From IMG/VR virus record IMGVR_UViG_2923618136_000001: a stretch of 64,000 bases of DNA; one strand, written 5' to 3'. Every line of letters begins with the position of its first letter. The stretch's first letter is position 1. Under the pieces are notes generated by a model. It ran no database searches. It saw only the letters and a program-made list of their open reading frames with translations, and was not told the origin of the DNA. This DNA is from a virus (taxonomy: Duplodnaviria; Heunggongvirae; Uroviricota; Caudoviricetes). The translations under genes were made by a program, and so were the position numbers. Below are positions 1 through 64,000 of this stretch, in pieces.

Positions 1-892
1 CCAGGGTCTTGGTGCCGTACAGGCAGTCGATGCTGACGACGTCCTGCTTTTTGTCGATGTCGTAATCCATGACTACGCGCAGACCGAAACCCTTGTACGA
101 GGCGACAGCGGCGTTGGCCGCACCCTGCGGCAGCACCAGGGGCCTCGTGACCAGGGCAAACGCGGTCCGGTGGAAGGCGACGCCGACCTCCGTGGTGGAG
201 TTGCCGACGGTCTGAGCAGGCACCTTGATGTTTTGCGTCTGGTAAGGATCAAAACCAAAGACACGCCTGCCGAGGGACGCCTCACGCAGACCGTCCGTGT
301 CGCCCCTCGCGTCCGCCCTGTTGAACAGGTCGTCCTGCAGCCACAGCGCCTCAAGCTCCGGACCGACGACCATGTAGCGGTCCGCGCTGGGAACGTTGCG
401 CTGGTTGAGCACTCGCCTGGCGTCGATCGCGGTACGCGGGTCGCTGAAGGGCTTGACGTTCGCACCGGCCGGGTTCGCCGGGAACTGTCCGACGACACCG
501 ACCTCCTGCCTGACGTCGTCCCGCAGGGCCAGGATGTCCCGGTCGATCTTCTGCGCGATGGCCTCCATCGCCGGGTTGAGGAGCTGCACCCCGAAATCTT
601 CAATCCGAAGCGTGAGCTCCTCCGTGGTGACCGCGAAGGACACGTCGGCGAAGTGGTTCAGGGTGACCGGGATGCTGGTCTCCTGCGCGTTCTGGATCTG
701 GATACCGTTCGCGCGCACGTACTCCTGCGCCGTGAAGACCGCCGGCTTCCTGACGTTGACGGTTTCGCCGATCCGCGCGGCGAACTCCTCGTCGTAGTCC
801 CTGTGCACGAGCTGCGCCATGACCGTGGTTTCGTACAGGGTGGCCAGCGCGGCGCGGGCGATCACAGTGGGAGTGAGAAACGTGTTAGCCAT
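1..892 (-). CDS. major capsid protein, 5' portion (gene continues past window start)
   Basis: ATG at 892 (minus) preceded by AAGGAG RBS. Translation MANTFLTPTVIARAALATLYE... stays open to position 1. Sits directly downstream of the scaffold gene, the usual actinophage capsid context. The antisense ORFs 170..1720(+) and 73..603(-) were rejected. Confidence 0.6.
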   Translation of the reverse strand, partial: MANTFLTPTVIARAALATLYETTVMAQLVHRDYDEEFAARIGETVNVRKPAVFTAQEYVRANGIQIQNAQETSIPVTLNHFADVSFAVTTEELTLRIEDFGVQLLNPAMEAIAQKIDRDILALRDDVRQEVGVVGQFPANPAGANVKPFSDPRTAIDARRVLNQRNVPSADRYMVVGPELEALWLQDDLFNRADARGDTDGLREASLGRRVFGFDPYQTQNIKVPAQTVGNSTTEVGVAFHRTAFALVTRPLVLPQGAANAAVASYKGFGLRVVMDYDIDKKQDVVSIDCLYGTKTL

Positions 893-898
893 GGTGGG

Positions 899-1645
899 CT
901 ACTCCTTGGTGTTGGACTTCGAGGCGCGACGCGCCTTCCGGAAGTCGTCGACGGACTTGGTTTCGGAATCGCCGGATCGACCACCGGGCCCGCCGGTGAA
1001 CTCCCCTCCGGATCGGGCAGGCGGACCCACCAGGGACGCCGCCTTGAATTTCGGGTTGTCCTCGATCGCCTGCTGAATCCGCTCCTCCAGGGAGGTGCCG
1101 AAGTCAGCAGCGTTAGGGTCGAGGTCCTTGATACTGCGAAGGAACGACCGGGAGTCGAGCAGCGCGTCGCCGTCCGCCGCGAGCTTCAACGAGGTCCGGT
1201 GGACCCCCAGCTCGACCTGCGTCCGGCGGTGCAGCTCCCGCTCGGCGTCCCTTTCCTTGGCCGTGTTGTCCCGCTCGGAGGTCAGCGTGTCGATCACGGT
1301 TTTCGGATCGACCGGCTTCTCCTCCTCCTGGACGAAGCCCAAGGCCTTACCGATCTGCTGCGCGAGCTCCGCCTTGGCCTGCTCGGCGATCTCCTCCGGG
1401 GACGGCCCGGCCGGGGCCTGCTGCTCGGTCTGCTGCTGGAGCTGCGTCCGGTACTTCACCGCGTCATTACGAGCACGACGCAGCTCGGCCTGAGCCCACG
1501 CGGGCAGGTCGTCGACCTTCCGCGCGTCCGGCTTGCCCTTCTCTCCGTCCTCGACAACCGGAACCTGCTCGGAGGTGGTCGCCTCCGGAGCGGGCTCTGT
1601 GGTCCGGTCTTCCGTGGAGTTGACCTCGATCGCCTCGTCAGCCAT
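899..1645 (-). CDS. head scaffolding protein
   Basis: ATG at 1645 with AAGGAG RBS. Acidic, Glu/Gln/Ala-rich, coiled-coil-like sequence (AELRRARNDAVKYRTQLQQQTEQQ...). Lies between the MuF/portal genes and the capsid gene. Confidence 0.55.
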   Translation of the reverse strand: MADEAIEVNSTEDRTTEPAPEATTSEQVPVVEDGEKGKPDARKVDDLPAWAQAELRRARNDAVKYRTQLQQQTEQQAPAGPSPEEIAEQAKAELAQQIGKALGFVQEEEKPVDPKTVIDTLTSERDNTAKERDAERELHRRTQVELGVHRTSLKLAADGDALLDSRSFLRSIKDLDPNAADFGTSLEERIQQAIEDNPKFKAASLVGPPARSGGEFTGGPGGRSGDSETKSVDDFRKARRASKSNTKE

Positions 1646-1803
1646 GGATGTCTCCTTGAATCGGTGATGTGCCGCCCGGCCTGCGGGCGCCGCACACCGC
1701 CCGGCCTGCGGGCGGCATGAAAAAAGGCGCACCTGGTGGGGTGCGCCTAGAAATGAAAAAGGCCCGCACCGGGCGGGCCTTTCACGTGGTGGTGCGGGAT
1801 GAG

Positions 1804-2139
1804 CTAGTCGACGACCAGCTCAAACTCAGGGGCGTACAGGGCGGGGTCGAGAACATCGCGGGCGGGTCTACCCGAGGCGTAGGCGTTCCTGAGAATGCCC
1901 CACAGCCGCGATTGCGCCGTGATACCGGCCATGCCCGCGTTCTCGCTCGGGACGAACCCGGCCGCTTCCTGGCCATCCGTCCACACGTTGCCGAGGACCT
2001 GGCCAGCCCGGTCCCTCAGCGACGCTCGGCGGACGTCGTCCTTGTTGGCGGCCTTGCTGCTGTAGGTGCTCGCCGTCCTGCCGACGACGGTGATGGTCTC
2101 GGTGAACCGCGGATGTACGGGTTCCTCGTTCTCAGCCAT
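1804..2139 (-). CDS. hypothetical protein
   Basis: 111-aa ORF between the MuF-toxin and scaffold genes on the same strand. No recognisable motif. Confidence 0.35.
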   Translation of the reverse strand: MAENEEPVHPRFTETITVVGRTASTYSSKAANKDDVRRASLRDRAGQVLGNVWTDGQEAAGFVPSENAGMAGITAQSRLWGILRNAYASGRPARDVLDPALYAPEFELVVD

Positions 2140-2160
2140 TCCTACATCATCCCCCTACGT

Positions 2161-4716
2161 TTAGTAGCCGGTGTGGGCGTCACCGAATGCGTCAGGCTGC
2201 CAATCGTCAAGCGGCGCGTCATCGAACCAATCATCGGGGACGACTTCCGCTTCAATGAACCATTTCGAGCCCACTTTATACACTGAATGAACAATGTAAG
2301 TTGTGTCGCGACGCAAGAGCAATTCGCGTTCGCCTGGATTCGCCGAAAGCCCGTCCACGTTGATCGCTTCGTGGCCGCCAGGCACACGCAGCATCAGCCT
2401 GATCGGCTGGTAGGTGAACGCGGCCCGCTGGCCCACGCTCGTGGACATGTACGCCTTGTCCCGCATGACCCGGCCGATCAGCCCGTACATCTCGTCCGGA
2501 GAGTTGATGTCCACGCCGTTGGCCTGGGTGTAGCCAGAGTCAACACCTCGATGCACGATGACCGACTCGGGAACCTTCTGCCGAGTCATCGCCTTGTCGA
2601 GATCGTCGATCCGCTTCATGGTCGCGGAGCTGCCGCCTCCCCGCCGCAGAGCGTTGTTCATCGACGTGAAGGAGTTACCGGTGTAATCCCAGATCGCCCG
2701 ACGTTCCTCGCGAACCCACTGGTCACTTGGGATCGCGGGCATTTTGTCCTGAAGCCACCGCATGCCCTCGGAGTTCGTCCGGTGGCGAGCAGCGTCCCGC
2801 ATCGAAGACGTACGGCGGTCGGAGGCGGGGAGGCGCTGCAGGAGGTCGGCCCGGCGTGCGATCAGCTTGTCCGCGATGCTCTCCGGAAGCCCGGAGTCAG
2901 CCACGATGCTGCGGATCGCGTCTGGGGTGACCTGCTCGACCCGTTTGAGGGCGGCCAACTCTTCGGCCGGGGTCATGTCAGAGAAGAGTCGGCTGGCCTG
3001 GGGCGCCGTGCCCTTATCGCGCATGGTTGTCCACTCGGGCACCGTGTCGCCGAACGCGTCACCCTTGGGATCACCCTGCGCCCGGAACAGCATCGAGCCG
3101 CCGGTGTCGATCCGGGCGACGTCGCCGCTGTCGGTCAGCAGCATGTTGTCGAACGTCAGACCAGCGGTGTCCCAGTTCGCCAGCCACGCATCGACGGCGA
3201 ACCCTTCCCGAGCTGGGCCCCGTAGCTTCTCGGGAGTCGTCTGAACGCCGTCGATGATGCGGCTCGCAGTCTGCACGCCGTCCGGAAGGCCCGGCGCTCC
3301 GCGACCACGGTGGATCTCCGGAACGCGAATGCCTGCTGCGGCGTAGAGGCGCGTGGACGCGATCTCGTTGGCGGCATGCTGTTCGGACTTCTGGGTTTTG
3401 ACGTAGTAGCGGTTGCCGTTCTCGTCCTCGAACAGGCCGCCCGGGTTGCTGCCGCCCTGGCCGCCGACTTGGCGGAGTTTGCTGAAGTCGCCGGCCTCGA
3501 CGCCCGTGAGCGCAGGTGTCGACGCAGGCGCAGGTGTCGGCGTCGGCGTCGGCGTCGGCGGAGCAGGCTTCGGCTTCGGCTTCGGAGGCACCAACGACGG
3601 ATGAAGATCCGGCGAAGTCGTCTCATCAGGACGAACCCGCTCACGAGCCGACTGCCGCAGCAGTCCCGTCTTGTCCAGGTGCTCACGCATCTGCGCCTGA
3701 TAAGCCTTGACGTGCTGGTTCGCGGCCTTCTTCTCCGAGCTGCCCTCCGGGGCCGCCGCCGCACGCCGCTTCCACCCACGGATCTGCCGCTCCAGGCGCC
3801 GCTGCTCCTGCGAGTCCTCGTACGTGCCCGTCGTCATCAGCTTCGGCGGCGGCTTCGTCAGACCAGGCAGATACACCGAGAAGGTGTGCTTGCAGTTCGG
3901 ATGCTGGAGCCCAGCCTCGCGAGCATCAGCAACGGTCCCCGCGACCTTCACCGTGACCGGATTGCCCGTCAGGACATTCGTCTCCTTCCGGTCCCCCGCC
4001 GTGCCGGCCTGAGACAGGATCTTGCCCTCCCACGGCTTGCACACCGGGCACCGGTACGGAGCCCGCGAAACAATCACCAGGTCGCGGCCGTTCTCCCGAA
4101 GCGTCGACAGATGCCCCTCGTTCGCCGCCCGCGCCATCGCCGTCCGGGCCGCCATCTCCGCGTACGCCGAGATAGACCAGGTGCGGTTCTTCGAGTCAAC
4201 GAACCCGCTGATGCCCTTCGCGGCGAACTTCTGCAGCGCCGCGGTCGTCGCCTGCAACCGCGTGACCGCGCCGGTCAACGCCAACGGCGTCGTCTCCGCA
4301 ATCACCTGCCGGTAGATGTCGTTGACCATCCGCAAAGCGCCCGTAGTCAGAGGCGGCAGCAGGCCCAGCGACTCCTTCAGAAGCTGCACCAGGCCCTGCC
4401 CGGGGGTGAGAGCACCCTCCGAGCCCAACTGGTCCAGTTCCTCCGCCGCTCGCTGCAGGCCGTCTTCCCATGCCTGGGTGACGCCCTTCTTGAGGAGTTC
4501 AGACGCGAGCGTTTCCAGATCCTTGAGGACCTTCTCCGCTTGGGCGCTGAGCTCCTTGATCGCAGCGAGTCGGTCAGCGGCGTACTGCGGGCTGGTGCCT
4601 TTCGCTACGGCCTTACCGATGACCTCGAACAGGTGCTCCTCAGCGTCGGCGTACGTCGCGGAGATCGCCATGGCGAGCTCGATACGCTCCTCGACCGCCG
4701 CTATCGCCTCAGCCAT
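2161..4716 (-). CDS. MuF-like minor head protein fused to C-terminal ADP-ribosyltransferase toxin domain
   Basis: N-terminal SPP1 gp7/Mu F-like motifs (VSRAPYRCPVCKPWEGKIL...LQHPNCKHTF). A PT-rich linker (PKPKPKPAPPTPTPTPTPAP) follows, then a middle domain with kinase-like motifs (LANWD...DNMLL...IDTGGS). The C-terminal ART has the R-S-E triad (YTGNSF..NNALR, VHRG, YMSTSV, GERELLL). The start overlaps the portal stop. Confidence 0.75.
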   Translation of the reverse strand: MAEAIAAVEERIELAMAISATYADAEEHLFEVIGKAVAKGTSPQYAADRLAAIKELSAQAEKVLKDLETLASELLKKGVTQAWEDGLQRAAEELDQLGSEGALTPGQGLVQLLKESLGLLPPLTTGALRMVNDIYRQVIAETTPLALTGAVTRLQATTAALQKFAAKGISGFVDSKNRTWSISAYAEMAARTAMARAANEGHLSTLRENGRDLVIVSRAPYRCPVCKPWEGKILSQAGTAGDRKETNVLTGNPVTVKVAGTVADAREAGLQHPNCKHTFSVYLPGLTKPPPKLMTTGTYEDSQEQRRLERQIRGWKRRAAAAPEGSSEKKAANQHVKAYQAQMREHLDKTGLLRQSARERVRPDETTSPDLHPSLVPPKPKPKPAPPTPTPTPTPAPASTPALTGVEAGDFSKLRQVGGQGGSNPGGLFEDENGNRYYVKTQKSEQHAANEIASTRLYAAAGIRVPEIHRGRGAPGLPDGVQTASRIIDGVQTTPEKLRGPAREGFAVDAWLANWDTAGLTFDNMLLTDSGDVARIDTGGSMLFRAQGDPKGDAFGDTVPEWTTMRDKGTAPQASRLFSDMTPAEELAALKRVEQVTPDAIRSIVADSGLPESIADKLIARRADLLQRLPASDRRTSSMRDAARHRTNSEGMRWLQDKMPAIPSDQWVREERRAIWDYTGNSFTSMNNALRRGGGSSATMKRIDDLDKAMTRQKVPESVIVHRGVDSGYTQANGVDINSPDEMYGLIGRVMRDKAYMSTSVGQRAAFTYQPIRLMLRVPGGHEAINVDGLSANPGERELLLRRDTTYIVHSVYKVGSKWFIEAEVVPDDWFDDAPLDDWQPDAFGDAHTGY

Positions 4717-6284
4717 CAGAGGTCGTCAGCCTCGTCGGGGATGATCTGGTCGGTGAACGTCGCCGGATCCGGCACGTTCAGGCCCAGCTCGTCACGCAGG
4801 CGCCGCTTCTCCGCGCCGACCTGCTCCTCGTCCCAATCCGGGTGAACCATCCGGATACGGGTGTCGATGGACGCGGACTGCGCGCGGTTCAACAGGTCCA
4901 CGGTGCGGGCGACGCCCTCGGTCTCCAGGAACACGCCGTCCGGCCACTCGACCTGCGGACGTTCGCCGGACACCTTCGTCTTGTAGATGTAGTGATCCAC
5001 CGACAGCAGGCACTCGCCCAGCCATGCCAGAGCGGGAGTGTTGTAGCCGATCTTCCGGCCGCGTGTGGTGAGGGACTGCCGCTCACGGGAGTGAATCTCC
5101 GTCGCGGTGGCTTCGACACCTTCGCCGGCCTCGCCGAACGACTGCACCGAGTAGCCAGCGCCACGGACGATCGCCGCGACGAGGGTCTTGGCGGTCTTCC
5201 AGTGCTCCTCGACGCGGATCTCGAACTGCGACAGAGTGATCATGTTGCCGCTGCCGTTCGCGGGCGGCAGCATGCCGATACCGGAGTAGATCTCCCGGTC
5301 CGGGTCCCAGTACGAGCCCCGGCCGCGGCCGGTGTTCTGCAGGTAGACCTCGGGCACGATGATCCGGCTTTTGCCGAGCCGCAGGTCACGCATCCAGCTC
5401 GTGTAGGTCTCGTCCAGGGCGTCCATCAGCGGCTCGACCCCGGCGTAGTCGCTGCGGCCCAGGTTGGTGCCGCGCAACGTCCGGTGCGGCCTCATGTTCG
5501 GCACGTAGTGAACAAGCAAGCCCTTTGGATAGCCGGAGTCGAACCCGCCGTCCGCGTCTACGATCGCGGCGAACCCCTCGGTTGCCGGGTGCTCCTCCAA
5601 CGGCACAGGGTGGCCAAGACGGCTGTCGTCACCCTGGTAAAGGCCGTGGTAGACGCGGCCTTTCTCGTGCCTTTCCAGATGCCGCCAGACGACCTTCTGG
5701 TCCTCCCCCACGACCCGCCAGAACGTCACCGCGCGAAGCCGACCCGAGTGGAACTCAGGCACCGCGCTGTCGGCGGGCAGCGAGTCGTACACCGGGTAGT
5801 CGGCCATCTCGGTGTCCCAGCCGACCCGCCAATACGACCCGCCGTACGCGGAGCACAGCTCGCCGGCCTCCAGCAGCCCGGCGTACACCGAGCCTTCGTT
5901 CATGATCTGGTCGAGGCGCTTCTGGGTTTTCTTCCCGGCCGCGCGTAGCGTCGGCGGCTCGCTGAACAGCAGGTCCGCGGACTTGGAGGCGATATCCGCC
6001 GCCAACGGAACGTGAAGCTTCGTGCTGCGACTCTGCCCGGCCGGGATCGGACTGCCCCAGAACCAGCGGGCGACGCGACCAATAGCGCCACCCGCGAACT
6101 GCAGCGGCCTATCCCAGCCCTTGAGGTCCAGGCCCAGGCCCGGCGTCACCGCACCGTTGCCGTACACCTCAGCGAGCCGGTCAGGGTCACCGGAGTACCA
6201 GGCCCCATGCTGCCCGTACAGGCGCATCTCGGCCCGCATATGCGGCGGCGGCCACTCCTGGTCGTGTGTGGGGAGCGGCATCAC
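4716..6284 (-). CDS. portal protein
   Basis: About 520 aa, located between the terminase region and the MuF gene. Composition and layout are typical of SPP1 gp6-like portals. A GAGAGGTGG RBS precedes the start. Confidence 0.7.
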   Translation of the reverse strand: MMPLPTHDQEWPPPHMRAEMRLYGQHGAWYSGDPDRLAEVYGNGAVTPGLGLDLKGWDRPLQFAGGAIGRVARWFWGSPIPAGQSRSTKLHVPLAADIASKSADLLFSEPPTLRAAGKKTQKRLDQIMNEGSVYAGLLEAGELCSAYGGSYWRVGWDTEMADYPVYDSLPADSAVPEFHSGRLRAVTFWRVVGEDQKVVWRHLERHEKGRVYHGLYQGDDSRLGHPVPLEEHPATEGFAAIVDADGGFDSGYPKGLLVHYVPNMRPHRTLRGTNLGRSDYAGVEPLMDALDETYTSWMRDLRLGKSRIIVPEVYLQNTGRGRGSYWDPDREIYSGIGMLPPANGSGNMITLSQFEIRVEEHWKTAKTLVAAIVRGAGYSVQSFGEAGEGVEATATEIHSRERQSLTTRGRKIGYNTPALAWLGECLLSVDHYIYKTKVSGERPQVEWPDGVFLETEGVARTVDLLNRAQSASIDTRIRMVHPDWDEEQVGAEKRRLRDELGLNVPDPATFTDQIIPDEADDL

Positions 6285-6444
6285 ACCACCTCTCGTTCGT
6301 TCAGCAGATGCGCCATTGAGAGCCAGGAACTGGCCAGGTTGTCCAGCCGCTCCATCAGCGGCAGGTTCGTCAATTCCAGTTCGGCCTGCTCCAGCAGGCG
6401 TGCGGCATGGTTCACCGCTTCGTCGACAGTCACGGGGGTCTCAA

Positions 6445-6735
6445 TCAGGTGATGGGGACGAGGCCGGACGGGAGCACGGGCCGTTCAACGGCTCCGTTCA
6501 CCCGGATCCACGCCATGTAGGTGCCGTCCGGCAGAGCGACCGCGCCGCCGGGGCCGATGAGAATGCGCGCCCGCGCACCCGTCCCGGTGCTGCTGGCCCA
6601 CTCCGCGGTGAGCCAGTCGTCTTCGGCCGGCTCGCCGCCAGGGTTCGTGAAGGCGATCTCCACCTCCTCGGATCCGGATGCGCCGTCGACCTGGATGTAC
6701 AAATACGGGCGGGAGAGCGAGGAGATCGGTTCCAC
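6445..6735 (-). CDS. hypothetical protein
   Basis: GTG start at 6735 with a strong GTAGGAGGT RBS. 96 aa. Part of the five-gene insert between terminase and portal. Confidence 0.4.
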   Translation of the reverse strand: MEPISSLSRPYLYIQVDGASGSEEVEIAFTNPGGEPAEDDWLTAEWASSTGTGARARILIGPGGAVALPDGTYMAWIRVNGAVERPVLPSGLVPIT

Positions 6736-6747
6736 TGCAGAGACCTC

Positions 6748-7437
6748 CTACGTAGTGGGAGAGCCCGCGGACCAGTCGGTGCGCGGGGAGGATGCCTGCC
6801 ACGCCACCCACGGCGGGCTGGCCTTCAGCGGGGGTGTTCGGCGCAGGATCGGCCAAGCGGTGCCGGTCTCGGTGGCCTGCGCGAGCTGCCGGGCCTTGGC
6901 CCGGTGAACCGGCCTGGCCTGCCCGGTCTCAACGACCAGGCCCAGGCGGTGACTCATCGCGAAGGCGATCGGCTGGGTGTGCCCGGTCTCGACGACCAGG
7001 CCCAGGCGGCGGGCCTTCACGGGCATGATCGGCCGAACGTGCCCGGTCTCGACGACCAGGTTCACGCGGACGGTCGCGCTGATCGGCAGAGCCTGCCCGG
7101 TCTCGGCCACCAGGCCCAGAGGTGCGATCTTCGATCGGCCGAAGTCCCACACCGTCCCGGTCTCAACGACCTGCGCGACGCAGCGGGCCTTGACCGGCTG
7201 GACCGGGCGCGTCTCGCCAGCCTCGACGACCAGGCCCAGCAGGCGGGTCTTCGTCCGGCCGACCGGCTGAACGGTCCCGCTCTCGGTGACCTGACCGGCT
7301 ACGCGAGCCTTACCGGGCGTTATCGCGCCCGGTGTGCCGGTTTCGGTGACCTGCCCCAACGGGAGGATGATGACGTCGCTGCGGACCCGGCCGGTGACGA
7401 CCGATCTCGCCGGAAACCCGCGACCAAGACGCGGCAT
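6748..7437 (-). CDS. tandem-repeat protein (about 6 x 20-22 aa LGLVVETGxxRPxxPVKAR repeats)
   Basis: ATG at 7437 with AAGGAGG RBS. The protein holds repeated LGLVVEAGETRPVQPVKAR / LGLVAETGQALP / LVVETGHVRPIMPVKARR / LGLVVETGHTQP / LGLVVETGQARPVHRAKARQ units. The DNA shows matching 60-66 bp imperfect direct repeats (gcccggtctcgacgaccaggcccaggcgg...). Confidence 0.5.
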   Translation of the reverse strand: MPRLGRGFPARSVVTGRVRSDVIILPLGQVTETGTPGAITPGKARVAGQVTESGTVQPVGRTKTRLLGLVVEAGETRPVQPVKARCVAQVVETGTVWDFGRSKIAPLGLVAETGQALPISATVRVNLVVETGHVRPIMPVKARRLGLVVETGHTQPIAFAMSHRLGLVVETGQARPVHRAKARQLAQATETGTAWPILRRTPPLKASPPWVAWQASSPRTDWSAGSPTT

Positions 7438-7451
7438 CCGCTACCTCCTTA

Positions 7452-8528
7452 TCACCAGGTAGCGGCGCGCATGGCCGCGATGGAGGACGGTCTCGGGGCC
7501 CTGGGGGCGGCGCGCTGGTTGCCGTAGCAGGCGACCGCCATCGACGCGAAAAACGCGGTGGTGGAGGTGTAGCCCGAGGCGGTGAATATCCGTGATCCGG
7601 GTACCGGTATCGGACCGGAGGAGAAGGAGCAGTAGTTGTTCGTCCCGCTGGTGCTGTAGTCCAAGGCCATGGACGGTGACCAGGAGATTCCACCCACGCC
7701 GGTGCCAGACTTGGCGATGCCGAACACCCGCCCGGCCGCCGCTGGAAGCACCGTGCCGCTCACCGACAGGGAGGTCACGCTGAAGCCGCCGGTCTGGCCC
7801 ACAGCCTGAGGCATCAGCTCCTGGCAGTCGTCGCGTTCATACACGGTGGCGAACAACCGTGGATCAGCTGTAGCCAGAGTGATCGTGATGGACGTATCCG
7901 CCGCTGTGGAGATCTTCGAGAAGAACGCCCGAGCGTCGTCGCCTCCGTCCTTCACCCAACCAGGCGAAACAGACGAAATGCTGACGTGGCTGTTGACCGC
8001 CACGATCAGCCGCGTCCCCGGGGTCGGGGCCGTCCACGAGATGGTGTGCGTCAACGAGGTGGCAGTGCCGGTGTAGCGGGCCGCGACCCGCTTGACCTCG
8101 GCGCTGCCGCCACTGTCGGGCACCGTAAACGTGATCTGGTCGACGAAGGCGGCGTCCAGGCCCCCGGGCTGCGAGGGGTCTTTGGTGTATTGGAAGGAGA
8201 TCCCGGACGCGCCGGTCACGTCATAGGTAGCGGCCTGCGTCCACGCCACATCGCCCGAGACGGCCAGCATCTCCATTGAGCCGATGAAGAAGCGGAAGAA
8301 GTCGTATTTTTCTTCCGAGGAGACGCGGTACCGGAAGGTGACCTCCGTCGCCCCGGCGGGCAACGGGATCACCGCTTCCGAGACTCCGCTGTCTGCGATG
8401 GTCGCGCTGCGGAGCGAATAAAAGCCGGAGGACGCAAGCTGACTGGACCGTGTCCACCCGCCCGTAATCGGGAATGCGTACGTGGCGTCCTCAAAGTCCT
8501 CAATAAGCGTCGCCACGGCGACCCCCAA
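7452..8528 (-). CDS. hypothetical protein, Gly/Thr/Ser-rich (possible virion or surface protein)
   Basis: 358-aa ORF with a TTG (or downstream GTG) start. Low-complexity TGTATSLTHTISW... stretches resemble fibre or structural proteins. No diagnostic motif. Confidence 0.45.
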   Translation of the reverse strand: MGVAVATLIEDFEDATYAFPITGGWTRSSQLASSGFYSLRSATIADSGVSEAVIPLPAGATEVTFRYRVSSEEKYDFFRFFIGSMEMLAVSGDVAWTQAATYDVTGASGISFQYTKDPSQPGGLDAAFVDQITFTVPDSGGSAEVKRVAARYTGTATSLTHTISWTAPTPGTRLIVAVNSHVSISSVSPGWVKDGGDDARAFFSKISTAADTSITITLATADPRLFATVYERDDCQELMPQAVGQTGGFSVTSLSVSGTVLPAAAGRVFGIAKSGTGVGGISWSPSMALDYSTSGTNNYCSFSSGPIPVPGSRIFTASGYTSTTAFFASMAVACYGNQRAAPRAPRPSSIAAMRAATW

Positions 8529-8542
8529 TCAGCGAGAAGCCG

Positions 8543-9013
8543 TCAGATGCCCTCGCGCCAGCGCATGGTCGCGGTGGCGGCTACAGCGGCGGCGGCGGTG
8601 CAGACGATCGCGATCCGGCCTGCCGCGTTGACCACGATTTCGTCGCCGAGCGGAATCTGGTAGATCACGCCGGACTGCGGGTGAATCTCGATCGCGGCCA
8701 GGACTTCGGCCGAGGTCGGCTCTGCCGTCCACACCGCGGCGGCTGGCCCTTGCAGGAAGGTGCTGACCGAGGCCGGGGAGGCGGGGTCGATCGGGTTCGG
8801 GCCCCAGTTCGTGGCCAGGTTGGCGCCGCCGGTGCCTGCGGTGGTCTGTCGCTCGACGGTGACGAGCACCGGCTGCGCGATGCCGGAGACGCCCCGGAAG
8901 CTGATCGTTGCCTCGTACAGGCCGTTGCGCTGCGCCCCGGCGAGCATCTGCAGCAGGGTCTTCTTGGCGGTTCCAGTGGTCACACCGGCCGCGCCCGCGA
9001 AGTACTTGGCCAT
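8543..9013 (-). CDS. hypothetical protein
   Basis: 156-aa ORF, ATG at 9013, tightly spaced with its neighbours. Confidence 0.4.
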   Translation of the reverse strand: MAKYFAGAAGVTTGTAKKTLLQMLAGAQRNGLYEATISFRGVSGIAQPVLVTVERQTTAGTGGANLATNWGPNPIDPASPASVSTFLQGPAAAVWTAEPTSAEVLAAIEIHPQSGVIYQIPLGDEIVVNAAGRIAIVCTAAAAVAATATMRWREGI

Positions 9014-9017
9014 GTCG

Positions 9018-9488
9018 TCACACCGCCCGGAAGAAGCCGACGGAGTCGATCTGGGCGACCATGTTGGAGCCGTCCGGGATCATGGGGAAGTCGTGGCTGG
9101 TCAGCGGGATGATCTCGCTGTCGGCCGATTCGGTCGCTGGCCGGTAGCAGATGGCGATCTTCGCCCAGTTCGAGCCCGGCAGGACGTTGGTCCACGTCTG
9201 GTCGGGGATGTCGAGGTCGATGCGGTCGTTCGCGTCGTCAGGGCTGAGGACACCGAGGTCAGCCGCCGTCAGGACCTTACGGACGTACCCGCCGTTGGTC
9301 GCCTCGTTGGTGGCGCCCGCGAGGACGTCAGCCAGCGTGTCCTTGTCCTTGAGGACCGCATCGGACTCAACGTCCTCCTCGGCCAGGACGACCAGGAGCA
9401 GCGCGCTGTCGGCCGGGTCGCCGGTCTTGACCCGGTTGTACAGCTCGACGGCGCGGCCCTTGCTGATGTTGAACTGAAAATCAGCCAT
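9018..9488 (-). CDS. hypothetical protein
   Basis: ATG at 9488 (MADFQFNISKG...) with GAGGAGA RBS. Immediately downstream of the large terminase gene. Confidence 0.45.
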   Translation of the reverse strand: MADFQFNISKGRAVELYNRVKTGDPADSALLLVVLAEEDVESDAVLKDKDTLADVLAGATNEATNGGYVRKVLTAADLGVLSPDDANDRIDLDIPDQTWTNVLPGSNWAKIAICYRPATESADSEIIPLTSHDFPMIPDGSNMVAQIDSVGFFRAV

Positions 9489-9655
9489 GACTCTCCTCAC
9501 GGGGTGAGATGAATTAGGTGGTCTTGGCCTCCGCGCAGCCCCTCAACTGCGCGGAGGCCAAGAGCACCGAGGCTCGACGCGCTGCGGAAGGTCAGCGCGG
9601 AGCCGCCCGCACCCGGTGGAGTGCGGGGTCTGTAACGCCAGCGGTAGAGCTAGCG

Positions 9656-10943
9656 TCAGAAGTTCGAGACGGCCTCCATCAGCGGCATCCATGCCGCCTG
9701 CGTGGTGTGCAGGATGTACCGGCCGGCGTCGAGGCTGTGGTCATCGAGCTTGACCGGAGCGTCGTCGCCCTTCTCGGCTTTCCGGTCGTCCCAGGAGTAG
9801 GAGCCGATTTCACCGAGCCAGCCCGCGCAGGAGCGGTGCACCCGCAGTTGGTCAGCGGCGATCAAGTTGGACACGGTGCGGATGCCGTCGAGCACGGAGT
9901 TGTCGCCGAGCTGCGGCAGCATCCCGTCGTGATGCAATTGGGTCACGAAGCTCGCCGCGCTGGGGTCAACAATGATCCAGTCCGGCCGGACGCCCCGGGT
10001 GCCGGGGCCGTAGGTGTCGGGGACGTTGTCCAGCCACTCGCTGACCTTCTTGGAGTACTCGGCGTCGGTGAGCTGCCTGCGCTCCAGGCGGGAGTCCCAC
10101 CGCCACTCCGACACCAGATAGACCCTGCGCTGCCCCTCCCTGTCCGGGGTGGACACTCCAGCGAGGATCGCTGAGAACGGGTTGACGGTGCCGTAGTCGA
10201 TCCCGACGCCGAGCCACCGTTCCATGAGCGGAATCGAGTCCACGATGTGCCGCTCCGGGTCCCACATGTCGAAGATCGCGCCTTCGGCCATGCACCACTC
10301 GCCGAGGACGTATCGGCGGTACCACAGGCCCGTGTACTCGCTTTTCAGATTGCTGACGTACACCGGGTCGAGCGCGGGGTTGTCGTCGAGGATGAAGTGC
10401 CACCACTTCAGGTCCAGCTCATGCGACCTGAGGAGGAACCTCTTCCTCAGCCAGTGGTTCGGCGCGTCCGGGTTCGTCGTCGCGAAGATCTTGCTGCCGG
10501 TGACGGAGCAGCGGGCGAGGAGCTGGTCCCAGAACGATTCAGGGATCAGCGTCGCCTCGTCAACGTACGCGCCCGCGCAGGTCAGGCCACGCAGGCGGGA
10601 CTCGGCGCGCACGTCGTTTGCGCTGATGATCTCCACCCGGCGGCCGAGGATGTTGGCCGTCGGCGCGCCGCGCGTAAAGAAGATCCTTTTAGCGATCGGT
10701 CCCGTCAGCGACGGGTCCATCAGCGGCTCGAAAACGTTTCTCGCGATGGTGTCCGCGGTCTTACCGACGATGACCAGGTGGCCGCCGCGCGGGGCCTGCG
10801 CTACGTACATCAGCCATCTGAGCAGGGACGCGATGGTCTTTCCGGATCGGACGCTGCCGGTCCAGATGTTGATGCGGGCCGTGGATTCAGCGATGCTGCG
10901 CTCCTGCGCAGGCGACAGCGTGACGAGCGCGAGTTTGCTCACT
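9656..10943 (-). CDS. terminase large subunit
   Basis: ATPase motifs: Walker A GSVRSGKT, Walker B VDEATL, motif III ATTNP. C-terminal RNase H-like nuclease motifs (GIDYG, DHSLDAGRY). GTG start at 10943 overlaps the small-subunit stop (GTGA). Confidence 0.85.
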
Positions 10944-11418
10944 CGCCGTCCTCGCTGGCCTCGATGGCATCGACGATCTCCACCGTTGGCAACCCGGCCG
11001 GGGTGTGCCGGGCCTGCATCTGCGCGAACAGCGCCCCGAGCAGGCTGACGGCGTCGGAGCTCTCCGACCCGTTGCGGTTGATCAAGTCGAGGCCCAGCAG
11101 ACTGCAACGGCGCGTGATCAGCTTCTCGGCCTGCTCGACGGCCTTGACGTCGCCCTGCAGAGCCTTGGACCAGATACCGGCCATGAGCCGGTCCAGCCGG
11201 TCGATCTCCATCTTCAGGAGTTCTTCGGATGCGATCTGTTCGGCCTTGGCCGCCTTCTGCATCGCGCGAGTGATGTCCTTGACGGCTGCGGCCGAGGAGG
11301 CATAACCGAGGGATTCCGCGATGACCGTGGGGCTGACGCCCGCGATGCGCATCTGGACGGCTTTGGCTCTACGCTCAGCGACGACGGTGGCCGAGGCCCG
11401 GCGGCGGCTGGAGACCAT
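10939..11418 (-). CDS. terminase small subunit (HTH, sigma-70 region 4-like)
   Basis: ATG at 11418 (MVSSRRRASATVVAERRAKAVQMRIAGVSPTVIAESLGY...). The HTH N-terminus and direct coupling to the large terminase are typical of actinophage TerS. Confidence 0.6.
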   Translation of the reverse strand: MVSSRRRASATVVAERRAKAVQMRIAGVSPTVIAESLGYASSAAAVKDITRAMQKAAKAEQIASEELLKMEIDRLDRLMAGIWSKALQGDVKAVEQAEKLITRRCSLLGLDLINRNGSESSDAVSLLGALFAQMQARHTPAGLPTVEIVDAIEASEDGE

Positions 11419-11457
11419 GAGGGGACCCCCGTTTCTAGATCGGCAGTTGGAGGGCGT

Positions 11458-11700
11458 ATGCAGACAGAGATGACGCAAGCAGTTCCGCTTGCGGAAGTGG
11501 CCTACGAGATCGAGCACGAGCTGACCGACGTCGACGAGCTCGGCTGGATCGCCGTGGTGGCGCGCACCGGCCGATCCTGGTTCCGCTGCTCGTGCGGGTT
11601 CCGCGTCGAGGACGAGTTCGGCGGGCCGATGCCCACGAACGCCGTGATCGAGCAGGCCGACGACCACCTGATGACGGACCACCCGGAGGTGACGCGATGA
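11458..11700 (+). CDS. hypothetical protein
   Basis: ATG at 11458 with GGAGGG RBS. 80 aa. A plus-strand gene diverging from terminase small. Confidence 0.4.
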   Translation: MQTEMTQAVPLAEVAYEIEHELTDVDELGWIAVVARTGRSWFRCSCGFRVEDEFGGPMPTNAVIEQADDHLMTDHPEVTR

Positions 11701-11966
11701 CCTACGACATCGAGCCGTACCTGATCGACGTCGACGGCCTGGAGAAGCACCGTCCGACCCCGTCCTGGCCCATCCGGATCGACTGGGACATCTACTACGG
11801 ATGCGAGAAGCCCGACTGTGAGCGGGCCGTCCGTAAGGGCGTCCAGTACTGCTGCACCCCGTGCGCCGTGGCCGGGGAAGGCAAGTACGAGATCGAGGCC
11901 CACATGGCGAGCTGCGACGAGAAGTGGGCCTACCGGAGGCCGCATGTCGAGGCGAACACCTGGTGA
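11697..11966 (+). CDS. hypothetical Cys-rich protein
   Basis: ATGA overlap with the upstream gene. Sequence MTYDIEPYLIDVDG...CEKPDCERAVRKGVQYCCTPCA shows a zinc-binding-like pattern. Confidence 0.4.
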   Translation: MTYDIEPYLIDVDGLEKHRPTPSWPIRIDWDIYYGCEKPDCERAVRKGVQYCCTPCAVAGEGKYEIEAHMASCDEKWAYRRPHVEANTW

Positions 11967-12229
11967 GAGACCTCGCTGACTTCTACGACGTGGGCCCGAA
12001 GGTCATCCAGCTACTCGGCGGCCCGAACGACGGCGAGCGCGTCAATATCGGCTACTGCAGGTGGCCCGACACCTGGCGGATGCCGAGGAAACCCAGCCCG
12101 TCCATCAGGCTGTACTCGCCCGAAGACGAACCGAACCCTGTGGCCCCCACCGGCCACCCGGCCTACCGGCACACGGGCTCGACCAACGACCGGGGCGAGC
12201 GGATCTACCAGTACGTCGGTGACCTCTGA
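11963..12229 (+). CDS. hypothetical protein
   Basis: GTGA-coupled GTG start. Third-codon-position GC is very high (~90%), which supports coding in this frame even though it overlaps the 3' tail of the antisense RusA ORF. Confidence 0.35.
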   Translation: MRDLADFYDVGPKVIQLLGGPNDGERVNIGYCRWPDTWRMPRKPSPSIRLYSPEDEPNPVAPTGHPAYRHTGSTNDRGERIYQYVGDL

Positions 12230-12661
12230 GCCGTACCAGAGGTGCAGGGCAAGCTGGCCGCGCTTCACGACCGGGCCGAGCCGCATGTCCGGGCCGACCA
12301 GGCGGGTGTGGTCGTCGTCGTCGAGCACGCCGGCGTCGACCAGCCCGTCCACGGCGGCCTTCGCGGATGGATACCAGTTGCCCGGGTCGCGGCGGCGCCG
12401 GTCGACGGGCCGCACCTCTCCGACGACGTACACCCGGTCGAAGTGGGGTACGCCGCGCGCCTTCGCCGCGGCGTGGCCAGCGCGGCGCAGCAGCTTCGTG
12501 AGCCGGGCCTTGACCATCGGGTGAAGCCGCTGATTGGAGTTCAGCAACTCCATCCCGATCGGCAGCTCCACTGTCCAGTCCGGGGGCGGGCGCTCGTCGA
12601 ACCACACGGCTGTCTCCCCTCTGGTGCGAGACAATGGCCGCATGCGCCCGGTTACGATCAT
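12011..12661 (-). CDS. rusA: RusA-like Holliday junction resolvase (with unusual C-terminal extension)
   Basis: Aligns with E. coli RusA: LNSNQRLHPMVKA...RRRRDPGNWYPSAKAAVDGLVDAGVLDDDDHTRL matches PPSNNRYY...[29 protein letters not shown]. The reading frame continues about 70 aa past the RusA homology before the first stop, at 12011. Confidence 0.6.
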   Translation of the reverse strand: MIVTGRMRPLSRTRGETAVWFDERPPPDWTVELPIGMELLNSNQRLHPMVKARLTKLLRRAGHAAAKARGVPHFDRVYVVGEVRPVDRRRRDPGNWYPSAKAAVDGLVDAGVLDDDDHTRLVGPDMRLGPVVKRGQLALHLWYGSEVTDVLVDPLAPVVGRARVPVGRVAGGGHRVRFVFGRVQPDGRAGFPRHPPGVGPPAVADIDALAVVRAAE

Positions 12662-12875
12662 CGCCACCCGCCACGGCGGCCGGTACGAAGGCGGCCTGTG
12701 GGCCGCGTTCCCGCGAGAGCCGTGGGACATCCCGCAGGACGCCTACGGCGGCGACCGCATCGCCTACGACTGGTGGAGCTCCAACACGAGCCCGGTCGGA
12801 GTCGGGGACACACCCGACGAGGCGCTCGCCGACCTGGAACGCAAGCTCACTGAGCAGCCGCGAACGCCCCAATGA
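12642..12875 (+). CDS. hypothetical protein
   Basis: Starts MRPVTIIATRHGGRYEGGLWAAFPREPWDIPQDAYGGDRIAYDWW.... A plus-strand ORF diverging from rusA. The sequence is protein-like. Confidence 0.35.
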   Translation: MRPVTIIATRHGGRYEGGLWAAFPREPWDIPQDAYGGDRIAYDWWSSNTSPVGVGDTPDEALADLERKLTEQPRTPQ

Positions 12876-13581
12876 CCGCCCAGGAATGCCAGCGGAACAG
12901 CACCTCCGGCGCGTGCCAGCCCGCCATGGTGATCGCCTGCATCGTCGCGGCCTGCGGGTAAGGCCGAAGCACACCACGCAGCGCGCGGGCCTTCGCGCGG
13001 ATCGCCGAGTCGGTGATCCCGTGCTCGGCCTTGTAGTCGTGCGCCACGTCGGTGCCGATCTCAGCCCACCGGGAGTCAACCGGCCGGATCTTCTCCGCGA
13101 CGATCAGCGCGCCCGTCTCGTTCGAGTGCGCGCAGGCCAGGCGCAGCGCGTCCAGCCGGTCCTTCCAGGAGAGGAACTGCAGCGTGAACAGGGCGAGCGT
13201 CAGGTCCGCGTTCGCGTGCGCGAGCGGCGCTTCCTGGATGCGGGCCGCGCTGAGCGTGATGTCGTGCTCGCCGAGGTTCCGCAGCTCGATCGCGGCTTTG
13301 TCGAGCATCGCGGGCTGCTCGTCGTACAGCGCGAACCGGATACCGCGGCCCGGGTGCCGCTTGATGATCCGCTGGGCCGTGATGCCGGTCGACGCCCCGA
13401 GGTCCGCGACCAGGCCGCCGGCCGGGACGAGCCAGTCAGTGGTCTCGGCGACCAGGTCCTGAATCACGTCGTAGTGCGGCACGGACGCGCGCACGTGGTC
13501 GTCGAACACCTCGACCACGTTGCTGGTGAACTCCCACCCGCCAGCGTTGAACTGATGGGCGATGTCGCTGTCTTCGGTCAT
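12847..13581 (-). CDS. CmoA-like carboxy-S-adenosylmethionine (Cx-SAM) synthase homolog
   Basis: Shows the class I SAM-binding fold plus CmoA-specific blocks: WEFTSNVVEVFDDHVRASVPHYD matches E. coli CmoA [22 protein letters not shown]. Further matches are VADLGASTG, QPAML, LFTLQFL, ALIVAEKI and HDYKAEHG. An ATGA overlap links it to the upstream amidotransferase gene. Confidence 0.6.
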   Translation of the reverse strand: MTEDSDIAHQFNAGGWEFTSNVVEVFDDHVRASVPHYDVIQDLVAETTDWLVPAGGLVADLGASTGITAQRIIKRHPGRGIRFALYDEQPAMLDKAAIELRNLGEHDITLSAARIQEAPLAHANADLTLALFTLQFLSWKDRLDALRLACAHSNETGALIVAEKIRPVDSRWAEIGTDVAHDYKAEHGITDSAIRAKARALRGVLRPYPQAATMQAITMAGWHAPEVLFRWHSWAVIGAFAAAQ

Positions 13582-14990
13582 GGTTCGCTCCGGACGACGC
13601 GCCGGTACTCGGCCCGGTAGAACCGGCCCGGGTCGTGCAGCACTTGGGTGATCGCGGTCTTCAAGCCGAGTCCGTCCTGGAACGCGACCTTCGGGCGGCG
13701 GACCACCGAGTCGGGCAGCAGCCCGGCGTAGGCGTGCTGCAGGACGGCTTTCGGGTGGGCCTTGCCGTCCGCGACCGCGTGTCTGGGCAGGCTCAGCGCG
13801 AGGTCGACAAGGTCGGGGTCGCAGAACGGCAGGCGCCCTTCCACGCTCGACGCCATGAAGGTCTTGTTGACGCGGGGGAAGTTCTTCCGCGCCTGCGTGG
13901 CCATCAGGTCACGCCGGTAGACGTGCCAGTCGGTCGTCTGCAGGGCGTGGTACGCGAAGCCGTAGGACGCCCACAGCTCGTCGGACCCCTCACCGGAGTA
14001 GGTGACCTTGAAGCCGTCGCCGCGCATCGCGTCGGCCAGGCGCAAGCACGCCCACCCGATCTCTACCTGCGCCTTGTACGGCATTTCGATCACGGACACC
14101 ACCCGGGCCAGGTCCGATGCGGTGGGCACCGGGATGTCGACTTCCACCAGCTCGATGCCGAGCTGCTCGGCGGTCTCGCGCGCGCACCGCAGATCCCTGG
14201 ATTTCGGGTCAAGGCGGGCGGTGTACGCGACCAGGCCCGGCCGGTGCTGGACCAGCTCGTAGGTGATCGCGGCCGAGTCGATCCCGCCGGACAGCAGCGA
14301 ACACACGGGCACGTCCGAGATCAGGCGCCGCCGTACGGCCCGCGCCAGGGACGATTTCAGCGCGGCACTTGCCTTCGCGAGGGTCGACGCCGCCGGCGCG
14401 CACCCCTGCTTGTGGTAGCGCGTCCACGCGATGCCCTTACGGCTGATCGCCGCCCAGCACCCCGCGGGGACGTCGGCGACGCTGTTCTCCGTCACCGGCC
14501 GACCCATCGCGGTGAACGCTTTCAGCTCGGACGCCACCGCGACCGGCTGCGCCAGGTGCAGGTGAAACGGGATCTCCCCGTGCCGGTCACGCGCGACGTG
14601 AAGCACGCCCGGCCGCCGCTCGTCGGCCCACGCGACGGCGAACATGCCGTTGACCATGGGGAGCGCCGTGTCCGGGCCGAGGACGTTCAGCGCGGCCGCG
14701 AGGACCTCCGTGTCGCCGGTCGTCTTCCACTCCCGGCCCGGGTCGGCCCGCTCGACCGCCAGCCGCAGGTCAGCAGAGTTATATATCTCGCCGTTGTACG
14801 CGATCGTCACCGGGCCGTCGCGGAACGGCTGGTCGGATCGGCCGCCGGGGTCCTGAATCGCGAGCCGCGTGTGCGCGAGCGTCACGCCCGCCACGGTGAC
14901 GACTGCCGCCGCGTCCGGCCCACGGTGGGAGAGCCGGGCGGCGGCCAGCGCGAGGTTCGCTTTCCCGAGGATCGCCGCTACTCCGCACAT
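13578..14990 (-). CDS. asparagine synthetase B-like glutamine amidotransferase (Ntn Cys nucleophile + PP-loop)
   Basis: ATG at 14990 with GGAGA RBS gives the N-terminus MCGVAAILG (class II GATase catalytic Cys2). A central SGGIDS PP-loop ATP-pyrophosphatase motif (VPVCSLLSGGIDSAAI) is present. Confidence 0.7.
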   Translation of the reverse strand: MCGVAAILGKANLALAAARLSHRGPDAAAVVTVAGVTLAHTRLAIQDPGGRSDQPFRDGPVTIAYNGEIYNSADLRLAVERADPGREWKTTGDTEVLAAALNVLGPDTALPMVNGMFAVAWADERRPGVLHVARDRHGEIPFHLHLAQPVAVASELKAFTAMGRPVTENSVADVPAGCWAAISRKGIAWTRYHKQGCAPAASTLAKASAALKSSLARAVRRRLISDVPVCSLLSGGIDSAAITYELVQHRPGLVAYTARLDPKSRDLRCARETAEQLGIELVEVDIPVPTASDLARVVSVIEMPYKAQVEIGWACLRLADAMRGDGFKVTYSGEGSDELWASYGFAYHALQTTDWHVYRRDLMATQARKNFPRVNKTFMASSVEGRLPFCDPDLVDLALSLPRHAVADGKAHPKAVLQHAYAGLLPDSVVRRPKVAFQDGLGLKTAITQVLHDPGRFYRAEYRRVVRSEP

Positions 14991-16048
14991 GGTGTCTCCG
15001 CGTCCCGCAGCGGAATGAGGATCTTGTCTCGGATTGTCCCGGCGATCCTGGCCATCATCGGCGGCGGCACCGCGCGCCCGATCCGCTCCCAGCGGCGCGC
15101 GTAGTTCCCGGTGAGCACGAAGTCGTCGGGGAACCCGCCGATCCTGCGCAGTTCCGGGATCGTCAGGTAACGCGGGTGGGTCGGGTGCGTGAGCGCGGCC
15201 GTGCCCTTCGTTCCGGCTCTGGCCACGATGACCGGGGACGCCTGGTCGAAGCTGAGCCGCTTCAAGTTCAGCCTCGCCGGGTGGCCTTCGCCCGGCCTGA
15301 GCTGCCGCCACAGCCGCTCGATCGAGTAGCCCCGGATGGTGATCGGGTAGCCCGTCTCCGGGTCGTTGTCCAGGTCGTTGAACGCCCCCGGCAGGTCCCC
15401 GACCGCATCCCGGACGGTGTAGTAATGCGGCTCCGGAGCAGGGTGGACAGGCTCCACGCCCAGGTCGTTACGGACCCCGACGAAGATGATCCGCTGCCGT
15501 CTCTGCGGGACGCCGAGCCACTGCGCTTCGAGCAGCCGGGCCGTCACCCGGTAACCAGCCTCGCGCAGCGTCTTCAGGATCCGCTTGAAGTAGCCCTTCG
15601 CCGTCCCCTGGACCAGGCCCGCGACGTTCTCCGCGACGAACGTGCGCGGCTGCAGGTCCCGCAGCAGGCGAGCGAACTCGAAGAACAGGTCGTCCGTGCG
15701 CTGCTGGGTGTCGGAGTACTGCTTGACCGTGCCCCACCCGGCCTCGCGCTTACCCGACGTGGAGAACGACGCGCACGGCGGCGACCCATCCACCAGGTCG
15801 ATCTCGCCGACGCCCAGGCCCGTCGCGGCCAGGATCTCAGCCGCAGTCACCTTCCGGATGTCGCGGGTGTCGAGGACCGTGTACGGCGCCGCGTTCGCCT
15901 TGTACGTCTCGGCGGCCGCGGGGATGAACTCCGACGCCCACAGCACCCGGAATCCGGCCATTCGGTAGCCGAGCGATGAGCCGCCGCACCCGGAGAACGT
16001 CGAGATCGCGTTGAAGCCGTTCCATGGGGTGGCGGCGATCTCCGCCAT
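14978..16048 (-). CDS. DNA (cytosine-5)-methyltransferase family protein
   Basis: C5-MTase motifs: I FSGCGG, IV GSPPCASFS (catalytic Cys), VI ENV, VIII QRRQR, plus a C-terminal GRAVPPPM. The start is uncertain: ATG 16048 (MAEIA), ATG 16093 or GTG 16105. Confidence 0.8.
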   Translation of the reverse strand: MAEIAATPWNGFNAISTFSGCGGSSLGYRMAGFRVLWASEFIPAAAETYKANAAPYTVLDTRDIRKVTAAEILAATGLGVGEIDLVDGSPPCASFSTSGKREAGWGTVKQYSDTQQRTDDLFFEFARLLRDLQPRTFVAENVAGLVQGTAKGYFKRILKTLREAGYRVTARLLEAQWLGVPQRRQRIIFVGVRNDLGVEPVHPAPEPHYYTVRDAVGDLPGAFNDLDNDPETGYPITIRGYSIERLWRQLRPGEGHPARLNLKRLSFDQASPVIVARAGTKGTAALTHPTHPRYLTIPELRRIGGFPDDFVLTGNYARRWERIGRAVPPPMMARIAGTIRDKILIPLRDAETPCAE

Positions 16049-16071
16049 CGACGGGATCCGGTACAGCGGCT

Positions 16072-16692
16072 TCACTTGGGCTTCCCGCTCCATTCGTAGC
16101 TGCACGAGGGACAGCGGAAGTCCACGTCGATCGCCTCGTCGAACTCGCGGAACCCCGAAGGTGCCTGCGCCTGCGGCATGGCCTCGTCGTCGTCATCGGC
16201 GTCGTGGGCCGGGCCCATGTCTCCGGCCAGCGCCGCTCCCAGCGCCGCGTCCAGGTCCGCCAGGTCGTCGGCCGTGTAGCCGGTGACGACGAGCAGTCCC
16301 GCGTCGGCCTCCTGGATGGTGAGCAGGGACTCAGCCAGCATGGCCTCGTCCCAGCCGCCTTTCTCGCTGGTCCGGTTGTTCGCGATGAGGTACGCCTCGG
16401 CGTCCGCGTCGGACCGCGAGGACCAGCCACGTACGATCGGCACCAGCCACGTGCCGTCCTCGGCCAGGCGCACCCCCTCGGGAGGGGTTGAGCCGCTGTC
16501 GACCATCGCCGTCAGGACCTCTTTGCGGCCATGGCCGACGACCAGCCGGCCGGTGCGTTCATCGATCTCTCCGGCGACGACGCAGCCGAACGTCTCGATC
16601 GAGGCGCGGATCGCGGCCAAGTCGTGGTCCTTGGCGTTCCGCGCCGCTGCCGGGAGGTCCAGGAGCGGCATGTACTCGATGTGGCGCTGCAT
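16072..16692 (-). CDS. ParB-like nuclease domain protein
   Basis: ATG at 16692 (MQRHIEYMPLLDLPAAARNAKDHDLAAIRASIETFGCVVAGEI...GRLVVGHGR). The ParB/Srx N-terminal fold motif is present. Sits directly upstream of the C5-MTase gene. Confidence 0.55.
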   Translation of the reverse strand: MQRHIEYMPLLDLPAAARNAKDHDLAAIRASIETFGCVVAGEIDERTGRLVVGHGRKEVLTAMVDSGSTPPEGVRLAEDGTWLVPIVRGWSSRSDADAEAYLIANNRTSEKGGWDEAMLAESLLTIQEADAGLLVVTGYTADDLADLDAALGAALAGDMGPAHDADDDDEAMPQAQAPSGFREFDEAIDVDFRCPSCSYEWSGKPK

Positions 16693-17066
16693 CACACCTC
16701 CGCCCGGGGGCTGTCGGTCGTGGACATGGCGCGGACGATCGCATAGAACATGTGATCTTTGATCCGCTGCTCGTCGGGCAGGTCCTCGTACGGCACGAGG
16801 CAGGGGTGCGTCTTGGTGTTGGCGTTCTTGTACCGGCCGTACGTCCACCCATCGGCGCGCTTCGTGTCGCACCACGTCTCATGGAGCTCCTGCGGTGTGG
16901 CACCGGCCAGAGCGGCTTCGACGCCCTGGATGACCGGGGAGGTCTGCCAGTCGGGGGCCTGGTCCCAGTGCGGTGACGGCTTCTCACCTGCCGCGATCTG
17001 CAGGACGCGGTTCGCCTCGTGGCACACGCGGGCGATCGTCTCTGGGTATGCCTTCATGGCGCTCAT
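16692..17066 (-). CDS. RyR-domain protein
   Basis: Sequence HETWCDTKRADGWTYGRYKNANTKTHPCLVPYEDLPDEQRIKD matches the RyR (PF02026-like) repeat common in actinophages. Confidence 0.5.
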   Translation of the reverse strand: MSAMKAYPETIARVCHEANRVLQIAAGEKPSPHWDQAPDWQTSPVIQGVEAALAGATPQELHETWCDTKRADGWTYGRYKNANTKTHPCLVPYEDLPDEQRIKDHMFYAIVRAMSTTDSPRAEV

Positions 17067-18118
17067 CGGTCGCTGCCTTCCTCGGCCGGGCTGTAGTCGT
17101 ACCGGACGCGCTGCTCGGCCACCGAGGCGCAGAGCTGGATGCAGGCGTCTGCGATCCACAGGCCGTTCGTCACGGCGCGGTCGGTTACCTTGACGGAGCC
17201 CCCGGTGATGCCGCCCTTGCCGGGCTGCACGGGGACCGGCCGGTCGGACTCCCATTCCACGGACCACGACATGACCGGGCGCCGGGACTTCGGGCGGCCG
17301 AATCGCTGCCGCTTCAGCTGTAGCCGCATCTGGTACTCGCCGCCGCCGCCGGGCATCCGCACCCGCGCGAACTCGGGGCCGGCGGCGTCCTCGTAGGAGT
17401 AGCGCTTCGGCCCGAACAGCCGCTCCACCAGGTCGAGGTTCAGGGAGCCGTCCTGCCAGCGGAGTGTGTCCCGCGACCAGGAGTTCCGTTTGGCCCAGAT
17501 CTTCCAGGAGAGCCGCCAGCCGTCGAGGCTCAGGCCGATGACCCGCGACTCATACCCGGTCGGGATCAGGCGGCGCTGCAACCAGGTGCCGAACCGCTCG
17601 GTGTGCAGGTAGATGGCGCCCAGCGGCATGATCCGCAGGTGCGCGGCCAGCGTCTGCTCGCTGCCCGCGTTGCCGACCTTCACCTCGACGGAGAACACGC
17701 CGAACGTTTTGCCAACGAGCAGCTCGCCGCCAAGCGTGCCAGTCGGGCGCTTCGGCCACGCTCCCGGCAGGCTGTGGCCGGTGCGGAGGCGGTTCATGGC
17801 CTTCTGCACCAGCTCGGTGGTGAGGACGTGCCGCTCCCCCTGGTCGAACTCGCCGTCGTAACGTTGGCCGACAGCCCAGGCGTCCGGGTCAAGGTTGCCC
17901 TGCGGGTCGGGCCGGACTCCGCACCGGTCGCATGCCACCCAGCGGCGCGCGTCGAGGCCTCGCGCGTGGGGGCCGTACCCGTCGACGACCGGCCGGTGGC
18001 CACGGGGTCGGCACCACAGCATGAGCCGGGGCACGTCTTGGAGCCAGAAGCCGCGGTGGGCCAGGACGCCGGGTTTGCGGCCGTCCTGCTTGGCGTGGTC
18101 GGAGGTGTGCCAGTACAT
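17063..18118 (-). CDS. hypothetical protein
   Basis: ATG at 18118 with GGAG RBS. 351 aa. No motif recognised. Confidence 0.45.
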   Translation of the reverse strand: MYWHTSDHAKQDGRKPGVLAHRGFWLQDVPRLMLWCRPRGHRPVVDGYGPHARGLDARRWVACDRCGVRPDPQGNLDPDAWAVGQRYDGEFDQGERHVLTTELVQKAMNRLRTGHSLPGAWPKRPTGTLGGELLVGKTFGVFSVEVKVGNAGSEQTLAAHLRIMPLGAIYLHTERFGTWLQRRLIPTGYESRVIGLSLDGWRLSWKIWAKRNSWSRDTLRWQDGSLNLDLVERLFGPKRYSYEDAAGPEFARVRMPGGGGEYQMRLQLKRQRFGRPKSRRPVMSWSVEWESDRPVPVQPGKGGITGGSVKVTDRAVTNGLWIADACIQLCASVAEQRVRYDYSPAEEGSDR

Positions 18119-18255
18119 GAGGGAGCTCCGAGGGGTGGAGGGTGGTGACCCAGCCCGGCGCGTTGTCCGCGCTACCCCCATAACGCAGTGACGCGCCGGG
18201 CCGGGGGCATGAGGAAGGCCCCGGACCGTGATGGTTCCGGGGCCTTCTGAGTTTT

Positions 18256-18276
18256 GAGCGTCTGAGAGCGTCTCTA
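18256..18276. promoter_or_regulatory. direct repeat GAGCGTCTGAGAGCGTCTC in the promoter region of the 18118 operon
   Basis: An (A)GAGCGTCT(C/G) unit occurs twice in tandem. Related CGTCTCAGAG repeats recur at 25802, 48909 and 60133-60230, always in intergenic regions upstream of minus-strand operons. Confidence 0.4.
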
Positions 18277-18460
18277 AGCAAGATCAACGCTGGGGGATCG
18301 GGAGAGCACGCGGAGGGTTGAGAACGTCCGTCACGCGCGGGCTCAGAGACGCATACGTGCAGTCATGCAAGCACTTTGGCATGCGTGTTCTACTCTGGCG
18401 GACAGCATATGCACTGTTGTCAAGTCACCGCAAGCAGGCGTCCATCACTGGGCGTGTTGC

Positions 18461-19063
18461 TTACCGTTCGGCTTGGCCGTTAAGCCACCACTTGCCGCCG
18501 GGAGTCTTCGGGGGGAAGGCGACGTTGACCACGAAATCGTCGTCCACGATGAGATAGCCAAGCGCGTGCAGCTCATGGAGAGCCATCGCCGCTCCCTCGT
18601 CCGTCATCGGCATGCTGTCCTCGGGCATCTCGTCCGGGCGGAGCCGTCGCAGTTCCTCCTGGGTGTCAGGACTGGACACGCCAGCGGCCATCTCGATCAG
18701 CGGCACATCCTGGTAGGAGCCAGGCTCGCCCGGAACAGCCATGTGGATGACACCCTCCTGAATCTGCTGGTCAAGGAACACTGCAGCCTTGGGCACCACG
18801 CCGTGATAGCGCGGGCCGAGCCGAACGAACGCATCGGCGAGGTCCTTGGCAGTGTCGTCGAGCCGGTCGTCGAAACGGGCCGAGTGCACGATCGCGTCCT
18901 TGGCGTAGTCGCCGACGTGAAACCACTCCTCGTACAGCTTGAACGGCGGCTGCAGGCGCTGGAGCGGCGACAAGCTCTGCAGCTTCCTCGCCTGGCGCTG
19001 AGCGCGCTGCCGTTCGAGCTGCTTGTCGCGAGCGGACCGGTTCTTCTTCGGCTTGCTGGCCAC
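18461..19063 (-). CDS. hypothetical protein
   Basis: 200-aa ORF with a basic N-terminus (KPKKNRSARDKQLERQRAQRQARK). Downstream of the tyrosine recombinase. Confidence 0.45.
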   Translation of the reverse strand: MASKPKKNRSARDKQLERQRAQRQARKLQSLSPLQRLQPPFKLYEEWFHVGDYAKDAIVHSARFDDRLDDTAKDLADAFVRLGPRYHGVVPKAAVFLDQQIQEGVIHMAVPGEPGSYQDVPLIEMAAGVSSPDTQEELRRLRPDEMPEDSMPMTDEGAAMALHELHALGYLIVDDDFVVNVAFPPKTPGGKWWLNGQAER

Positions 19064-19125
19064 CTCAAGCTCCTTGCATATCGGGGAAAGTCATGGTCTC
19101 AGGTTCCGTCTGTTCGGGAGGGGAC

Positions 19126-20115
19126 TTACATTCCGATCCCCGCCGTGGCGTTGTCCGCCCACTGGTCGACGATCCGCAGGTACTCGTGCAGCGCAGTCGA
19201 GTTCGGCGCCCATCCGCCCTGCTCGGCGATCGTCCGGTAGTCGTGCTTCGCCTCCCGCGCCGCCGTGGCGAGGCCGGCGCGCATGCTGTGCCCGGTGATG
19301 CCCACCAAGCCCACCGCCTCGGCCGCGCCTGCGATGGCGATCCCGATGCCCTGCGCGCTGATCGGACCCATCATCTTGTGCCGGTTGAAGCGCTGGAACG
19401 CGGGCCCGTCTGGGTCGAGGTCCGAGGCCGCCGCCCACGCCTGCCAGGCGCGCTGCGCGCACGTCCACTCGTTCTCGCCCTTCTTGATCGCAGGTGATCG
19501 GGCGCCGGTCTTGCCGTACCGGGCGAACACCTGCAGGCCCTTCTCCGTCACGACCACGTCGCGCGTACGGAGGTTCGCCAGCTCCGACCGGCGCGCCGCC
19601 ATACCGAAGCCGACCGTGAGGATCGCCCGGTCGCGCAGGCCCTTCAGGGTGTCCGGCAGCGCCTTCGACATCATGCGGAGCTGCATCATCGTCAGCGCGG
19701 GAGCCTTACCGCGGCCGCGTTCCTCGCCCGCCTCGGCCAGCATCCGCACGAGGGCGTCGATCGCCTTCTTCGCCTTCTTCGGGCCGTTCGGGTGTACGTC
19801 AACCCCGCGCTCACGCAGGCACACCGCCGCGCCGTACATGTTCCGCTGGATGGTCGACGGAGCCGCGCCCTCCTTGCCCCTCCAGATCACGAACCCGAAG
19901 AACGCGCCCGGTGTGCCGGCCTCCAGCGGGATGCCCACGTCGGCGATGTACCGCTCCCAGACCCTCCAGTCGCTCGCGTAGCTGCGCAGCGTGTTCTCGC
20001 TGCGGGGCTCGAACTCCTCCGCCAGCTCGTCGAGCTCGACGAGCCGGGCCCAGCGGGCGGCGTCCTCGGCGGACACCAGCTCGCCACCGCCTTGGAGCTC
20101 CAGCTCCCCGGTCAC
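19126..20115 (-). CDS. tyrosine recombinase (integrase/XerCD-like)
   Basis: Catalytic motifs: R (ELANLRTRDV), HxxR (GHSMRAGLATAA) and the nucleophile Y (ALHEYLR). GTG start at 20115 is GTGA-coupled to the upstream excisionase-like gene. Confidence 0.7.
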   Translation of the reverse strand: MTGELELQGGGELVSAEDAARWARLVELDELAEEFEPRSENTLRSYASDWRVWERYIADVGIPLEAGTPGAFFGFVIWRGKEGAAPSTIQRNMYGAAVCLRERGVDVHPNGPKKAKKAIDALVRMLAEAGEERGRGKAPALTMMQLRMMSKALPDTLKGLRDRAILTVGFGMAARRSELANLRTRDVVVTEKGLQVFARYGKTGARSPAIKKGENEWTCAQRAWQAWAAASDLDPDGPAFQRFNRHKMMGPISAQGIGIAIAGAAEAVGLVGITGHSMRAGLATAAREAKHDYRTIAEQGGWAPNSTALHEYLRIVDQWADNATAGIGM

Positions 20116-20438
20116 TCGGCACCTTCCCGCAGCTTCCACCCCTGATCATCGCGGTCCCACACGAACAGCCCCGCCTCGATCAAGCGGTAGATCTCACTCT
20201 TGGCCAAGCCGTACCGCTCGGTCGCGATGTCGGTATCCCACCGGCCTTTCCAGATGGCAGGCCGGTCCGCCTTCCGGCCCTCCTCGCAGCCGATGCCCTC
20301 CAAGCAGTCGTAGCGCTGAGTCCCGCAGTACGGGCATCGCGCCACATCGCAGCGCAGATCATGGCCCTGGCCAGGCGCGACAGCGCAGTCACCGCACAAG
20401 GAGCTGATGTCGTCTGGCACCTTCGCCTCACCGGTCAC
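20112..20438 (-). CDS. excisionase / AlpA-family HTH DNA-binding protein
   Basis: GTG at 20438 with GAGGAGG RBS. Contains the HTH IATERYGLAKSEIYRLIEAGLF plus CxxC pairs. Immediately upstream of and overlapping the tyrosine recombinase. Confidence 0.5.
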   Translation of the reverse strand: MTGEAKVPDDISSLCGDCAVAPGQGHDLRCDVARCPYCGTQRYDCLEGIGCEEGRKADRPAIWKGRWDTDIATERYGLAKSEIYRLIEAGLFVWDRDDQGWKLREGAE

Positions 20439-20746
20439 GTCGCTGCCTCCTCGTCGATGAACATCCCCTCGGCGCGCTCGACCATCAGGGTCAGGTTCGT
20501 CGGACCTGATGGGCCCTGGCCGGATGGCCAATACATCGACCCGGGCGCCGGATAGGACCACTCCCGGTTCACGACCCGGAACAGCTCCGTACCCACCCCG
20601 ACCAGGTCCCCGATCTGGGGCGGCATCGTCGTGGGCAGGCCCTCTCCGGGCGGAAACTGCTGGTTGAGATTGGTGTACTGGAAGCCGCCGCGCTGGCCGG
20701 GTTCACGCAGGTAGAAGGTGCACCGGGCGACCGTGAAGGCTTTCAC
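20435..20746 (-). CDS. hypothetical protein
   Basis: 103 aa, GTGA-coupled to the downstream gene. Confidence 0.4.
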   Translation of the reverse strand: MKAFTVARCTFYLREPGQRGGFQYTNLNQQFPPGEGLPTTMPPQIGDLVGVGTELFRVVNREWSYPAPGSMYWPSGQGPSGPTNLTLMVERAEGMFIDEEAAT

Positions 20747-21204
20747 TTCCCCGTCTCCTCGTCGTCGACCAGCTTGGCCAGAGCCTCCAGGAACTCCTCC
20801 GGTGTGCGCAGGTGCTCCTCCGGGGTCATGTCCACGAAGAACTCCCGGTACAGCAGTTCAGCCGCACGCCACACCACGTCGTCGTCCCGGCCCGCGTCCC
20901 ACCACTGGCGCAGGATGCTCTCCGAGCCCGTATACGACACGTCGTAGAAGCACTGGCCGCCCGGGACGTACTCGCACGGGGTCTCGCGCGGCTCCTGGCC
21001 GACCTGGTAGGGGAACGGGGCGTGGTAGGCGAGACCGCCGCCGTGCCAACCGCCGGTCTCCTGCCAGAGGAGGGGAGCATTCTCCGGGGGCCGCATGAAC
21101 AGCACCTCGATCGTGCCGTGCTCCCCCGTCAGCAGGTAGTGCACCAGGCTGGAGCGTTCGCCCTCGGCCTGGTCGTCGACAATCTTCCGGGTGAAGTCGC
21201 TCAT
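20743..21204 (-). CDS. hypothetical protein
   Basis: 153 aa with protein-like composition (W/Y-rich). Confidence 0.45.
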   Translation of the reverse strand: MSDFTRKIVDDQAEGERSSLVHYLLTGEHGTIEVLFMRPPENAPLLWQETGGWHGGGLAYHAPFPYQVGQEPRETPCEYVPGGQCFYDVSYTGSESILRQWWDAGRDDDVVWRAAELLYREFFVDMTPEEHLRTPEEFLEALAKLVDDEETGK

Positions 21205-21734
21205 CAGGCACCGGCCTCAGACTCGGCGGAGCGAGGCGTCCACTGGACCTCCCAGACGCGATACACCTCGACGCCGCGCTCCTCCAGCAGCCGCCAGATC
21301 TCCGCCTCCCGTCCCACGGGGATACGCAGAGCTGCCTTCCACATCTTCCGATCGGGGGCGCGTTCGGAACGGTCTTGCTCGACGATGCGCCGGGCCTGGT
21401 TGGCGATGGCCCGCTGGGCCGCCTCGAACTCGTCGGCGATGACCCGCATGGCCGCTTCGTAACGGAAGATAGCGGTCTCGGTCTCGGGTGCCCACCCGGT
21501 GGGCAGGGTCAGCATCGAGCACCGACCGAGCCGGCTCAGCAGAGACAGCGCGGCGTGCGCGGCGCGCACCGTCTCCGGGTTGTCGTGCTCGACCCGGACA
21601 CCGGTCTCTAGGTAGGTCAGCAGGTAGCCGCTGGGGTCGAGACCTCCTTCCAGCAGCGCTCTCCGGGTCGTTTCCAGTCCTGCGCCGTCGTAGTTGAAGC
21701 CATACATCGGCTTGTCGTTCATGGGGTTCTCCAT
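21204..21734 (-). CDS. hypothetical protein
   Basis: 176 aa. Confidence 0.45.
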   Translation of the reverse strand: MENPMNDKPMYGFNYDGAGLETTRRALLEGGLDPSGYLLTYLETGVRVEHDNPETVRAAHAALSLLSRLGRCSMLTLPTGWAPETETAIFRYEAAMRVIADEFEAAQRAIANQARRIVEQDRSERAPDRKMWKAALRIPVGREAEIWRLLEERGVEVYRVWEVQWTPRSAESEAGA

Positions 21735-21782
21735 GGGGTGGTGAGGGGAAGCCCCCGGCGCGTGGCCGGGGGGTGGAACTGG

Positions 21783-22499
21783 TCAGGGGGTGCGGACGAC
21801 GTCCATCAGCTTCGCGATGGCGGCGATGCACGGGGCGTGGTCGTCCATCCCCTCGACCCTGGCGAGCCGGTCGTTCAGGTACCACTCCACGTCGTCGGGG
21901 GTGCGCTCCACGAGTTCGTGCTGTTCGAGGCAGGACCGCGAGGGCACGCCCATCCACAGCGCGTAGTAGTCGCTGCCGGAGTAGAGCTTGCCAGTGGCGT
22001 CGTCGCGCCACACTCCGGTGAGGTCGACCTCCTCGGCGTGGCAGGCGAAGTTGACCTGACCGAGGAGGGTCAAGCCGGGGAAGCCGGGGAGCTGGAGGGT
22101 GGCGGTGTCGGGCCTGGCGCTCACCTTGCGGACGGTGTCCATCAGCGCGGAGATGGCGTCAGCGAACGTCGCGCGGTCGTCGATCCACTCGGCACTGTTG
22201 AGCCGCTTGTCCAGGTGGGCCTGGAGCTCGTCGACGGTGCACGGGATGAGGTCCTCTCGGGTGAGGTCGTCATTCGGCACCGGCATCCACTCGGCGTCGC
22301 AGTCGTCGGCGTAGTAGAGCTTGCCGGTGTTGTCGTTGCGCCACACGCCGGTCACGTCGGCCTCATCGGTGCGGCAGGAGAAGCTGGCCTGACCGAGGAG
22401 CGTCAGGCCGGGGAACGTGGGGACGTTGAAGGAGTGCGCCGTCTCGGGGGCGGCGGTGAGGACGCAGGGGTCGAGGACGGGGCGGGGAGTCGCGGTCAT
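21783..22499 (-). CDS. hypothetical protein with internal tandem duplication (2 x ~115 aa)
   Basis: FPGLTLLGQASFSCRTDEADVTGVWRNDNTGKLYY... is repeated as FPGLTLLGQVNFACHAEEVDLTGVWRDDATGKLYS.... Confidence 0.5.
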   Translation of the reverse strand: MTATPRPVLDPCVLTAAPETAHSFNVPTFPGLTLLGQASFSCRTDEADVTGVWRNDNTGKLYYADDCDAEWMPVPNDDLTREDLIPCTVDELQAHLDKRLNSAEWIDDRATFADAISALMDTVRKVSARPDTATLQLPGFPGLTLLGQVNFACHAEEVDLTGVWRDDATGKLYSGSDYYALWMGVPSRSCLEQHELVERTPDDVEWYLNDRLARVEGMDDHAPCIAAIAKLMDVVRTP

Positions 22500-22746
22500 G
22501 TTGCAAGCCGTTCTGCTAGCGGGTTGGTCAGTGCGTGTGAGCTGGGTGACTCACTCGCGATTTGTGATCTTGCGAATTACTTGATCACTACGTTGATTCT
22601 AACTCACGATAAGAGACATTATCGTGAGTTAGAGCGCAAGATCGCAGAAATCCGTGAGGTCTTTTCGCGCACACCGACCAACTCCCAACCAGCTCCCAGA
22701 AACCCCCAACGCTGGGAGTTGAGCCCCCGAGACTCAACCCTCAGCG

Positions 22747-23085
22747 CTACTCAACCCACTTCGCGACCTCCACCACCGTCCGCACCTCCAACGGCCGCAA
22801 CAACATCACCGGCTCAACCTCGAACACCCGCGCCAACACCACCAGATCATCCACATCCACATGACGCATCCGCAGCGCGCCCGCATCCGCGGCGGCTTCC
22901 AGCTTCGTCACCGACACATCAGACAACCGGCGCCCCGCAGCGGCCATCCGCTCGCTCAACTCCTGCTGCGACCACCCACGCCCCCGGCGCAACAAACGCA
23001 CATTCGCCGCAACCACCCGACCCACCGGCCCAACACCATTCACCGCACGCTTACCAGCCACCAGAACCCTCCTCACCAGACGCAA
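22747..23085 (-). CDS. XRE-family HTH transcriptional regulator
   Basis: HTH segment GWSQQELSERMAAAGRRLSDVSVTKLE. 112 aa. Confidence 0.55.
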   Translation of the reverse strand: MRLVRRVLVAGKRAVNGVGPVGRVVAANVRLLRRGRGWSQQELSERMAAAGRRLSDVSVTKLEAAADAGALRMRHVDVDDLVVLARVFEVEPVMLLRPLEVRTVVEVAKWVE

Positions 23086-23490
23086 GCCCGAACGCTAGCG
23101 GCAACCGCGCACCAGGCCGGCCACGCCGACCACGCATCACCCGCTCCAACTCCAACAACTCCCGAACATTCACCAGACCCCCCGCCTCCCCCGGCCGACG
23201 AGCACGCGGCTCCCCCGACACCCGGTCAACCACCAGACACCGAAGATGACCACCAGCCACCCACCGGCCCACCGTCGAACGATCAACACCAGCACGACAC
23301 GCAGCACCATCAAAATCCACCCACACACCCCACATCATCACCCCACAACCCCCCAAACAAACACACACCGACACACCACCACGGCAAAACGACACCACCA
23401 CACACCCCCCAAAAGCCAGCCAAACAGCGACACACACCGGCCCCGGCCCCCCTCCCCCCGGGGGGGGTGGGGGGGTGCGTGATCCTGGGA
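23086..23490. other. ~400 bp strand-asymmetric C/A-rich low-complexity non-coding tract ending in a G-run palindrome
   Basis: The plus strand here is almost only C and A (...ccacccacacaccccacatcatcaccccacaacccccc...). It ends in cccctccccccggggggggtgggggggtg. No credible ORF. It lies upstream of the XRE regulator on the transcribed strand. Confidence 0.6.
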
Positions 23491-23498
23491 ACGCAAAA

Positions 23499-23528
23499 GC
23501 ACCCGCTAGCACTATGGCTAGCGGGTGC
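23499..23528. promoter_or_regulatory. perfect inverted repeat GCACCCGCTAGC-ACTATG-GCTAGCGGGTGC (GCTAGC-N6-GCTAGC dyad)
   Basis: Read directly from the sequence. One of four GCTAGC-N6-G(C/T)TAGC dyads in the window. Confidence 0.55.
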
Positions 23529-23546
23529 GTTTGACCAGCTCAGAGA

Positions 23547-23948
23547 CTAGCTGAGACCGGCGAGGAACTCTTTGACGATCTCGCGTCGGATCGTCTCCTC
23601 CGTGCTCAGCAGAATCTTGTGAAGGCGCTTTATCTCAGCCCTGTTAACGATCTCGATCGGGCCGTTAGGCACGCCACCTGCGATAAGCCGGTCCTGGGTG
23701 CACTCAGAGAGTGCGTGGGCGGCCTCGAAAGCTTCGACCAGCGGCGATGCGATCCCCTCCGAGTAGTAGCGCAGGGCGTGCTCAACGCCCTCGCAACTGA
23801 CGTCGTGGTTAAGGATCACGACCGGCTTGTTAGCGCGGGTGATCGCGACCGCGACGCCGACGGGGATGGACAGGACGGCGAGGGTCAACGCGTACGCCTC
23901 GGAAGCTTCGATGATGAGCTGGTTGGTGGGGGTCGTGTTGCGGAACAT
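23547..23948 (-). CDS. hypothetical protein
   Basis: 133 aa. Confidence 0.4.
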   Translation of the reverse strand: MFRNTTPTNQLIIEASEAYALTLAVLSIPVGVAVAITRANKPVVILNHDVSCEGVEHALRYYSEGIASPLVEAFEAAHALSECTQDRLIAGGVPNGPIEIVNRAEIKRLHKILLSTEETIRREIVKEFLAGLS

Positions 23949-24018
23949 GGATGGATCTCCTAGCTAGGTTGGTTGGGAGGGAAGCCGGGCGGCGCGGGTA
24001 CGCCGCCCGGCGCGGTGG

Positions 24019-24672
24019 TTACTGCTGGGCCTTCTCCTGCTCAGCCTTCGCCTTCTCGAAGGCGGCGAGCATGGCCGACTGCGCGGTGATGTCCAAGCCG
24101 AGTTTCTTCGCGACCTCGATAGCTGCGACCAGGTCCTTAATCGTGTTCTCCATCAAGTCGCCCGCCGCCTTCTTCTCGGCAGCCTTGCGGGCTTCCTCAC
24201 GCTGGGCCTTGATCTGCTCCATGGCGTCAGGCATGACGGCGGTGATGGCCTTGGTCAGGTCGGAGACGGTGACGCCCGCCGGGATCGCAAGCGGGCTCTT
24301 GTCGTCCACACCCAAGATCCACATGCCGTGGAACTGGCGGGTCGTGAAGCGCTTCGCCGCCTTGCCCGTGCCCTGGGTGTAGACGTAGGTCGCGGGGAAG
24401 TCGTCCCCCTCCGGAGCCTCGATAAGAGCCTCACCGATGAACGCGTCACCGTGCAGCTTGTTCTCAGCCTGGAGGCTGACGAGGGTGGCGATGCTGGGGC
24501 GCATCCCGCCGACAAAGGACCAGAAGGACGCCGTACCGCGCGCCGATCCGCCCTTGGGGGTCTCCGCCCTGGTCAGCCAGGCGAAGGTCGGGAGGAGGGC
24601 GGTCGCGAGCTCCAGAGAGAGCGTCAGCTTGACCTCGGCGGGGGCGGCGGCGGTGGTGGTGTTCTCGGTCAT
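24019..24672 (-). CDS. hypothetical protein
   Basis: 217 aa with a Lys/Ala/Glu-rich C-terminus. Confidence 0.4.
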   Translation of the reverse strand: MTENTTTAAAPAEVKLTLSLELATALLPTFAWLTRAETPKGGSARGTASFWSFVGGMRPSIATLVSLQAENKLHGDAFIGEALIEAPEGDDFPATYVYTQGTGKAAKRFTTRQFHGMWILGVDDKSPLAIPAGVTVSDLTKAITAVMPDAMEQIKAQREEARKAAEKKAAGDLMENTIKDLVAAIEVAKKLGLDITAQSAMLAAFEKAKAEQEKAQQ

Positions 24673-24737
24673 GATCTCCCCTTGAGGGGTAGGGGACCGC
24701 CCGCCCTGATGCGGGCGGTCCTGATTGGTTGGGCTGG

Positions 24738-25481
24738 TTAGGCGACTAGGGTTTCGTCGCCTTCGACGTCCCGCCGGGTAGCGGGCTTACGCTTGCGCTT
24801 TTGCTTGCGTGATGGGGCGTGCTTCGCTCCCCGCTTCACGACCCAGATGGCGGTTCCGATCGCCCCCAGTACGGCGAGTCCAGCCGCAGTGATCGCCAGA
24901 CGGATGGGGGTATCCATCGCCGCAAGCTGAGCGGCTGTGGCATCCGTCGTGTTGATCTGTGGCGCAGCTTGCGGGATGCAGGCCACGCCGACCAGCGGAG
25001 GAGTCGCACACGCGGGGGTCGCCGCTGGGGCGAACACCGGGCTAGGCACCGGAGGTGACGGCACCGGAGGAGTCTGGACCGGAACCGCTGGGAGCGGCTG
25101 AGCGGACACGAAACTCACCGAGACCGAAGGTGACGGGGTGACTGTGGCGGTCGCCGTGGCGGTCGCCGTGGCCGTCCTGGTCGCCGTCGCCGTGGCCGTC
25201 ACGGTCGCCGTGGCGGTCGCGGTCGCGGTCGCCGTGGCGGTCGCCGTGGCGGTCGCCGTCGCCGTCGCCGTCACCGTGGCCTTTTCGGTCACGGTCGCGG
25301 TCGCCGTGGGGTCGGCCGTCACGCACACCGTGCCTTCCGGCAAGGGGTCCGGGCAGGGTGCGGCGAGGGCAGGCACACCGGCGGCGACCGCGTACGACGC
25401 CGGGAGAAGTACCGCGCCCGTGATCAGGATGGCGGCAATCGCCGCAGCCGCCGCCCCCCGAACTTTCATCGTTTTGTTCAT
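24738..25481 (-). CDS. secreted, membrane-anchored protein with (Thr-Ala)n repeat
   Basis: N-terminal signal peptide (MNKTMKVRGAAAAAIAAILITGAVLLPASYAVAAG). Long TATATATATATA... tract, a Pro-rich segment, a C-terminal TM helix (IRLAITAAGLAVLGAIGTAIWVV) and a basic tail. Confidence 0.5.
   Translation of the reverse strand: MNKTMKVRGAAAAAIAAILITGAVLLPASYAVAAGVPALAAPCPDPLPEGTVCVTADPTATATVTEKATVTATATATATATATATATATATATVTATATATRTATATATATATVTPSPSVSVSFVSAQPLPAVPVQTPPVPSPPVPSPVFAPAATPACATPPLVGVACIPQAAPQINTTDATAAQLAAMDTPIRLAITAAGLAVLGAIGTAIWVVKRGAKHAPSRKQKRKRKPATRRDVEGDETLVA
25141..25320. repeat. in-frame hexanucleotide microsatellite (GCCGTG/GCGGTC)n encoding the (Thr-Ala)n tract
   Basis: About 28 near-identical 6-nt units (ggcggtcgccgtggcggtcgccgtggccgtc...) lie inside CDS 24738..25481. 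Confidence 0.7.
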
Positions 25482-25816
25482 AGCTAAAGCTTACGCCCCA
25501 TCAGGTTTCCTGACGACCCTTATGGCCCCTTTACGGATCACGATCATGTAACACCTGTTTTCCCAGGTCAGAAGGGGTGCGTGCCGTCGCGCCCGCGACC
25601 GCGCCCGAAGGTCGTCAGCGAGCCCAAGCCGCCTCGCGAGGGCACCGCCGACCTTGTGTCTTGGCTAACCGGTCATTTGCTGTGACTGGTGTTGGTGGTG
25701 TTGCTGCGTTTTCCCTTACGGATCCGTACGTGGCTCTCTGAGCGTTTCGGAGCGTGGCCCCCGTGTCTTTGGTCGGATCGGACGCGCGAGCGCTTTAGCT
25801 TGCGTCTGAGAGCGTT

Positions 25817-26056
25817 CTAGACGTGTTTCTGGCCCGTTTCTCGTGTCGCGTTGTTCGTGGGGAAGTGCTCAGCGACGAGGGGAGCGTCTGGGGTCCGCCT
25901 GGCTGTGCAGGCCCGGCAGTGGTCGCGGCCGGCGGTGTAGGTCCAGCCTCTGTCGAGAGCGGCTTGCTCTCGGGCGTGTACTGGGGACCTCGCGACGTAG
26001 TAGACGTGGGAGCCGCAGCGTGGGGTGTCGCAGCGGAGGCTGATGAGGCAGCTCAT
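25817..26056 (-). CDS. small zinc-finger-like protein
   Basis: Cys pattern CDTPRCGSH...HCRAC. 79 aa. Confidence 0.35.
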   Translation of the reverse strand: MSCLISLRCDTPRCGSHVYYVARSPVHAREQAALDRGWTYTAGRDHCRACTARRTPDAPLVAEHFPTNNATRETGQKHV

Positions 26057-26352
26057 GTGTCGTCTCCGGGTCGGTGGCGGTTGAGGATTCGGTCGGCGTG
26101 GTCGCGCCAGGCGGCGAGCTGTTCGGGGGGCATGCGTTGGGCTTGGGAGGGGAGTTTCACGATGGCGTCGCGGACGCGGAGGCGTGGGCCGTCTTCGTCT
26201 CGTGCGGCGAGGACGGACTCGACGACGAGTCGGTGTGACCAGGGGCAGCCGACGAGCTCGCGGAGGACTTGGTCGATGTCCCAGTCTTCGCGCATTTCGA
26301 CGAGGAGGGCGGCGAGGGCGCCGTAGGCGTAGCGGATGGCGGGCTGGGTCAT
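26053..26352 (-). CDS. hypothetical protein
   Basis: 99 aa, overlaps the downstream gene start. Confidence 0.4.
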   Translation of the reverse strand: MTQPAIRYAYGALAALLVEMREDWDIDQVLRELVGCPWSHRLVVESVLAARDEDGPRLRVRDAIVKLPSQAQRMPPEQLAAWRDHADRILNRHRPGDDT

Positions 26353-26439
26353 GTCGTGGTCCTTCGTGCTTGCGTGAGCGCTTGCGTCATCTTCCGCGTT
26401 CTCCGGGCCGTGATCTTCCCCCTTCCACCTAAGCCACGT

Positions 26440-26650
26440 ACGGAGAGATCTATGTGTATAGGGATAGATAGGGAAGCTTTTATAGGGATGGGCCCGGATC
26501 CTCGTCCGGGCATTCCGAGCGATTGCCCGGATCCTCGTCCGTGATTGCCCGGATTCTCATCCGGGCTTTCTGGCCGGTTTGGGGGGCTCGTGGACGAGTT
26601 ATCCACAGCCCCCCGACCCTTTATTGCCCGGACGGTGATCCGGTCTTTCC
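26440..26650. repeat. iteron-like repeats (4 x ~20 bp TTGCCCGGATyCTCrTCCGGGC) next to an AT-rich stretch with 3 x TAGGGA(T/A): putative replication origin
   Basis: Copies at ~26492, 26523, 26544 and 26623; each is internally palindromic (CCCGGA...TCCGGG). They sit beside ctatgtgtatagggatagatagggaagcttttatagggatgg, an unusually AT-rich island for this genome. Immediately upstream of the winged-helix gene 26621..27010. Confidence 0.5.
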
Positions 26651-27010
26651 CGGTGGTGGCAGCTCGTACGACGCCGGGAGGAACGGCAGGATGTAGTCGC
26701 TGGAGCGCCCCCGGACGGCGAACACTGGTTGCCCCCGGCTGTTCGTCGCGATCGGCACACGCACCTCCAGGCCCCGCAACGCGAGACGCCGGAACACCTT
26801 CGTCAACGAGTCGACCTCGACGCCGACCCGGGCGGCGATGACATCCGTCAGCGTCTTGCCGTCACCCTTGTACGCCCACATCTTCCGAGTCGTCTTATTG
26901 CACCGCTCCGCGATGATGAGCAGGACCAGGCGTTCGGCCCCTGTCAACCCTTCCGCTGCGGGCGTCTCCAACCAGGCGCACACCTCCCCGACCAGGCTTT
27001 CGGCCATCAC
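26621..27010 (-). CDS. winged-helix DNA-binding protein (possible origin-binding protein)
   Basis: HTH-like LTGAERLVLLIIAERCNKTTRKMWAYKGDGKTLTDVIAARVGV. Adjacent to the iteron region. Confidence 0.45.
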   Translation of the reverse strand: MMAESLVGEVCAWLETPAAEGLTGAERLVLLIIAERCNKTTRKMWAYKGDGKTLTDVIAARVGVEVDSLTKVFRRLALRGLEVRVPIATNSRGQPVFAVRGRSSDYILPFLPASYELPPPGKTGSPSGQ

Positions 27011-27051
27011 TTCCCCCGTCGTCGTGCATAGGTCCCTTGAGGGAAGGGAGA

Positions 27052-27456
27052 TCAGACCTGGTCATGACGGACCATCTCAGCCAGGACACGGTAGATGACT
27101 CTGGCCATGCCGTGCCGCAGCCACCGCCACGGCACCACCTCACGCAGCCCTTCCACGAGCGGGTCGTCAGCGGGGCGCTGCCGTCCCTGGCCGAGGTCGA
27201 CCATGCGGTGTTCACCACCCGGGCCGAGGTTGACCGAGCGACGCATCAACGCCAACGCGATCCGGTGGCGTTCCACCGCGACCGCCTGACCGGCGACGAC
27301 TCCGGCGACTCTGCCGAGCGCGTACCGGCGAGCCTGCTGCAGGTCGCCAGGGCTGCGCTTCATCCCCTGCATCAGCGCCATCTGATACACGCCGGCCAGC
27401 TCCTGCGCCTCGTCGACGAGGTCTTGCCCCGCGACGAGGGTGTCGTCATCTTCCAT
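27052..27456 (-). CDS. hypothetical protein
   Basis: 134 aa. Confidence 0.35.
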   Translation of the reverse strand: MEDDDTLVAGQDLVDEAQELAGVYQMALMQGMKRSPGDLQQARRYALGRVAGVVAGQAVAVERHRIALALMRRSVNLGPGGEHRMVDLGQGRQRPADDPLVEGLREVVPWRWLRHGMARVIYRVLAEMVRHDQV

Positions 27457-27476
27457 GTGGTCTCTCCTGATATGCG

Positions 27477-28028
27477 TTAACGACCTGGGCGTGGCGCCCG
27501 GCCGGTCAAGTCGTACGTTGCGCGTTTAGCGGGGTCCGACAGCGTCGTGTACGCCTCGGTGACCCCCTTGAAGCGTTCGGCCGCCGCCTCGTCACCGGGG
27601 TTGGCGTCCGGGTGAAGTTGGCGAGCGAGCCGCCGGTACGCCCGTTTGATGTCGTCGGGCGTCGCGGTGGTCGGCACGTCGAGCCGCGCGTAGAACTCCC
27701 CCGCCGCCGGCCTGGGCCGTGGCGGCCGCGGCGGCCGAGGAGGAGGCGCGGTCCTTCGTGGCGGGGGCTTGCATGTCGCGACGTGCGGCATCATCTGCCG
27801 TTCATGCCGCATCAGCGGACGCTCGTCGGTGATACGACGCGACCGGAGCGTCCCGGTCGCGTCGCACCACACCGCCGTGTTCCCCTTCGGGTCCTCCTTC
27901 AGGTTGACCGCGAAGTCCGCGTTGCCGGTCTGGGTCTTCGTCCACCAGACCTTCTTGTCGCAGAAGCGCCTACCTCTGCGGCCCTTCCTCGGGTCACCGC
28001 AGGAGCTCATGTGCACCTTGGAGAACAC
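27477..28028 (-). CDS. J-domain (DnaJ-like) protein with N-terminal zinc-ribbon-like region
   Basis: C-terminal J domain: EFYARLDVPTTATPDDIKRAYRRLARQLHPDANPGDEAAAERFKGVTEAYTTLSDPAKRATYD, including the HPD motif. Confidence 0.6.
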   Translation of the reverse strand: MFSKVHMSSCGDPRKGRRGRRFCDKKVWWTKTQTGNADFAVNLKEDPKGNTAVWCDATGTLRSRRITDERPLMRHERQMMPHVATCKPPPRRTAPPPRPPRPPRPRPAAGEFYARLDVPTTATPDDIKRAYRRLARQLHPDANPGDEAAAERFKGVTEAYTTLSDPAKRATYDLTGRAPRPGR

Positions 28029-28035
28029 GGCTCGT

Positions 28036-28431
28036 CTACTCCTGCTCGGCCAACGACGCCGCCGTGCACGAAGCGCACAGATGCAGCATCAGAACCAACG
28101 GCCCCCTCGTCACGGCGCTACTGGACACGTCGCCGCGGTTGGCGCCGCACCGGTCGCACGTCGACCACGTCTCCGCCTCGGTGTACGCGTCGAAACAGGG
28201 CTGGCACCGCAGGAAGCCCATCTCCCGCAGCGTGCCGAACACCGGCTGAGGGTTCCGCAGGTGACCGCACTCTTGAGGGAATTGGTGGTAGGCGGTCGTG
28301 AAAACGTCCGACATGTGGTCCACCCACCCGCGCGGGCCGAGCACCCTAGGGCCTCTGTAAAAACCGGTAACGATGCGGTGCGCGTGCTCTGTCGCCGCCT
28401 GTATCTGGCCATCTACCGGGTCTGCGCTCAT
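28036..28431 (-). CDS. hypothetical Cys-rich protein
   Basis: ATG at 28431 with GAGGAGG RBS. CxxC...CxxC pairs present. The long R-rich N-terminal extension of ORF 28036..29094 was rejected. Confidence 0.4.
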   Translation of the reverse strand: MSADPVDGQIQAATEHAHRIVTGFYRGPRVLGPRGWVDHMSDVFTTAYHQFPQECGHLRNPQPVFGTLREMGFLRCQPCFDAYTEAETWSTCDRCGANRGDVSSSAVTRGPLVLMLHLCASCTAASLAEQE

Positions 28432-28973
28432 ACCGCTGACCTCCTCACTACGTCCAGGCGCCGGAACTTGGCGTACGCGGCGGTGCCGGCCGCGCCTCGT
28501 GATGACGGGTGCAGGTGGGCCAACATCGCTTTCGAGCCAGTGGCCGCGAGGACTCGTTCGACGATCGCCCCGTTGCGGTACGGCCCGGCAGACCTGGCCA
28601 GCTCGGGGATGTCCCACGGCGCGGGCAGGCACTCCACGATCACGCCCGGTGCCTCCTGGCCCCAGTCGTAGGCGTGCATGTCGCCGCCGGTCGGGGTGCG
28701 CTTCTCGGGGTCGAACCCGACGATGAGACGCATCGGGCCGACCTGATTCCGGATCTCCGTCAGGTCCTCCCGCACCCGGTCGCGGTCCGCTTCCCGCCAC
28801 CCGGTGTATCCGAGGGTGAACAAGTCCGGTTCGCACCAGTCCGACAGCGCCGCGAAGAACCGGCCGAGCACCAGCCGGGCCGCTTCCGGTCTGACGTCGG
28901 TGCCGAACGCTTCGTCGAGGATGAGGCCCAGGTACTGGCGCTGGTCGACGTTGAGCCTTGGTCGCTTCATCAT
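28428..28973 (-). CDS. hypothetical protein
   Basis: 181 aa, ATGA-coupled. Confidence 0.45.
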   Translation of the reverse strand: MMKRPRLNVDQRQYLGLILDEAFGTDVRPEAARLVLGRFFAALSDWCEPDLFTLGYTGWREADRDRVREDLTEIRNQVGPMRLIVGFDPEKRTPTGGDMHAYDWGQEAPGVIVECLPAPWDIPELARSAGPYRNGAIVERVLAATGSKAMLAHLHPSSRGAAGTAAYAKFRRLDVVRRSAV

Positions 28974-29374
28974 CAGCTTCCTCCGCTTCCGCCGCGGCCG
29001 CCGAACCCGCCGCGCTGGATGACTGTGCCCTTGCGGGTGGTGATGGTGACGTCGCCCGGGCGGAAGGTGGTTCCTCCGCTGATCCGGTTGCCACTCGACG
29101 AGCCGCCGAATACGTAGACGTAGCCGCTGTGGGAGCCGTCCGGGGTGCAGAACCGGTCGTCGACGATGACGAGGCCTTCGTCCGTCATGCTGTTGGGGTC
29201 GACGCAGACGGCGGTAACGGCGTCGTCGTCGGTGTCGTCGTCGTTGATCTCGGCGACCACTGCGGCGCCGATGACGATCGTTGCCAGTGTGCCGATCGCG
29301 CCGATCGCCACCTTGCGCGACGACATCCGGCGGCGGCCGTACCCGTAGTCGAAGTCGAAGTCGTCCCAGCTCAT
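28973..29374 (-). CDS. hypothetical membrane protein
   Basis: TM helix VAIGAIGTLATIVIGAAVVA, an acidic tract and a Gly-rich C-terminus. Confidence 0.4.
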   Translation of the reverse strand: MSWDDFDFDYGYGRRRMSSRKVAIGAIGTLATIVIGAAVVAEINDDDTDDDAVTAVCVDPNSMTDEGLVIVDDRFCTPDGSHSGYVYVFGGSSSGNRISGGTTFRPGDVTITTRKGTVIQRGGFGGRGGSGGS

Positions 29375-29405
29375 CGGTCGCCGTCCTTGTGGGTGATGGG
29401 GCGCG

Positions 29406-29681
29406 TCATGATGTCTCCCACGGCAAGCGCACGCACTCGTCGACGATGACCAGGTACGGCCGCGCGCCCAGGATCCGCTGGCGGTTCTCCTTGGCCACCG
29501 CCGCAGGGCCGAAGTGCCAGTAGTCGCCGCACCGGTACGCCCGCAGGTTCTGGCCCGGGTGGAGCTGCCTGGCCGCGAGCTTGGCCACCTTCTTCATGCC
29601 ATACCGGACCTTGCCGCACTCCCGGCAGCCGCCGAAGTGCCGCGCCGCCTCGGGGGGTCTGAGGCTGGCTTTTCCTCTCAC
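29406..29681 (-). CDS. hypothetical protein (CxxC zinc-ribbon-like)
   Basis: 91 aa, GGCRECGK...YRCGDYWHFG. Confidence 0.35.
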   Translation of the reverse strand: MRGKASLRPPEAARHFGGCRECGKVRYGMKKVAKLAARQLHPGQNLRAYRCGDYWHFGPAAVAKENRQRILGARPYLVIVDECVRLPWETS

Positions 29682-30685
29682 TTCGCTGCTCCTGATAGTT
29701 CCGCTAGCAGTTCTGCTTGCGTGTCGGTGTTTCGGTCCTTCTGCGGGCGCCGCTCAAGGGCCCGCTTCATCGTCAGCATGGGGACGCCGAGCCGTTCCGC
29801 GACCAGCGTCGCCTCGGTCTCCTCGCTCAGGGATAGGCCCTCGGCGCGCGAAATGAACCGGGCGTTCTCCACGAGCGCCTCCCCGTTCCTCGACGGGACG
29901 TAGCCGTCGAGCGTGCCGTGTTCCTCCAGCCACTTCCCGCACTGCCCGCAGTGGCTCCGCCCTGGTCTCACTGAGCGACCACACACGACGAACTCGCACA
30001 GCACCGCTTCCCAGTCCGGCCGGGCGGCCGGGTCGTCGATGTTCGCGCCGCCCCACGCCGGCGGCGGCGCCCACTTCCTGCGCTGCGCGCGGGCCTTGGC
30101 GCGGCGATTGCCGAATCCCATGAGCGGCTTCTGAGCACTCATCTCCGCGTAGACGGCGATGATCGAGTCCGCCAGGCCCCGGGTGACCCTGGGGTTGTTC
30201 AGGACGTCGGTGAGGTTCGTTCGTGTGCTGCCGTTCTGCTGGCCGATGCGTACGCTGATCTCGTCGCTGGTCCAGCCCATGGCGGTCAACGCCTGGACGC
30301 GGCGACGCGATCCGGTCGCGTCGATCAGCATGTTTTTCCCGTTCATCGGAGTGACCGCGAAGATCTTCTCTGCGGTGCCCCGCAGCACCCCGGCCTGCTT
30401 GCCGTACTGGATTTTCGTGATCGTCACCCTGGTGAGGCCGGACTGGTTGGCTAGGTCCTGCAGGCTCATCGTGCGTCGCAACTCGTTGATGCGCCTGCGC
30501 ACCGGGGCGGCGTCGACCTTCAGCTTCAGGCCGAGGCGGTACATCTTCTGGACCTTGGTCGCGAGGGGAAGGCACTTCTCGCAGCCGCACAGGTCCTCGG
30601 TGTAGCCGGTCAGCGTCCCATGCCGGGCACCTTCCACGTAGGTCCGGGGCTTCCGCACGGTGGTGTTACCTGCCATCGACATCAC
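29678..30685 (-). CDS. HTH DNA-binding protein
   Basis: HTH MSLQDLANQSGLTRVTITKIQYGK, N- and C-terminal Cys clusters. 335 aa. Confidence 0.5.
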   Translation of the reverse strand: MMSMAGNTTVRKPRTYVEGARHGTLTGYTEDLCGCEKCLPLATKVQKMYRLGLKLKVDAAPVRRRINELRRTMSLQDLANQSGLTRVTITKIQYGKQAGVLRGTAEKIFAVTPMNGKNMLIDATGSRRRVQALTAMGWTSDEISVRIGQQNGSTRTNLTDVLNNPRVTRGLADSIIAVYAEMSAQKPLMGFGNRRAKARAQRRKWAPPPAWGGANIDDPAARPDWEAVLCEFVVCGRSVRPGRSHCGQCGKWLEEHGTLDGYVPSRNGEALVENARFISRAEGLSLSEETEATLVAERLGVPMLTMKRALERRPQKDRNTDTQAELLAELSGAAK

Positions 30686-30724
30686 CCTCCAGGGCTGGGC
30701 TGGTCATGAACCCCGCGTCCGTCA

Positions 30725-30967
30725 TCACATGCCTCCCGTGTGGGAGAAGCCGAGAACCATCGCGCGGGCGCTGGCCAGGTCCTGCTCGGTGACGCCGTAG
30801 CCCTCGACGATGCAAACGACCTCGCCGTTCCACATGACGGAGTGCCTCGGGAACGGGTAGTCCTGCGTCTTCTTCTGCTTGACGATCTTCTTGCCGTTGA
30901 TCTTCCGGGGCTTCTTCTTGCGCCGGTTGCTGAACGGGCCGGGGGCGTCGTGCTGGTCGTTGTTCAT
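30725..30967 (-). CDS. hypothetical protein
   Basis: ATG at 30967 with GAGAGGAA RBS. Lys-rich, 80 aa. Confidence 0.35.
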   Translation of the reverse strand: MNNDQHDAPGPFSNRRKKKPRKINGKKIVKQKKTQDYPFPRHSVMWNGEVVCIVEGYGVTEQDLASARAMVLGFSHTGGM

Positions 30968-31677
30968 CGTGTTCCTCTCAGAATGTCGAAACCGGGAAGT
31001 GCGTCCTGCTCGCCGCCGGGGACAGCGACAGGAGGCACACGTTTGGGCAGCGGCCGGCATGTCCGGTCGGCCAGCCACACGGCGATGGGCGGGAGGAGCT
31101 GGCAGCGCTGGTCGAAGATGGTCCCGCCGTTGAGCCAGCCGTCCGGGATACCGGTGGTGCTCGGGGGCGGGCAGTCGCCGCTCTGCTCCTCGCTGACGTC
31201 TTCCTGGCATGGGCACTGCTCGTACCGGTCGCCGTACTGGCGGACCATCCGGTCAGCGAAGGTGCGCGTCCAGGCGTTTCGTCGGATCCAGCCCGCGTTG
31301 ATCAGCGACAACGGCAGCGTGCCTGCGCAGTCGCACCGGCAGGCCCACCGGCAGATCCGGTCAGCCAGCCACACCTGGGCGACGACCGTACGTTGCGGCG
31401 CCCCGTCGATCGTGACGTGCTCGTACCGGTCTCGCTCGGTGAAGCACGCCGGGGCCACCCCCGACTTGTCGGCGATCATCCCCTCGCGGTTCTGGCGCGG
31501 GATGGCGTTGCACCTCTCATGCACGCCGCGGCTGCACTGGTGGCAGACGTCGCGCTGGCACTCGCACCGGGTGTAGAAGCCGGGCCTGACCTGGAACTCG
31601 ACGCGGCGCATGCCGTCCGTCCAGACGTGCTGGCGGATCCAGTCCGCGGCCTCTTCCGGCATCAGCAGCTCGGTCAC
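30964..31677 (-). CDS. hypothetical Cys-rich protein
   Basis: GTGA-coupled GTG at 31677. Multiple CxC/CxxC clusters with repeated WLADR(I/T)CR motifs. Confidence 0.4.
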   Translation of the reverse strand: MTELLMPEEAADWIRQHVWTDGMRRVEFQVRPGFYTRCECQRDVCHQCSRGVHERCNAIPRQNREGMIADKSGVAPACFTERDRYEHVTIDGAPQRTVVAQVWLADRICRWACRCDCAGTLPLSLINAGWIRRNAWTRTFADRMVRQYGDRYEQCPCQEDVSEEQSGDCPPPSTTGIPDGWLNGGTIFDQRCQLLPPIAVWLADRTCRPLPKRVPPVAVPGGEQDALPGFDILRGTR

Positions 31678-32120
31678 AGCATGCTCCCGAAGAGGTCGAG
31701 CTGGTCGCCGCCGACCGGCGCCGCTTCGGCGGCCCGCCGCTTGGCGGCCTCCGTGCCGACCGGCTGAGACATGTTCGTCTCCCGGTCGACCTCGTAATGC
31801 CACTGGCAGATGTCTGCCAGCCGCCCCTGGTAGAGGGCCTGATACCAGCCGCCGTGGAAGGCTCGCTCGTCCGCCAGCAGCTCCCGGGCGCGCTCGATCG
31901 TGGGCGCGTGCTCCTCCGAGATCATGCTCGTCCTGCCGCACGTGCCGTACTCGCACCGGGTCACCACCAGCGCGGCCAGCGGCGGCGCGTCCGGGTGCAT
32001 GGCCGCCGCGAGTTCCCGCGCGTGAGCGACCGTCCGCACGTCGAACAGGAAGCGGGCCTCCGGGGCCGCGTCATACGGGGATTTCACCGCCGCGTCGTAG
32101 AGCCAGATCCGGGCGGTCAT
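31674..32120 (-). CDS. hypothetical protein
   Basis: 148 aa. Confidence 0.4.
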   Translation of the reverse strand: MTARIWLYDAAVKSPYDAAPEARFLFDVRTVAHARELAAAMHPDAPPLAALVVTRCEYGTCGRTSMISEEHAPTIERARELLADERAFHGGWYQALYQGRLADICQWHYEVDRETNMSQPVGTEAAKRRAAEAAPVGGDQLDLFGSML

Positions 32121-32530
32121 TGGGCCGCCGCCTTCCGGGCCGCGTACGCCGCTCGCGCGAGCTTGTTCGTGCAGGTCTTACACACCCGCGACCGCCCGCC
32201 GGTCATGCTGGTCTTCTTCACGAACTGCTCCAGTGGCTTCTCGTCGCCGCACTCCAGGCATTCGCGGGGCTCGTCGACCAGGCCGCCGTCGACCGGGCTG
32301 CTGCGGCGTTCTTCTCGTGTCAGTCCGGCCACGACCAGGTCCGGCAGTTGGTTTTTCCGAGTCGCCTTGGCGTGCTCGCTGCACTTGGCCAGCACGGGGC
32401 AGGCTGCGCACACCTTCTTCTGCTGGGCGATGTCCTCGGGCTCCTTGGATCCGAACAGCTTGCCGAGGTTGCCGCACGCGGCATCCCAGTGCCATGCCGG
32501 GATCGGCCCGATCACGTTGGGGAGCGTCAT
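32117..32530 (-). CDS. WhiB-like (Wbl) Fe-S transcription factor with C-terminal zinc ribbon
   Basis: ATG at 32530 with GGGAGG RBS. WhiB Cys pattern WHWDAAC...CAACPVLAKC plus a G-rich turn. C-terminal CLECGD...CKTC. Confidence 0.55.
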   Translation of the reverse strand: MTLPNVIGPIPAWHWDAACGNLGKLFGSKEPEDIAQQKKVCAACPVLAKCSEHAKATRKNQLPDLVVAGLTREERRSSPVDGGLVDEPRECLECGDEKPLEQFVKKTSMTGGRSRVCKTCTNKLARAAYAARKAAAQ

Positions 32531-32769
32531 CGGCCCTCCCTGTGGTTGAAACGGGCCCATTCCCGCTCTATGCGCCGTTCGTTCCGGCGCTTCCGTACGG
32601 CGCGGCGCACGTCCTGGGCGATGCCCTCGCCGACGAACAGCGCGGTGAGAGCCATGCTGATCGCGCCAATGGTGATCAGCGTGTACCTCAGCGGGGACCA
32701 CACGGAGCTGAGGGCTATCAGGGCGGCCGCGAGTGCCAGCCACACGACTAGGACAAGGTTCGTTTTCAA
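32527..32769 (-). CDS. small membrane protein (2 TM)
   Basis: Hydrophobic helices LVLVVWLALAAALIALSSVW and LITIGAISMALTALFV, then a basic tail. Confidence 0.4.
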   Translation of the reverse strand: MKTNLVLVVWLALAAALIALSSVWSPLRYTLITIGAISMALTALFVGEGIAQDVRRAVRKRRNERRIEREWARFNHREGR

Positions 32770-32823
32770 CGTCTCTCCTCAGGGGGATGAGGGCCGCGCC
32801 GGGTAGCGCGGCCCTCCCCCGGC

Positions 32824-33714
32824 TTACTTCTGGCCAGCGTTGACGTTGACGCCGTTGCTGCCGCCAACGACGACCGTTGCCTTACCGGACTCCACAGCCT
32901 TGAGCTGCACGTACGCCTCCGGACCGAGGACGTCCACGAGCTTCCTCATGGACTCCAGCTCGGTGTCGACCTTCGTGTTGATCTGCTGCTGGGCGAGGTT
33001 TTGCGCCTTCGCGGCCTCGACCGCCGCGAGCGCCTTCACCAGCTCCTCCGGCGGCTCGGGCTTCTGGATCGTCAGGACGATGTCGCCGCAGTCACCGGAA
33101 CCGGCGTAGCTGGGCTGGCAGAAGAACTGACCGCGCGCGGTCTCCTGGATGTAGCCCCGCGCCAGCTCCCCGACGCGCTTCTCCCACGCCTGCTTCGTCG
33201 CCGGGTCGTTGAACAGCTTGCGCCACTCGAACTCCTGGGAAGCGGCGTCGAGCGCCCGATCCAGCGGAACCCGCAGGTAGGTGCTGAGCATCTGGTTCCA
33301 TCCGGCCTCGCTGCGGTCCAGGCCGGTGCCGTAGAAGAAGGCGCTGAACTTCCGGCCGATGCGGTCGTGGAACTGCTGCAGCGTCTTGCAGTCGGTGTTG
33401 AGCGCGAACGTCACCACGCCGGGAACGGTCATCTTGACGTTGTCCTTGGACACGACTTCCAGCGGCTTGGACTCGGCACCCTCAGAGCCGGAGAAGTCGA
33501 ACGTGCGCTGCCCTGCCGGGTAGGTCCACGAGTTGTCGCTGATGCTGACGCTTTCCCTCTTGGACGGGTTGACGCACTTCTCGAACTTGGTCGCGGATCC
33601 CATCGCGCCGTAGTAGACGACCGCCGTCTCATCGGGCTCGGTGTTGACGGAGGCGCACGCCGTGGCGGCGAAGGCGAGCAGCGCGATCAGGGGGATGGTC
33701 TTGCGGGGGTTCAT
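32824..33714 (-). CDS. lipoprotein, possible SPFH/band-7-like
   Basis: Signal peptide with lipobox LLAFAATAC. 296 aa. Coiled-coil plus a Gly-rich C-terminus (VVGGSNGVNVNAG). Confidence 0.45.
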   Translation of the reverse strand: MNPRKTIPLIALLAFAATACASVNTEPDETAVVYYGAMGSATKFEKCVNPSKRESVSISDNSWTYPAGQRTFDFSGSEGAESKPLEVVSKDNVKMTVPGVVTFALNTDCKTLQQFHDRIGRKFSAFFYGTGLDRSEAGWNQMLSTYLRVPLDRALDAASQEFEWRKLFNDPATKQAWEKRVGELARGYIQETARGQFFCQPSYAGSGDCGDIVLTIQKPEPPEELVKALAAVEAAKAQNLAQQQINTKVDTELESMRKLVDVLGPEAYVQLKAVESGKATVVVGGSNGVNVNAGQK

Positions 33715-33977
33715 CGGATGACCTTCCGAGGTGAGGGGTTGGTGTGGAATGCGCGGACCTGGGCTGTGACGGTCTGCGCGAAGTAGTCGATGTCCTGGTT
33801 CTGGATCGCCAGGGCGTACAGGCTGGCGACGAACTCCTCGTAGCGGGTGAGCTCCTCCCGGGTGTGGACGAGCTCCTGCTTGGCGCGGCGGGCGTCCGGG
33901 GTGCGGGTCGTCATCCAGACGACGACGACGACCGCGACGGCGACCACAGCGACGACGATCACCGGGATGAGGAACCT
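33711..33977 (-). CDS. small membrane protein
   Basis: MRFLIPVIVVAVVAVAVVVVVWM TM helix. Confidence 0.35.
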   Translation of the reverse strand, partial: RFLIPVIVVAVVAVAVVVVVWMTTRTPDARRAKQELVHTREELTRYEEFVASLYALAIQNQDIDYFAQTVTAQVRAFHTNPSPRKVIR

Positions 33978-34300
33978 CATCGGGTTCCCTCCTCGGCCGC
34001 GGCGGTGCCGTCCGCGTCGACTAGGCCGGCGGCGCTGGTTAGCTGGGTGAGCGTCCATTGCCCGGTCAGGTTCATGGTCTGCAGCTCGCCGCATCCGTCG
34101 CACCGCTTGAGCACGGCGGTCTGAGCGTGCTGGAACGGGAACGGGGGTAGAGGGGTAGCCGCCAGCGTCTCCCACTGGCACTCGTGGCGGCTGGGTCGCG
34201 TGTCGCCAGCAGCGAGCCCGAGGTAGCCGAACACGACGGCGATGCCGAGGACGACCACGACGAAAATGAAGAGGGCCGCCTCCATGGGGCCTTCGATCAC
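33977..34300 (-). CDS. small membrane protein
   Basis: N-terminal TM FIFVVVVLGIAVVFGYLGLAA, CxxC near the C-terminus. Confidence 0.35.
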   Translation of the reverse strand: MIEGPMEAALFIFVVVVLGIAVVFGYLGLAAGDTRPSRHECQWETLAATPLPPFPFQHAQTAVLKRCDGCGELQTMNLTGQWTLTQLTSAAGLVDADGTAAAEEGTR

Positions 34301-34590
34301 TGGACAACTCCCTGTAACTTCCGGCTATCTGTAGTGCTCGCGAGGGGTGCGGCGGTGCCGCCCTCCTGGTCACCCAGGAGAGCAGCAGCCACCTCGATCG
34401 TGAGATCCATCCGGCGCGCCTGGAGTGCGCTCCGCAGGTCCCCGATCGTCGGCAGGTCGGCGAGCTGGCCGATCTGCCACATGATCGTGTCGTTGATGTC
34501 CTTGGCGTAGGCGCCGAAGGTGCGCCTCCTGGCATCCCAGGAGGCGAACACCCGCACCATTCCGACGCCTCGGAACATTCGTGCTTGCAT
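34297..34590 (-). CDS. hypothetical protein
   Basis: ATGA-coupled to the HU gene. 97 aa. Confidence 0.4.
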   Translation of the reverse strand: MQARMFRGVGMVRVFASWDARRRTFGAYAKDINDTIMWQIGQLADLPTIGDLRSALQARRMDLTIEVAAALLGDQEGGTAAPLASTTDSRKLQGVVQ

Positions 34591-34925
34591 CAGGGCTTGG
34601 CCGCCTTCTTCTGCTGCGCTTCCTTGGCCAGGCCCTCGAAGTTCGGGGAGGTCTTGAAGCGGATCTTCCACGTCTCGGCGACGTTCACCGTCTCCCCGGT
34701 GTTGGGGTTGCGGGCGGTGCGGGCGGGCTTGTGAACCAGCTCCCACGACCCGAACCCGGTGATCCGCACCTTGTTGCCCTTGGCGACCTTGTCCTGAATG
34801 GCAGCCATAAACGCGACATAGGCCTTATCCATGAGCTTCGGGTCCGCCTTGAACGCCTCCTCCTTGATGTCGGCGATCGAGACGGCGTGGGCGATGATGT
34901 CGCCCTTGCGGAGGGTGTCAGCCAT
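34590..34925 (-). CDS. HU/IHF-family histone-like DNA-binding protein
   Basis: ATG at 34925 with AAAGGAAAG RBS. The HU arm motif GFGSWELVHKPARTARNPNTGETVNV is present. Confidence 0.65.
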   Translation of the reverse strand: MADTLRKGDIIAHAVSIADIKEEAFKADPKLMDKAYVAFMAAIQDKVAKGNKVRITGFGSWELVHKPARTARNPNTGETVNVAETWKIRFKTSPNFEGLAKEAQQKKAAKP

Positions 34926-34951
34926 GTGTCTTTCCTTTTCTGTGTTGGAGA

Positions 34952-35485
34952 TCAGTTGGCCGGTGTCGGAAGGGACACCGGAGCGGTTGGGGCTTGCGGG
35001 AACTGGTGGATCTGGGCCGGTGCGGACTGCTGGGTGTTCAGGACGGCCAGGCCGGTGCTGGAGCAGTCCGGGCAGCCCGTCCCGTTGCACGTCGAGCAGG
35101 GCTGAACCTCAGGCGACACCGGGTGGCACGGCCCGTCGAGACGGTGCACCAGGCGCTGGTCATCGGACGCGCCACACGAGCAGGGCCGCCGGAACATGGC
35201 GCCCGCCGCGGTCGCGCCCTGCTGCGTGGCGTGGGCCAGCGCCCGGTGCTGCTCCTGCTGCTTCAGGAACGCGATCCTGGCCAGCAGATCCCGGTGGCCA
35301 CGGTCAGCTTCGTCCCTGATTTTGCGGATCAGTTCGGCCACTTCGCCGAGCTGGGTCAGGTCGTTCGCCGACGAGGGGATCCGGTACGAGCCAATGGCGA
35401 GCACCACCTCGTTCTCATTGCGAACGTAAGCGATCTCCTCAGCAACGAGGGGGGTGTACTGCGCGTAGATGGGATGCACTGCCAT
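34952..35485 (-). CDS. hypothetical protein with C-terminal Cys cluster
   Basis: 177 aa, CSCGA...CSTCNGTGCPDC. Confidence 0.4.
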   Translation of the reverse strand: MAVHPIYAQYTPLVAEEIAYVRNENEVVLAIGSYRIPSSANDLTQLGEVAELIRKIRDEADRGHRDLLARIAFLKQQEQHRALAHATQQGATAAGAMFRRPCSCGASDDQRLVHRLDGPCHPVSPEVQPCSTCNGTGCPDCSSTGLAVLNTQQSAPAQIHQFPQAPTAPVSLPTPAN

Positions 35486-35553
35486 TGCGGTTCTCCTTGA
35501 GAGGGAGGGTTGGTGCCCCGGCCCTGGGTACGGGCCGGGGGTGAAACAGGGGG

Positions 35554-37236
35554 TCAGTTCTCGGCGCGGGCTTCCTGGATGGCGGAGACCATCGCGTCGT
35601 AGGTGCCGTCGTCGCCGTCAGCGGACTCCAGGACGTCGATGGCCGCCTGGACCTGCTCCGGGGTCGGCGGGGCGGCCGCGGTGACGATGTCACCGGTGAT
35701 GGCGCTGATGTCTCGCAGGACCTCTTCCACGGCGGTGATGCCGATCTGGGCGAACAGGCCCAGCATGTAGTTCCGGCGCGCGGCCGGGTCCTGCTGCTGC
35801 TCCTGCTGGGCGGCCTTGGTCTGCTTGGCCGGGTGAGTGATCGGCATCCCCTGCAGGATCTTCATCACCTTGTCGGCGTCCCGCTCCGTCAGGTCCCGGG
35901 TGGAGGTGATCGGGCGGCCGACCTTTTCCGTCAGCCACGCCGCCTTCGCCTCCTTGTTCGCGGCAGTGCTGCCCCTACCGGTGTGTGAGGTGATGCCGCG
36001 CTCGCCGATCGCGATGTTGAGCGGGGTCAGCCGCGCCTCCGACACCGGGACGTCTTCGGGATCGTCGACGATCTCGGCGTCCTCGATCTCGTCATCCGGA
36101 GGGATCACGACATCCTCGGCGGCGCGGCCGGCGGGGGCCTGCACGGTCGGAGCCTGCTCCGCGGGCGGCTCGGGGGCCTGGATCGTCGCGAGGAACGCCT
36201 CCAGCTCCTCAGCTGTGGCCTCCTCGATCTTCCGTCCTCGTGTGAAGTCCGTGAACGTGCGGTGCAGCGCGTCCATGTCGCCGCCCGCCCAGGCGGTGAC
36301 GACGTTCTTCCACGCCTCAGCGATCCGTTCGAGTTCCTTGACCCGTGCGCCTGCCGCCGCCTCGATCTGCTTGCCGGTGGTCGTCCACACGTCACGGTCG
36401 GCCTTGGCCTTCCGCCACAGCTCGATCACCGTGTCACGGGTCTGCGCGACACCGATCATCGCGATGTAGTCGGGCTGGTCGGACTTGGCCGACTCGATCG
36501 CGAGCCGGTCCTCGCCGTCCCCGGCGCCCAGCTCCGCGAGGGTGGGCGCGGCGGCCATGATGCGCGCCGCCGCCTGCCCGGAGGTCATGCCCCGGATCGA
36601 CGCCGAGACCTTGGTGTAGCGCTTGACCTTGCCCTTTTCGCGGCCCGTGCCGGGAACAAGCCAGATGGTGATCGGGACCGCCACCTTGTTGCCGAACATG
36701 CCAGCAACCATGTCGACGAAGCCCGGCAGCTCCGCCCCGGCGTTCGCCCCTTTGGTCTCCAGCAGCCACGTCCCGATGTCCTCGACCTCGCCCAGCCACA
36801 GGTTCATCCGCGTGTAGAGCTTGCACGCCTGGTCCTTCGGGAGGTCGGGGTTCTCCCAGAACCTCGGCCCCCACTGCGCCTTGCACACGCAGGGCCGGTT
36901 CAGGTTCTCCACGGTCTCGCCGTTGCAGCGGGCCTGCTTGCCGCCCCGCGACCACTTCTCGTACGCCTGGTCGAGAGGGTCACGGCCGGGCGGGAGGATC
37001 GCGTCGAGGGACGTCAGATCGGGGTTCATCAGCCGCCACTGCCTGCCGCCGTCGCCCTGCGGCTTCCACTGCTCGACGTCGCCGCCGTAGACGTCGGCCA
37101 GCCCTCGGATGGGCTGCTCGAACTCTGAGGTCGGGATGAAGAACTCCGACGCCTTCGGTCGCCCCTCGTAGGTGCCGAGGCGGATCCGGCCGATCGTGCG
37201 GAGCCTGTGCTGCATGCCTATGATGCGACCGCCCAT
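35554..37236 (-). CDS. large hypothetical protein, possible recombination partner of the adjacent nuclease
   Basis: ATGA-coupled to the PD-(D/E)XK nuclease gene. No motif confidently recognised. An acidic linker and a long C-terminal helical region are present. Confidence 0.4.
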   Translation of the reverse strand: MGGRIIGMQHRLRTIGRIRLGTYEGRPKASEFFIPTSEFEQPIRGLADVYGGDVEQWKPQGDGGRQWRLMNPDLTSLDAILPPGRDPLDQAYEKWSRGGKQARCNGETVENLNRPCVCKAQWGPRFWENPDLPKDQACKLYTRMNLWLGEVEDIGTWLLETKGANAGAELPGFVDMVAGMFGNKVAVPITIWLVPGTGREKGKVKRYTKVSASIRGMTSGQAAARIMAAAPTLAELGAGDGEDRLAIESAKSDQPDYIAMIGVAQTRDTVIELWRKAKADRDVWTTTGKQIEAAAGARVKELERIAEAWKNVVTAWAGGDMDALHRTFTDFTRGRKIEEATAEELEAFLATIQAPEPPAEQAPTVQAPAGRAAEDVVIPPDDEIEDAEIVDDPEDVPVSEARLTPLNIAIGERGITSHTGRGSTAANKEAKAAWLTEKVGRPITSTRDLTERDADKVMKILQGMPITHPAKQTKAAQQEQQQDPAARRNYMLGLFAQIGITAVEEVLRDISAITGDIVTAAAPPTPEQVQAAIDVLESADGDDGTYDAMVSAIQEARAEN

Positions 37237-38330
37237 CAGGCTGCTTCCTCTCTGGTCTCGTCGTCGAGGGTCAGGGGCTCGCCGATGACGTTCTTGGCGA
37301 GGCCGGTGTTGAACTCCGCGAGGCGGCGAACGATCTGGAACACCTCGTACATGTCGTCGCCGCACCTCGCGGGGTAGAGGTTGTAGCCCTCCGGGCGAAG
37401 GTGCAGGATCACGCCCACGTCGTGCCGGGGCGGCAGCTTGACGCGCTCGCCGTCACGGAGCCAGCCCCAGGGGGCCGCCCGGTAGGCGGCCATCTGCAGG
37501 CCGGCCGAGGCGTAGACGCCGTGCACGCTGCCGTCGTAGGTCGTGCCGTTCAGCGTGCCGCCGGTCTTGGTGTCACCGGGGAAGATGGTGTCTTCGGGCA
37601 CGCCGAGCTTCTTCGCGAGCGGCCGGGAGTAGAACAGGTAGTCGAGCGTCCCGGCGAACGGGTCGTCGTAGTTCGCGACGACCATCTCCGAGGCGTAGAA
37701 GTCGATCTCCCACTCCTCCACCCACTTGTTGAAGTGGGTGATGTACGGCGCGAGGTCTGGGTTGGCCAGCAGCCGGATCGGCGCGGGCTCACCGAGGACT
37801 TTGCACTCGATCAGCTTGTGCACCGCGGACCCGACGTCGGCGCGCTCGTCCTTGCGGCGGGTGGGTTCTTGCTTGAGCCACTTGATGAACTCGGCCCGGT
37901 CATCCTCGGTGCGGGAGGCCCGCAGCATGTCGGACACGTTGTCCATCGCGGTCTCGGCGACGACCTTGGCCGCCCAGAACGTCAGCGCCTCGTTGCTGGT
38001 GCCCTGGTTGAGGATCGTCGTCACCGACCGCAGCAGCACGCCGGTGGCGGGGTCCTTATAGAACCCGGCCTTGGAGCGGCGCGGGATCCGGGCGGTGAGG
38101 ATCGGCGCTCCGGAGCCGGTGCAGGGCAGCACGTCGCCCTTGTTCACCTTGTGCTTGCGGATCGTGCCGGTCTTGTTGACCTTCTGGATGGCCGAGCACT
38201 CCGGGCAGGGGTAGACCTCGGGGAACACTGCCAGGTCTTCGGCCTCGGGCCAGTCAGTGGCCTCGTCCAGGTCGCTGACAGCGGTGGCCTCGACCAGTTC
38301 CTCGATGGCGGGGGCTGCGAGTCGGCTCAC
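37236..38330 (-). CDS. PD-(D/E)XK-family nuclease (RecB/Cas4/YqaJ-like exonuclease) with N-terminal zinc ribbon
   Basis: Motifs VGSAVHKLIE, FAGTLDYL (D) and GDTKTG (D/ExK). N-terminal CPECS...HKVNKGDVLPC. Confidence 0.55.
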   Translation of the reverse strand: MSRLAAPAIEELVEATAVSDLDEATDWPEAEDLAVFPEVYPCPECSAIQKVNKTGTIRKHKVNKGDVLPCTGSGAPILTARIPRRSKAGFYKDPATGVLLRSVTTILNQGTSNEALTFWAAKVVAETAMDNVSDMLRASRTEDDRAEFIKWLKQEPTRRKDERADVGSAVHKLIECKVLGEPAPIRLLANPDLAPYITHFNKWVEEWEIDFYASEMVVANYDDPFAGTLDYLFYSRPLAKKLGVPEDTIFPGDTKTGGTLNGTTYDGSVHGVYASAGLQMAAYRAAPWGWLRDGERVKLPPRHDVGVILHLRPEGYNLYPARCGDDMYEVFQIVRRLAEFNTGLAKNVIGEPLTLDDETREEAA

Positions 38331-38680
38331 AGTCCACGCTCCAGGCGGTACATGGCCTCGGCGTACTCGCCGATGTCCGGGCCTCCCCGCCAGGGGACCG
38401 TCCGGGGCTCGTCGGCCTCGATGCTGGCCATCACGCCGAGCGCGGCGTTGATGAGGTTGTCGGCGTGCTCGTCCGCGTGGACGGGCGCATGCCCGTCCTC
38501 CTGGAGGAGATCAACGAGGAGTCCCCGCAGCGGAGCGAACGCCGGGCACGTGTAGTGCCGGGCGGCGCGCATGGCGACGATGGCCAGCTTCCGGTCATAC
38601 GGAAGCTTGTTGCTAGCGATGGTGCTAGCAAGAGCGGTCACGGTGTTCTTCTCCTTATCTGTGGTCGGTGGGTTGGTCAC
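38327..38680 (-). CDS. hypothetical protein
   Basis: 117 aa. Confidence 0.4.
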   Translation of the reverse strand: MTNPPTTDKEKNTVTALASTIASNKLPYDRKLAIVAMRAARHYTCPAFAPLRGLLVDLLQEDGHAPVHADEHADNLINAALGVMASIEADEPRTVPWRGGPDIGEYAEAMYRLERGL

Positions 38681-39093
38681 GAGACGGTTTGGGTGGACCG
38701 TCGACGCTGGGTGGGTATGTCGGCTTCGGTGAGCTCGGCCTTCGCCATGGCGATGCGTACAGCGAGGTCGGCGAGTTCGTTCCTGCTGTCCTGTATGGCC
38801 TGCTGGAGCTGGGCGAGCGTCTCTTCGGCCTCGGCGACCTGCCGGGGCACGAAGCTTTCCAGCAGGTACTCGGTCAGGAGTACCCGTGGGATGCGGTAGC
38901 TCCGCTTGCCGGTGGCGATGTAGCTGAGCCGGTTGTCCTGCAGGAGGTACAGGACGGTGCGGGCGGTCACTCCGAGCACCTTCGCGACCTGGTCGACGGT
39001 GAGCATCAGCTCGCCGGTCGGCTCGCGGGTGTCAATGAGGTCCGCGACGACCTGCTCCGGCGTTGTTGCCGTGTTTGCGCTGGTCATTGGCAC
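38677..39093 (-). CDS. excisionase-family HTH DNA-binding protein (first gene of the minus-strand operon; Cro-like position)
   Basis: HTH LTVDQVAKVLGVTARTVLYLLQDNRLSYIATGKRSYRIP followed by a coiled coil. Confidence 0.5.
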   Translation of the reverse strand: MPMTSANTATTPEQVVADLIDTREPTGELMLTVDQVAKVLGVTARTVLYLLQDNRLSYIATGKRSYRIPRVLLTEYLLESFVPRQVAEAEETLAQLQQAIQDSRNELADLAVRIAMAKAELTEADIPTQRRRSTQTVS

Positions 39094-39149
39094 CTCCCGA
39101 TTGCTTCGTGATCTTCACTTGAAGATCAACGCGACTTCAAGGACGACGT

Positions 39150-39244
39150 TACACGGTTGTTCGCGAAACTCAAGTCGTTTCGCGAAATTTCGCGAATCTT
39201 CGGACAATTACGTTCAGTAACCATCATTTCGCGAAAAGCGTGCC
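39150..39244. promoter_or_regulatory. divergent promoter/operator region with 4 perfect TTCGCGAA palindromes (plus one half-site)
   Basis: TTCGCGAA at 39150, 39169, 39179 and 39218; degenerate TTCGCGCA at 39237. The region is AT-rich relative to the genome. It lies between the divergently transcribed HTH genes at 39093(-) and 39325(+). Confidence 0.55.
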
Positions 39245-39324
39245 GTTTCGCGCACCAACTGGTACCGTTGCGCCGTGCCGCAAAAACCGAAGATCCCGAC
39301 AAGAACCGAAGGAAGTAGGTTGCC

Positions 39325-39819
39325 GTGCTGCCCTCGCCGCAAGACGACACCGCCCTACCGCCCGACGCCGCCCTTATCCAGCGACGACGCACCCAGCGGG
39401 GACTCGAAGGGCCTCTAACCGTCACCCGATGTGCTGAGATGCTCGCCACCTACACCACGAAGCCGTTCACCGACCGCACCTGGGCCAACTACGAGCAAGG
39501 CAAGAGACCCATCCCCGACCGAGAGTTCGTCCTCATGGGCCTCGTCGTCGGCGCGACCCCGGAAGACGCGGAAGCAGTCGGCCGGGCCGAGGCCGGCAAA
39601 CTCCTGCGACAAGAGATCGAACGCCGCCGCGCGCCTATCGTGAGCGGCGTACCCAAGGAAACGATCGAGCGGCTGGAACGGGCGGTCCAAGAGATCAACG
39701 CTCTGCCCTTCAGCGAAAAGCAGCGGAACGCGATGGTCGAGGTGCTCATGCGGAAGGTGAACCTCATGCTTGACCTCGACCGTCAACAGGTGGACATCAT
39801 GCGAGACGGAACGCCGTGA
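39325..39819 (+). CDS. XRE-family HTH regulator (candidate prophage repressor)
   Basis: GTG start with GGAAG RBS. HTH LTVTRCAEMLATYTTKPFTDRTWANYEQGKRPIP. Divergent from the early operon, with plus-strand moron genes downstream. Confidence 0.55.
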   Translation: MLPSPQDDTALPPDAALIQRRRTQRGLEGPLTVTRCAEMLATYTTKPFTDRTWANYEQGKRPIPDREFVLMGLVVGATPEDAEAVGRAEAGKLLRQEIERRRAPIVSGVPKETIERLERAVQEINALPFSEKQRNAMVEVLMRKVNLMLDLDRQQVDIMRDGTP

Positions 39820-40132
39820 CATTGCGGACACAGGATTCCGTGACATTACGGACACCATAAATTAGGCAAACTCCAAGGGATCGCCGGTCAACCAAACCCG
39901 TGTGTCTCGCGTCATGGCGCCGATATCAGGGCTTTTGTGTGCGCTTGCCGAAGGCGTGCGCTCACATGGCCAACATTAGCCATGACAGGTTTTAGTCATG
40001 ACATTTACTGGACGAACATGATTCGGACGCTTTACAACTAGTTGTCACGCAGTCCGTGACCATGGTCATGTCACGTCGGCGCACCCACGGGAAACGATTT
40101 CCCGACCACGACGATCTCCCTGGAGTACACGC

Positions 40133-40489
40133 ATGTCTAACCTCGGCCGCCTCCGTCTGCCCGCCGCCGCCCTGGCCCTGGCGATAATCCTGTCCGGAGC
40201 CACCGCGGCCTACGCCGACGAATCGACCGCCACCCCGATCCCCACCCCCACCATCGCCCCGACCCCCACCCCCACGCCGACCGACCCTGGCGTCACCAAG
40301 ACCGTGACCACCTCCACCCAGACCGTCACCAACCCTGACGGCAGCAAGGTGATCACGAAGACCCACATCACCACCGTCGTCACCGTCACCACCATCCCGG
40401 CGACGGAACCCACGCCCACGGCCACGCCGGGCACCTTCCCGCCCGTGAGCCCGCCCGTGAATGGCACCAACACCACGGGCGGCATGTAA
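40133..40489 (+). CDS. secreted Pro/Thr-rich small protein
   Basis: Signal peptide MSNLGRLRLPAAALALAIILSGATAAYA, PTPT repeats. Confidence 0.45.
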   Translation: MSNLGRLRLPAAALALAIILSGATAAYADESTATPIPTPTIAPTPTPTPTDPGVTKTVTTSTQTVTNPDGSKVITKTHITTVVTVTTIPATEPTPTATPGTFPPVSPPVNGTNTTGGM

Positions 40490-40572
40490 CACCCTCTACA
40501 CCAACCAACCCAGCCGAGGCGGTTCCATAGGGATCTCCTCAACCGGCACCACCCCCTCACAAGGATCTTTTC

Positions 40573-41502
40573 GTGCCCCTACAGGGAGACAGCCGTGAGC
40601 TGCACCTTTATGAATACCTAATCGACAACGGACCCACCTCTGCGGAAGACCTACAAGGCGTCGTGGAGGACCCAGAGCAAACTCTGGACTGGCTACGGGA
40701 GAACGGGTTCATCGTCGGTGACCCACCCCGCGCCCGGCGCCCACGTCACGCGCTGAGCGAGGCCCTGGCGGAGGCGGCCGACACCCTGGAACGCCTGACG
40801 CATCTCATGCAGAACCTGGACCAGCGCTACGAGTCCAGCGAGCACTACAGGAGCATGGGCGAAACCGTGTCCATCCTGACCAGCCGAGAGGAGGTCACGG
40901 ACACTTTCGACTACCTGCAGGGCACCGTCAGGCATGAGTGGATGCAGCTCATCACTGGACCGTTCCTCCCTCTCGCTGGACCCCTCCCTCCCGAGCAGAG
41001 CACCGTCCCCATCGGCGACCTCAACTGCCGGCGGCGAGTGGTCTACGAGAAGGAGGTCATGTCGAGCCCCTCCGTCATGGAGGGCCTGCGCAACACGATG
41101 CGGTGGGGAGGGGCACAGATCCGGTTCACTCCTCACCGGCTGCCGACGAAACTGCTCGTCGCGGATGATGTCGCGCTGACGCCGCTGGAGGAGCGGGGCG
41201 GCCTGCCCATGATGATGATCAAAGCTCCTCCGCTCGTCGCAGGCCAGATCGCCCGCTTCGAGGAGGAATGGGAGCGGGCGATCCCGTACAACGCCGACAT
41301 CGTCCGCGCACCTCAGGAGCTGGGCGTGCAGGACCGGCGGATCCTGCAGCAGGTCGTCGCTGGCGAAACCGACAATGCGATCGCCCGCCTGTGTGAGTGC
41401 TCCCCGCGGACCGTGGGCCGGTCCATTGCGCGGATGCGCGAGTTGGCAGGTGTCGGCACTCGGGGACAGCTCATTCATTTCGCGACGAAGAACTGGTTAT
41501 AG
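40573..41502 (+). CDS. LuxR-family transcriptional regulator
   Basis: C-terminal LuxR HTH: LGVQDRRILQQVVAGETDNAIARLCECSPRTVGRSIARMRELAGVGTRGQLIHFA. Confidence 0.6.
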   Translation: MPLQGDSRELHLYEYLIDNGPTSAEDLQGVVEDPEQTLDWLRENGFIVGDPPRARRPRHALSEALAEAADTLERLTHLMQNLDQRYESSEHYRSMGETVSILTSREEVTDTFDYLQGTVRHEWMQLITGPFLPLAGPLPPEQSTVPIGDLNCRRRVVYEKEVMSSPSVMEGLRNTMRWGGAQIRFTPHRLPTKLLVADDVALTPLEERGGLPMMMIKAPPLVAGQIARFEEEWERAIPYNADIVRAPQELGVQDRRILQQVVAGETDNAIARLCECSPRTVGRSIARMRELAGVGTRGQLIHFATKNWL

Positions 41503-41536
41503 CCGTGATTACCGTGTCCGTTACTGGGGGATTCCT

Positions 41537-41818
41537 ATGCTTCGCGCCGACCGCGCTTTTCTGACGTCCGTGTCCATCGCTGGGTTCTGCTGGATCGCGG
41601 CGGGGGTCGCCACCGGATGGGTCACCCTCAGCCTGGAACAGACCACGTATCCCGTGATCTACCTGCTGTGGCTGCACAGCATCGCGATCGTGGCGACCAT
41701 CAACGCCGTGGCGTTGGCCGCGCTGAGGGCCTTTCAGCGTCAGCTCCGTGAGCCCGATCAGGCGTACGCGCTCGGCCTGGAGCACGGCGTCGAGCTGGCC
41801 GGCTCGATAAACCGCTAG
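41537..41818 (+). CDS. small membrane protein
   Basis: ATG at 41537 with GGGGGA RBS. Two TM helices. Confidence 0.4.
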   Translation: MLRADRAFLTSVSIAGFCWIAAGVATGWVTLSLEQTTYPVIYLLWLHSIAIVATINAVALAALRAFQRQLREPDQAYALGLEHGVELAGSINR

Positions 41819-41858
41819 GTGCATCACCGCGCGGCACACGAAAATCGGTGAAAAGCAG

Positions 41859-41892
41859 GAAGCCCCGGCCGGTGGCCGGGGCTTCATTGTTG
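41859..41892. terminator. bidirectional intrinsic terminator hairpin between convergent genes
   Basis: GAAGCCCCGGCC-ggt-GGCCGGGGCTTC stem followed by cattgttg. Confidence 0.55.
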
Positions 41893-41909
41893 CGTCTGGG
41901 GGTGGGCCT

Positions 41910-42230
41910 CTACTGCGCCTGCTTCGCCAGCGTCTCGTCGATCAGCTTGCAGACGGCGTGGAGGGTGAGGCCTTCTCCTGCCGGGTCGGCTCCTTGGGTG
42001 ATCTTCACCATTTGGCGGCGCGTGACCAGGGACTTCTGGTCGCTGCCGGGCACCCCTTCGGGTGGGCCGGATGCGGCGACGAGGGCTTCGTGGAAGACCC
42101 TGGTGGGTTCCGTGATGGCCTCGTAGTAGGCGCGGGCCGCCTCCTCGAAGGCCTTCTCCGCGGCGGCTCTTTGCTCGGCAGGGGGGAGCCGCCCGGGGTT
42201 CGGCTTCTTCGGTTCCGTCATGAACATCAT
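41910..42230 (-). CDS. hypothetical protein
   Basis: 106 aa. Confidence 0.4.
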   Translation of the reverse strand: MMFMTEPKKPNPGRLPPAEQRAAAEKAFEEAARAYYEAITEPTRVFHEALVAASGPPEGVPGSDQKSLVTRRQMVKITQGADPAGEGLTLHAVCKLIDETLAKQAQ

Positions 42231-42988
42231 GATGCCATACCTCGTTTTGTTTTCGCTTCGACCTTTCGCGTTTTGCGTCGTTTGTCCGCCTTCACCAGGG
42301 CGGCTACATGATCCTCATACGCCTCATACGTCCACAGGCCGCCACAGCCGCCGACCTCCTCACGGCCGTCACACTCGATGTACCGCTCTCCCGAGACCCG
42401 GATCAGGGTCCGCATGTCGCAGTACGGGCACGGCCCGACGAGCTCCTGAACATGCACCGCCCACGGAGCAAGCGAGTGCGCCCACCTCCGCAACGCGCCA
42501 ATCTCACCAAGCATGTCGTCAATCCATGGCCTCGAGGTGGCCCAGTCGACATGGAGCAGCAGCCAGTGAGCGAGCTCGGCGACGTCGGATCGCTCCGGGT
42601 AGACCAATCCGCGGTGCTCGGAGATGAGCCACGCCCAGTTCTTGAGCGTCGACGGGATGGACGGCGGCCCGATCTGGTCGTCGTCGTCGCCGTGGATCGG
42701 CGCCGCCCCGTCATGCAGCATCGCCAGCACGTCCAGCCGGGTCGGCGTGCCGGCCTCCCGGGATCCGGACACCTTTTCGCCGCCACCCTGGCCCGGGGCC
42801 TTGTGCTGTTCGAGCCACCGCATGAGCAGCGGAGTGATGCTCAGGTCGCGCTGCAGTCTGGTCACGCAGCCCTTGCAGATGAGTCGGCCGTCGTCTGCTT
42901 GGCGGGGTTCACCGCCGCCGCCGCAGCGGGGGCCGATACACAGCGGGTTCGAGTTCTCGGGCAACGCCGTCCTTCCCGGTCGGAGCAT
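42227..42988 (-). CDS. hypothetical protein with zinc-ribbon motifs
   Basis: CIGPRCGGGG...CKGCVTRLQ and CPYCD...CDGREEVGGCGG. Confidence 0.4.
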   Translation of the reverse strand: MLRPGRTALPENSNPLCIGPRCGGGGEPRQADDGRLICKGCVTRLQRDLSITPLLMRWLEQHKAPGQGGGEKVSGSREAGTPTRLDVLAMLHDGAAPIHGDDDDQIGPPSIPSTLKNWAWLISEHRGLVYPERSDVAELAHWLLLHVDWATSRPWIDDMLGEIGALRRWAHSLAPWAVHVQELVGPCPYCDMRTLIRVSGERYIECDGREEVGGCGGLWTYEAYEDHVAALVKADKRRKTRKVEAKTKRGMAS

Positions 42989-42995
42989 GAGGGGA

Positions 42996-43031
42996 GACGC
43001 TAGCTGTACCGCGAGCGATACAGCTAGCGTC
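42996..43031. promoter_or_regulatory. long inverted repeat GACGCTAGCTGTA-cc-gcgagcga-TACAGCTAGCGTC immediately upstream of gene start 42988
   Basis: 13-bp perfect arms with GCTAGC near the outer ends. Could act as an operator or as a terminator hairpin for the upstream gene. Confidence 0.4.
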
Positions 43032-43037
43032 AACCGC

Positions 43038-43421
43038 CTACGGTACGTCCTCCCTGGTCGCGACCCCGTTTGCCGCAGCCATCGCCTCGTACGACGGGTA
43101 CAGCTCCGGCCAGTTGCCGCCCGGCTGCAGCGCGGACGCCGGGATACGACCATCGGACAGGGCGAGCCGCACGCCCAGGTGCTCGAACCCTTCGACGGCG
43201 AGCCACCCGGCGCACGCCAGGTCCTCTCCCGTCTTCGGGTCACCGACATGGCACCCGAACATCGGGGTGCCGGGCAGCGGCGGGATACCGGCCGCGTTCG
43301 GCCGGCACGTGGCGCGCAGCTCCTCGTATCTCTCGGCGGGGAACTTCCCTGGCTCGGCCGTCACCTGCCACGGGCACGGCCCGCAGGGGAACGTCCGGTG
43401 CGGCATTTCGTCGGTGCTCAC
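43038..43421 (-). CDS. hypothetical Cys-rich protein
   Basis: 127 aa. Confidence 0.4.
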   Translation of the reverse strand: MSTDEMPHRTFPCGPCPWQVTAEPGKFPAERYEELRATCRPNAAGIPPLPGTPMFGCHVGDPKTGEDLACAGWLAVEGFEHLGVRLALSDGRIPASALQPGGNWPELYPSYEAMAAANGVATREDVP

Positions 43422-43598
43422 TGTCGTGCTCCTAGTAGATGGAGATGAGGTAGTTGCGGCGGATGCGTTCGATGTCGTCGGCGTGCCGCTTCCTGTAGTG
43501 CTGCTCCATGCCGTTGTGCGGCCCTTCCGGGGTGATGCCGCGTTCGACGTGGCCGCAGTGGAAGAAGCAGTGCACGGCGATCACCTGGAACAGGCCGC

Positions 43599-43847
43599 TC
43601 ACTCTTCGTCCTCTCGCATGACCTGGATGAGACCGGCGACCTCTTCGCACTGGCGCTCCAGGGTGCGGCGCTCGCTGGGCGTCATCCCCTGCAGGAGCGC
43701 GCGGGCGTGCTCCGCGTCCTGGTTGCCGATGGCCATCAGGATCTCCGACTCGACGAACGGCGTGCCGTACCGCACCTGCTTGTCGCTCATACCGTGGCCT
43801 TCTTCCTCGTGTAGGCCAGGCACGTGCCCTTCGAGCACTTGGGCCAA
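43599..43847 (-). CDS. hypothetical protein
   Basis: Likely true start is the internal MSDKQVRYGTPF.... Overlaps the weaker ORF 43432..43650. Confidence 0.3.
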   Translation of the reverse strand: MAQVLEGHVPGLHEEEGHGMSDKQVRYGTPFVESEILMAIGNQDAEHARALLQGMTPSERRTLERQCEEVAGLIQVMREDEE

Positions 43848-44122
43848 GGTTCCTTCCCGACAGCCTTACGGAGAGCAGGAGCGATCGGCTTGAGGTACCA
43901 GCTCATCGCCTCCAGGAGCACCATCAGCGGCACACCGACCGGCCCGAAAGGCTCCCAGCCGTCGACCTCGACCATGACGCGCTTACGTTCGTCGCGGCAC
44001 GCGTCGCATAGCTCCAGCGGGTCGCAGGTCGTTATCAGCGACCACCGCTTGAGAATGCGGGGGGCGCGGTAGGCGGTACCCGCCGCGTACACCAGGAAGA
44101 TGACATCCCACTCAGTGATCAT
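43787..44122 (-). CDS. hypothetical protein
   Basis: MITEWDVIFLVYAAG... with an N-terminal hydrophobic segment. Confidence 0.4.
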   Translation of the reverse strand: MITEWDVIFLVYAAGTAYRAPRILKRWSLITTCDPLELCDACRDERKRVMVEVDGWEPFGPVGVPLMVLLEAMSWYLKPIAPALRKAVGKEPWPKCSKGTCLAYTRKKATV

Positions 44123-44630
44123 CGCGTTGCCTTTCTCGTGCCGGGCCGCTTCACCACGGCGACAGAGAGCCGCTCCACGGTGAACACCGCCCAGAAGCCC
44201 CCATCCAGGTCCGCGGTCAGGTCCACCTCGTAGACCGCACGACAGAACGGGCACACCGCCCGCGTGTTGGTGTCCGTGAACTCCCACGTCTCCGGTGCCA
44301 CGTCCGGGTAAATCCAGACGTTCCGGTCGCAGCACGGTGCCTTGCTGACGAGCGCACCGCTGCCCCGAGGGGCCGGTTCGGTCCACCGCTGAACACGCAG
44401 ACCCACCTGCAGCCCGCCCGGGGGAAGCGGGTGGCCCGCCAGGACCATCGGCGGCACGGCCGGCGCGGGGTCGGCGTCCTTCCTGCGGCGCCGCTCCACC
44501 ACGTCGTAGCCAGCACGGTCGAGCGCGGCCACCAGTTTGTCGGCCATGGTCAGCCGGTATTCGGTGCTGGTGGCGTGAGCGACGCCGGTATGGCGCAGCT
44601 CATCGGCCAGCACGGAGACCGCCCCGGTCA
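44119..44630 (-). CDS. hypothetical protein (CPFC zinc motif)
   Basis: ATG at 44630 with GGAGG RBS. The R-rich upstream part of the ORF was rejected. Confidence 0.4.
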
Positions 44631-45059
44631 GCATGGCTCGACCTCCGCCCATTCGATGTTGAAGCGGTCGACGAGCTTCTGGACGATGCCGAGAGCGACG
44701 CTCCGGTCCTCGGCCTCGTCGGCGTCCTCGATGTAGCTGTACTCCTGTCCGCCTTCGTTCTTGTCGAAGTCGTAATCGTCGGCGTATTCGACGGCGAACA
44801 GCTCCGGCCGGTAGGGCATGTGGTCCTGCCAGGTGCCTTCGTAGTGCTTGGCGTCCTTCTTGGCCTGGTCCAGGATCTCCTGGATCTTGACGCACGCCCG
44901 GTACAGGGTGAGGGGGTTCTCGTGCTCGCCATTGACGGTGGTGGCATCGACGTCTACCGTCTCGGCCAGCTCGGCGGGCTCGCCGGGCCGGACCAGCAGC
45001 AGCCCGACCACCTGGGCGATTTCGTCGCGGGTGATGTATCCGCTCGCGTCGCCGCTCAT
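44628..45059 (-). CDS. hypothetical acidic protein
   Basis: 143 aa. Confidence 0.45.
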   Translation of the reverse strand: MSGDASGYITRDEIAQVVGLLLVRPGEPAELAETVDVDATTVNGEHENPLTLYRACVKIQEILDQAKKDAKHYEGTWQDHMPYRPELFAVEYADDYDFDKNEGGQEYSYIEDADEAEDRSVALGIVQKLVDRFNIEWAEVEPC

Positions 45060-45367
45060 CCCTCATCACCTTCAAGGAGTCCGGCGTTCAACGCCGCCTC
45101 GGCGGCGAACTCGTTCTGCACGTTCGGGAACACGTTGGCGCAGATGTGCGCGTCGTAGCCTTCCAGGTGAGGCACGAGCGCGACCCATCCCTCATCGGTG
45201 AGCTGCACGCCGTGGAACTCGTCCAGGTAGCTGATGAACCAATCGCGGTCCAGGTAGTTGACGGCGACCTCGCCGACTTCAGCGAGGTCTAGCAAGGCCC
45301 CCGTCGCGTTCCCGTCGTAGTACTCGTCGATCAGCTTTCGCATGGCCGCATACTGTTCGGGGTTCAT
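45056..45367 (-). CDS. hypothetical protein
   Basis: 103 aa. Confidence 0.45.
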   Translation of the reverse strand: MNPEQYAAMRKLIDEYYDGNATGALLDLAEVGEVAVNYLDRDWFISYLDEFHGVQLTDEGWVALVPHLEGYDAHICANVFPNVQNEFAAEAALNAGLLEGDEG

Positions 45368-46041
45368 CGCTTGATACCTCCGGTGATGGCCTTGAAGACG
45401 TCCCGCACGAGGCGGGCGTCACCGAGCGCGGTGTGCCTGGTCGCCGGATCCTGGCTGACGCCGACGATCTCCCATGCCAGCGTCTTCGTGGCACCGGCAA
45501 GCCAGTCCTGCACGTACGGGGCGGTCTCAGGGCTGAACGCTTCGTCAACCTTGCCGTCCATCAGGGAAAGGCGGCCGTGGACGTAGCCGGTGAGCATGAC
45601 CCGGATGTCCTCCATCCGGTGCGATGCGGTGAGGATCTGCCCGTTCTCCCGCAGGAACTTCTCGATGAACCTCCGGTCGAACGCCGGGTTGTTCGCGACG
45701 ATGATTGCGCCGTCGAGCTGCTTGGCGAGTTCCAGGGCGATCTGCTCGGCGGAGTAGTTGCCGAGCAGATCGCCCTTCCTCCCGGTGATCGAGTCGGTGC
45801 AGGCGAGCTGGACGCCTTGACCGACCGGCTTGTCCAGGACGACGGCCCGTCCGTAGTAGCCGCCGATCCGGGTGGCGTTGGGGTCGGCGTAGCGCATGTC
45901 CGCCCGGACCTGCCACCACGACTCCTGGTCGCCATCTTCGGGCCGGGTGGTGTTGTAGACGCTTGTGGCGATCTCCCACAGGTCGCCCAGGTCGGGGTCC
46001 AGGTTGGTGGTCTCGGTGTCGAGGAAGACGTACTTGGTCAT
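45364..46041 (-). CDS. DnaQ-like 3'-5' exonuclease (DEDDh)
   Basis: ATG at 46041 with AAAGGA RBS. Exo I motif FLDTETT, Exo III motif HTALGDARLVRDVF. Confidence 0.7.
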   Translation of the reverse strand: MTKYVFLDTETTNLDPDLGDLWEIATSVYNTTRPEDGDQESWWQVRADMRYADPNATRIGGYYGRAVVLDKPVGQGVQLACTDSITGRKGDLLGNYSAEQIALELAKQLDGAIIVANNPAFDRRFIEKFLRENGQILTASHRMEDIRVMLTGYVHGRLSLMDGKVDEAFSPETAPYVQDWLAGATKTLAWEIVGVSQDPATRHTALGDARLVRDVFKAITGGIKR

Positions 46042-46127
46042 GCGGGTGTCCTTTCGGCTTGGCCGGTAAGGGTTGGGTGTGCCTGGATGTTCCAGGACGG
46101 GGTGGCGGCCCACGTGGTGGCGCCGAT

Positions 46128-46595
46128 TTAGAAGAGAGAGGACTGGAGGGGCTTGGCCACCGGGGCGGTCTTCTCGCGGGCCATCCTCATGACGGCCATG
46201 CAGTGCCCGCCGCCGGGCGCGTAGCCAGGAACGTGACGGTTACCGCCAGGTGTCCGGTACTCCCGCACCGGACCCCCCCGGTCGAACCATCCCGGCGGGT
46301 ACGCGACGCGGGCGGCTGCCTCCCACCTCGCGAGCGGCTTGCCCTCGTACGGCCGAGACTCCATCACGGGCATGTCCCGCCAACCGGGATAGGCGTGGTC
46401 GCACCCGTCCTCAGCGGAGTCGTTCTCTCGGGACCGCAGCGGCCCCACATCACCGCAGGCGCAGGAGTACCAGTACCGCAGGTGATAGTCCGGGTCCGCG
46501 ACGGTCGGCTCGAACGGCTCGGGCCTGACAACCGTCCGATAGTGAACGGAGAACCGGCATTCGCCGGTCGGCGCCGTCTGCGGGTCGTCGTCCAT
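46128..46595 (-). CDS. hypothetical protein (DHAxPGWR-family paralog)
   Basis: Shares DHAYPGWRDMP...RW.A...AYPPGW...GGP...R...H.PG.APGGG with the 50858..51432 product. Confidence 0.45.
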   Translation of the reverse strand: MDDDPQTAPTGECRFSVHYRTVVRPEPFEPTVADPDYHLRYWYSCACGDVGPLRSRENDSAEDGCDHAYPGWRDMPVMESRPYEGKPLARWEAAARVAYPPGWFDRGGPVREYRTPGGNRHVPGYAPGGGHCMAVMRMAREKTAPVAKPLQSSLF

Positions 46596-46675
46596 GGTGT
46601 CCTTCCTCAGAACAGGGCGAAAGGGTGAGGGGTGGTGGCCCGGCCGGGTTGCCGGGCCACCAGGTCAGGGGTCAG

Positions 46676-46842
46676 TCAGGCAGTTCGATCAGCTCGCGGT
46701 ACGCCTCCTGGGCCACCTCGATCTGCCGCTCGGACAGGAAGCTGAGCAGGTCACCGTGGTCGAGCTGATCGACGACTTCCGCCGCCGTCATCGCGAGGCA
46801 CCGCAGCTTGTCCTCGTCGAACAGGTCGGTGATGCGGGCCAT
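46676..46842 (-). CDS. small hypothetical protein (55 aa)
   Basis: ATG at 46842 with GAAAGG RBS, TGATG-coupled to the upstream gene. Below the ORF-track length cutoff. Confidence 0.3.
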
Positions 46843-47230
46843 CAGTCGCCAGCCTTTCCGCTAGCGTCAGCGGCCAGCGGGCCGGGCCAGGCCGGGCGGG
46901 CGAGGTCGGGGCGCAGCCGGCCGGGCAACGTCACCGGGGCGGGCTTCTCCTCCGACTCCGGGTCGACGGTGCTCCAGATGTCGATCGCGGTGGCCAGGGA
47001 TTCCGCCCGCTCGGCGTTCGTGGCGAACAGCTCGGCCATGACCCGGTAGCCCTCGTTGGTCACCAACGGTGTTTCGGCGCCTGCGGCGTGCGCGGCCTGG
47101 TGCTCCTTGGAGGCTTTCGTCATGTACTCGGCGAAGCCACGCAGCGCGGCGATGATGTCGTAGCCGCGGCTGGCGAGTATCTGGTGAGCCCGCTGCATCC
47201 GCTGCAGCTCGGCATCGTCGACGTAAGGCA
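46842..47230 (-). CDS. hypothetical protein
   Basis: ATG at 47230 (MPYVDDAELQRMQRAH...) with GAGGCA RBS. Confidence 0.4.
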
Positions 47231-47293
47231 TTTCTTGCCTCGTCCTTTCTGGGGTGATGCGGCGGCCGTACGACACGGCCGCCGCGAGGGTGG

Positions 47294-47989
47294 TCAGGAA
47301 GTGGGGGCGTCGACGAGCGTGGCCTCGACGACCGGAGCGTTCTTGGTCCAGTCCTTCCAGTGCAGGTCGTAGATTCCAAGGCGGTTCGGTTCGACGACCC
47401 AGGAGCCGTCGCATGCGATTGCGACGATCTGGTTGACCTTCTGCTCGTCGCCTTCCTCGGCGGGCTCGGCAAAGGCGACCGTCCGGTGCGTGGTGTCGTC
47501 GTCGGCGGGCACGGCCTTGCATACCGGGCAGGGCACCGTCAGCCATCTCTGCAGCAGGCGGAGATGCTTCACGGAGAAGCTGGCCAGGGCTTCGAGGTAA
47601 CCGGCGTCGTCGGTGTAGTACGTCCGGTCGCCGATGACTTCCCGGTCGGAGCAGCTGTAGAAGCTGTCGTCGCCCAGGTGGTCCACCCACAGGTCCGGAT
47701 GATCGTCGAGGTAGGCGGCCAACGCATCCGCCGTCACTCCGACGTGGATCGGGACCTCAAGGTCGAACTGGTAGGTGACCAGTTCTTCGGCCCTCATTCG
47801 GATCTTGCGGGTCTCGTGGGGCAGCGCCTCTTTGATGTCGTCGGGCGGGGTCGGCGGGTAGCAGTGGGTGGGGTTCTCCTCGGTGTGATCCCAGTCGTCG
47901 GGGCGGCCGTTGTCGGCGTCGTTGCAGATGGGCTTTTTGCACCCGGTGCAGGCCGTTTCGATGTTCAACGTGACGGGTTCGGTGTCCAC
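47294..47989 (-). CDS. hypothetical protein
   Basis: 231 aa with Cys pairs. Confidence 0.45.
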   Translation of the reverse strand: MDTEPVTLNIETACTGCKKPICNDADNGRPDDWDHTEENPTHCYPPTPPDDIKEALPHETRKIRMRAEELVTYQFDLEVPIHVGVTADALAAYLDDHPDLWVDHLGDDSFYSCSDREVIGDRTYYTDDAGYLEALASFSVKHLRLLQRWLTVPCPVCKAVPADDDTTHRTVAFAEPAEEGDEQKVNQIVAIACDGSWVVEPNRLGIYDLHWKDWTKNAPVVEATLVDAPTS

Positions 47990-48055
47990 GCTTCTCCTGG
48001 TCTCTGGGTTGGTCAGGGGCGGGCGCCGGGTAGCGCCCGCCCGTCGAACGGTGGT

Positions 48056-48784
48056 TTAGGCGTTGAGGGCGCGCTGGCCGGTGCCGACGCGATTGCGGTT
48101 GCTGCCGCCGAGGTCGGCGCGGTCGCCTGCCTCGCGGCCCGCGAAGTAGGCGCTGGTGTCTCCGACCTTCTGCCTCTTGACCGAGCCAGCGTTGGGGGTC
48201 ATGCGGTCGAAGTAGTCGGAGACCGCGGCGTCGCGGTCACGCAGGACCAGGTCAGTGGACCGGCCCGCGACGTGCGTGGTCTCGACGGTGGCGGCCTTCT
48301 CAGCGTCGCGGAGCTTCTCCCCGACGCGGCTGGCGAACCCGGCCATGAAGCTCTTGCGGGCGGTGGCGAGGCCCTTGCGCCCGGCGGGGGTGACGGTGGC
48401 GACTTCCTTGGCCATCTGCAGCGCCAGGGAGGCGTAGAGCATCTGGACGGCGTCGAGGTCGCTCTGGTAGCCGGACACCATCACGTACGTCTTGCCGTCG
48501 AGCTTCCACAGCAGGGTGCGGCAGTGCTTGGCGCTGGCGATGGCGCTGAGGAGGGCGCATCGCTCGGCCTGGTGGGTCTTGTCGATGATGAGGGGGATGC
48601 TGGCGAGCTCGTCGGTGATTTCTCCGGCGGCGGCCAGGTGGGCGCGTTCGACTCCGAACTTGGCCATGAGGGCGTAGGCGCGCTCGCGGTAGGTCTCGGC
48701 TTCGATCGCAGGGGTGCCGGGGTGTTCGGCGACGGCGAGAAGCTTGCGGATGAGTTCGAGCTTCGCGGCGGGGGCGTCGGTCAC
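48056..48784 (-). CDS. hypothetical protein
   Basis: GTG at 48784 with GGAGA RBS. N-terminus KLELIRKLLAVAEHPGTP.... Confidence 0.45.
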   Translation of the reverse strand: MTDAPAAKLELIRKLLAVAEHPGTPAIEAETYRERAYALMAKFGVERAHLAAAGEITDELASIPLIIDKTHQAERCALLSAIASAKHCRTLLWKLDGKTYVMVSGYQSDLDAVQMLYASLALQMAKEVATVTPAGRKGLATARKSFMAGFASRVGEKLRDAEKAATVETTHVAGRSTDLVLRDRDAAVSDYFDRMTPNAGSVKRQKVGDTSAYFAGREAGDRADLGGSNRNRVGTGQRALNA

Positions 48785-48806
48785 TGGGTGTCTCCGGTGG
48801 GTTGGT

Positions 48807-48824
48807 GTTAGCGGTTTTGCTAGC
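48807..48824. promoter_or_regulatory. GTTAGC-N6-GCTAGC dyad ~25 bp upstream of gene start 48784
   Basis: gttagcggttttgctagc. A variant of the GCTAGC-N6-GCTAGC operator-like dyad. Confidence 0.45.
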
Positions 48825-49153
48825 GTGAGTTGGGTTTTTCTCACGTTCGCGTGTTGTTCGATCTTGTCTCATCCTCTCATGGTCGTCAGAGTTTCGCAAC
48901 AACCCTAGGACGTGCTGAAACGCTCTCTGAGCGGCCAAGACTCGCGAAACGTTCCTCCGTCAGCACTCATGATCAAAAACGCTCACGCTAGCACTCAGGC
49001 TCGCGCGTAAGCCATCAGCGGCCATGTCGGACACTCCGTCGCGCCCTGGTCAACGGCCCAACCGAAACGCAAGCGGTGTCGCTTGCAGAAAAAACCGAAA
49101 CGCGGGAAGGTAGAGAGTCAGCACTCCACCCACCAGAGGAGACACGGCCGCCC

Positions 49154-49666
49154 ATGTCCCGCACCTCAGCCACAGCCACCCGCAAGGGCAAGGCGACGAA
49201 AGCGGAACCGCAAGCGGCACCTTCTCTGCGCACCAAACGCCGCCAGGACAAACCCACCCTCGGCACCCGCATCACCTACCACACCAACGAACGCCTCACC
49301 GCGGCCAACGAACACACCGGCCTCGGCATCAGCGGCATCGTCGAAGCCGCCCTCATCGCCTACCTCGACTTCCTCGGTATCCCGCCCGACGCGAAGCCGC
49401 CCCTCAGCCCAGACGGCACCCGGCCCAAGCGGGAACGCAGCATCAAGAAGCGCACCCGCCGCAGCCCAGAGGAAATCGACGACCAGCCCATCGCGCCCCG
49501 CATCAGCCACCAGACCAACGACCGGCTCACCGTCGCCTGTATCGAGACCGCCACCGGCCCCCAGGACATCGTGGAAACCGCGCTCAAAGCATGGCTCCGC
49601 AAGCAAAACATCCCGCTGTACCCGGAAACTCCCGGCGAACGCAGAGCCCCGAAGAAGCGCACCTGA
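49154..49666 (+). CDS. tandem ribbon-helix-helix (RHH) DNA-binding protein
   Basis: Two RHH-like repeats (TRITYHTNERLTAANEHTGLGISGIVEAALIAYLDFLG / PRISHQTNDRLTVACIETATGPQDIVETALKAWLRKQN), each preceded by a basic tract. A GCAGAAAAAACCGAAACG motif lies 50 bp upstream. Confidence 0.5.
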   Translation: MSRTSATATRKGKATKAEPQAAPSLRTKRRQDKPTLGTRITYHTNERLTAANEHTGLGISGIVEAALIAYLDFLGIPPDAKPPLSPDGTRPKRERSIKKRTRRSPEEIDDQPIAPRISHQTNDRLTVACIETATGPQDIVETALKAWLRKQNIPLYPETPGERRAPKKRT

Positions 49667-49728
49667 CGCCCCGCCCCACCGGCCCGACAGCGAGGTATGC
49701 TGACCCCGGACCAGCGAAAAGGCCACAG

Positions 49729-49766
49729 AAAGGCCGCCACCGCGCGAGGGTGGCGGCCTTTCTGCG
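49729..49766 (+). terminator. intrinsic terminator
   Basis: AGGCCGCCACC-gcgcgag-GGTGGCGGCCT hairpin followed by TTCTG. Confidence 0.5.
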
Positions 49767-49821
49767 TGCTAGGCCCGATGACTCTCCATAGGCCAGCCCT
49801 TTCGCTGGCACCTTGGACGCT

Positions 49822-50211
49822 TCAGATGTTCTTGATGCGCTTGATCATCTGCGCCGCTTCGGTGTCGGTCAACCGACCGCCCTCGGGCATACATCCGTGC
49901 TCGCACGGCAGGCCGTCGACCGCGCCCCACAGACGGCAGATCAGCGGACGCACCTCGTACGCCTGACACCGGCCGTCGCCACCGAGAGCCGCACACGGCT
50001 CAGACGTAGCCACCACGGTTCGTCGCTTCCGGACCAGAGCAGCGACCGACGTCGGGAGCTGAAACCCCGCCTCGGCCATGCGCTGAGCCTCACGCCGGCC
50101 TCCGGCGATCGTCGTGCAGTGCTCCTGACACAGGCCCTTGCAGCCCGTGCTGGGCACCTTCGCGTACAGCTCATCGAGGAGCTGGTCTTGCCGGTCGGTC
50201 CACTCGCTCAC
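49822..50211 (-). CDS. YkgJ-like CxxCxxCC zinc/iron-chelating domain protein
   Basis: GTGA-coupled GTG start. CKGLCQEHC plus CAALGGDGRCQAYEVRPLICRLWG. Confidence 0.45.
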   Translation of the reverse strand: MSEWTDRQDQLLDELYAKVPSTGCKGLCQEHCTTIAGGRREAQRMAEAGFQLPTSVAALVRKRRTVVATSEPCAALGGDGRCQAYEVRPLICRLWGAVDGLPCEHGCMPEGGRLTDTEAAQMIKRIKNI

Positions 50212-50851
50212 AGCGCCGCCTTCGCGACCTGGTCCAGGGCCTCGCGCAGCCGCTCCAGAGTGACACCACGCTCGCCACCCAGACCGAGGATGCGACCGAT
50301 CACGTCGAGCTCGTCGAGATGCTGCATGGGGGTCACGAGGTCGACCGGCTCGACCAGCGCGGCGCGACCGTCCCTGACCGCCCACGTGGCCGCCGCCTTG
50401 CCATCACCCTCGTTGTCGACGACCTGGGCGTGCAGCTTGAGGTACGGGAACGCCGCGGCGATGGTCTCCCAGTCGGATGTCAGCTCCTCTACGGTCGGCC
50501 ACTTGCCGACGTTGTACGTGGAGCAGCCGATCTGCCCGTCCCAGTCGCACCAGCCCTTCGGGCCGCCGATCCACGACGACGCGATACGCGCGTTGTCCAG
50601 GTAGTGCAGCCGCAGGATGCCCATCCGCTTGCGCCACTCTCTCGTCGCGGCCCAGCTCGCCCGTAGCGCCTCGATGCCGCCGCCCTGGGGCTCGATCGGC
50701 AAGCCGTACTCGGCGGCCACGCCCTTCACCGCCACCTTCCACGCCTGGTCATTGACGGTCATGAACCAGTCGTCGGTGCGGATCAGAATCTCGTTGGCCT
50801 GCTCGCGCGTCACCGGGTCACCGGCGACGAGCAGCCTCGGCCACTTCGTCA
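50208..50851 (-). CDS. hypothetical protein
   Basis: ATG at ~50851 with GGAG RBS (MTDLTKWPRLLVAGDPV...). Confidence 0.45.
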
Positions 50852-50857
50852 GGTCGG

Positions 50858-51432
50858 TCATGAGGGGAACTCCATATCGAGGGTCGGTTGTGCATGATTG
50901 TCCCGGATCTTCTTGGCCCGGAAGTAGGTGGCGGCCAGGTCGTAGCCGCCGCCGGGGGCCTTGCCCGGCTCGTGCCGCGAGAAGGCTGAGTCGCGGCGGA
51001 TAGTGACGATCGGCCCGCCGGCCTCCAGCCAGCCGATCGGGTAAGCGCGCTTCACCTCGGCCAGCCACCGCTCATACACCTTCTTTTCGTACAAGGCGGT
51101 GGACGACGGCGGCAGCACACCGGGCAGGTTCCGCCAGCCGGGCCAGGCGTGGTCGTGAGCGTCCTCGACCGCGTCTTTCTCCGTGCGACGGTCCTGGCCC
51201 TCCCACTCGCAGCCCAGGCATGCGCCGCGTTTGGTCGCCTTCTCCCGGCTTTTGCCCCACCAATGCAGCACGGTCGGCCGGTGCTCAGGCGCGGTCGAGG
51301 TCGGATGCTTCCCGCCGAGCTCGTTACCGGGATGGGTGATGTAGATGCACCACAGCCCGCTCTCCTCGCCATGCCGGACCGTCTGCCACAGGGTGTGCCA
51401 TGCGACAGCGCCGCGCGGCTCCCCGCTCATGC
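50858..51432 (-). CDS. hypothetical protein (DHAxPGWR-family paralog)
   Basis: DHAWPGWRNLP...YERWLAEVKRAYPIGWLEAGGPIV...HEPGKAPGGGYDLA. Paralogous to 46128..46595. Confidence 0.45.
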
Positions 51433-51828
51433 GGCTTCCACCTGCGCCTGCGCGATCTGCCACCTGGTGACGAGCTGTTGCGGTGTGCTGGGGTCGCGAG
51501 GCTCGATGATGGCCTGAACCAGCCCTTCCTCGTGTAGGTGCCGGAGCGCGTTTTTGACCAAGCCAACGCCGTCCAGGCGGAGAACCTTCGTGAGGTCCCA
51601 CGCGGAGAATCTGCTGTTCGGCCATGCCTGCAGGTGCGCGAGGATTTGCGGCTTGTATTCGTGGTAGCGGACAACTCTGCGGCCCCTGCTCACGCCGAGT
51701 TGTTTCTCGTACCGGAAGATGGTCCGCTCGCTCACGCCGATCCGCTGCGCCAGCGCGACAGGATTCTCGACGCCTTCCAGCAGGAGCTGCAGATACCGCT
51801 CCATCCGCTCGTCTCTCTGCTTACTCAC
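51427..51828 (-). CDS. HTH/winged-helix DNA-binding protein
   Basis: VALAQRIGVSERTIFRYEKQLG. Confidence 0.45.
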   Translation of the reverse strand: MSKQRDERMERYLQLLLEGVENPVALAQRIGVSERTIFRYEKQLGVSRGRRVVRYHEYKPQILAHLQAWPNSRFSAWDLTKVLRLDGVGLVKNALRHLHEEGLVQAIIEPRDPSTPQQLVTRWQIAQAQVEAA

Positions 51829-52267
51829 TGTCGGCCTCCGCCTCCCCCATGAGGGCCTCGACCACGCCCTCAGCGGGCTGCAGGTGAGCCGCGGGCGGCT
51901 CCCAGTCCGGGCGGGTCGCGACCATGGCCAGGAACACCCAGTCCGGCAGGTTGGCCCACGTCTCCGGGTGGAGTCCGTGCCTGCGTTCGGTGACGATCAT
52001 CAGGCCAGCCGAACCGTCCTTTTTCCGGTTAGGTCCGCTCAGCTCGTACAGGTCCAGGTCCCAGCCGTGTATGGGCCTCCAGACCCACCGGCAGTAGACA
52101 CTGCGGGGGAAGAAGTCACGTTGACCTGCCCGGACGATGGGCTCGGCGGCCGCGAAATCGTCTTCGACGATGAACGTCACCTTCCGGCGGGTGACGCTCA
52201 TCCAACCTTGCGCGGTCTCGGCCGGCTCGGCGGTCGGCTCGGGGTCGAACAGGGCGTAGTTCTCCAT
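51821..52267 (-). CDS. hypothetical protein
   Basis: 148 aa. Confidence 0.4.
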   Translation of the reverse strand: MENYALFDPEPTAEPAETAQGWMSVTRRKVTFIVEDDFAAAEPIVRAGQRDFFPRSVYCRWVWRPIHGWDLDLYELSGPNRKKDGSAGLMIVTERRHGLHPETWANLPDWVFLAMVATRPDWEPPAAHLQPAEGVVEALMGEAEADSE

Positions 52268-52452
52268 GTTTGTGTCCTTTCAGAACAGGGCTTGTTGGTC
52301 AGGAGCAGGGGTCGGTGGCTTCCGCTGCTGCGGCACCTTGAGCCACGACGCGAGGTCGTAGCCGCCGTCCCATGCGTCGAGAGGTGCGGGCGGCGCAATG
52401 GCACCCCGGATGTTCTCCGTCGACGGCGGGGTCAGGTACAGCGGCGCGTGCA

Positions 52453-52926
52453 TCAGCTCTGAGCCAGCCCGTGCAGGAAGGACTTGAGGCGGGCGAGCTT
52501 GGCTTTGCCGAACCCCTTGATTTCGAGGAGGTCGTCGTCGCTGCGGGCGGCGAGTTCGCCGATGGTGAGGATGTCTCCATGCAGCATCAGCGGGTTTCGT
52601 ACATCTCTGTGCGTGTCGGGCAGCACCTTGCGAAGACCGATGTCCATCCGCAGGTCGGCCCACTTCACCAGGTTGGCCACCGTCGAGTTCTGGGCGCCGA
52701 GCTGGGCCACGATCTGGTCGCGGTAGCCGCGGACCTCCGCGCCGTACTCGGCTTCGGCCTGGTGCTGGGGGCACTTGCCGGGTCTGGCTCTGTCGCAGTC
52801 GAAGCAGTCGCCCAGCATGGGTTGGTCTTCGGCCTGGTCGGCGTAGTCGCCGAGCCGGTCGCAGATGTGATCCCAGATTTCATGGGTCAGGGTGATGGTC
52901 ATCATTCGGTCCGGGTCGATGCGCAC
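52453..52926 (-). CDS. helix-hairpin-helix DNA-binding protein (RNAP alpha-CTD-like C-terminus)
   Basis: LMLHGDILTIGELAARSDDDLLEIKGFGKAKLARLKSF. Confidence 0.4.
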   Translation of the reverse strand: MRIDPDRMMTITLTHEIWDHICDRLGDYADQAEDQPMLGDCFDCDRARPGKCPQHQAEAEYGAEVRGYRDQIVAQLGAQNSTVANLVKWADLRMDIGLRKVLPDTHRDVRNPLMLHGDILTIGELAARSDDDLLEIKGFGKAKLARLKSFLHGLAQS

Positions 52927-52959
52927 GGGTTCTCCTTCAGAGGCAGGGGGTGGGTGTTG

Positions 52960-53385
52960 TCACGCCGCTTGGCAGATGCGGCACCACCGGTCGCGGGGCG
53001 CCCACCAGGAGCGGCAGCCGTACACGTGGGTGCCGTGGGTGACGAGCAGGTGGTGTTGGAAGGCGTTGAGCGCGCCGCCCTGGTGCAGGCCCGTCATATA
53101 CGGCGAGTCGAGCTGGGAGGTGTGCGGCAGCAGGCAGCGGACACTGGCGTTGCCGATGCCGCCCCAGCGCTCCCCGGTCCCGACCGTGATCCCGGCGACA
53201 GCGACGTCGACGACCCCGCCGCCGGACACGTCGATGCCGTCGATGCGCTGGTGCTCGTGCACCATGTGGCCCGCGCACGGCTCGGGGCGATGTCCGGGCC
53301 AGCCCAGCCGGGCGTTGATCTCGTCGATGGCTGCGGTGACCGGCGCGTAGAAGTTGTCGCTGGCGGGTCCGCTGTTCCAGGTCAT
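52960..53385 (-). CDS. hypothetical protein
   Basis: ATG at 53385 with AAGGAG RBS. Confidence 0.4.
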   Translation of the reverse strand: MTWNSGPASDNFYAPVTAAIDEINARLGWPGHRPEPCAGHMVHEHQRIDGIDVSGGGVVDVAVAGITVGTGERWGGIGNASVRCLLPHTSQLDSPYMTGLHQGGALNAFQHHLLVTHGTHVYGCRSWWAPRDRWCRICQAA

Positions 53386-53406
53386 GCGATCTCCTTGTGA
53401 AGAGGC

Positions 53407-53442
53407 GGCGCTAGCCGTACTGATAGCAGTACGGCTAGCGCC
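53407..53442. promoter_or_regulatory. 16-bp-arm perfect inverted repeat GGCGCTAGCCGTACTG-ata-CAGTACGGCTAGCGCC
   Basis: Lies between the MTase gene end (53450) and the RBS/start of the 53385 gene. Terminator-like hairpin or operator. Confidence 0.45.
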
Positions 53443-53449
53443 AATGGGG

Positions 53450-55073
53450 TCAGCAGGGGATGACGACGATGACTGTCCGGACGGTCGTCCCGGACGTCTT
53501 GAAAGCATCTTCCGGAAGCGGGATGATCTCGCCTCCTCGGTCCTCAACGAGCTGCCGGAACTCAACGGCGACCTTCACCTTGTGGAAGGACACGCCCGCG
53601 CCCATGACGGCGACGAGCCGGCCGCCCGGCTTCACGAACTGCAGGGCGTGGGTGACGTGCGCGATGTCTCTGCCCTCGGAGAACGGCGGGTTCATCACCA
53701 CCCGGTCATAGGTGCCGAGCTGCGCCGTGTCCGTCTCCAAGAAGTCATGGCGGTACAGCAGGCTCGCGCCAGGGACACGAGACGCCAGGACTTCCATAAA
53801 GCCGTTGTCGATCTCGACGCAATCCACGATCGCGCCCGCGTCGACGACGGCCGCGGCGATGTTGCCGGTGCCAGCCGAGGGTTCGAGGACGGTCATGCTG
53901 CGCTGGATGTCGGCGAGCTCCATCATCTGTTCCACCACGGCGGGCGGGGACACGAACGCCTCCCGGTCAGCGCCTACCGTCATGTTGCTGAGGGTCTGCG
54001 CAGCGGCCTTCAGCTTCTCGACGTCGATCGTTGGCACCTCGAATTTCGGCTCGGCCGGCGCCTTCTTCGCGGGCCGGTTCGTCGCGGTGACGGCCGGGCC
54101 GTCTTCGCTGTGCGGGCACTCGACAGCGAGGATGTCGGTGAACTTGACCTTGTCGGGCCAGGAGTAGCCGGACTCCACGCTCACGGTCACCGTGTTGACC
54201 TTCACGACGCGGCGGCGCCGGTCCCGCATCCAGTAGGTGACGAGGTCGCCGACGTGGACGTTGTGCTTGCTCCACTCGACGAACGTGCCTGCCTCGACTG
54301 CGGCGGCGAGCTGCGCCCGGTCGTATTCGAGCTGGTTCTCTAGCTGGGCTTTGCGGGAGAGCTGCATCTCCCGGTAGTCGCCCTTGGCGGGCTCGTGGAT
54401 CTCGGTGTAGTACGGCTTGCCCTTGTGGTCGAGGTGCCTGCGCTTGTAGCCGTCCAGCGACTTCTGGATCTTGCGCAGCTCAGACTCGGCCGTCTTGATG
54501 CGGCGCGCGGTCACGGCCGGAGTCGCGGAGCGACGCATCTGGTTGCCGACCGCGTTGGCGCGCCCGGCAGCGCTCTGTGCCTCTTTGTCTTCGGCGATGC
54601 TGGTCCGCATCGCCTGGTGCATGCGCGCCTGGTCGCGCCGCGCGCCCCGCTCGGAGTGGTGGCCGACCAGGATGGGTTGACCACCAGCGAACCGCTCGCC
54701 GATCTGGTTCGCTCGCTCGTGCGCGGCCGCGGCCTTGCCGGCGTGCCGCTCGGCCCTCGATTCGAGCGCGTCGCGTCGGTCGTCGAGCCGGTCGGCCTTG
54801 TCCTCCAGGACCTGGGCGCGGTCGCGGTGCTCGTCGTCGATCTCGACCGTGACCTCGAACTCGGCCTCGCGGAGGGCCTTCGCCGCGGCGTTGATGGCCC
54901 ACCGGTCAGCGATCCGGTCACGGGAGTTCCGCAGGCCGATCATCCGGAGGGACGGGAAGAACTTGAAGCCGCCGTTCTCCCACTTGCGGATGATGTCGTA
55001 CACACCGTCGCCCTTGACGGTGCCGTACACGAGGGTGCCGTCCTCGTGGTTGTGCTTGATCGTGATCAACTTT
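53450..55073 (-). CDS. N6-adenine DNA methyltransferase (gamma class) with large N-terminal domain
   Basis: TTG start at 55073 with AGAGGAAAG RBS. C-terminal motif I VLEPSAGTGNIA and motif IV VMNPPF. N-terminal ~330 aa coiled-coil-rich domain of unknown function. Confidence 0.7.
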
Positions 55074-55137
55074 CCTCTTTCTGGGTTGGTCGGGCAGGGG
55101 CGGCGGTGGGTGGCCGCCGCCCCCTCGGTGGTGCAGG

Positions 55138-55794
55138 TCAGATAACGGCCGGGTTGTCCGCGGTGCGGCACAGGTCCCGGTGCATGTAGCCGAGCTGGAA
55201 CTGATCGGCGCGGCCCTCGATCGCAGCGGCCCGGGTCTTCACCTTGAGCAGGGAGGCCGGGTCGTCCTTGTCGATGGAGCCGATCTCCAGGTCTTCCGGC
55301 ATCGGGTCACCGGGCCGGACGACCTGCAGGAACCACGCCTGCGCCTGGACGCCGTGCTCGCACACCGGGATGCGGGTGAAGGCGTCACGGCTCTTCGGGG
55401 CCGGGTGGAACGGCACGCTCAGCCATGCGTCGTCCCACGGCAGGCTCAGGCCATTGGCCCAGGTGCCGAACTGCTCGGGGAACTCCGCGATGATCGCGGC
55501 GACGTCGTAGTTCCGGCCCACGCAGTGCGTGTAGATCTTCCGCACGATGGCCTGCGGCGTGATCTCGACCAGCAGCTCGGCGTCGTCAGCGCGCCAGTGC
55601 TGGGCCAGGTCGTCGAGGTTCCCGGCCGCGTAGTGGCGGCCGTGCATCCATTCGCCGTACCAGGTGGGGTTACCGATGAGCGGCCGGGGCGCGTTGACGA
55701 CGGCCAGGCCCTGCGTGCGGATCGCGTGGTCGTGCTCACCCCATCCGGGGGTTCCGGCGAGGACGTAACGCTTCCGCAGGATGTCGGTGCTCAT
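55138..55794 (-). CDS. hypothetical protein
   Basis: ATG at 55794 with GAAGGGA RBS. 218 aa. Confidence 0.45.
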   Translation of the reverse strand: MSTDILRKRYVLAGTPGWGEHDHAIRTQGLAVVNAPRPLIGNPTWYGEWMHGRHYAAGNLDDLAQHWRADDAELLVEITPQAIVRKIYTHCVGRNYDVAAIIAEFPEQFGTWANGLSLPWDDAWLSVPFHPAPKSRDAFTRIPVCEHGVQAQAWFLQVVRPGDPMPEDLEIGSIDKDDPASLLKVKTRAAAIEGRADQFQLGYMHRDLCRTADNPAVI

Positions 55795-56024
55795 TGCTGT
55801 GGTCCCTTCGTGCAGTCGTGAAGCAGGTGGTTGTCCATGGCGGCGTCGAGCAGCGCGATGGTGGTCTTGCCGCTCTCCCATGCGGTGCTGGCCATCTGTA
55901 GGCACAGCGGGCAGAGCACTTCCAGGCGCCGCGGCTGGCCGGGCCTGGCCGGGTGGTCGAAGTGGCCGTTCCGGCGGGCGCGGCGTGCGAGTTGCGCGCG
56001 GCCGGTCTTCGTGTTCGGGTTCAC
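55791..56024 (-). CDS. small zinc-finger protein
   Basis: GTGA-coupled GTG start. CPLC...HDC. Confidence 0.35.
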   Translation of the reverse strand: MNPNTKTGRAQLARRARRNGHFDHPARPGQPRRLEVLCPLCLQMASTAWESGKTTIALLDAAMDNHLLHDCTKGPQQ

Positions 56025-56668
56025 TCGCCGTCGTCCTCGTCGCTGTCCTCGGCGTCGAGGAACTCCAGGCAGAAACCGCCTGCGTCGCGGAGGATGCTGT
56101 CGAGGAGCTCCTCGACTTCTTCCCGCGTCGGGACCGGCCCGGTCACGGGCTCGTACATCGCGCACGAGTCGGGGCAGGTCTCCCCCGGCTCGGTGCCGCA
56201 GTGCTTGCAGGGCTTCTTGTTGGGCACGGTGTCGCGGACGTCGAACACCCGCTCGGCCGTCCAGCCGGACCATTTGCCTTCGACGGTCTGCTCGGTCTCG
56301 CCGGTGGTCTCGTTCGTGGACTCGACGATCTTGTTGCCCTTGCGCTTGGCCAGGACCCGGATCGACTCGGCCTCCTTCCGGACCGCCCGGCCCTCCTTGC
56401 CCCAGAAGAACGCCGAGTTGACGCGGGTGGCCTGCGGGTTCTGCGCGAGCATGCCGAGGGCGTTGCCGAGGGTGCGGTGACCCATGACGCGCGAGGCGTA
56501 CACCCGGAAGCCGTCGATCAGCTCGACGCTCTGCGACAGGAGCGCGGCGCCGACCTCCCTGGCGTGGATCGCGATCTGCTTGTCAGCCTGCTTGCGCGCC
56601 TTGTACGCCTCGCGCTCCTCCGGGGTGAAGTCGGCGCGGGGACGCTTACGCGTGTAGGTGCTTCCCAT
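56021..56668 (-). CDS. ArdC-like N-terminal (ssDNA-binding) domain protein
   Basis: ATG at 56668 with AAGGAAGG RBS. ATRVNSAFFWGKEGRAVRKEAESIRVLA resembles the ArdC N-domain W...KQA..LGG.VRKGEKG motif. C-terminal Cys cluster. Confidence 0.4.
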   Translation of the reverse strand: MGSTYTRKRPRADFTPEEREAYKARKQADKQIAIHAREVGAALLSQSVELIDGFRVYASRVMGHRTLGNALGMLAQNPQATRVNSAFFWGKEGRAVRKEAESIRVLAKRKGNKIVESTNETTGETEQTVEGKWSGWTAERVFDVRDTVPNKKPCKHCGTEPGETCPDSCAMYEPVTGPVPTREEVEELLDSILRDAGGFCLEFLDAEDSDEDDGE

Positions 56669-56754
56669 GGGTTGGTTGCCTTCCTTGCTATCTGTTGTGA
56701 TAGCGGTAAGGGTGCTGACCCGGTTGGGTGGCCGGGCCAGCACCAGAACATTGG

Positions 56755-57279
56755 TCAGGCAGCGGCGGGGCGGAGGCCGAACAGCTCGGTCCCGATCAGC
56801 TCCAAGTCCTCGTAGCTGTTGCTGCCGTGGAACAGGTCGCCTTCATCGGAGTCCGAGGTGGCGAGGCCGAGCAGCCGAAGCGCTCGCTCCGCTGCGGTGA
56901 TGGCGAGGATGCTGCCGTCGCCCCAGGGCCTCACCCAGTTCTCATTGTCGTCCGGCTCGGCGAGCAGCAGGTCCTCCGAGTAGGTGTTGCCGGGCTGGTG
57001 CGGCTTGCCGTTGAGGAAGAGGTTGCCGTTGCCGTCGGTGGTGAGCAGCCACTTGCCTCGGGTGATGTAGCACACGTACCCGGCGAGGCACAGCGCGGTG
57101 CCGCACCGGTCGTCACCGACGAGGCACCGCCAGGTGCCCTGGTGCCAGCGGGTGTAGAAGGAGCCGCGCCCGGGACGTTCCGCCGTGCGAAGCGCGCCGT
57201 CCTCCTTGATGCGGTCCATTGCGTACCAGAACAGGTCAGCGCCGCGCAGCTCGACCGGGCTGGTCTTGATCGTGGTCAT
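56755..57279 (-). CDS. hypothetical protein
   Basis: 174 aa. Confidence 0.4.
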   Translation of the reverse strand: MTTIKTSPVELRGADLFWYAMDRIKEDGALRTAERPGRGSFYTRWHQGTWRCLVGDDRCGTALCLAGYVCYITRGKWLLTTDGNGNLFLNGKPHQPGNTYSEDLLLAEPDDNENWVRPWGDGSILAITAAERALRLLGLATSDSDEGDLFHGSNSYEDLELIGTELFGLRPAAA

Positions 57280-57318
57280 TTCGTGCCTTCCGTGAAAAGG
57301 AGTGGTGAGGTAGGTGGG

Positions 57319-57738
57319 TCAGGCAGCGGCCGGCTCGGCCGGTCGGTACCGGCGGGCCACGCCGGTCGCGCGGAGCTCGTCGATCGCCCGGCGCCCGCAC
57401 ACGGTCCGCGGTCGCTTCCGCGCCTCGTGTCGGGCGCGGAACTCCTCGGCGGTGATGAGGTCAGCGACCCGCTCGGCCTGGTCGAGCCACATGTCCGCGT
57501 CGAACAGCTCGGGCTCGTAGTGCGTCTCGGCCGCAGCCCGGCAGCGACGCGCCTCGGCGAGGCGGCGGTCAATGCCCATTACGTGGTCGGGGCCGAACTT
57601 CGCGAACGCCTCCAGCGCGGCGATCCGCGCCTCGAACTTCTGGTCGTCGAAGTGGATCGAGTCGATCTCGACGCCGGGGTCACCTTTCCAGGTGATAGTG
57701 ACGGAGCCGAACGTCTGGGTCGTGTTCGGGGATTCCAC
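57319..57738 (-). CDS. hypothetical protein
   Basis: 139 aa. Confidence 0.4.
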   Translation of the reverse strand: MESPNTTQTFGSVTITWKGDPGVEIDSIHFDDQKFEARIAALEAFAKFGPDHVMGIDRRLAEARRCRAAAETHYEPELFDADMWLDQAERVADLITAEEFRARHEARKRPRTVCGRRAIDELRATGVARRYRPAEPAAA

Positions 57739-57822
57739 CGGGGGCCTCTCTCTCCTCAGATTGGTAGGGGTGAGGGGGTGAACGCCTGCCGCTATCTGAA
57801 TTGCTAGCGGCAGGCGAACGGG

Positions 57823-59325
57823 TCACACGTAGTTGTCGATCCAGGCCAGGGAACCCCGGTCGAGTCGCTTCATGGCGCGGGTGACCGTGACGTAGTCGAG
57901 CATCAGCTCGTCCTTCTCCACCGGCAGGCGGCCGGGCGTCCTGGTGTTGTCGTTGGGCTGGCGGAAGTCCCCGCCCGCGCGGACATTGGCCCACTCCAGG
58001 CCCTTGGACTTGTGGGCGGTCGAGATGATCGTGTCGCCCGGTCGGGCCTTGGAGGCGTTCTTGACCTGCTTGGCGGCGCGGTTCACCGTTTCGGCGTCGT
58101 AGTTGTCGACCAGTTCCACGAACGCCCGCAGGTCGTTGCCGCGTGAGTCGGTGTCCACGTATTCCTGCACGTCGGCCCAGTCAGCGAAGGCGCACAGGTC
58201 CGGGTGGTCGGTGAGCTGACCGGCCTGGAGCAGGACGGCGGCTTCGGCCATGCGCGCGATCTCTTCCCCGCCGCCGACCAAAGCGGGGGAGCCGCCGGCC
58301 TTGAGGATGGCGAACACCTCGGCCATGGAGGCGGCGTTGGTGCGGGTGAGGACCACGTCGGGGCGGTCGACGGGGCCGATGGTGGAGCCGACCGGGGGGT
58401 GGCCCTGCAGGCGGATCGGCGCGTCGAGGAGCTGCAGCCACTTGTTGGCTTCCTCAGCGATGGCCGGGCCGAACCTGAACGACTTGGTCAGGGTCAGGAC
58501 CTTGTCGGCGGGAAACGTGTTCAGGATGTCGATGCTGCCGTTCCACCCGTTGATCGCTTGGGCGGAGTCGCCGACGATGATCCGCTGCGTTGAGGACTGG
58601 GTGCCCAGGTAGAGGCTCTCGGCGGCGCCGTTGGTGTCCTGGCACTCGTCCACCATGATCAGGCGGTACGGGAGGGTCAGGTTCGCCCTGGCGACGACGA
58701 TCTGGGCGATCTTCAGGTAGTAGTCGTGCGTCCAGATCAGCTTGCCGTCCTTGGAACGGATGTCGGCGCGGGCCTTCTCGGTGATCGGGAGAATGAGCTC
58801 CTGCAGGCGGGCGATGTCCTGCGGGTCGTTAATGTTCGCCGGGGCCTTGATGTGCTCGGGGCCCAACTCCAGGTCCGCCGTCTTGCACCAGGCGTCGATG
58901 GAGGCCATGGCGAGGCTCGCCTGCTGGGCAGCCGACAGCTTGACGTCGCCGTTGATCCAGGCGGAGCCGGACAGGCCCAGGATGTTGGCCTGCTGCTTGG
59001 AGGTCTGCCGCCGGGGGATCTGGACGCCGTTGACGGTTGAGCCGCCCATCCGGTCGAGGTGGTGGCGCCAGTGGTTGGCGACGATGCGCCGCGCGTAGGA
59101 GTGGTTCGTGTGGACGTCCACGTTCGATGGCATTTTCTCCATCAGCTCGCGGCGGACGCTGGCGTTGTAGACGACGCACAGGATGCGCTCTTTCGGCATC
59201 TCCTTGGCAGTGGCCACGAGGGTGCTGGACTTTCCGCAGCCTGCCCCAGCCTGGACAGTGATGGTGTTTCCGTCGCGGGCGGCGTCGATGATCGACTGCT
59301 GCTCCAGGGTGGGGGTAGGTGCCAC
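57823..59325 (-). CDS. UvrD/PcrA-like SF1 DNA helicase
   Basis: GTG at 59325 with AGAAAGG RBS. Walker A AGAGCGKS, DExx MVDECQD, motif VI TAHKSKGLEW. Confidence 0.75.
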   Translation of the reverse strand: MAPTPTLEQQSIIDAARDGNTITVQAGAGCGKSSTLVATAKEMPKERILCVVYNASVRRELMEKMPSNVDVHTNHSYARRIVANHWRHHLDRMGGSTVNGVQIPRRQTSKQQANILGLSGSAWINGDVKLSAAQQASLAMASIDAWCKTADLELGPEHIKAPANINDPQDIARLQELILPITEKARADIRSKDGKLIWTHDYYLKIAQIVVARANLTLPYRLIMVDECQDTNGAAESLYLGTQSSTQRIIVGDSAQAINGWNGSIDILNTFPADKVLTLTKSFRFGPAIAEEANKWLQLLDAPIRLQGHPPVGSTIGPVDRPDVVLTRTNAASMAEVFAILKAGGSPALVGGGEEIARMAEAAVLLQAGQLTDHPDLCAFADWADVQEYVDTDSRGNDLRAFVELVDNYDAETVNRAAKQVKNASKARPGDTIISTAHKSKGLEWANVRAGGDFRQPNDNTRTPGRLPVEKDELMLDYVTVTRAMKRLDRGSLAWIDNYV

Positions 59326-59347
59326 GGCGGTGCCTTTCTGGGGGACT

Positions 59348-59371
59348 GTCGCTAGCAATGTTGCTAGCGAC
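59348..59371. promoter_or_regulatory. perfect palindrome GTCGCTAGCAA-tg-TTGCTAGCGAC (GCTAGC-N6-GCTAGC) 20 bp upstream of the helicase start
   Basis: Read directly from the sequence. Confidence 0.55.
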
Positions 59372-59402
59372 AGGAAGGGGGGGTTGGTCGGGTGGAGCTG
59401 GG

Positions 59403-59777
59403 TTACCGGTCGGCAGTGGGTGCCGCGTTCCGGGCGTAGTAGTCGCGCCACATGGATGCGACCTCGTTGGCGGCGAGCTCGAACTTGGCCGGGTCGCTGC
59501 CGCGTGCGGCGTCGCAGGCGGCGTTTTCGATCCGCCAGGCGAGGTCGGCCGCCCGCTTGGCCTTGTCGTAGGAGCGTTCGCAGCGCTGGCGGTGCTCGGC
59601 GGTGCCGTTGAACCCCCGGTGCTCGCGGTCGCGTTCCTGCGCCCGGGTCAGGGAGGTTTCGGCGTCTTCCAGGTTGCGCTGCGGGACCAGCGCGGCGGAG
59701 GTAGCGGCGATGCGCAGGTAGTTGTTCACGGCCTGGTCGGGGGTGGCGACGAGCTTTGCGCGGGTCCGGTTGTGCAT
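59403..59777 (-). CDS. hypothetical protein
   Basis: 124 aa. Confidence 0.4.
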   Translation of the reverse strand: MHNRTRAKLVATPDQAVNNYLRIAATSAALVPQRNLEDAETSLTRAQERDREHRGFNGTAEHRQRCERSYDKAKRAADLAWRIENAACDAARGSDPAKFELAANEVASMWRDYYARNAAPTADR

Positions 59778-59801
59778 CGGGGTTCCTCCGGTCGGGGTTG
59801 G

Positions 59802-60065
59802 TCAGCCGGTCTGGTTGGCGTACATCGCCTCGCGGAGGGTGACGCCCTGGGTCATCGCGTAGTTGATCGCTTCCATGGCCATCCCCCGGGGCCAGCGCTG
59901 GGTGCCGAGGAGCTTGATCAGGGCCTCCTGTGCGTCGCCGTAGGCACCGTCCCAGCGGGCGAGCGTCTGGTCTTCGGCGCTGTCGAGGGCGCGCATCAGG
60001 GTGAGGAGCTGCTCGCCGAGGGCGCCGGTGGTGGGCCGGGCCTGGGTCGCGGTGGCGGTGGTCAT
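59802..60065 (-). CDS. hypothetical protein
   Basis: ATG at 60065 (MTTATATQARP...). Confidence 0.4.
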   Translation of the reverse strand: MTTATATQARPTTGALGEQLLTLMRALDSAEDQTLARWDGAYGDAQEALIKLLGTQRWPRGMAMEAINYAMTQGVTLREAMYANQTG

Positions 60066-60078
60066 TTCGCGCCTTTCT

Positions 60079-60096
60079 GCTAGCGGAACCGCTAGC
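60079..60096. promoter_or_regulatory. GCTAGC-GGAACC-GCTAGC dyad 14 bp upstream of gene start 60065
   Basis: Read directly from the sequence. Confidence 0.5.
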
Positions 60097-60132
60097 GTTT
60101 TTGGGACGTTTCCGCAGCTCAGGAGTGCTTTG

Positions 60133-60235
60133 GAACGTCTCGATCCTCTCACATGTTCGTCAGATTTACAAAACGACCCTTTGGCGTGCTGAGACGCGAA
60201 TCCGCGAACGTCTCAGAGCGTCTCAGAGCGCTTGA
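60133..60235. promoter_or_regulatory. cluster of GTCTC(A/G)-type repeats, including tandem CGTCTCAGAG CGTCTCAGAG
   Basis: gaacgtctcgatcc; gctgagacgcg (reverse complement); gaacgtctcagagcgtctcagagcg. Sits within a 345-bp intergenic region. Confidence 0.4.
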
Positions 60236-60410
60236 GAACGCGACGCGAACGACGACACGCGAGCTACGCCCAAGAGCGCTCACGCGCGATTCTGGCCACG
60301 CGTACGGGCTAGCAAGAGCGCAAGCCTCAGCGGAGAAAGCGAACATCGCGACGGGCCCCGGTGCTCCCTCGCGCCTGATCTGCAAAAACCGAACGGACGC
60401 GCAAATTCCG

Positions 60411-61013
60411 TTAACCGGCGGCATTTTCGCTCCCCCGTCCAGCTCGCTCCCACCGCGCCCGCCGCAACGCCACGGCGTACGCCGCCCGCCGTGCCACCTC
60501 CACGGGATCCTCATCCGGCTCCTCCAGCGCCCACGGTTCAGCCAGCGCCCCCGCATCCACCGCGGCCGCCGCGGCTTCATCCGCTCGGTTCCACCGCTCC
60601 GGATCTCTGCGCGTCCCCGACTTCTTCGCCCGGGTGGCCATCGCCCGCGCGGCGGCCGGCGAGGCCTCCGCGAGGAGCTGACGAGCATGCGCGACCGTGG
60701 CCGCCAGGTCGACCGGCCGGGCCTGCCCGTGCTCGGCCCGCTTCGCTCGTGCGAGCGCTTGCGCTCGTGTCTTCGCCGAGTTCGCACGGGCACGACGCTG
60801 CGACGGCGACAGGACCGGCTGCAGCGACTTGTCCATCCACAGCGACAGTCGGGCCTTGGCGACCTCCCACCGCGCCGGATCCCCCAGCACCCGGGCGACA
60901 CCGTCCGGCGGGTTGTTCAGCGCCTCCACCACATCGGCGTGGCTCCACCCAGCGGCGAAGAACCGCTGAGCCAGGTTCAGCAGATGCTCCGGCACCTGCG
61001 GGTTCGTGTTCAT
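60411..61013 (-). CDS. hypothetical protein sharing a domain with the C-terminus of the downstream Rep-like protein
   Basis: HLLNLAQRFFAAGWSHADVVEALNNPPDG vs DLRSMLRLAFAAGWTVADVEHALNWRPDG in 61010..62116. Confidence 0.45.
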   Translation of the reverse strand: MNTNPQVPEHLLNLAQRFFAAGWSHADVVEALNNPPDGVARVLGDPARWEVAKARLSLWMDKSLQPVLSPSQRRARANSAKTRAQALARAKRAEHGQARPVDLAATVAHARQLLAEASPAAARAMATRAKKSGTRRDPERWNRADEAAAAAVDAGALAEPWALEEPDEDPVEVARRAAYAVALRRARWERAGRGSENAAG

Positions 61014-62116
61014 GCGCCTTCCTTCAGTCGTGCTTCCATCGTTGCCCGCGCGGTCAGGTACTCCTCAGTCGGTGTGCGCCGCGCCTTCAAGACGACCACC
61101 TGGGCGGCTGGCTCGGGCTCGGGTTCGCCGTTCAACGCCAGGTCCAAGCGCCGTTCCTCCTCCTGCCACATCGCGGCTTCCTCGTCAGCGGCCTGCTGCG
61201 ACGCCGACCGCACCAGCGGCGTGCCATCCGCAGCGATCCACAGGCCCATGCGGTGACGGATCCGTGACCGCATGCCCCGCTTCCGCTCGACCGTCCCCGC
61301 CAGCCGCCCCGGGTCGATGTCGCCCCAGTGCTGGCCGTCCGGCCGCCAGTTCAGCGCGTGCTCCACGTCGGCCACAGTCCAACCCGCAGCGAAAGCGAGA
61401 CGCAGCATCGACCGCAGGTCCTTCACCGACAGAATGCCGAGCGTGATGCCGTTGTCCGTACGGAGCCGCTCACACGCCGCGAGTTGATCTTTCCTGGTTC
61501 CAGGCGATTCGAGACGTGGCCAGGACACGGCCGGTTCCGTGGTCACGGAGTTGTCGCGCGCGCCCGCGTTAGGGAGAGTTCTTGCAAGAGATAAACCACT
61601 AACTACGGGAGTGCAAAGATTCTCCACACCCTCGCTGACGTGGGAAAACGTCGGGCGCTCGGTGACGGTCTCGACGGGCCAGGGCACTTCGTCAGCGTCG
61701 TCGACCGCGTCGACCTTGAGGGGCTGGAGCTCGTCATCACCCAGCAGTTCGGCCGGGGCGGTCAGAGCGTACTCGGTGGCGAGGTTGCCCTGGCCGTCGT
61801 CGAACCGGCCCCACAGGTTGCCGCGCCTGGTGCGAGGCGTCGAGCCGGGCATGACGACGACGAGGAGCCCGTGCTCACGCAGCCACTTGACCAGGTAGGC
61901 GATGGTGCGGCGGGAAACGCCGACCTCTTCGCCGAGCACGATCCAGGTGGCGCCGCGCTTGGGCGCGGTCATCATGGTGGCGTCGGTGCGGGTGGCGAGC
62001 TGCCACGCCAGGTGCATGAGGTTGCGGTGCCGCTGGCGATTGCAGTGGGCACGCGCGAGGTAGTCCACCGCGTCGAGCCACGCGGCGCGGGTGGGTGCAA
62101 GTTTCTGCCCGTCCAT
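61010..62116 (-). CDS. putative replication initiator-like winged-helix protein
   Basis: Candidate start ATG 62116 (ORF open to 62332). wHTH segment VSRRTIAYLVKWLREHGLLVV. The GCGAAAAAACCGAAAT motif lies ~65 bp upstream on the coding strand. Confidence 0.4.
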   Translation of the reverse strand: MDGQKLAPTRAAWLDAVDYLARAHCNRQRHRNLMHLAWQLATRTDATMMTAPKRGATWIVLGEEVGVSRRTIAYLVKWLREHGLLVVVMPGSTPRTRRGNLWGRFDDGQGNLATEYALTAPAELLGDDELQPLKVDAVDDADEVPWPVETVTERPTFSHVSEGVENLCTPVVSGLSLARTLPNAGARDNSVTTEPAVSWPRLESPGTRKDQLAACERLRTDNGITLGILSVKDLRSMLRLAFAAGWTVADVEHALNWRPDGQHWGDIDPGRLAGTVERKRGMRSRIRHRMGLWIAADGTPLVRSASQQAADEEAAMWQEEERRLDLALNGEPEPEPAAQVVVLKARRTPTEEYLTARATMEARLKEGA

Positions 62117-62383
62117 GAGGACGGGTTGGACTGTGGACGTGATGGAGGTGCGCGCTGACGTGCAGCGACGCGCCTCTATTTCGGTTTTTTCGCAAACCGA
62201 CGACAGGCGTGTTATCTTGTACTCCGAATGCAAGGTCCCCATGGGGGCACCGCGAAGCGTCCCGCTCGTCGCCGACCAAAGCCAGAGCAGGATGCAATCG
62301 CGTGAAGTGGTTACTTCAGGAGCGGCCCGCACTGCGGGCCGTTTCTCATTCAGCCGATAGTTCTCCCTTCGGGATTTGCCGGA

Positions 62384-64000
62384 TTATTCCACAGTTGCGC
62401 GGTGTTTCCATTTGCTGAAACGAGCGCTCAGGTTGTGACGCCTGGACTCCCCCCACACCGAGTGAACGACGATCCACGCCGTAGTGGGATCTTCCCGGTA
62501 CACGTCCACGTGGTCGATCACTTCGGCCAGGATGTTCCGCAGCCGATCAGCAGGCAGGCTGTCCCACTCCTGGATGAGTCCTTCGATCACCGGCACGCAA
62601 TCCATCGGGTCGATCGGGTCTCGTAGGTCGTCGAACTCGGCGAGCGCGTCCAGGACCTCTTCGCGTTCGCGGAGCAGCTTGTCCCTCACCGGCTCGTAGG
62701 ACGATTGCGGGATCACGTCGTTGATCAGCAGTTCGGTCTGCCGTTCGAGCGCCTTGTCAATGCGCTCCAGCTCACGGCGAAGCGCTTCCGGCCGGGACTC
62801 CTCAGCTTCTGTGACCACCTGCAGGCCAGCCGCTGCGAGAGCCGCCGCGGCCTCGATTTCTGGCACCCACTCGACGAGCACCTGCTGAACCGCTTCCTCG
62901 ACGGCATCCATCGTCACAAACCGGGTTCCGCATCTGGGAACGTCGTAACGCTTGCGGTAGATCGACCCGCAGACCCACCCCATGCGGCCACTGTGGTTGA
63001 CCTTGAGCGGGTACATGGTGTTGGTGCAGTAGCCGCACTTACACATTTTGGACATTGGATAGACGGCTCTCCTGGCGCGCGGCGGCAGTGCCGAGGTGAT
63101 CTTTCGGTACCTCTTGTAGGTCTCCCACGTCTCCATGCTGATCACCTCCTTGTGCGCGCCGGGGTGGTACTCCTTGTTGCGGCAGCTCGACGGCTTGGCG
63201 CACCGGCAGTCGCGATGGTGGACGCAGATCAGGCCAGCCGCGAAACCCCGATCCATGACCCGCGCCAGCTCACTCGGCCTGAACTTCCCGCCGCTTGTCG
63301 TCCGGGCGCCGCGAGCGTTAACCCAGTCGGCCAGGACGGAGAAGCTCCGGTCGGCGATCCACCGGTCGTAGCAGTCCGCGAGAATGCCAGCGATACCGCT
63401 TGCATGGTCGGGCTCGTAGCGTTCCGGGCCGTCCTCGGGAGCGGCCAAGGTCCTGTCGTGGTAGAGCGGGTGACGGGCTCGGCCGCGCCGGATGTACCCG
63501 AACTGGGCGGCACCGAGCGGGGGAAGCCCACGGGCAAGACGGTTCTGGAACGCCTCGCCCCACTGCTCACCGGCACGGTCGGACTCGAACGCGGCCAGCT
63601 CGAACAGCACGCCGCGGGTGAGCTTGCCGACCGCTGTACGGGCGTCGATCTCTTCAGTCGCGGAGACCAGCTCACCGCCGGCCTTCTCAACGCGGGCGAG
63701 GTTGAGCTGATTGCCGGTCCGATTGCGTCCGAACCGGGAGTACTTCCAGACGAGGATCGCCTTGGCCCTGGCCGCCTCGACGTCAGCGATGACCGTCATG
63801 ATCTTCCGCTGGAACGTCCTGCCGGAGACATCGAGATCTTCGACCCACTCGATGATGCGGAAGCCACGGCGGCGAGCCAGCTCCTTGATTGAAGCTCGCT
63901 GGATGTCGGGAGAGATCTTCTCTTCCAGCATCATCGAGACGCGGATGTAGCCGATGGCGGGGATCAGGGGTTGTTGACCTGGGGGGACATGCACGATCAC
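62384..64000 (-). CDS. large serine recombinase (phage integrase type); start at or beyond window end
   Basis: N-terminal resolvase catalytic motif AIGYIRVS(S) with Arg/Asp-rich catalytic domain. Followed by a recombinase domain, a Cys-rich zinc ribbon (CKCGYC...C) and a C-terminal coiled coil. The first codon at 64000 is GTG. Confidence 0.8.
   Translation of the reverse strand: MIVHVPPGQQPLIPAIGYIRVSMMLEEKISPDIQRASIKELARRRGFRIIEWVEDLDVSGRTFQRKIMTVIADVEAARAKAILVWKYSRFGRNRTGNQLNLARVEKAGGELVSATEEIDARTAVGKLTRGVLFELAAFESDRAGEQWGEAFQNRLARGLPPLGAAQFGYIRRGRARHPLYHDRTLAAPEDGPERYEPDHASGIAGILADCYDRWIADRSFSVLADWVNARGARTTSGGKFRPSELARVMDRGFAAGLICVHHRDCRCAKPSSCRNKEYHPGAHKEVISMETWETYKRYRKITSALPPRARRAVYPMSKMCKCGYCTNTMYPLKVNHSGRMGWVCGSIYRKRYDVPRCGTRFVTMDAVEEAVQQVLVEWVPEIEAAAALAAAGLQVVTEAEESRPEALRRELERIDKALERQTELLINDVIPQSSYEPVRDKLLREREEVLDALAEFDDLRDPIDPMDCVPVIEGLIQEWDSLPADRLRNILAEVIDHVDVYREDPTTAWIVVHSVWGESRRHNLSARFSKWKHRATVE

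Follow-up and report, generated by a model that had tools for sequence, protein, structure and literature searches.

A predicted CmoA-CmoX-CmoY cassette for cytosine hypermodification in a Streptosporangium prophage

Four minus-strand genes at positions 12847-16692 of the DNA analyzed here (64,000 nucleotides, IMG/VR record IMGVR_UViG_2923618136_000001, referred to as the window) probably constitute a late-operon DNA hypermodification set of a temperate actinophage, namely a CmoA-CmoX-CmoY system with an amide as its end product. They encode a ParB-like protein, a C5-cytosine methyltransferase (MTase), an AsnB-like protein and a CmoA-like protein, and all four open reading frames are present. 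With less assurance, we lean toward the more specific view that the cassette makes 5-carbamoylmethylcytosine (5-(2-amino-2-oxoethyl)-dC, +57 Da), by means of an AsnB-family enzyme that would channel glutamine-derived ammonia onto an adenylated carboxylate in duplex DNA. If this is true, DNA would for the first time, to our knowledge, be the substrate of a class-II glutamine amidotransferase.

The window cassette is a further example of a published system. In Synechococcus phage S-B43 the CmoA, CmoX and CmoY proteins make carboxy-SAM (Cx-SAM), then 5-carboxymethylcytosine and then its glycine amide (Yang et al., Nat Commun, December 2025, PMC12783734). The original prediction had held that a CmoA-Dcm-AsnB DNA system would be new and that 5-carboxymethylcytosine came solely from engineered MTases; the first statement has been overtaken by this paper, which includes the ParB partner and a glutamine-type cluster, and the second is contradicted by the natural case that it describes. 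The route proposed originally, from Cx-SAM to carboxymethylcytosine to an amide, fared better, as its first two steps match the characterized S-B43 system and the amide step rests on a conserved glutaminase site.

The DNA belongs to a prophage integrated in the actinomycete Streptosporangium lutulentum and not to a free phage genome. The third-position GC of the four cassette genes is 0.90-0.92, in surrounding DNA of 67% GC, and so, they are typical of coding sequence. The cassette and positions 1-25000 of the window had no megablast match among 50,697 phage records, so that relatives are detectable at the protein level only. Between positions 11000 and 19500, a promoter scan returned no promoter-like site and a terminator scan returned one terminator-like site, which is fewer than the shuffled expectation; a tRNA search found none. 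These scans were of no help in delimiting the transcription unit.

The junctions, taken straight from the nucleotide sequence, bear out the claim that the four genes are tightly packed, with stop/start overlaps of 4, 13 and 4 bases. The ParB-like stop and the MTase start have GTGA in common, with the MTase GTG at 16075; the MTase stop (14978) overlaps the AsnB-like gene, which has its ATG at 14990, by 13 bases; and the AsnB-like gene ends, and the CmoA-like gene begins, within a common ATGA (13581/13578). Two MTase starts had been offered originally. The alternative one, which creates the 4-base overlap, is upheld by a public gene call that likewise begins at 16075 and by the conservation among homologues of the MTase sequence upstream of ATG 16048, and the latter start is abandoned. 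A fifth gene is coupled to the ParB-like start by TGATG; it encodes a 121-residue RyR-domain protein (16692-17057, minus strand; PF02026, E 7e-13). In a set of 84 related loci, the RyR gene occurs in just two, the contig of the window itself and L009, and it is probably a neighbour rather than a conserved part of the cassette.

The synteny that, as originally suggested, should be sought elsewhere recurs in Streptomyces phage TurkishDelight, where gp122-125 repeat the four-gene order of the window. In addition, CmoX, CmoA and the glutamine-type CmoY occur together on one strand in 33 of the 34 IMG/VR loci that have at least 2.5 kb on both flanks, in four gene orders, and these loci are spread over actinophage, cyanophage and other viral contigs. 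Because of these two observations, the arrangement is not considered to be one of chance. The ligase family is not confined to the Cmo pathway, as one locus (L022) has a homologue of the window ligase and neither CmoA nor CmoX. In cyanophage contigs, a glutamine-type CmoY that is 42% identical to the window protein lies between genes that are ~90% identical to SpCmoA and SpCmoX, and thus occupies the slot of the S-B43 glycine ligase.

These patterns bear on the view that the three enzyme genes are chance neighbours, in which case the MTase would make plain 5-methylcytosine, the CmoA-like protein would be a generic methyltransferase for small molecules or tRNA, and the AsnB-like protein would be an asparagine synthetase of metabolism. 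Public records annotate all three genes in this way, and the CmoA-like and AsnB-like proteins score under the NCBIfam equivalog cutoffs. However, the retention of the trio in four gene orders, overlaps of 4 to 13 bases, an arginine in place of the motif-X asparagine in 80/80 MTases and the replacement of a characteristic AsnB segment (YDVTTIRAST) together make this view the least probable of those that we considered.

At the level of sequence comparison, the fold assignments of the three enzymes are secure. The motifs quoted originally can all be found (FSGCGG, (S)PPC, ENV, QRRQR, MCGV, SGGIDS, LQFL and HDYK), including the canonical MTase set.

The CmoA-like protein (12847-13581, minus strand, 244 residues) is the predicted Cx-SAM synthase. 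It matches TIGR00740 over its full length (E 2.6e-27), yet at 96 bits against a curated cutoff of 193.3 bits, and it scores 64.4 against a cutoff of 285 bits for PRK15451; both models were built on CmoA proteins of the bacterial tRNA pathway. The phage family phrog_4752 matches it with an E of 4e-50, and its top PDB matches are Escherichia coli CmoA (4GEK, E 3e-17) and 1IM8. In E. coli CmoA, SAM or Cx-SAM is contacted by Tyr39, Asp62, Gly64, Ser66, Asp89 and Phe137 (Byrne et al. 2013, PMC3663124), and all six have counterparts in the window protein (Y37, D60, G62, S64, the Asp89 equivalent and F136). Asp117 and Asn132 are conserved neither here nor in the active SpCmoA. Of the Cx-SAM residues for which a check was originally proposed, these six are conserved. 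The column of E. coli Arg199, which forms a salt bridge with the carboxylate of the cofactor, contains A198 in the window protein, with arginines at +1 (R199) and +4 (R202) in the string K-A-R-A-L-R.

The experimentally active SpCmoA has a glutamate at 199 and an arginine at 203, and across 137 members of the CmoA family basic residues at 199 and at 203 are negatively associated (8/28/77/24, Fisher p 1.7e-8). This covariation, together with the active SpCmoA, suggests that Arg202 or Arg199 of the window protein may substitute for the E. coli arginine. Discarding the CmoA identity over the missing Arg199 was considered and dropped for the same two reasons. A basic residue of the window protein would lie one helical turn from the strict Arg199 position. 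SpCmoA and the window CmoA also agree in having a leucine at the Asn132 position, no arginine at 199 and an arginine at 203. The likeness to the E. coli CmoA/CmoB pathway for tRNA cmo5U (4GEK, 4IWN) consists of the CmoA fold, the cofactor contacts and Cx-SAM as the carboxymethyl donor. The window differs in that the carboxylate-binding arginine is in another column, CmoB is absent and the predicted acceptor is C5 of a DNA cytosine, reached through a Dcm-type MTase.

CmoA would convert SAM and prephenate to Cx-SAM, as expected from its homology to the S-B43 orthologue, for which this activity was shown. One related phage has a chorismate mutase gene immediately upstream of CmoX, and this would count toward a supply of prephenate. 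A tblastn search of the window for chorismate mutase, which is a weak test with a single protein query (from locus L006), gave a best E of 3.8, which is not credible.

The MTase (14978-16075, minus strand, 365 residues from GTG 16075) matches PF00145 (E 5e-56), and its closest solved structure is SpCmoX (8YF3, E 8.9e-64, versus 9e-29 for M.HaeIII). In the SpCmoX crystal structure, Arg350 contacts the carboxylate of Cx-SAM; the wild-type enzyme used Cx-SAM only and the R350N mutant had no activity with either SAM or Cx-SAM (PMC12783734). Arg334 of the window protein aligns with Arg350 in the phmmer alignment with 8YF3, MAFFT agrees, and HaeIII has an asparagine at this column. This residue is the equivalent of M.MpeI N374 and M.HhaI N304, and an arginine here is what had been predicted for an enzyme that uses Cx-SAM. 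In the MTases encoded next to glutamine-type CmoY genes, motif X reads G-R-x-V-P-P in 80/80 instances. An engineered M.MpeI carboxymethyltransferase, N374K, uses Cx-SAM by virtue of a basic residue in place of the motif-X asparagine (Wang and Kohli 2021, as cited in PMC12783734). The window protein is similar in this respect, but it is natural, has arginine rather than lysine and is accompanied by genes for a Cx-SAM synthase and an amide ligase.

The window MTase thus has both published features of a CmoX, SPPC (residues 98-101, within GSPPC 97-101) and arginine instead of asparagine, and the operon of overlapping genes that encodes it also contains a CmoA homologue, two genes further downstream. 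It is 38% identical to SpCmoX. Homology therefore predicts a CmoX that uses Cx-SAM. The enzyme would flip out a cytosine, Cys101 would attack C6, and the carboxymethyl group of Cx-SAM would pass to C5 in double-stranded phage DNA; Arg334 would hold the carboxylate of the cofactor as its counterpart does in SpCmoX. The target of the S-B43 CmoX is GC; the target-recognition region is poorly conserved between it and the window CmoX.

The AsnB-like protein (13578-14990, minus strand, 470 residues) has GATase_6/7 and Asn_synthase domains (E 6e-44) and matches E. coli AsnB (1CT9) with an E of 1.8e-38 as a single sequence and 2e-68 with a family profile. It resembles AsnB in its two domains, N-terminal Cys nucleophile, PP-loop SGGxDS (SGGIDS, residues 234-239), SGEGSDE and the Lys449 equivalent. 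Among 22 relatives (53-79% identity), C2, HRGPD, R42, N66-G67-E68, D93, S234-S239, GEGSDE and K434 are invariant. It differs from AsnB in a C-terminus that is shorter by about 80 residues and in having the AsnB segment YDVTTIRAST replaced by YKAQVEIGW, which is specific to the glutamine-type CmoY family and invariant within it. The AsnB segment binds aspartate or beta-aspartyl-AMP, and mutagenesis implicated it in beta-aspartyl-AMP formation. The scores are below the AsnB equivalog cutoffs (TIGR01536, 250.4 versus 267.1 bits; PRK09431, 229 versus 499). Compared with a metabolic AsnB, then, the glutaminase residues and the PP-loop are present, and the equivalog score and the TTIRAST segment are absent.

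By its sequence the window ligase belongs to the glutamine-hydrolysing CmoY cluster of Yang et al., as it is 64-65% identical over 99% of its length to the representative chosen for that cluster, A0A7T0Q3R0 (threshold for membership in the sequence similarity network, about 30% identity), which is TurkishDelight gp124. Yang et al. predicted that A0A7T0Q3R0 uses ammonia and obtained no soluble or purified enzyme (PMC12783734). Literature searches to mid-2026 turned up neither a characterization of a glutamine-type CmoY nor any report of DNA that contains 5-carbamoylmethylcytosine.

The end product is predicted from the fully conserved glutaminase active site. CmoY would adenylate the new carboxylate at the PP-loop site, and its Cys2 glutaminase would free ammonia that is channelled to the adenylate, giving the primary amide 5-carbamoylmethylcytosine as the putative final product. 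Alternatively, the pathway might be the same and its last step different, with CmoY adding another amine, such as an amino acid or polyamine, or with the amide processed further, and the final base would then be one other than 5-carbamoylmethylcytosine. The sole characterized CmoY uses glycine, the ligases fall into several clusters that differ in their active sites (PMC12783734), and the acceptor loop YKAQVEIGW is peculiar to the glutamine-type family. However, Cys2, Arg42, Asn66-Gly67-Glu68 and Asp93 are invariant from actinophage to cyanophage at 40-79% identity, which would be unexpected of a vestigial domain; the glycine ligase SpCmoY has no glutaminase domain at all; and the cassette has no further modification enzyme. 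We therefore regard a different last step as unlikely. It is much less probable still that CmoY amidates the cofactor, so that the MTase would transfer the amide group directly from carbamoylmethyl-SAM. Nothing speaks for this directly, although small-molecule carboxylates are the normal substrates of AsnB-family enzymes; the MTase retains the arginine that binds the Cx-SAM carboxylate in SpCmoX, which would be superfluous for an amide donor, and SpCmoY works on 5cxmC already in DNA (PMC12783734). Amidation of the DNA base by CmoY is thus the step that we prefer.

S-B43 and the window both combine these three enzyme families in a single cassette, but the two systems differ in several respects. 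SpCmoY has 271 residues, lacks the glutaminase domain, ligates glycine and is only about 27% identical to the window CmoY over 156 residues, whereas the latter has a full glutaminase domain. S-B43 has its genes in the order CmoA-CmoY-CmoX, the window in the order ParB-CmoX-CmoY-CmoA, and, unlike S-B43, the window phage is temperate and its host is an actinomycete. TurkishDelight is closer, with an identical gene order, identical domain architectures and identities of 58% (CmoX), 64% (CmoY) and 63% (CmoA, gp125). It has, however, been isolated as a phage, and its cassette lies at the right end of the genome, whereas the window is an integrated prophage in a different genus, and the two have no similarity at the nucleotide level.

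The first gene of the cassette encodes the ParB-like protein (16072-16692, minus strand, 206 residues). It has no Pfam domain, even at E<=1, and a single-sequence PDB search returned only noise; it matches the ParB-like families phrog_620 (E 2e-23) and phrog_723 (E 2.5e-16), and a profile from eight orthologues matches the N-domains of ParB, Spo0J and Noc in the PDB (E 1e-5 to 1e-4). The canonical GERRxR box is GHGRKE in the window protein. A C-terminal zinc ribbon, CPSCSYEWSGKPK, is kept in TurkishDelight gp122, PaBG and metagenomic phages. A ParB-domain partner has been reported in many contigs with a CmoA/C5-MTase/Asn-synthetase-like cassette (PMC12783734). The protein appears to be a conserved partner of the enzymes and a putative DNA-binding accessory, and it may load them on phage DNA or confine them to it.

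Since the cassette lies immediately upstream of the RusA and terminase genes, the modification would probably be added after replication, shortly before the DNA is packaged, and would shield the injected genome from host restriction. As the carrier is a temperate actinophage, the modification would have to spare the chromosome of its host in the lysogenic state.

In conclusion, a pathway that was read from raw sequence was published independently in late 2025, which validates the reading but means that the system is not new. The window locus and its relatives in strains of Streptosporangium, Nonomuraea, Microbispora and Streptomyces that can be cultured provide starting material in addition to phage TurkishDelight. 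They could reveal whether 5-carbamoylmethylcytosine exists in nature, which motifs CmoX recognizes and how a temperate phage confines such a modification to its own genome. A cytosine that bears a carboxamide would extend both the natural chemistries of DNA camouflage and the enzymatic tools for DNA labelling.

The four genes between positions 12847 and 16692 of the window, all read as ORFs on the minus strand, encode a ParB-like protein (16072-16692), a C5-cytosine methyltransferase (14978-16075), an AsnB-like protein (13578-14990) and a CmoA-like protein (12847-13581). Their third-position GC of 0.90-0.92, in DNA of 67% GC, matches what is expected of real genes. Their stops and starts were predicted to overlap, and they do so by 4, 13 and 4 bases. 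As read from the sequence, the ParB-like stop and the methyltransferase GTG at 16075 share GTGA, the methyltransferase stop at 14978 and the AsnB-like ATG at 14990 share ATGTGCGGAGTAG, and the AsnB-like stop and the CmoA-like start share ATGA (13581/13578). A methyltransferase start at 16048 was not borne out, since in homologues the conserved N-terminal KPLYRIPSMAEI reaches upstream of that ATG and the public gene call begins at 16075. The 13-base overlap of the second junction (14978-14990) recurs in three distant metagenomic phages (L006, L007 and L008, 6001-6013), whose AsnB-like proteins are 52-58% identical, a pattern that suggests conserved translational coupling between the two. Upstream, a gene for an RyR-domain protein (PF02026; 16692-17057, minus strand) is coupled to the ParB-like gene by a one-base overlap, TGATG; this pairing recurs only in L009, the closest relative. 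A small convergent ORF on the plus strand (12642-12875) runs 29 bases into the 3' end of the CmoA gene; it is 77 aa in the public gene call, and the longer ORF has a third-position GC of about 0.87.

The original prediction, that a carboxymethyl group is transferred from carboxy-SAM (Cx-SAM) to cytosine C5 and then amidated, was right in substance, with the amide end step remaining a predicted one. The pathway is not new, as it matches the CmoA-CmoX-CmoY system published by Yang et al. (Nat Commun 2025, PMC12783734). In the Synechococcus phage S-B43, CmoA makes Cx-SAM from SAM and prephenate; CmoX, a C5-methyltransferase homologue, transfers the carboxymethyl group to cytosine C5 at GC sites of double-stranded DNA; and CmoY, an asparagine synthetase-like ligase, attaches glycine in an ATP-driven reaction, the glycyl amide being present in virion DNA (PMC12783734). 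Cx-SAM is the only cofactor used by wild-type S-B43 CmoX (SpCmoX), and the R350N protein uses neither cofactor; in the 1.9 Å structure 8YF3, Arg350 touches the cofactor carboxylate, and its equivalent in M.HhaI is Asn304 (PMC12783734). In their survey, the combination of SPPC and Arg350 marks a CmoX, and ParB-domain neighbours were recorded (PMC12783734). The second-largest ligase cluster, represented by A0A7T0Q3R0, has a glutamine-hydrolysing domain, which "suggests" that ammonia is its substrate, and a soluble enzyme from this cluster was not obtained (PMC12783734). Our literature search found no later paper on the chemistry of the glutamine-type CmoY.

The window methyltransferase matches PF00145 in a domain search (E 5e-56), and its top match among solved structures is 8YF3 (E 8.9e-64), with M.HaeIII as the runner-up (9e-29). 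The residue equivalent to M.MpeI N374 was proposed as a check, and the result fits the proposal: Arg334, counted from the GTG at 16075, aligns with SpCmoX Arg350, where HaeIII has Asn. SPPC occupies residues 98-101, and thus by sequence the protein carries both features of the published CmoX definition. G-R-x-V-P-P is also found in the CmoA-adjacent methyltransferases of the Streptomyces phage TurkishDelight, PaBG, S-B43 and metagenomic phages, and among 84 related loci, motif X has Arg in 80 of 80 instances and Asn in none (0/80). The variable target-recognition region aligns weakly between the window protein and SpCmoX. The IMG/VR contigs L047-L052 have two tandem CmoX paralogues per cassette, each with GSPPC and G-R-M-V-P-P, and these may be two carboxymethyltransferases that differ in sequence specificity.

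The CmoA-like identity of the last gene held up: the protein matches TIGR00740 over its full length (E 2.6e-27), though it scores under the curated CmoA cutoffs, and it can be aligned with E. coli CmoA from one end to the other (4GEK, E 3e-17). The Cx-SAM-binding residues gave a mixed picture. Byrne et al. (PMC3663124) listed the cofactor contacts of E. coli CmoA and stressed Arg199, which forms a salt bridge with the carboxylate. In the window protein, Tyr39, Asp62, Gly64, Ser66, Asp89 and Phe137 are kept, but the Arg199 column is Ala198, with Arg at +1 and +4 (K-A-R-A-L-R). The experimentally active CmoA of S-B43 (SpCmoA) has Glu199, Lys200 and Arg203, the reverse of E. coli Arg199/Glu203, and shares with the window protein an Asn132-to-Leu change relative to E. 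coli CmoA. At 199/203, CmoA reads R...E in E. coli and PaBG, and x...R in S-B43, in the window (12973-12993) and in the majority of phage-type sequences. We aligned 137 diverse family members, retrieved from 1.8 billion representatives with the window protein as query, so that the set is skewed to phage-type sequences. Within this biased set, 199 and 203 are both basic in eight sequences, 199 only in 28, 203 only in 77 and neither in 24, a strong anti-correlation (Fisher p 1.7e-8); 127 of the 137 have a basic residue at 199, 200 or 203, and the window pattern is the commonest. The spacing between 199 and 203 is that of i and i+4, and we infer that the carboxylate Arg would have shifted by one helical turn, in what resembles a relocated or swapped salt-bridge pair.

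Two other loci bear on CmoA. In a metagenomic phage contig (ERR12510902_8458; L006:4635-4865), the gene that immediately precedes CmoX-CmoY-CmoA encodes a type-II chorismate mutase of 76 aa (PF01817, E 1.2e-11); this enzyme would provide the co-substrate of CmoA, prephenate, and gives independent support for prephenate use. This gene is unmentioned by Yang et al. (PMC12783734), and tblastn with the L006 protein as sole query found no chorismate mutase in the window or the other fetched loci. Gordonia phage Evaa (L002:1-3952, gp1-gp5) encodes, beside its terminase, a CmoA-like protein 52% identical to that of the window; searches of it for an AsnB-like gene (E<=1e-10) and for a C5-methyltransferase of the CmoX type (E<=1e-30) found neither. 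In their place, Evaa encodes a ParB-like protein and a ParB-fused protein of 511 aa, which falls in phrog_5475 with a methyltransferase annotation and is a candidate for another kind of carboxymethyl acceptor enzyme. Yang et al. found no candidates for N6-A or N4-C carboxymethyltransferases (PMC12783734).

The AsnB-like protein (470 aa) begins with MCGV and has GATase_6/7 and Asn_synthase domains (E 6e-44); it matches E. coli AsnB (1CT9) with E 1.8e-38, and a family profile lowers this to 2e-68. In 22 relatives of 53-79% identity, Cys2, HRGPD, Arg42, Asn66-Gly67-Glu68 and Asp93 are invariant, as are the PP-loop S234-G-G-I-D-S239, GEGSDE and Lys434, which corresponds to AsnB Lys449. The protein fails both NCBIfam AsnB equivalog cutoffs. 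The AsnB segment YDVTTIRAST, where mutagenesis pointed to a role in beta-aspartyl-AMP formation, is replaced in the window family by YKAQVEIGW, which is invariant there and identical in a cyanophage homologue. The protein is 64-65% identical to TurkishDelight gp124, UniRef accession A0A7T0Q3R0, which places it in the ligase cluster named by Yang et al. (PMC12783734).

Scanning IMG/VR with a profile gave 80 loci, 79 of which have at least one partner gene. CmoX and CmoA lie on the same strand as CmoY in 33 of the 34 loci whose flanks reach 2.5 kb or more on each side. Writing A, X and Y for CmoA, CmoX and CmoY, the order is AYX in 46 loci, XYA (that of the window) in 20, YXA in five and YAX in one. 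The AYX loci are cyanophage contigs; their CmoA and CmoX share about 85-95% identity with the S-B43 proteins, as seen among the IMG/VR cyanophage contigs L033-L084 (e.g. L036:5306-8510). Their CmoY is a full-length glutamine-type protein, about 41% identical to that of the window, whereas S-B43 has a 271-aa glycine ligase in the same slot. The two ligase types have therefore been interchanged between otherwise near-identical cassettes, which argues that both act on 5-carboxymethylcytosine (5cxmC) in DNA with different amine donors. Closely related cyanophages would thus probably bear different amides on one carboxymethyl handle. The sole flank-complete locus with a glutamine-type homologue (50% identity) and neither CmoX nor CmoA is IMGVR_UViG_3300005323_000039 (L022:5989-11297); its radical-SAM, sliding-clamp-like and thymidylate synthase-like neighbours may hint at another way of modifying pyrimidines.

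We consider a three-step carboxymethylation-amidation mechanism likely overall, with the final amide predicted. CmoA would make Cx-SAM and CmoX would carboxymethylate C5 in DNA, two steps that rest on homology to characterised enzymes with diagnostic residues checked. Glutamine-dependent amidation of 5cxmC would then give 5-carbamoylmethylcytosine, a prediction drawn from the conserved glutaminase site, the cyanophage ligase swap and the lack of another candidate function. The tight coupling of the cassette and its position upstream of the terminase suggest that the DNA is modified after replication and before it is packaged. By analogy with 5cxmC DNA, which resists HhaI (PMC12783734), the modification would protect from restriction. 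The predicted ParB-like partner stood in part: the window protein has no match in Pfam, but it matches phrog_620 (E 2e-23). Orthologues upstream of CmoX in TurkishDelight, PaBG and three metagenomic phages combine a ParB-type domain at the N-terminus with a zinc ribbon, CPxCxYxWSGKP, at the C-terminus, and their profile matches ParB, Spo0J and Noc in their N-terminal domains (E 1e-5 to 1e-4). As a speculation, this protein might act in DNA loading or targeting.

Nearly every gene of the 64 kb window is on the minus strand. There is a large serine recombinase at the right edge (62384-64000, minus strand), a tyrosine-recombinase-family protein mid-element (19126-20139, minus strand), a Gp3-like recombination directionality factor (RDF) domain in a 603-aa protein (35554-37365) and a UvrD-type helicase. 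The cassette is directly upstream of a RusA resolvase (12011-12730) and packaging genes, including the large terminase (9656-11107), and capsid genes lie downstream. Precomputed Pfam matches on the source contig include a minor-capsid-type protein (PF06152) with an ADP-ribosyltransferase toxin domain (PF03496; 2161-4725, minus strand). A second, unrelated methyltransferase (53450-55171, minus strand) has DUF3560 and an MTS/N6_Mtase-like C-terminal domain, and the same prophage may bear a second DNA modification. The CmoA-like protein is encoded identically on NCBI contig JBHUCL010000110.1 (assembly GCA_042677625.1), and the AsnB-like protein corresponds to the Streptosporangium lutulentum entry WP_307557381.1, present also on a 10.3 Mb contig. 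No nucleotide-level relatives of the window were found among the phage records searched. The recombinases, the RDF-like domain, RusA, the terminase, the capsid genes and the matching contigs indicate an integrated prophage larger than 64 kb.

The window extends the glutamine-type subclass flagged by Yang et al. to a host genus that is new for it and to a temperate phage. The product of this subclass is a directly testable question, and the window locus provides extra source material beside TurkishDelight.
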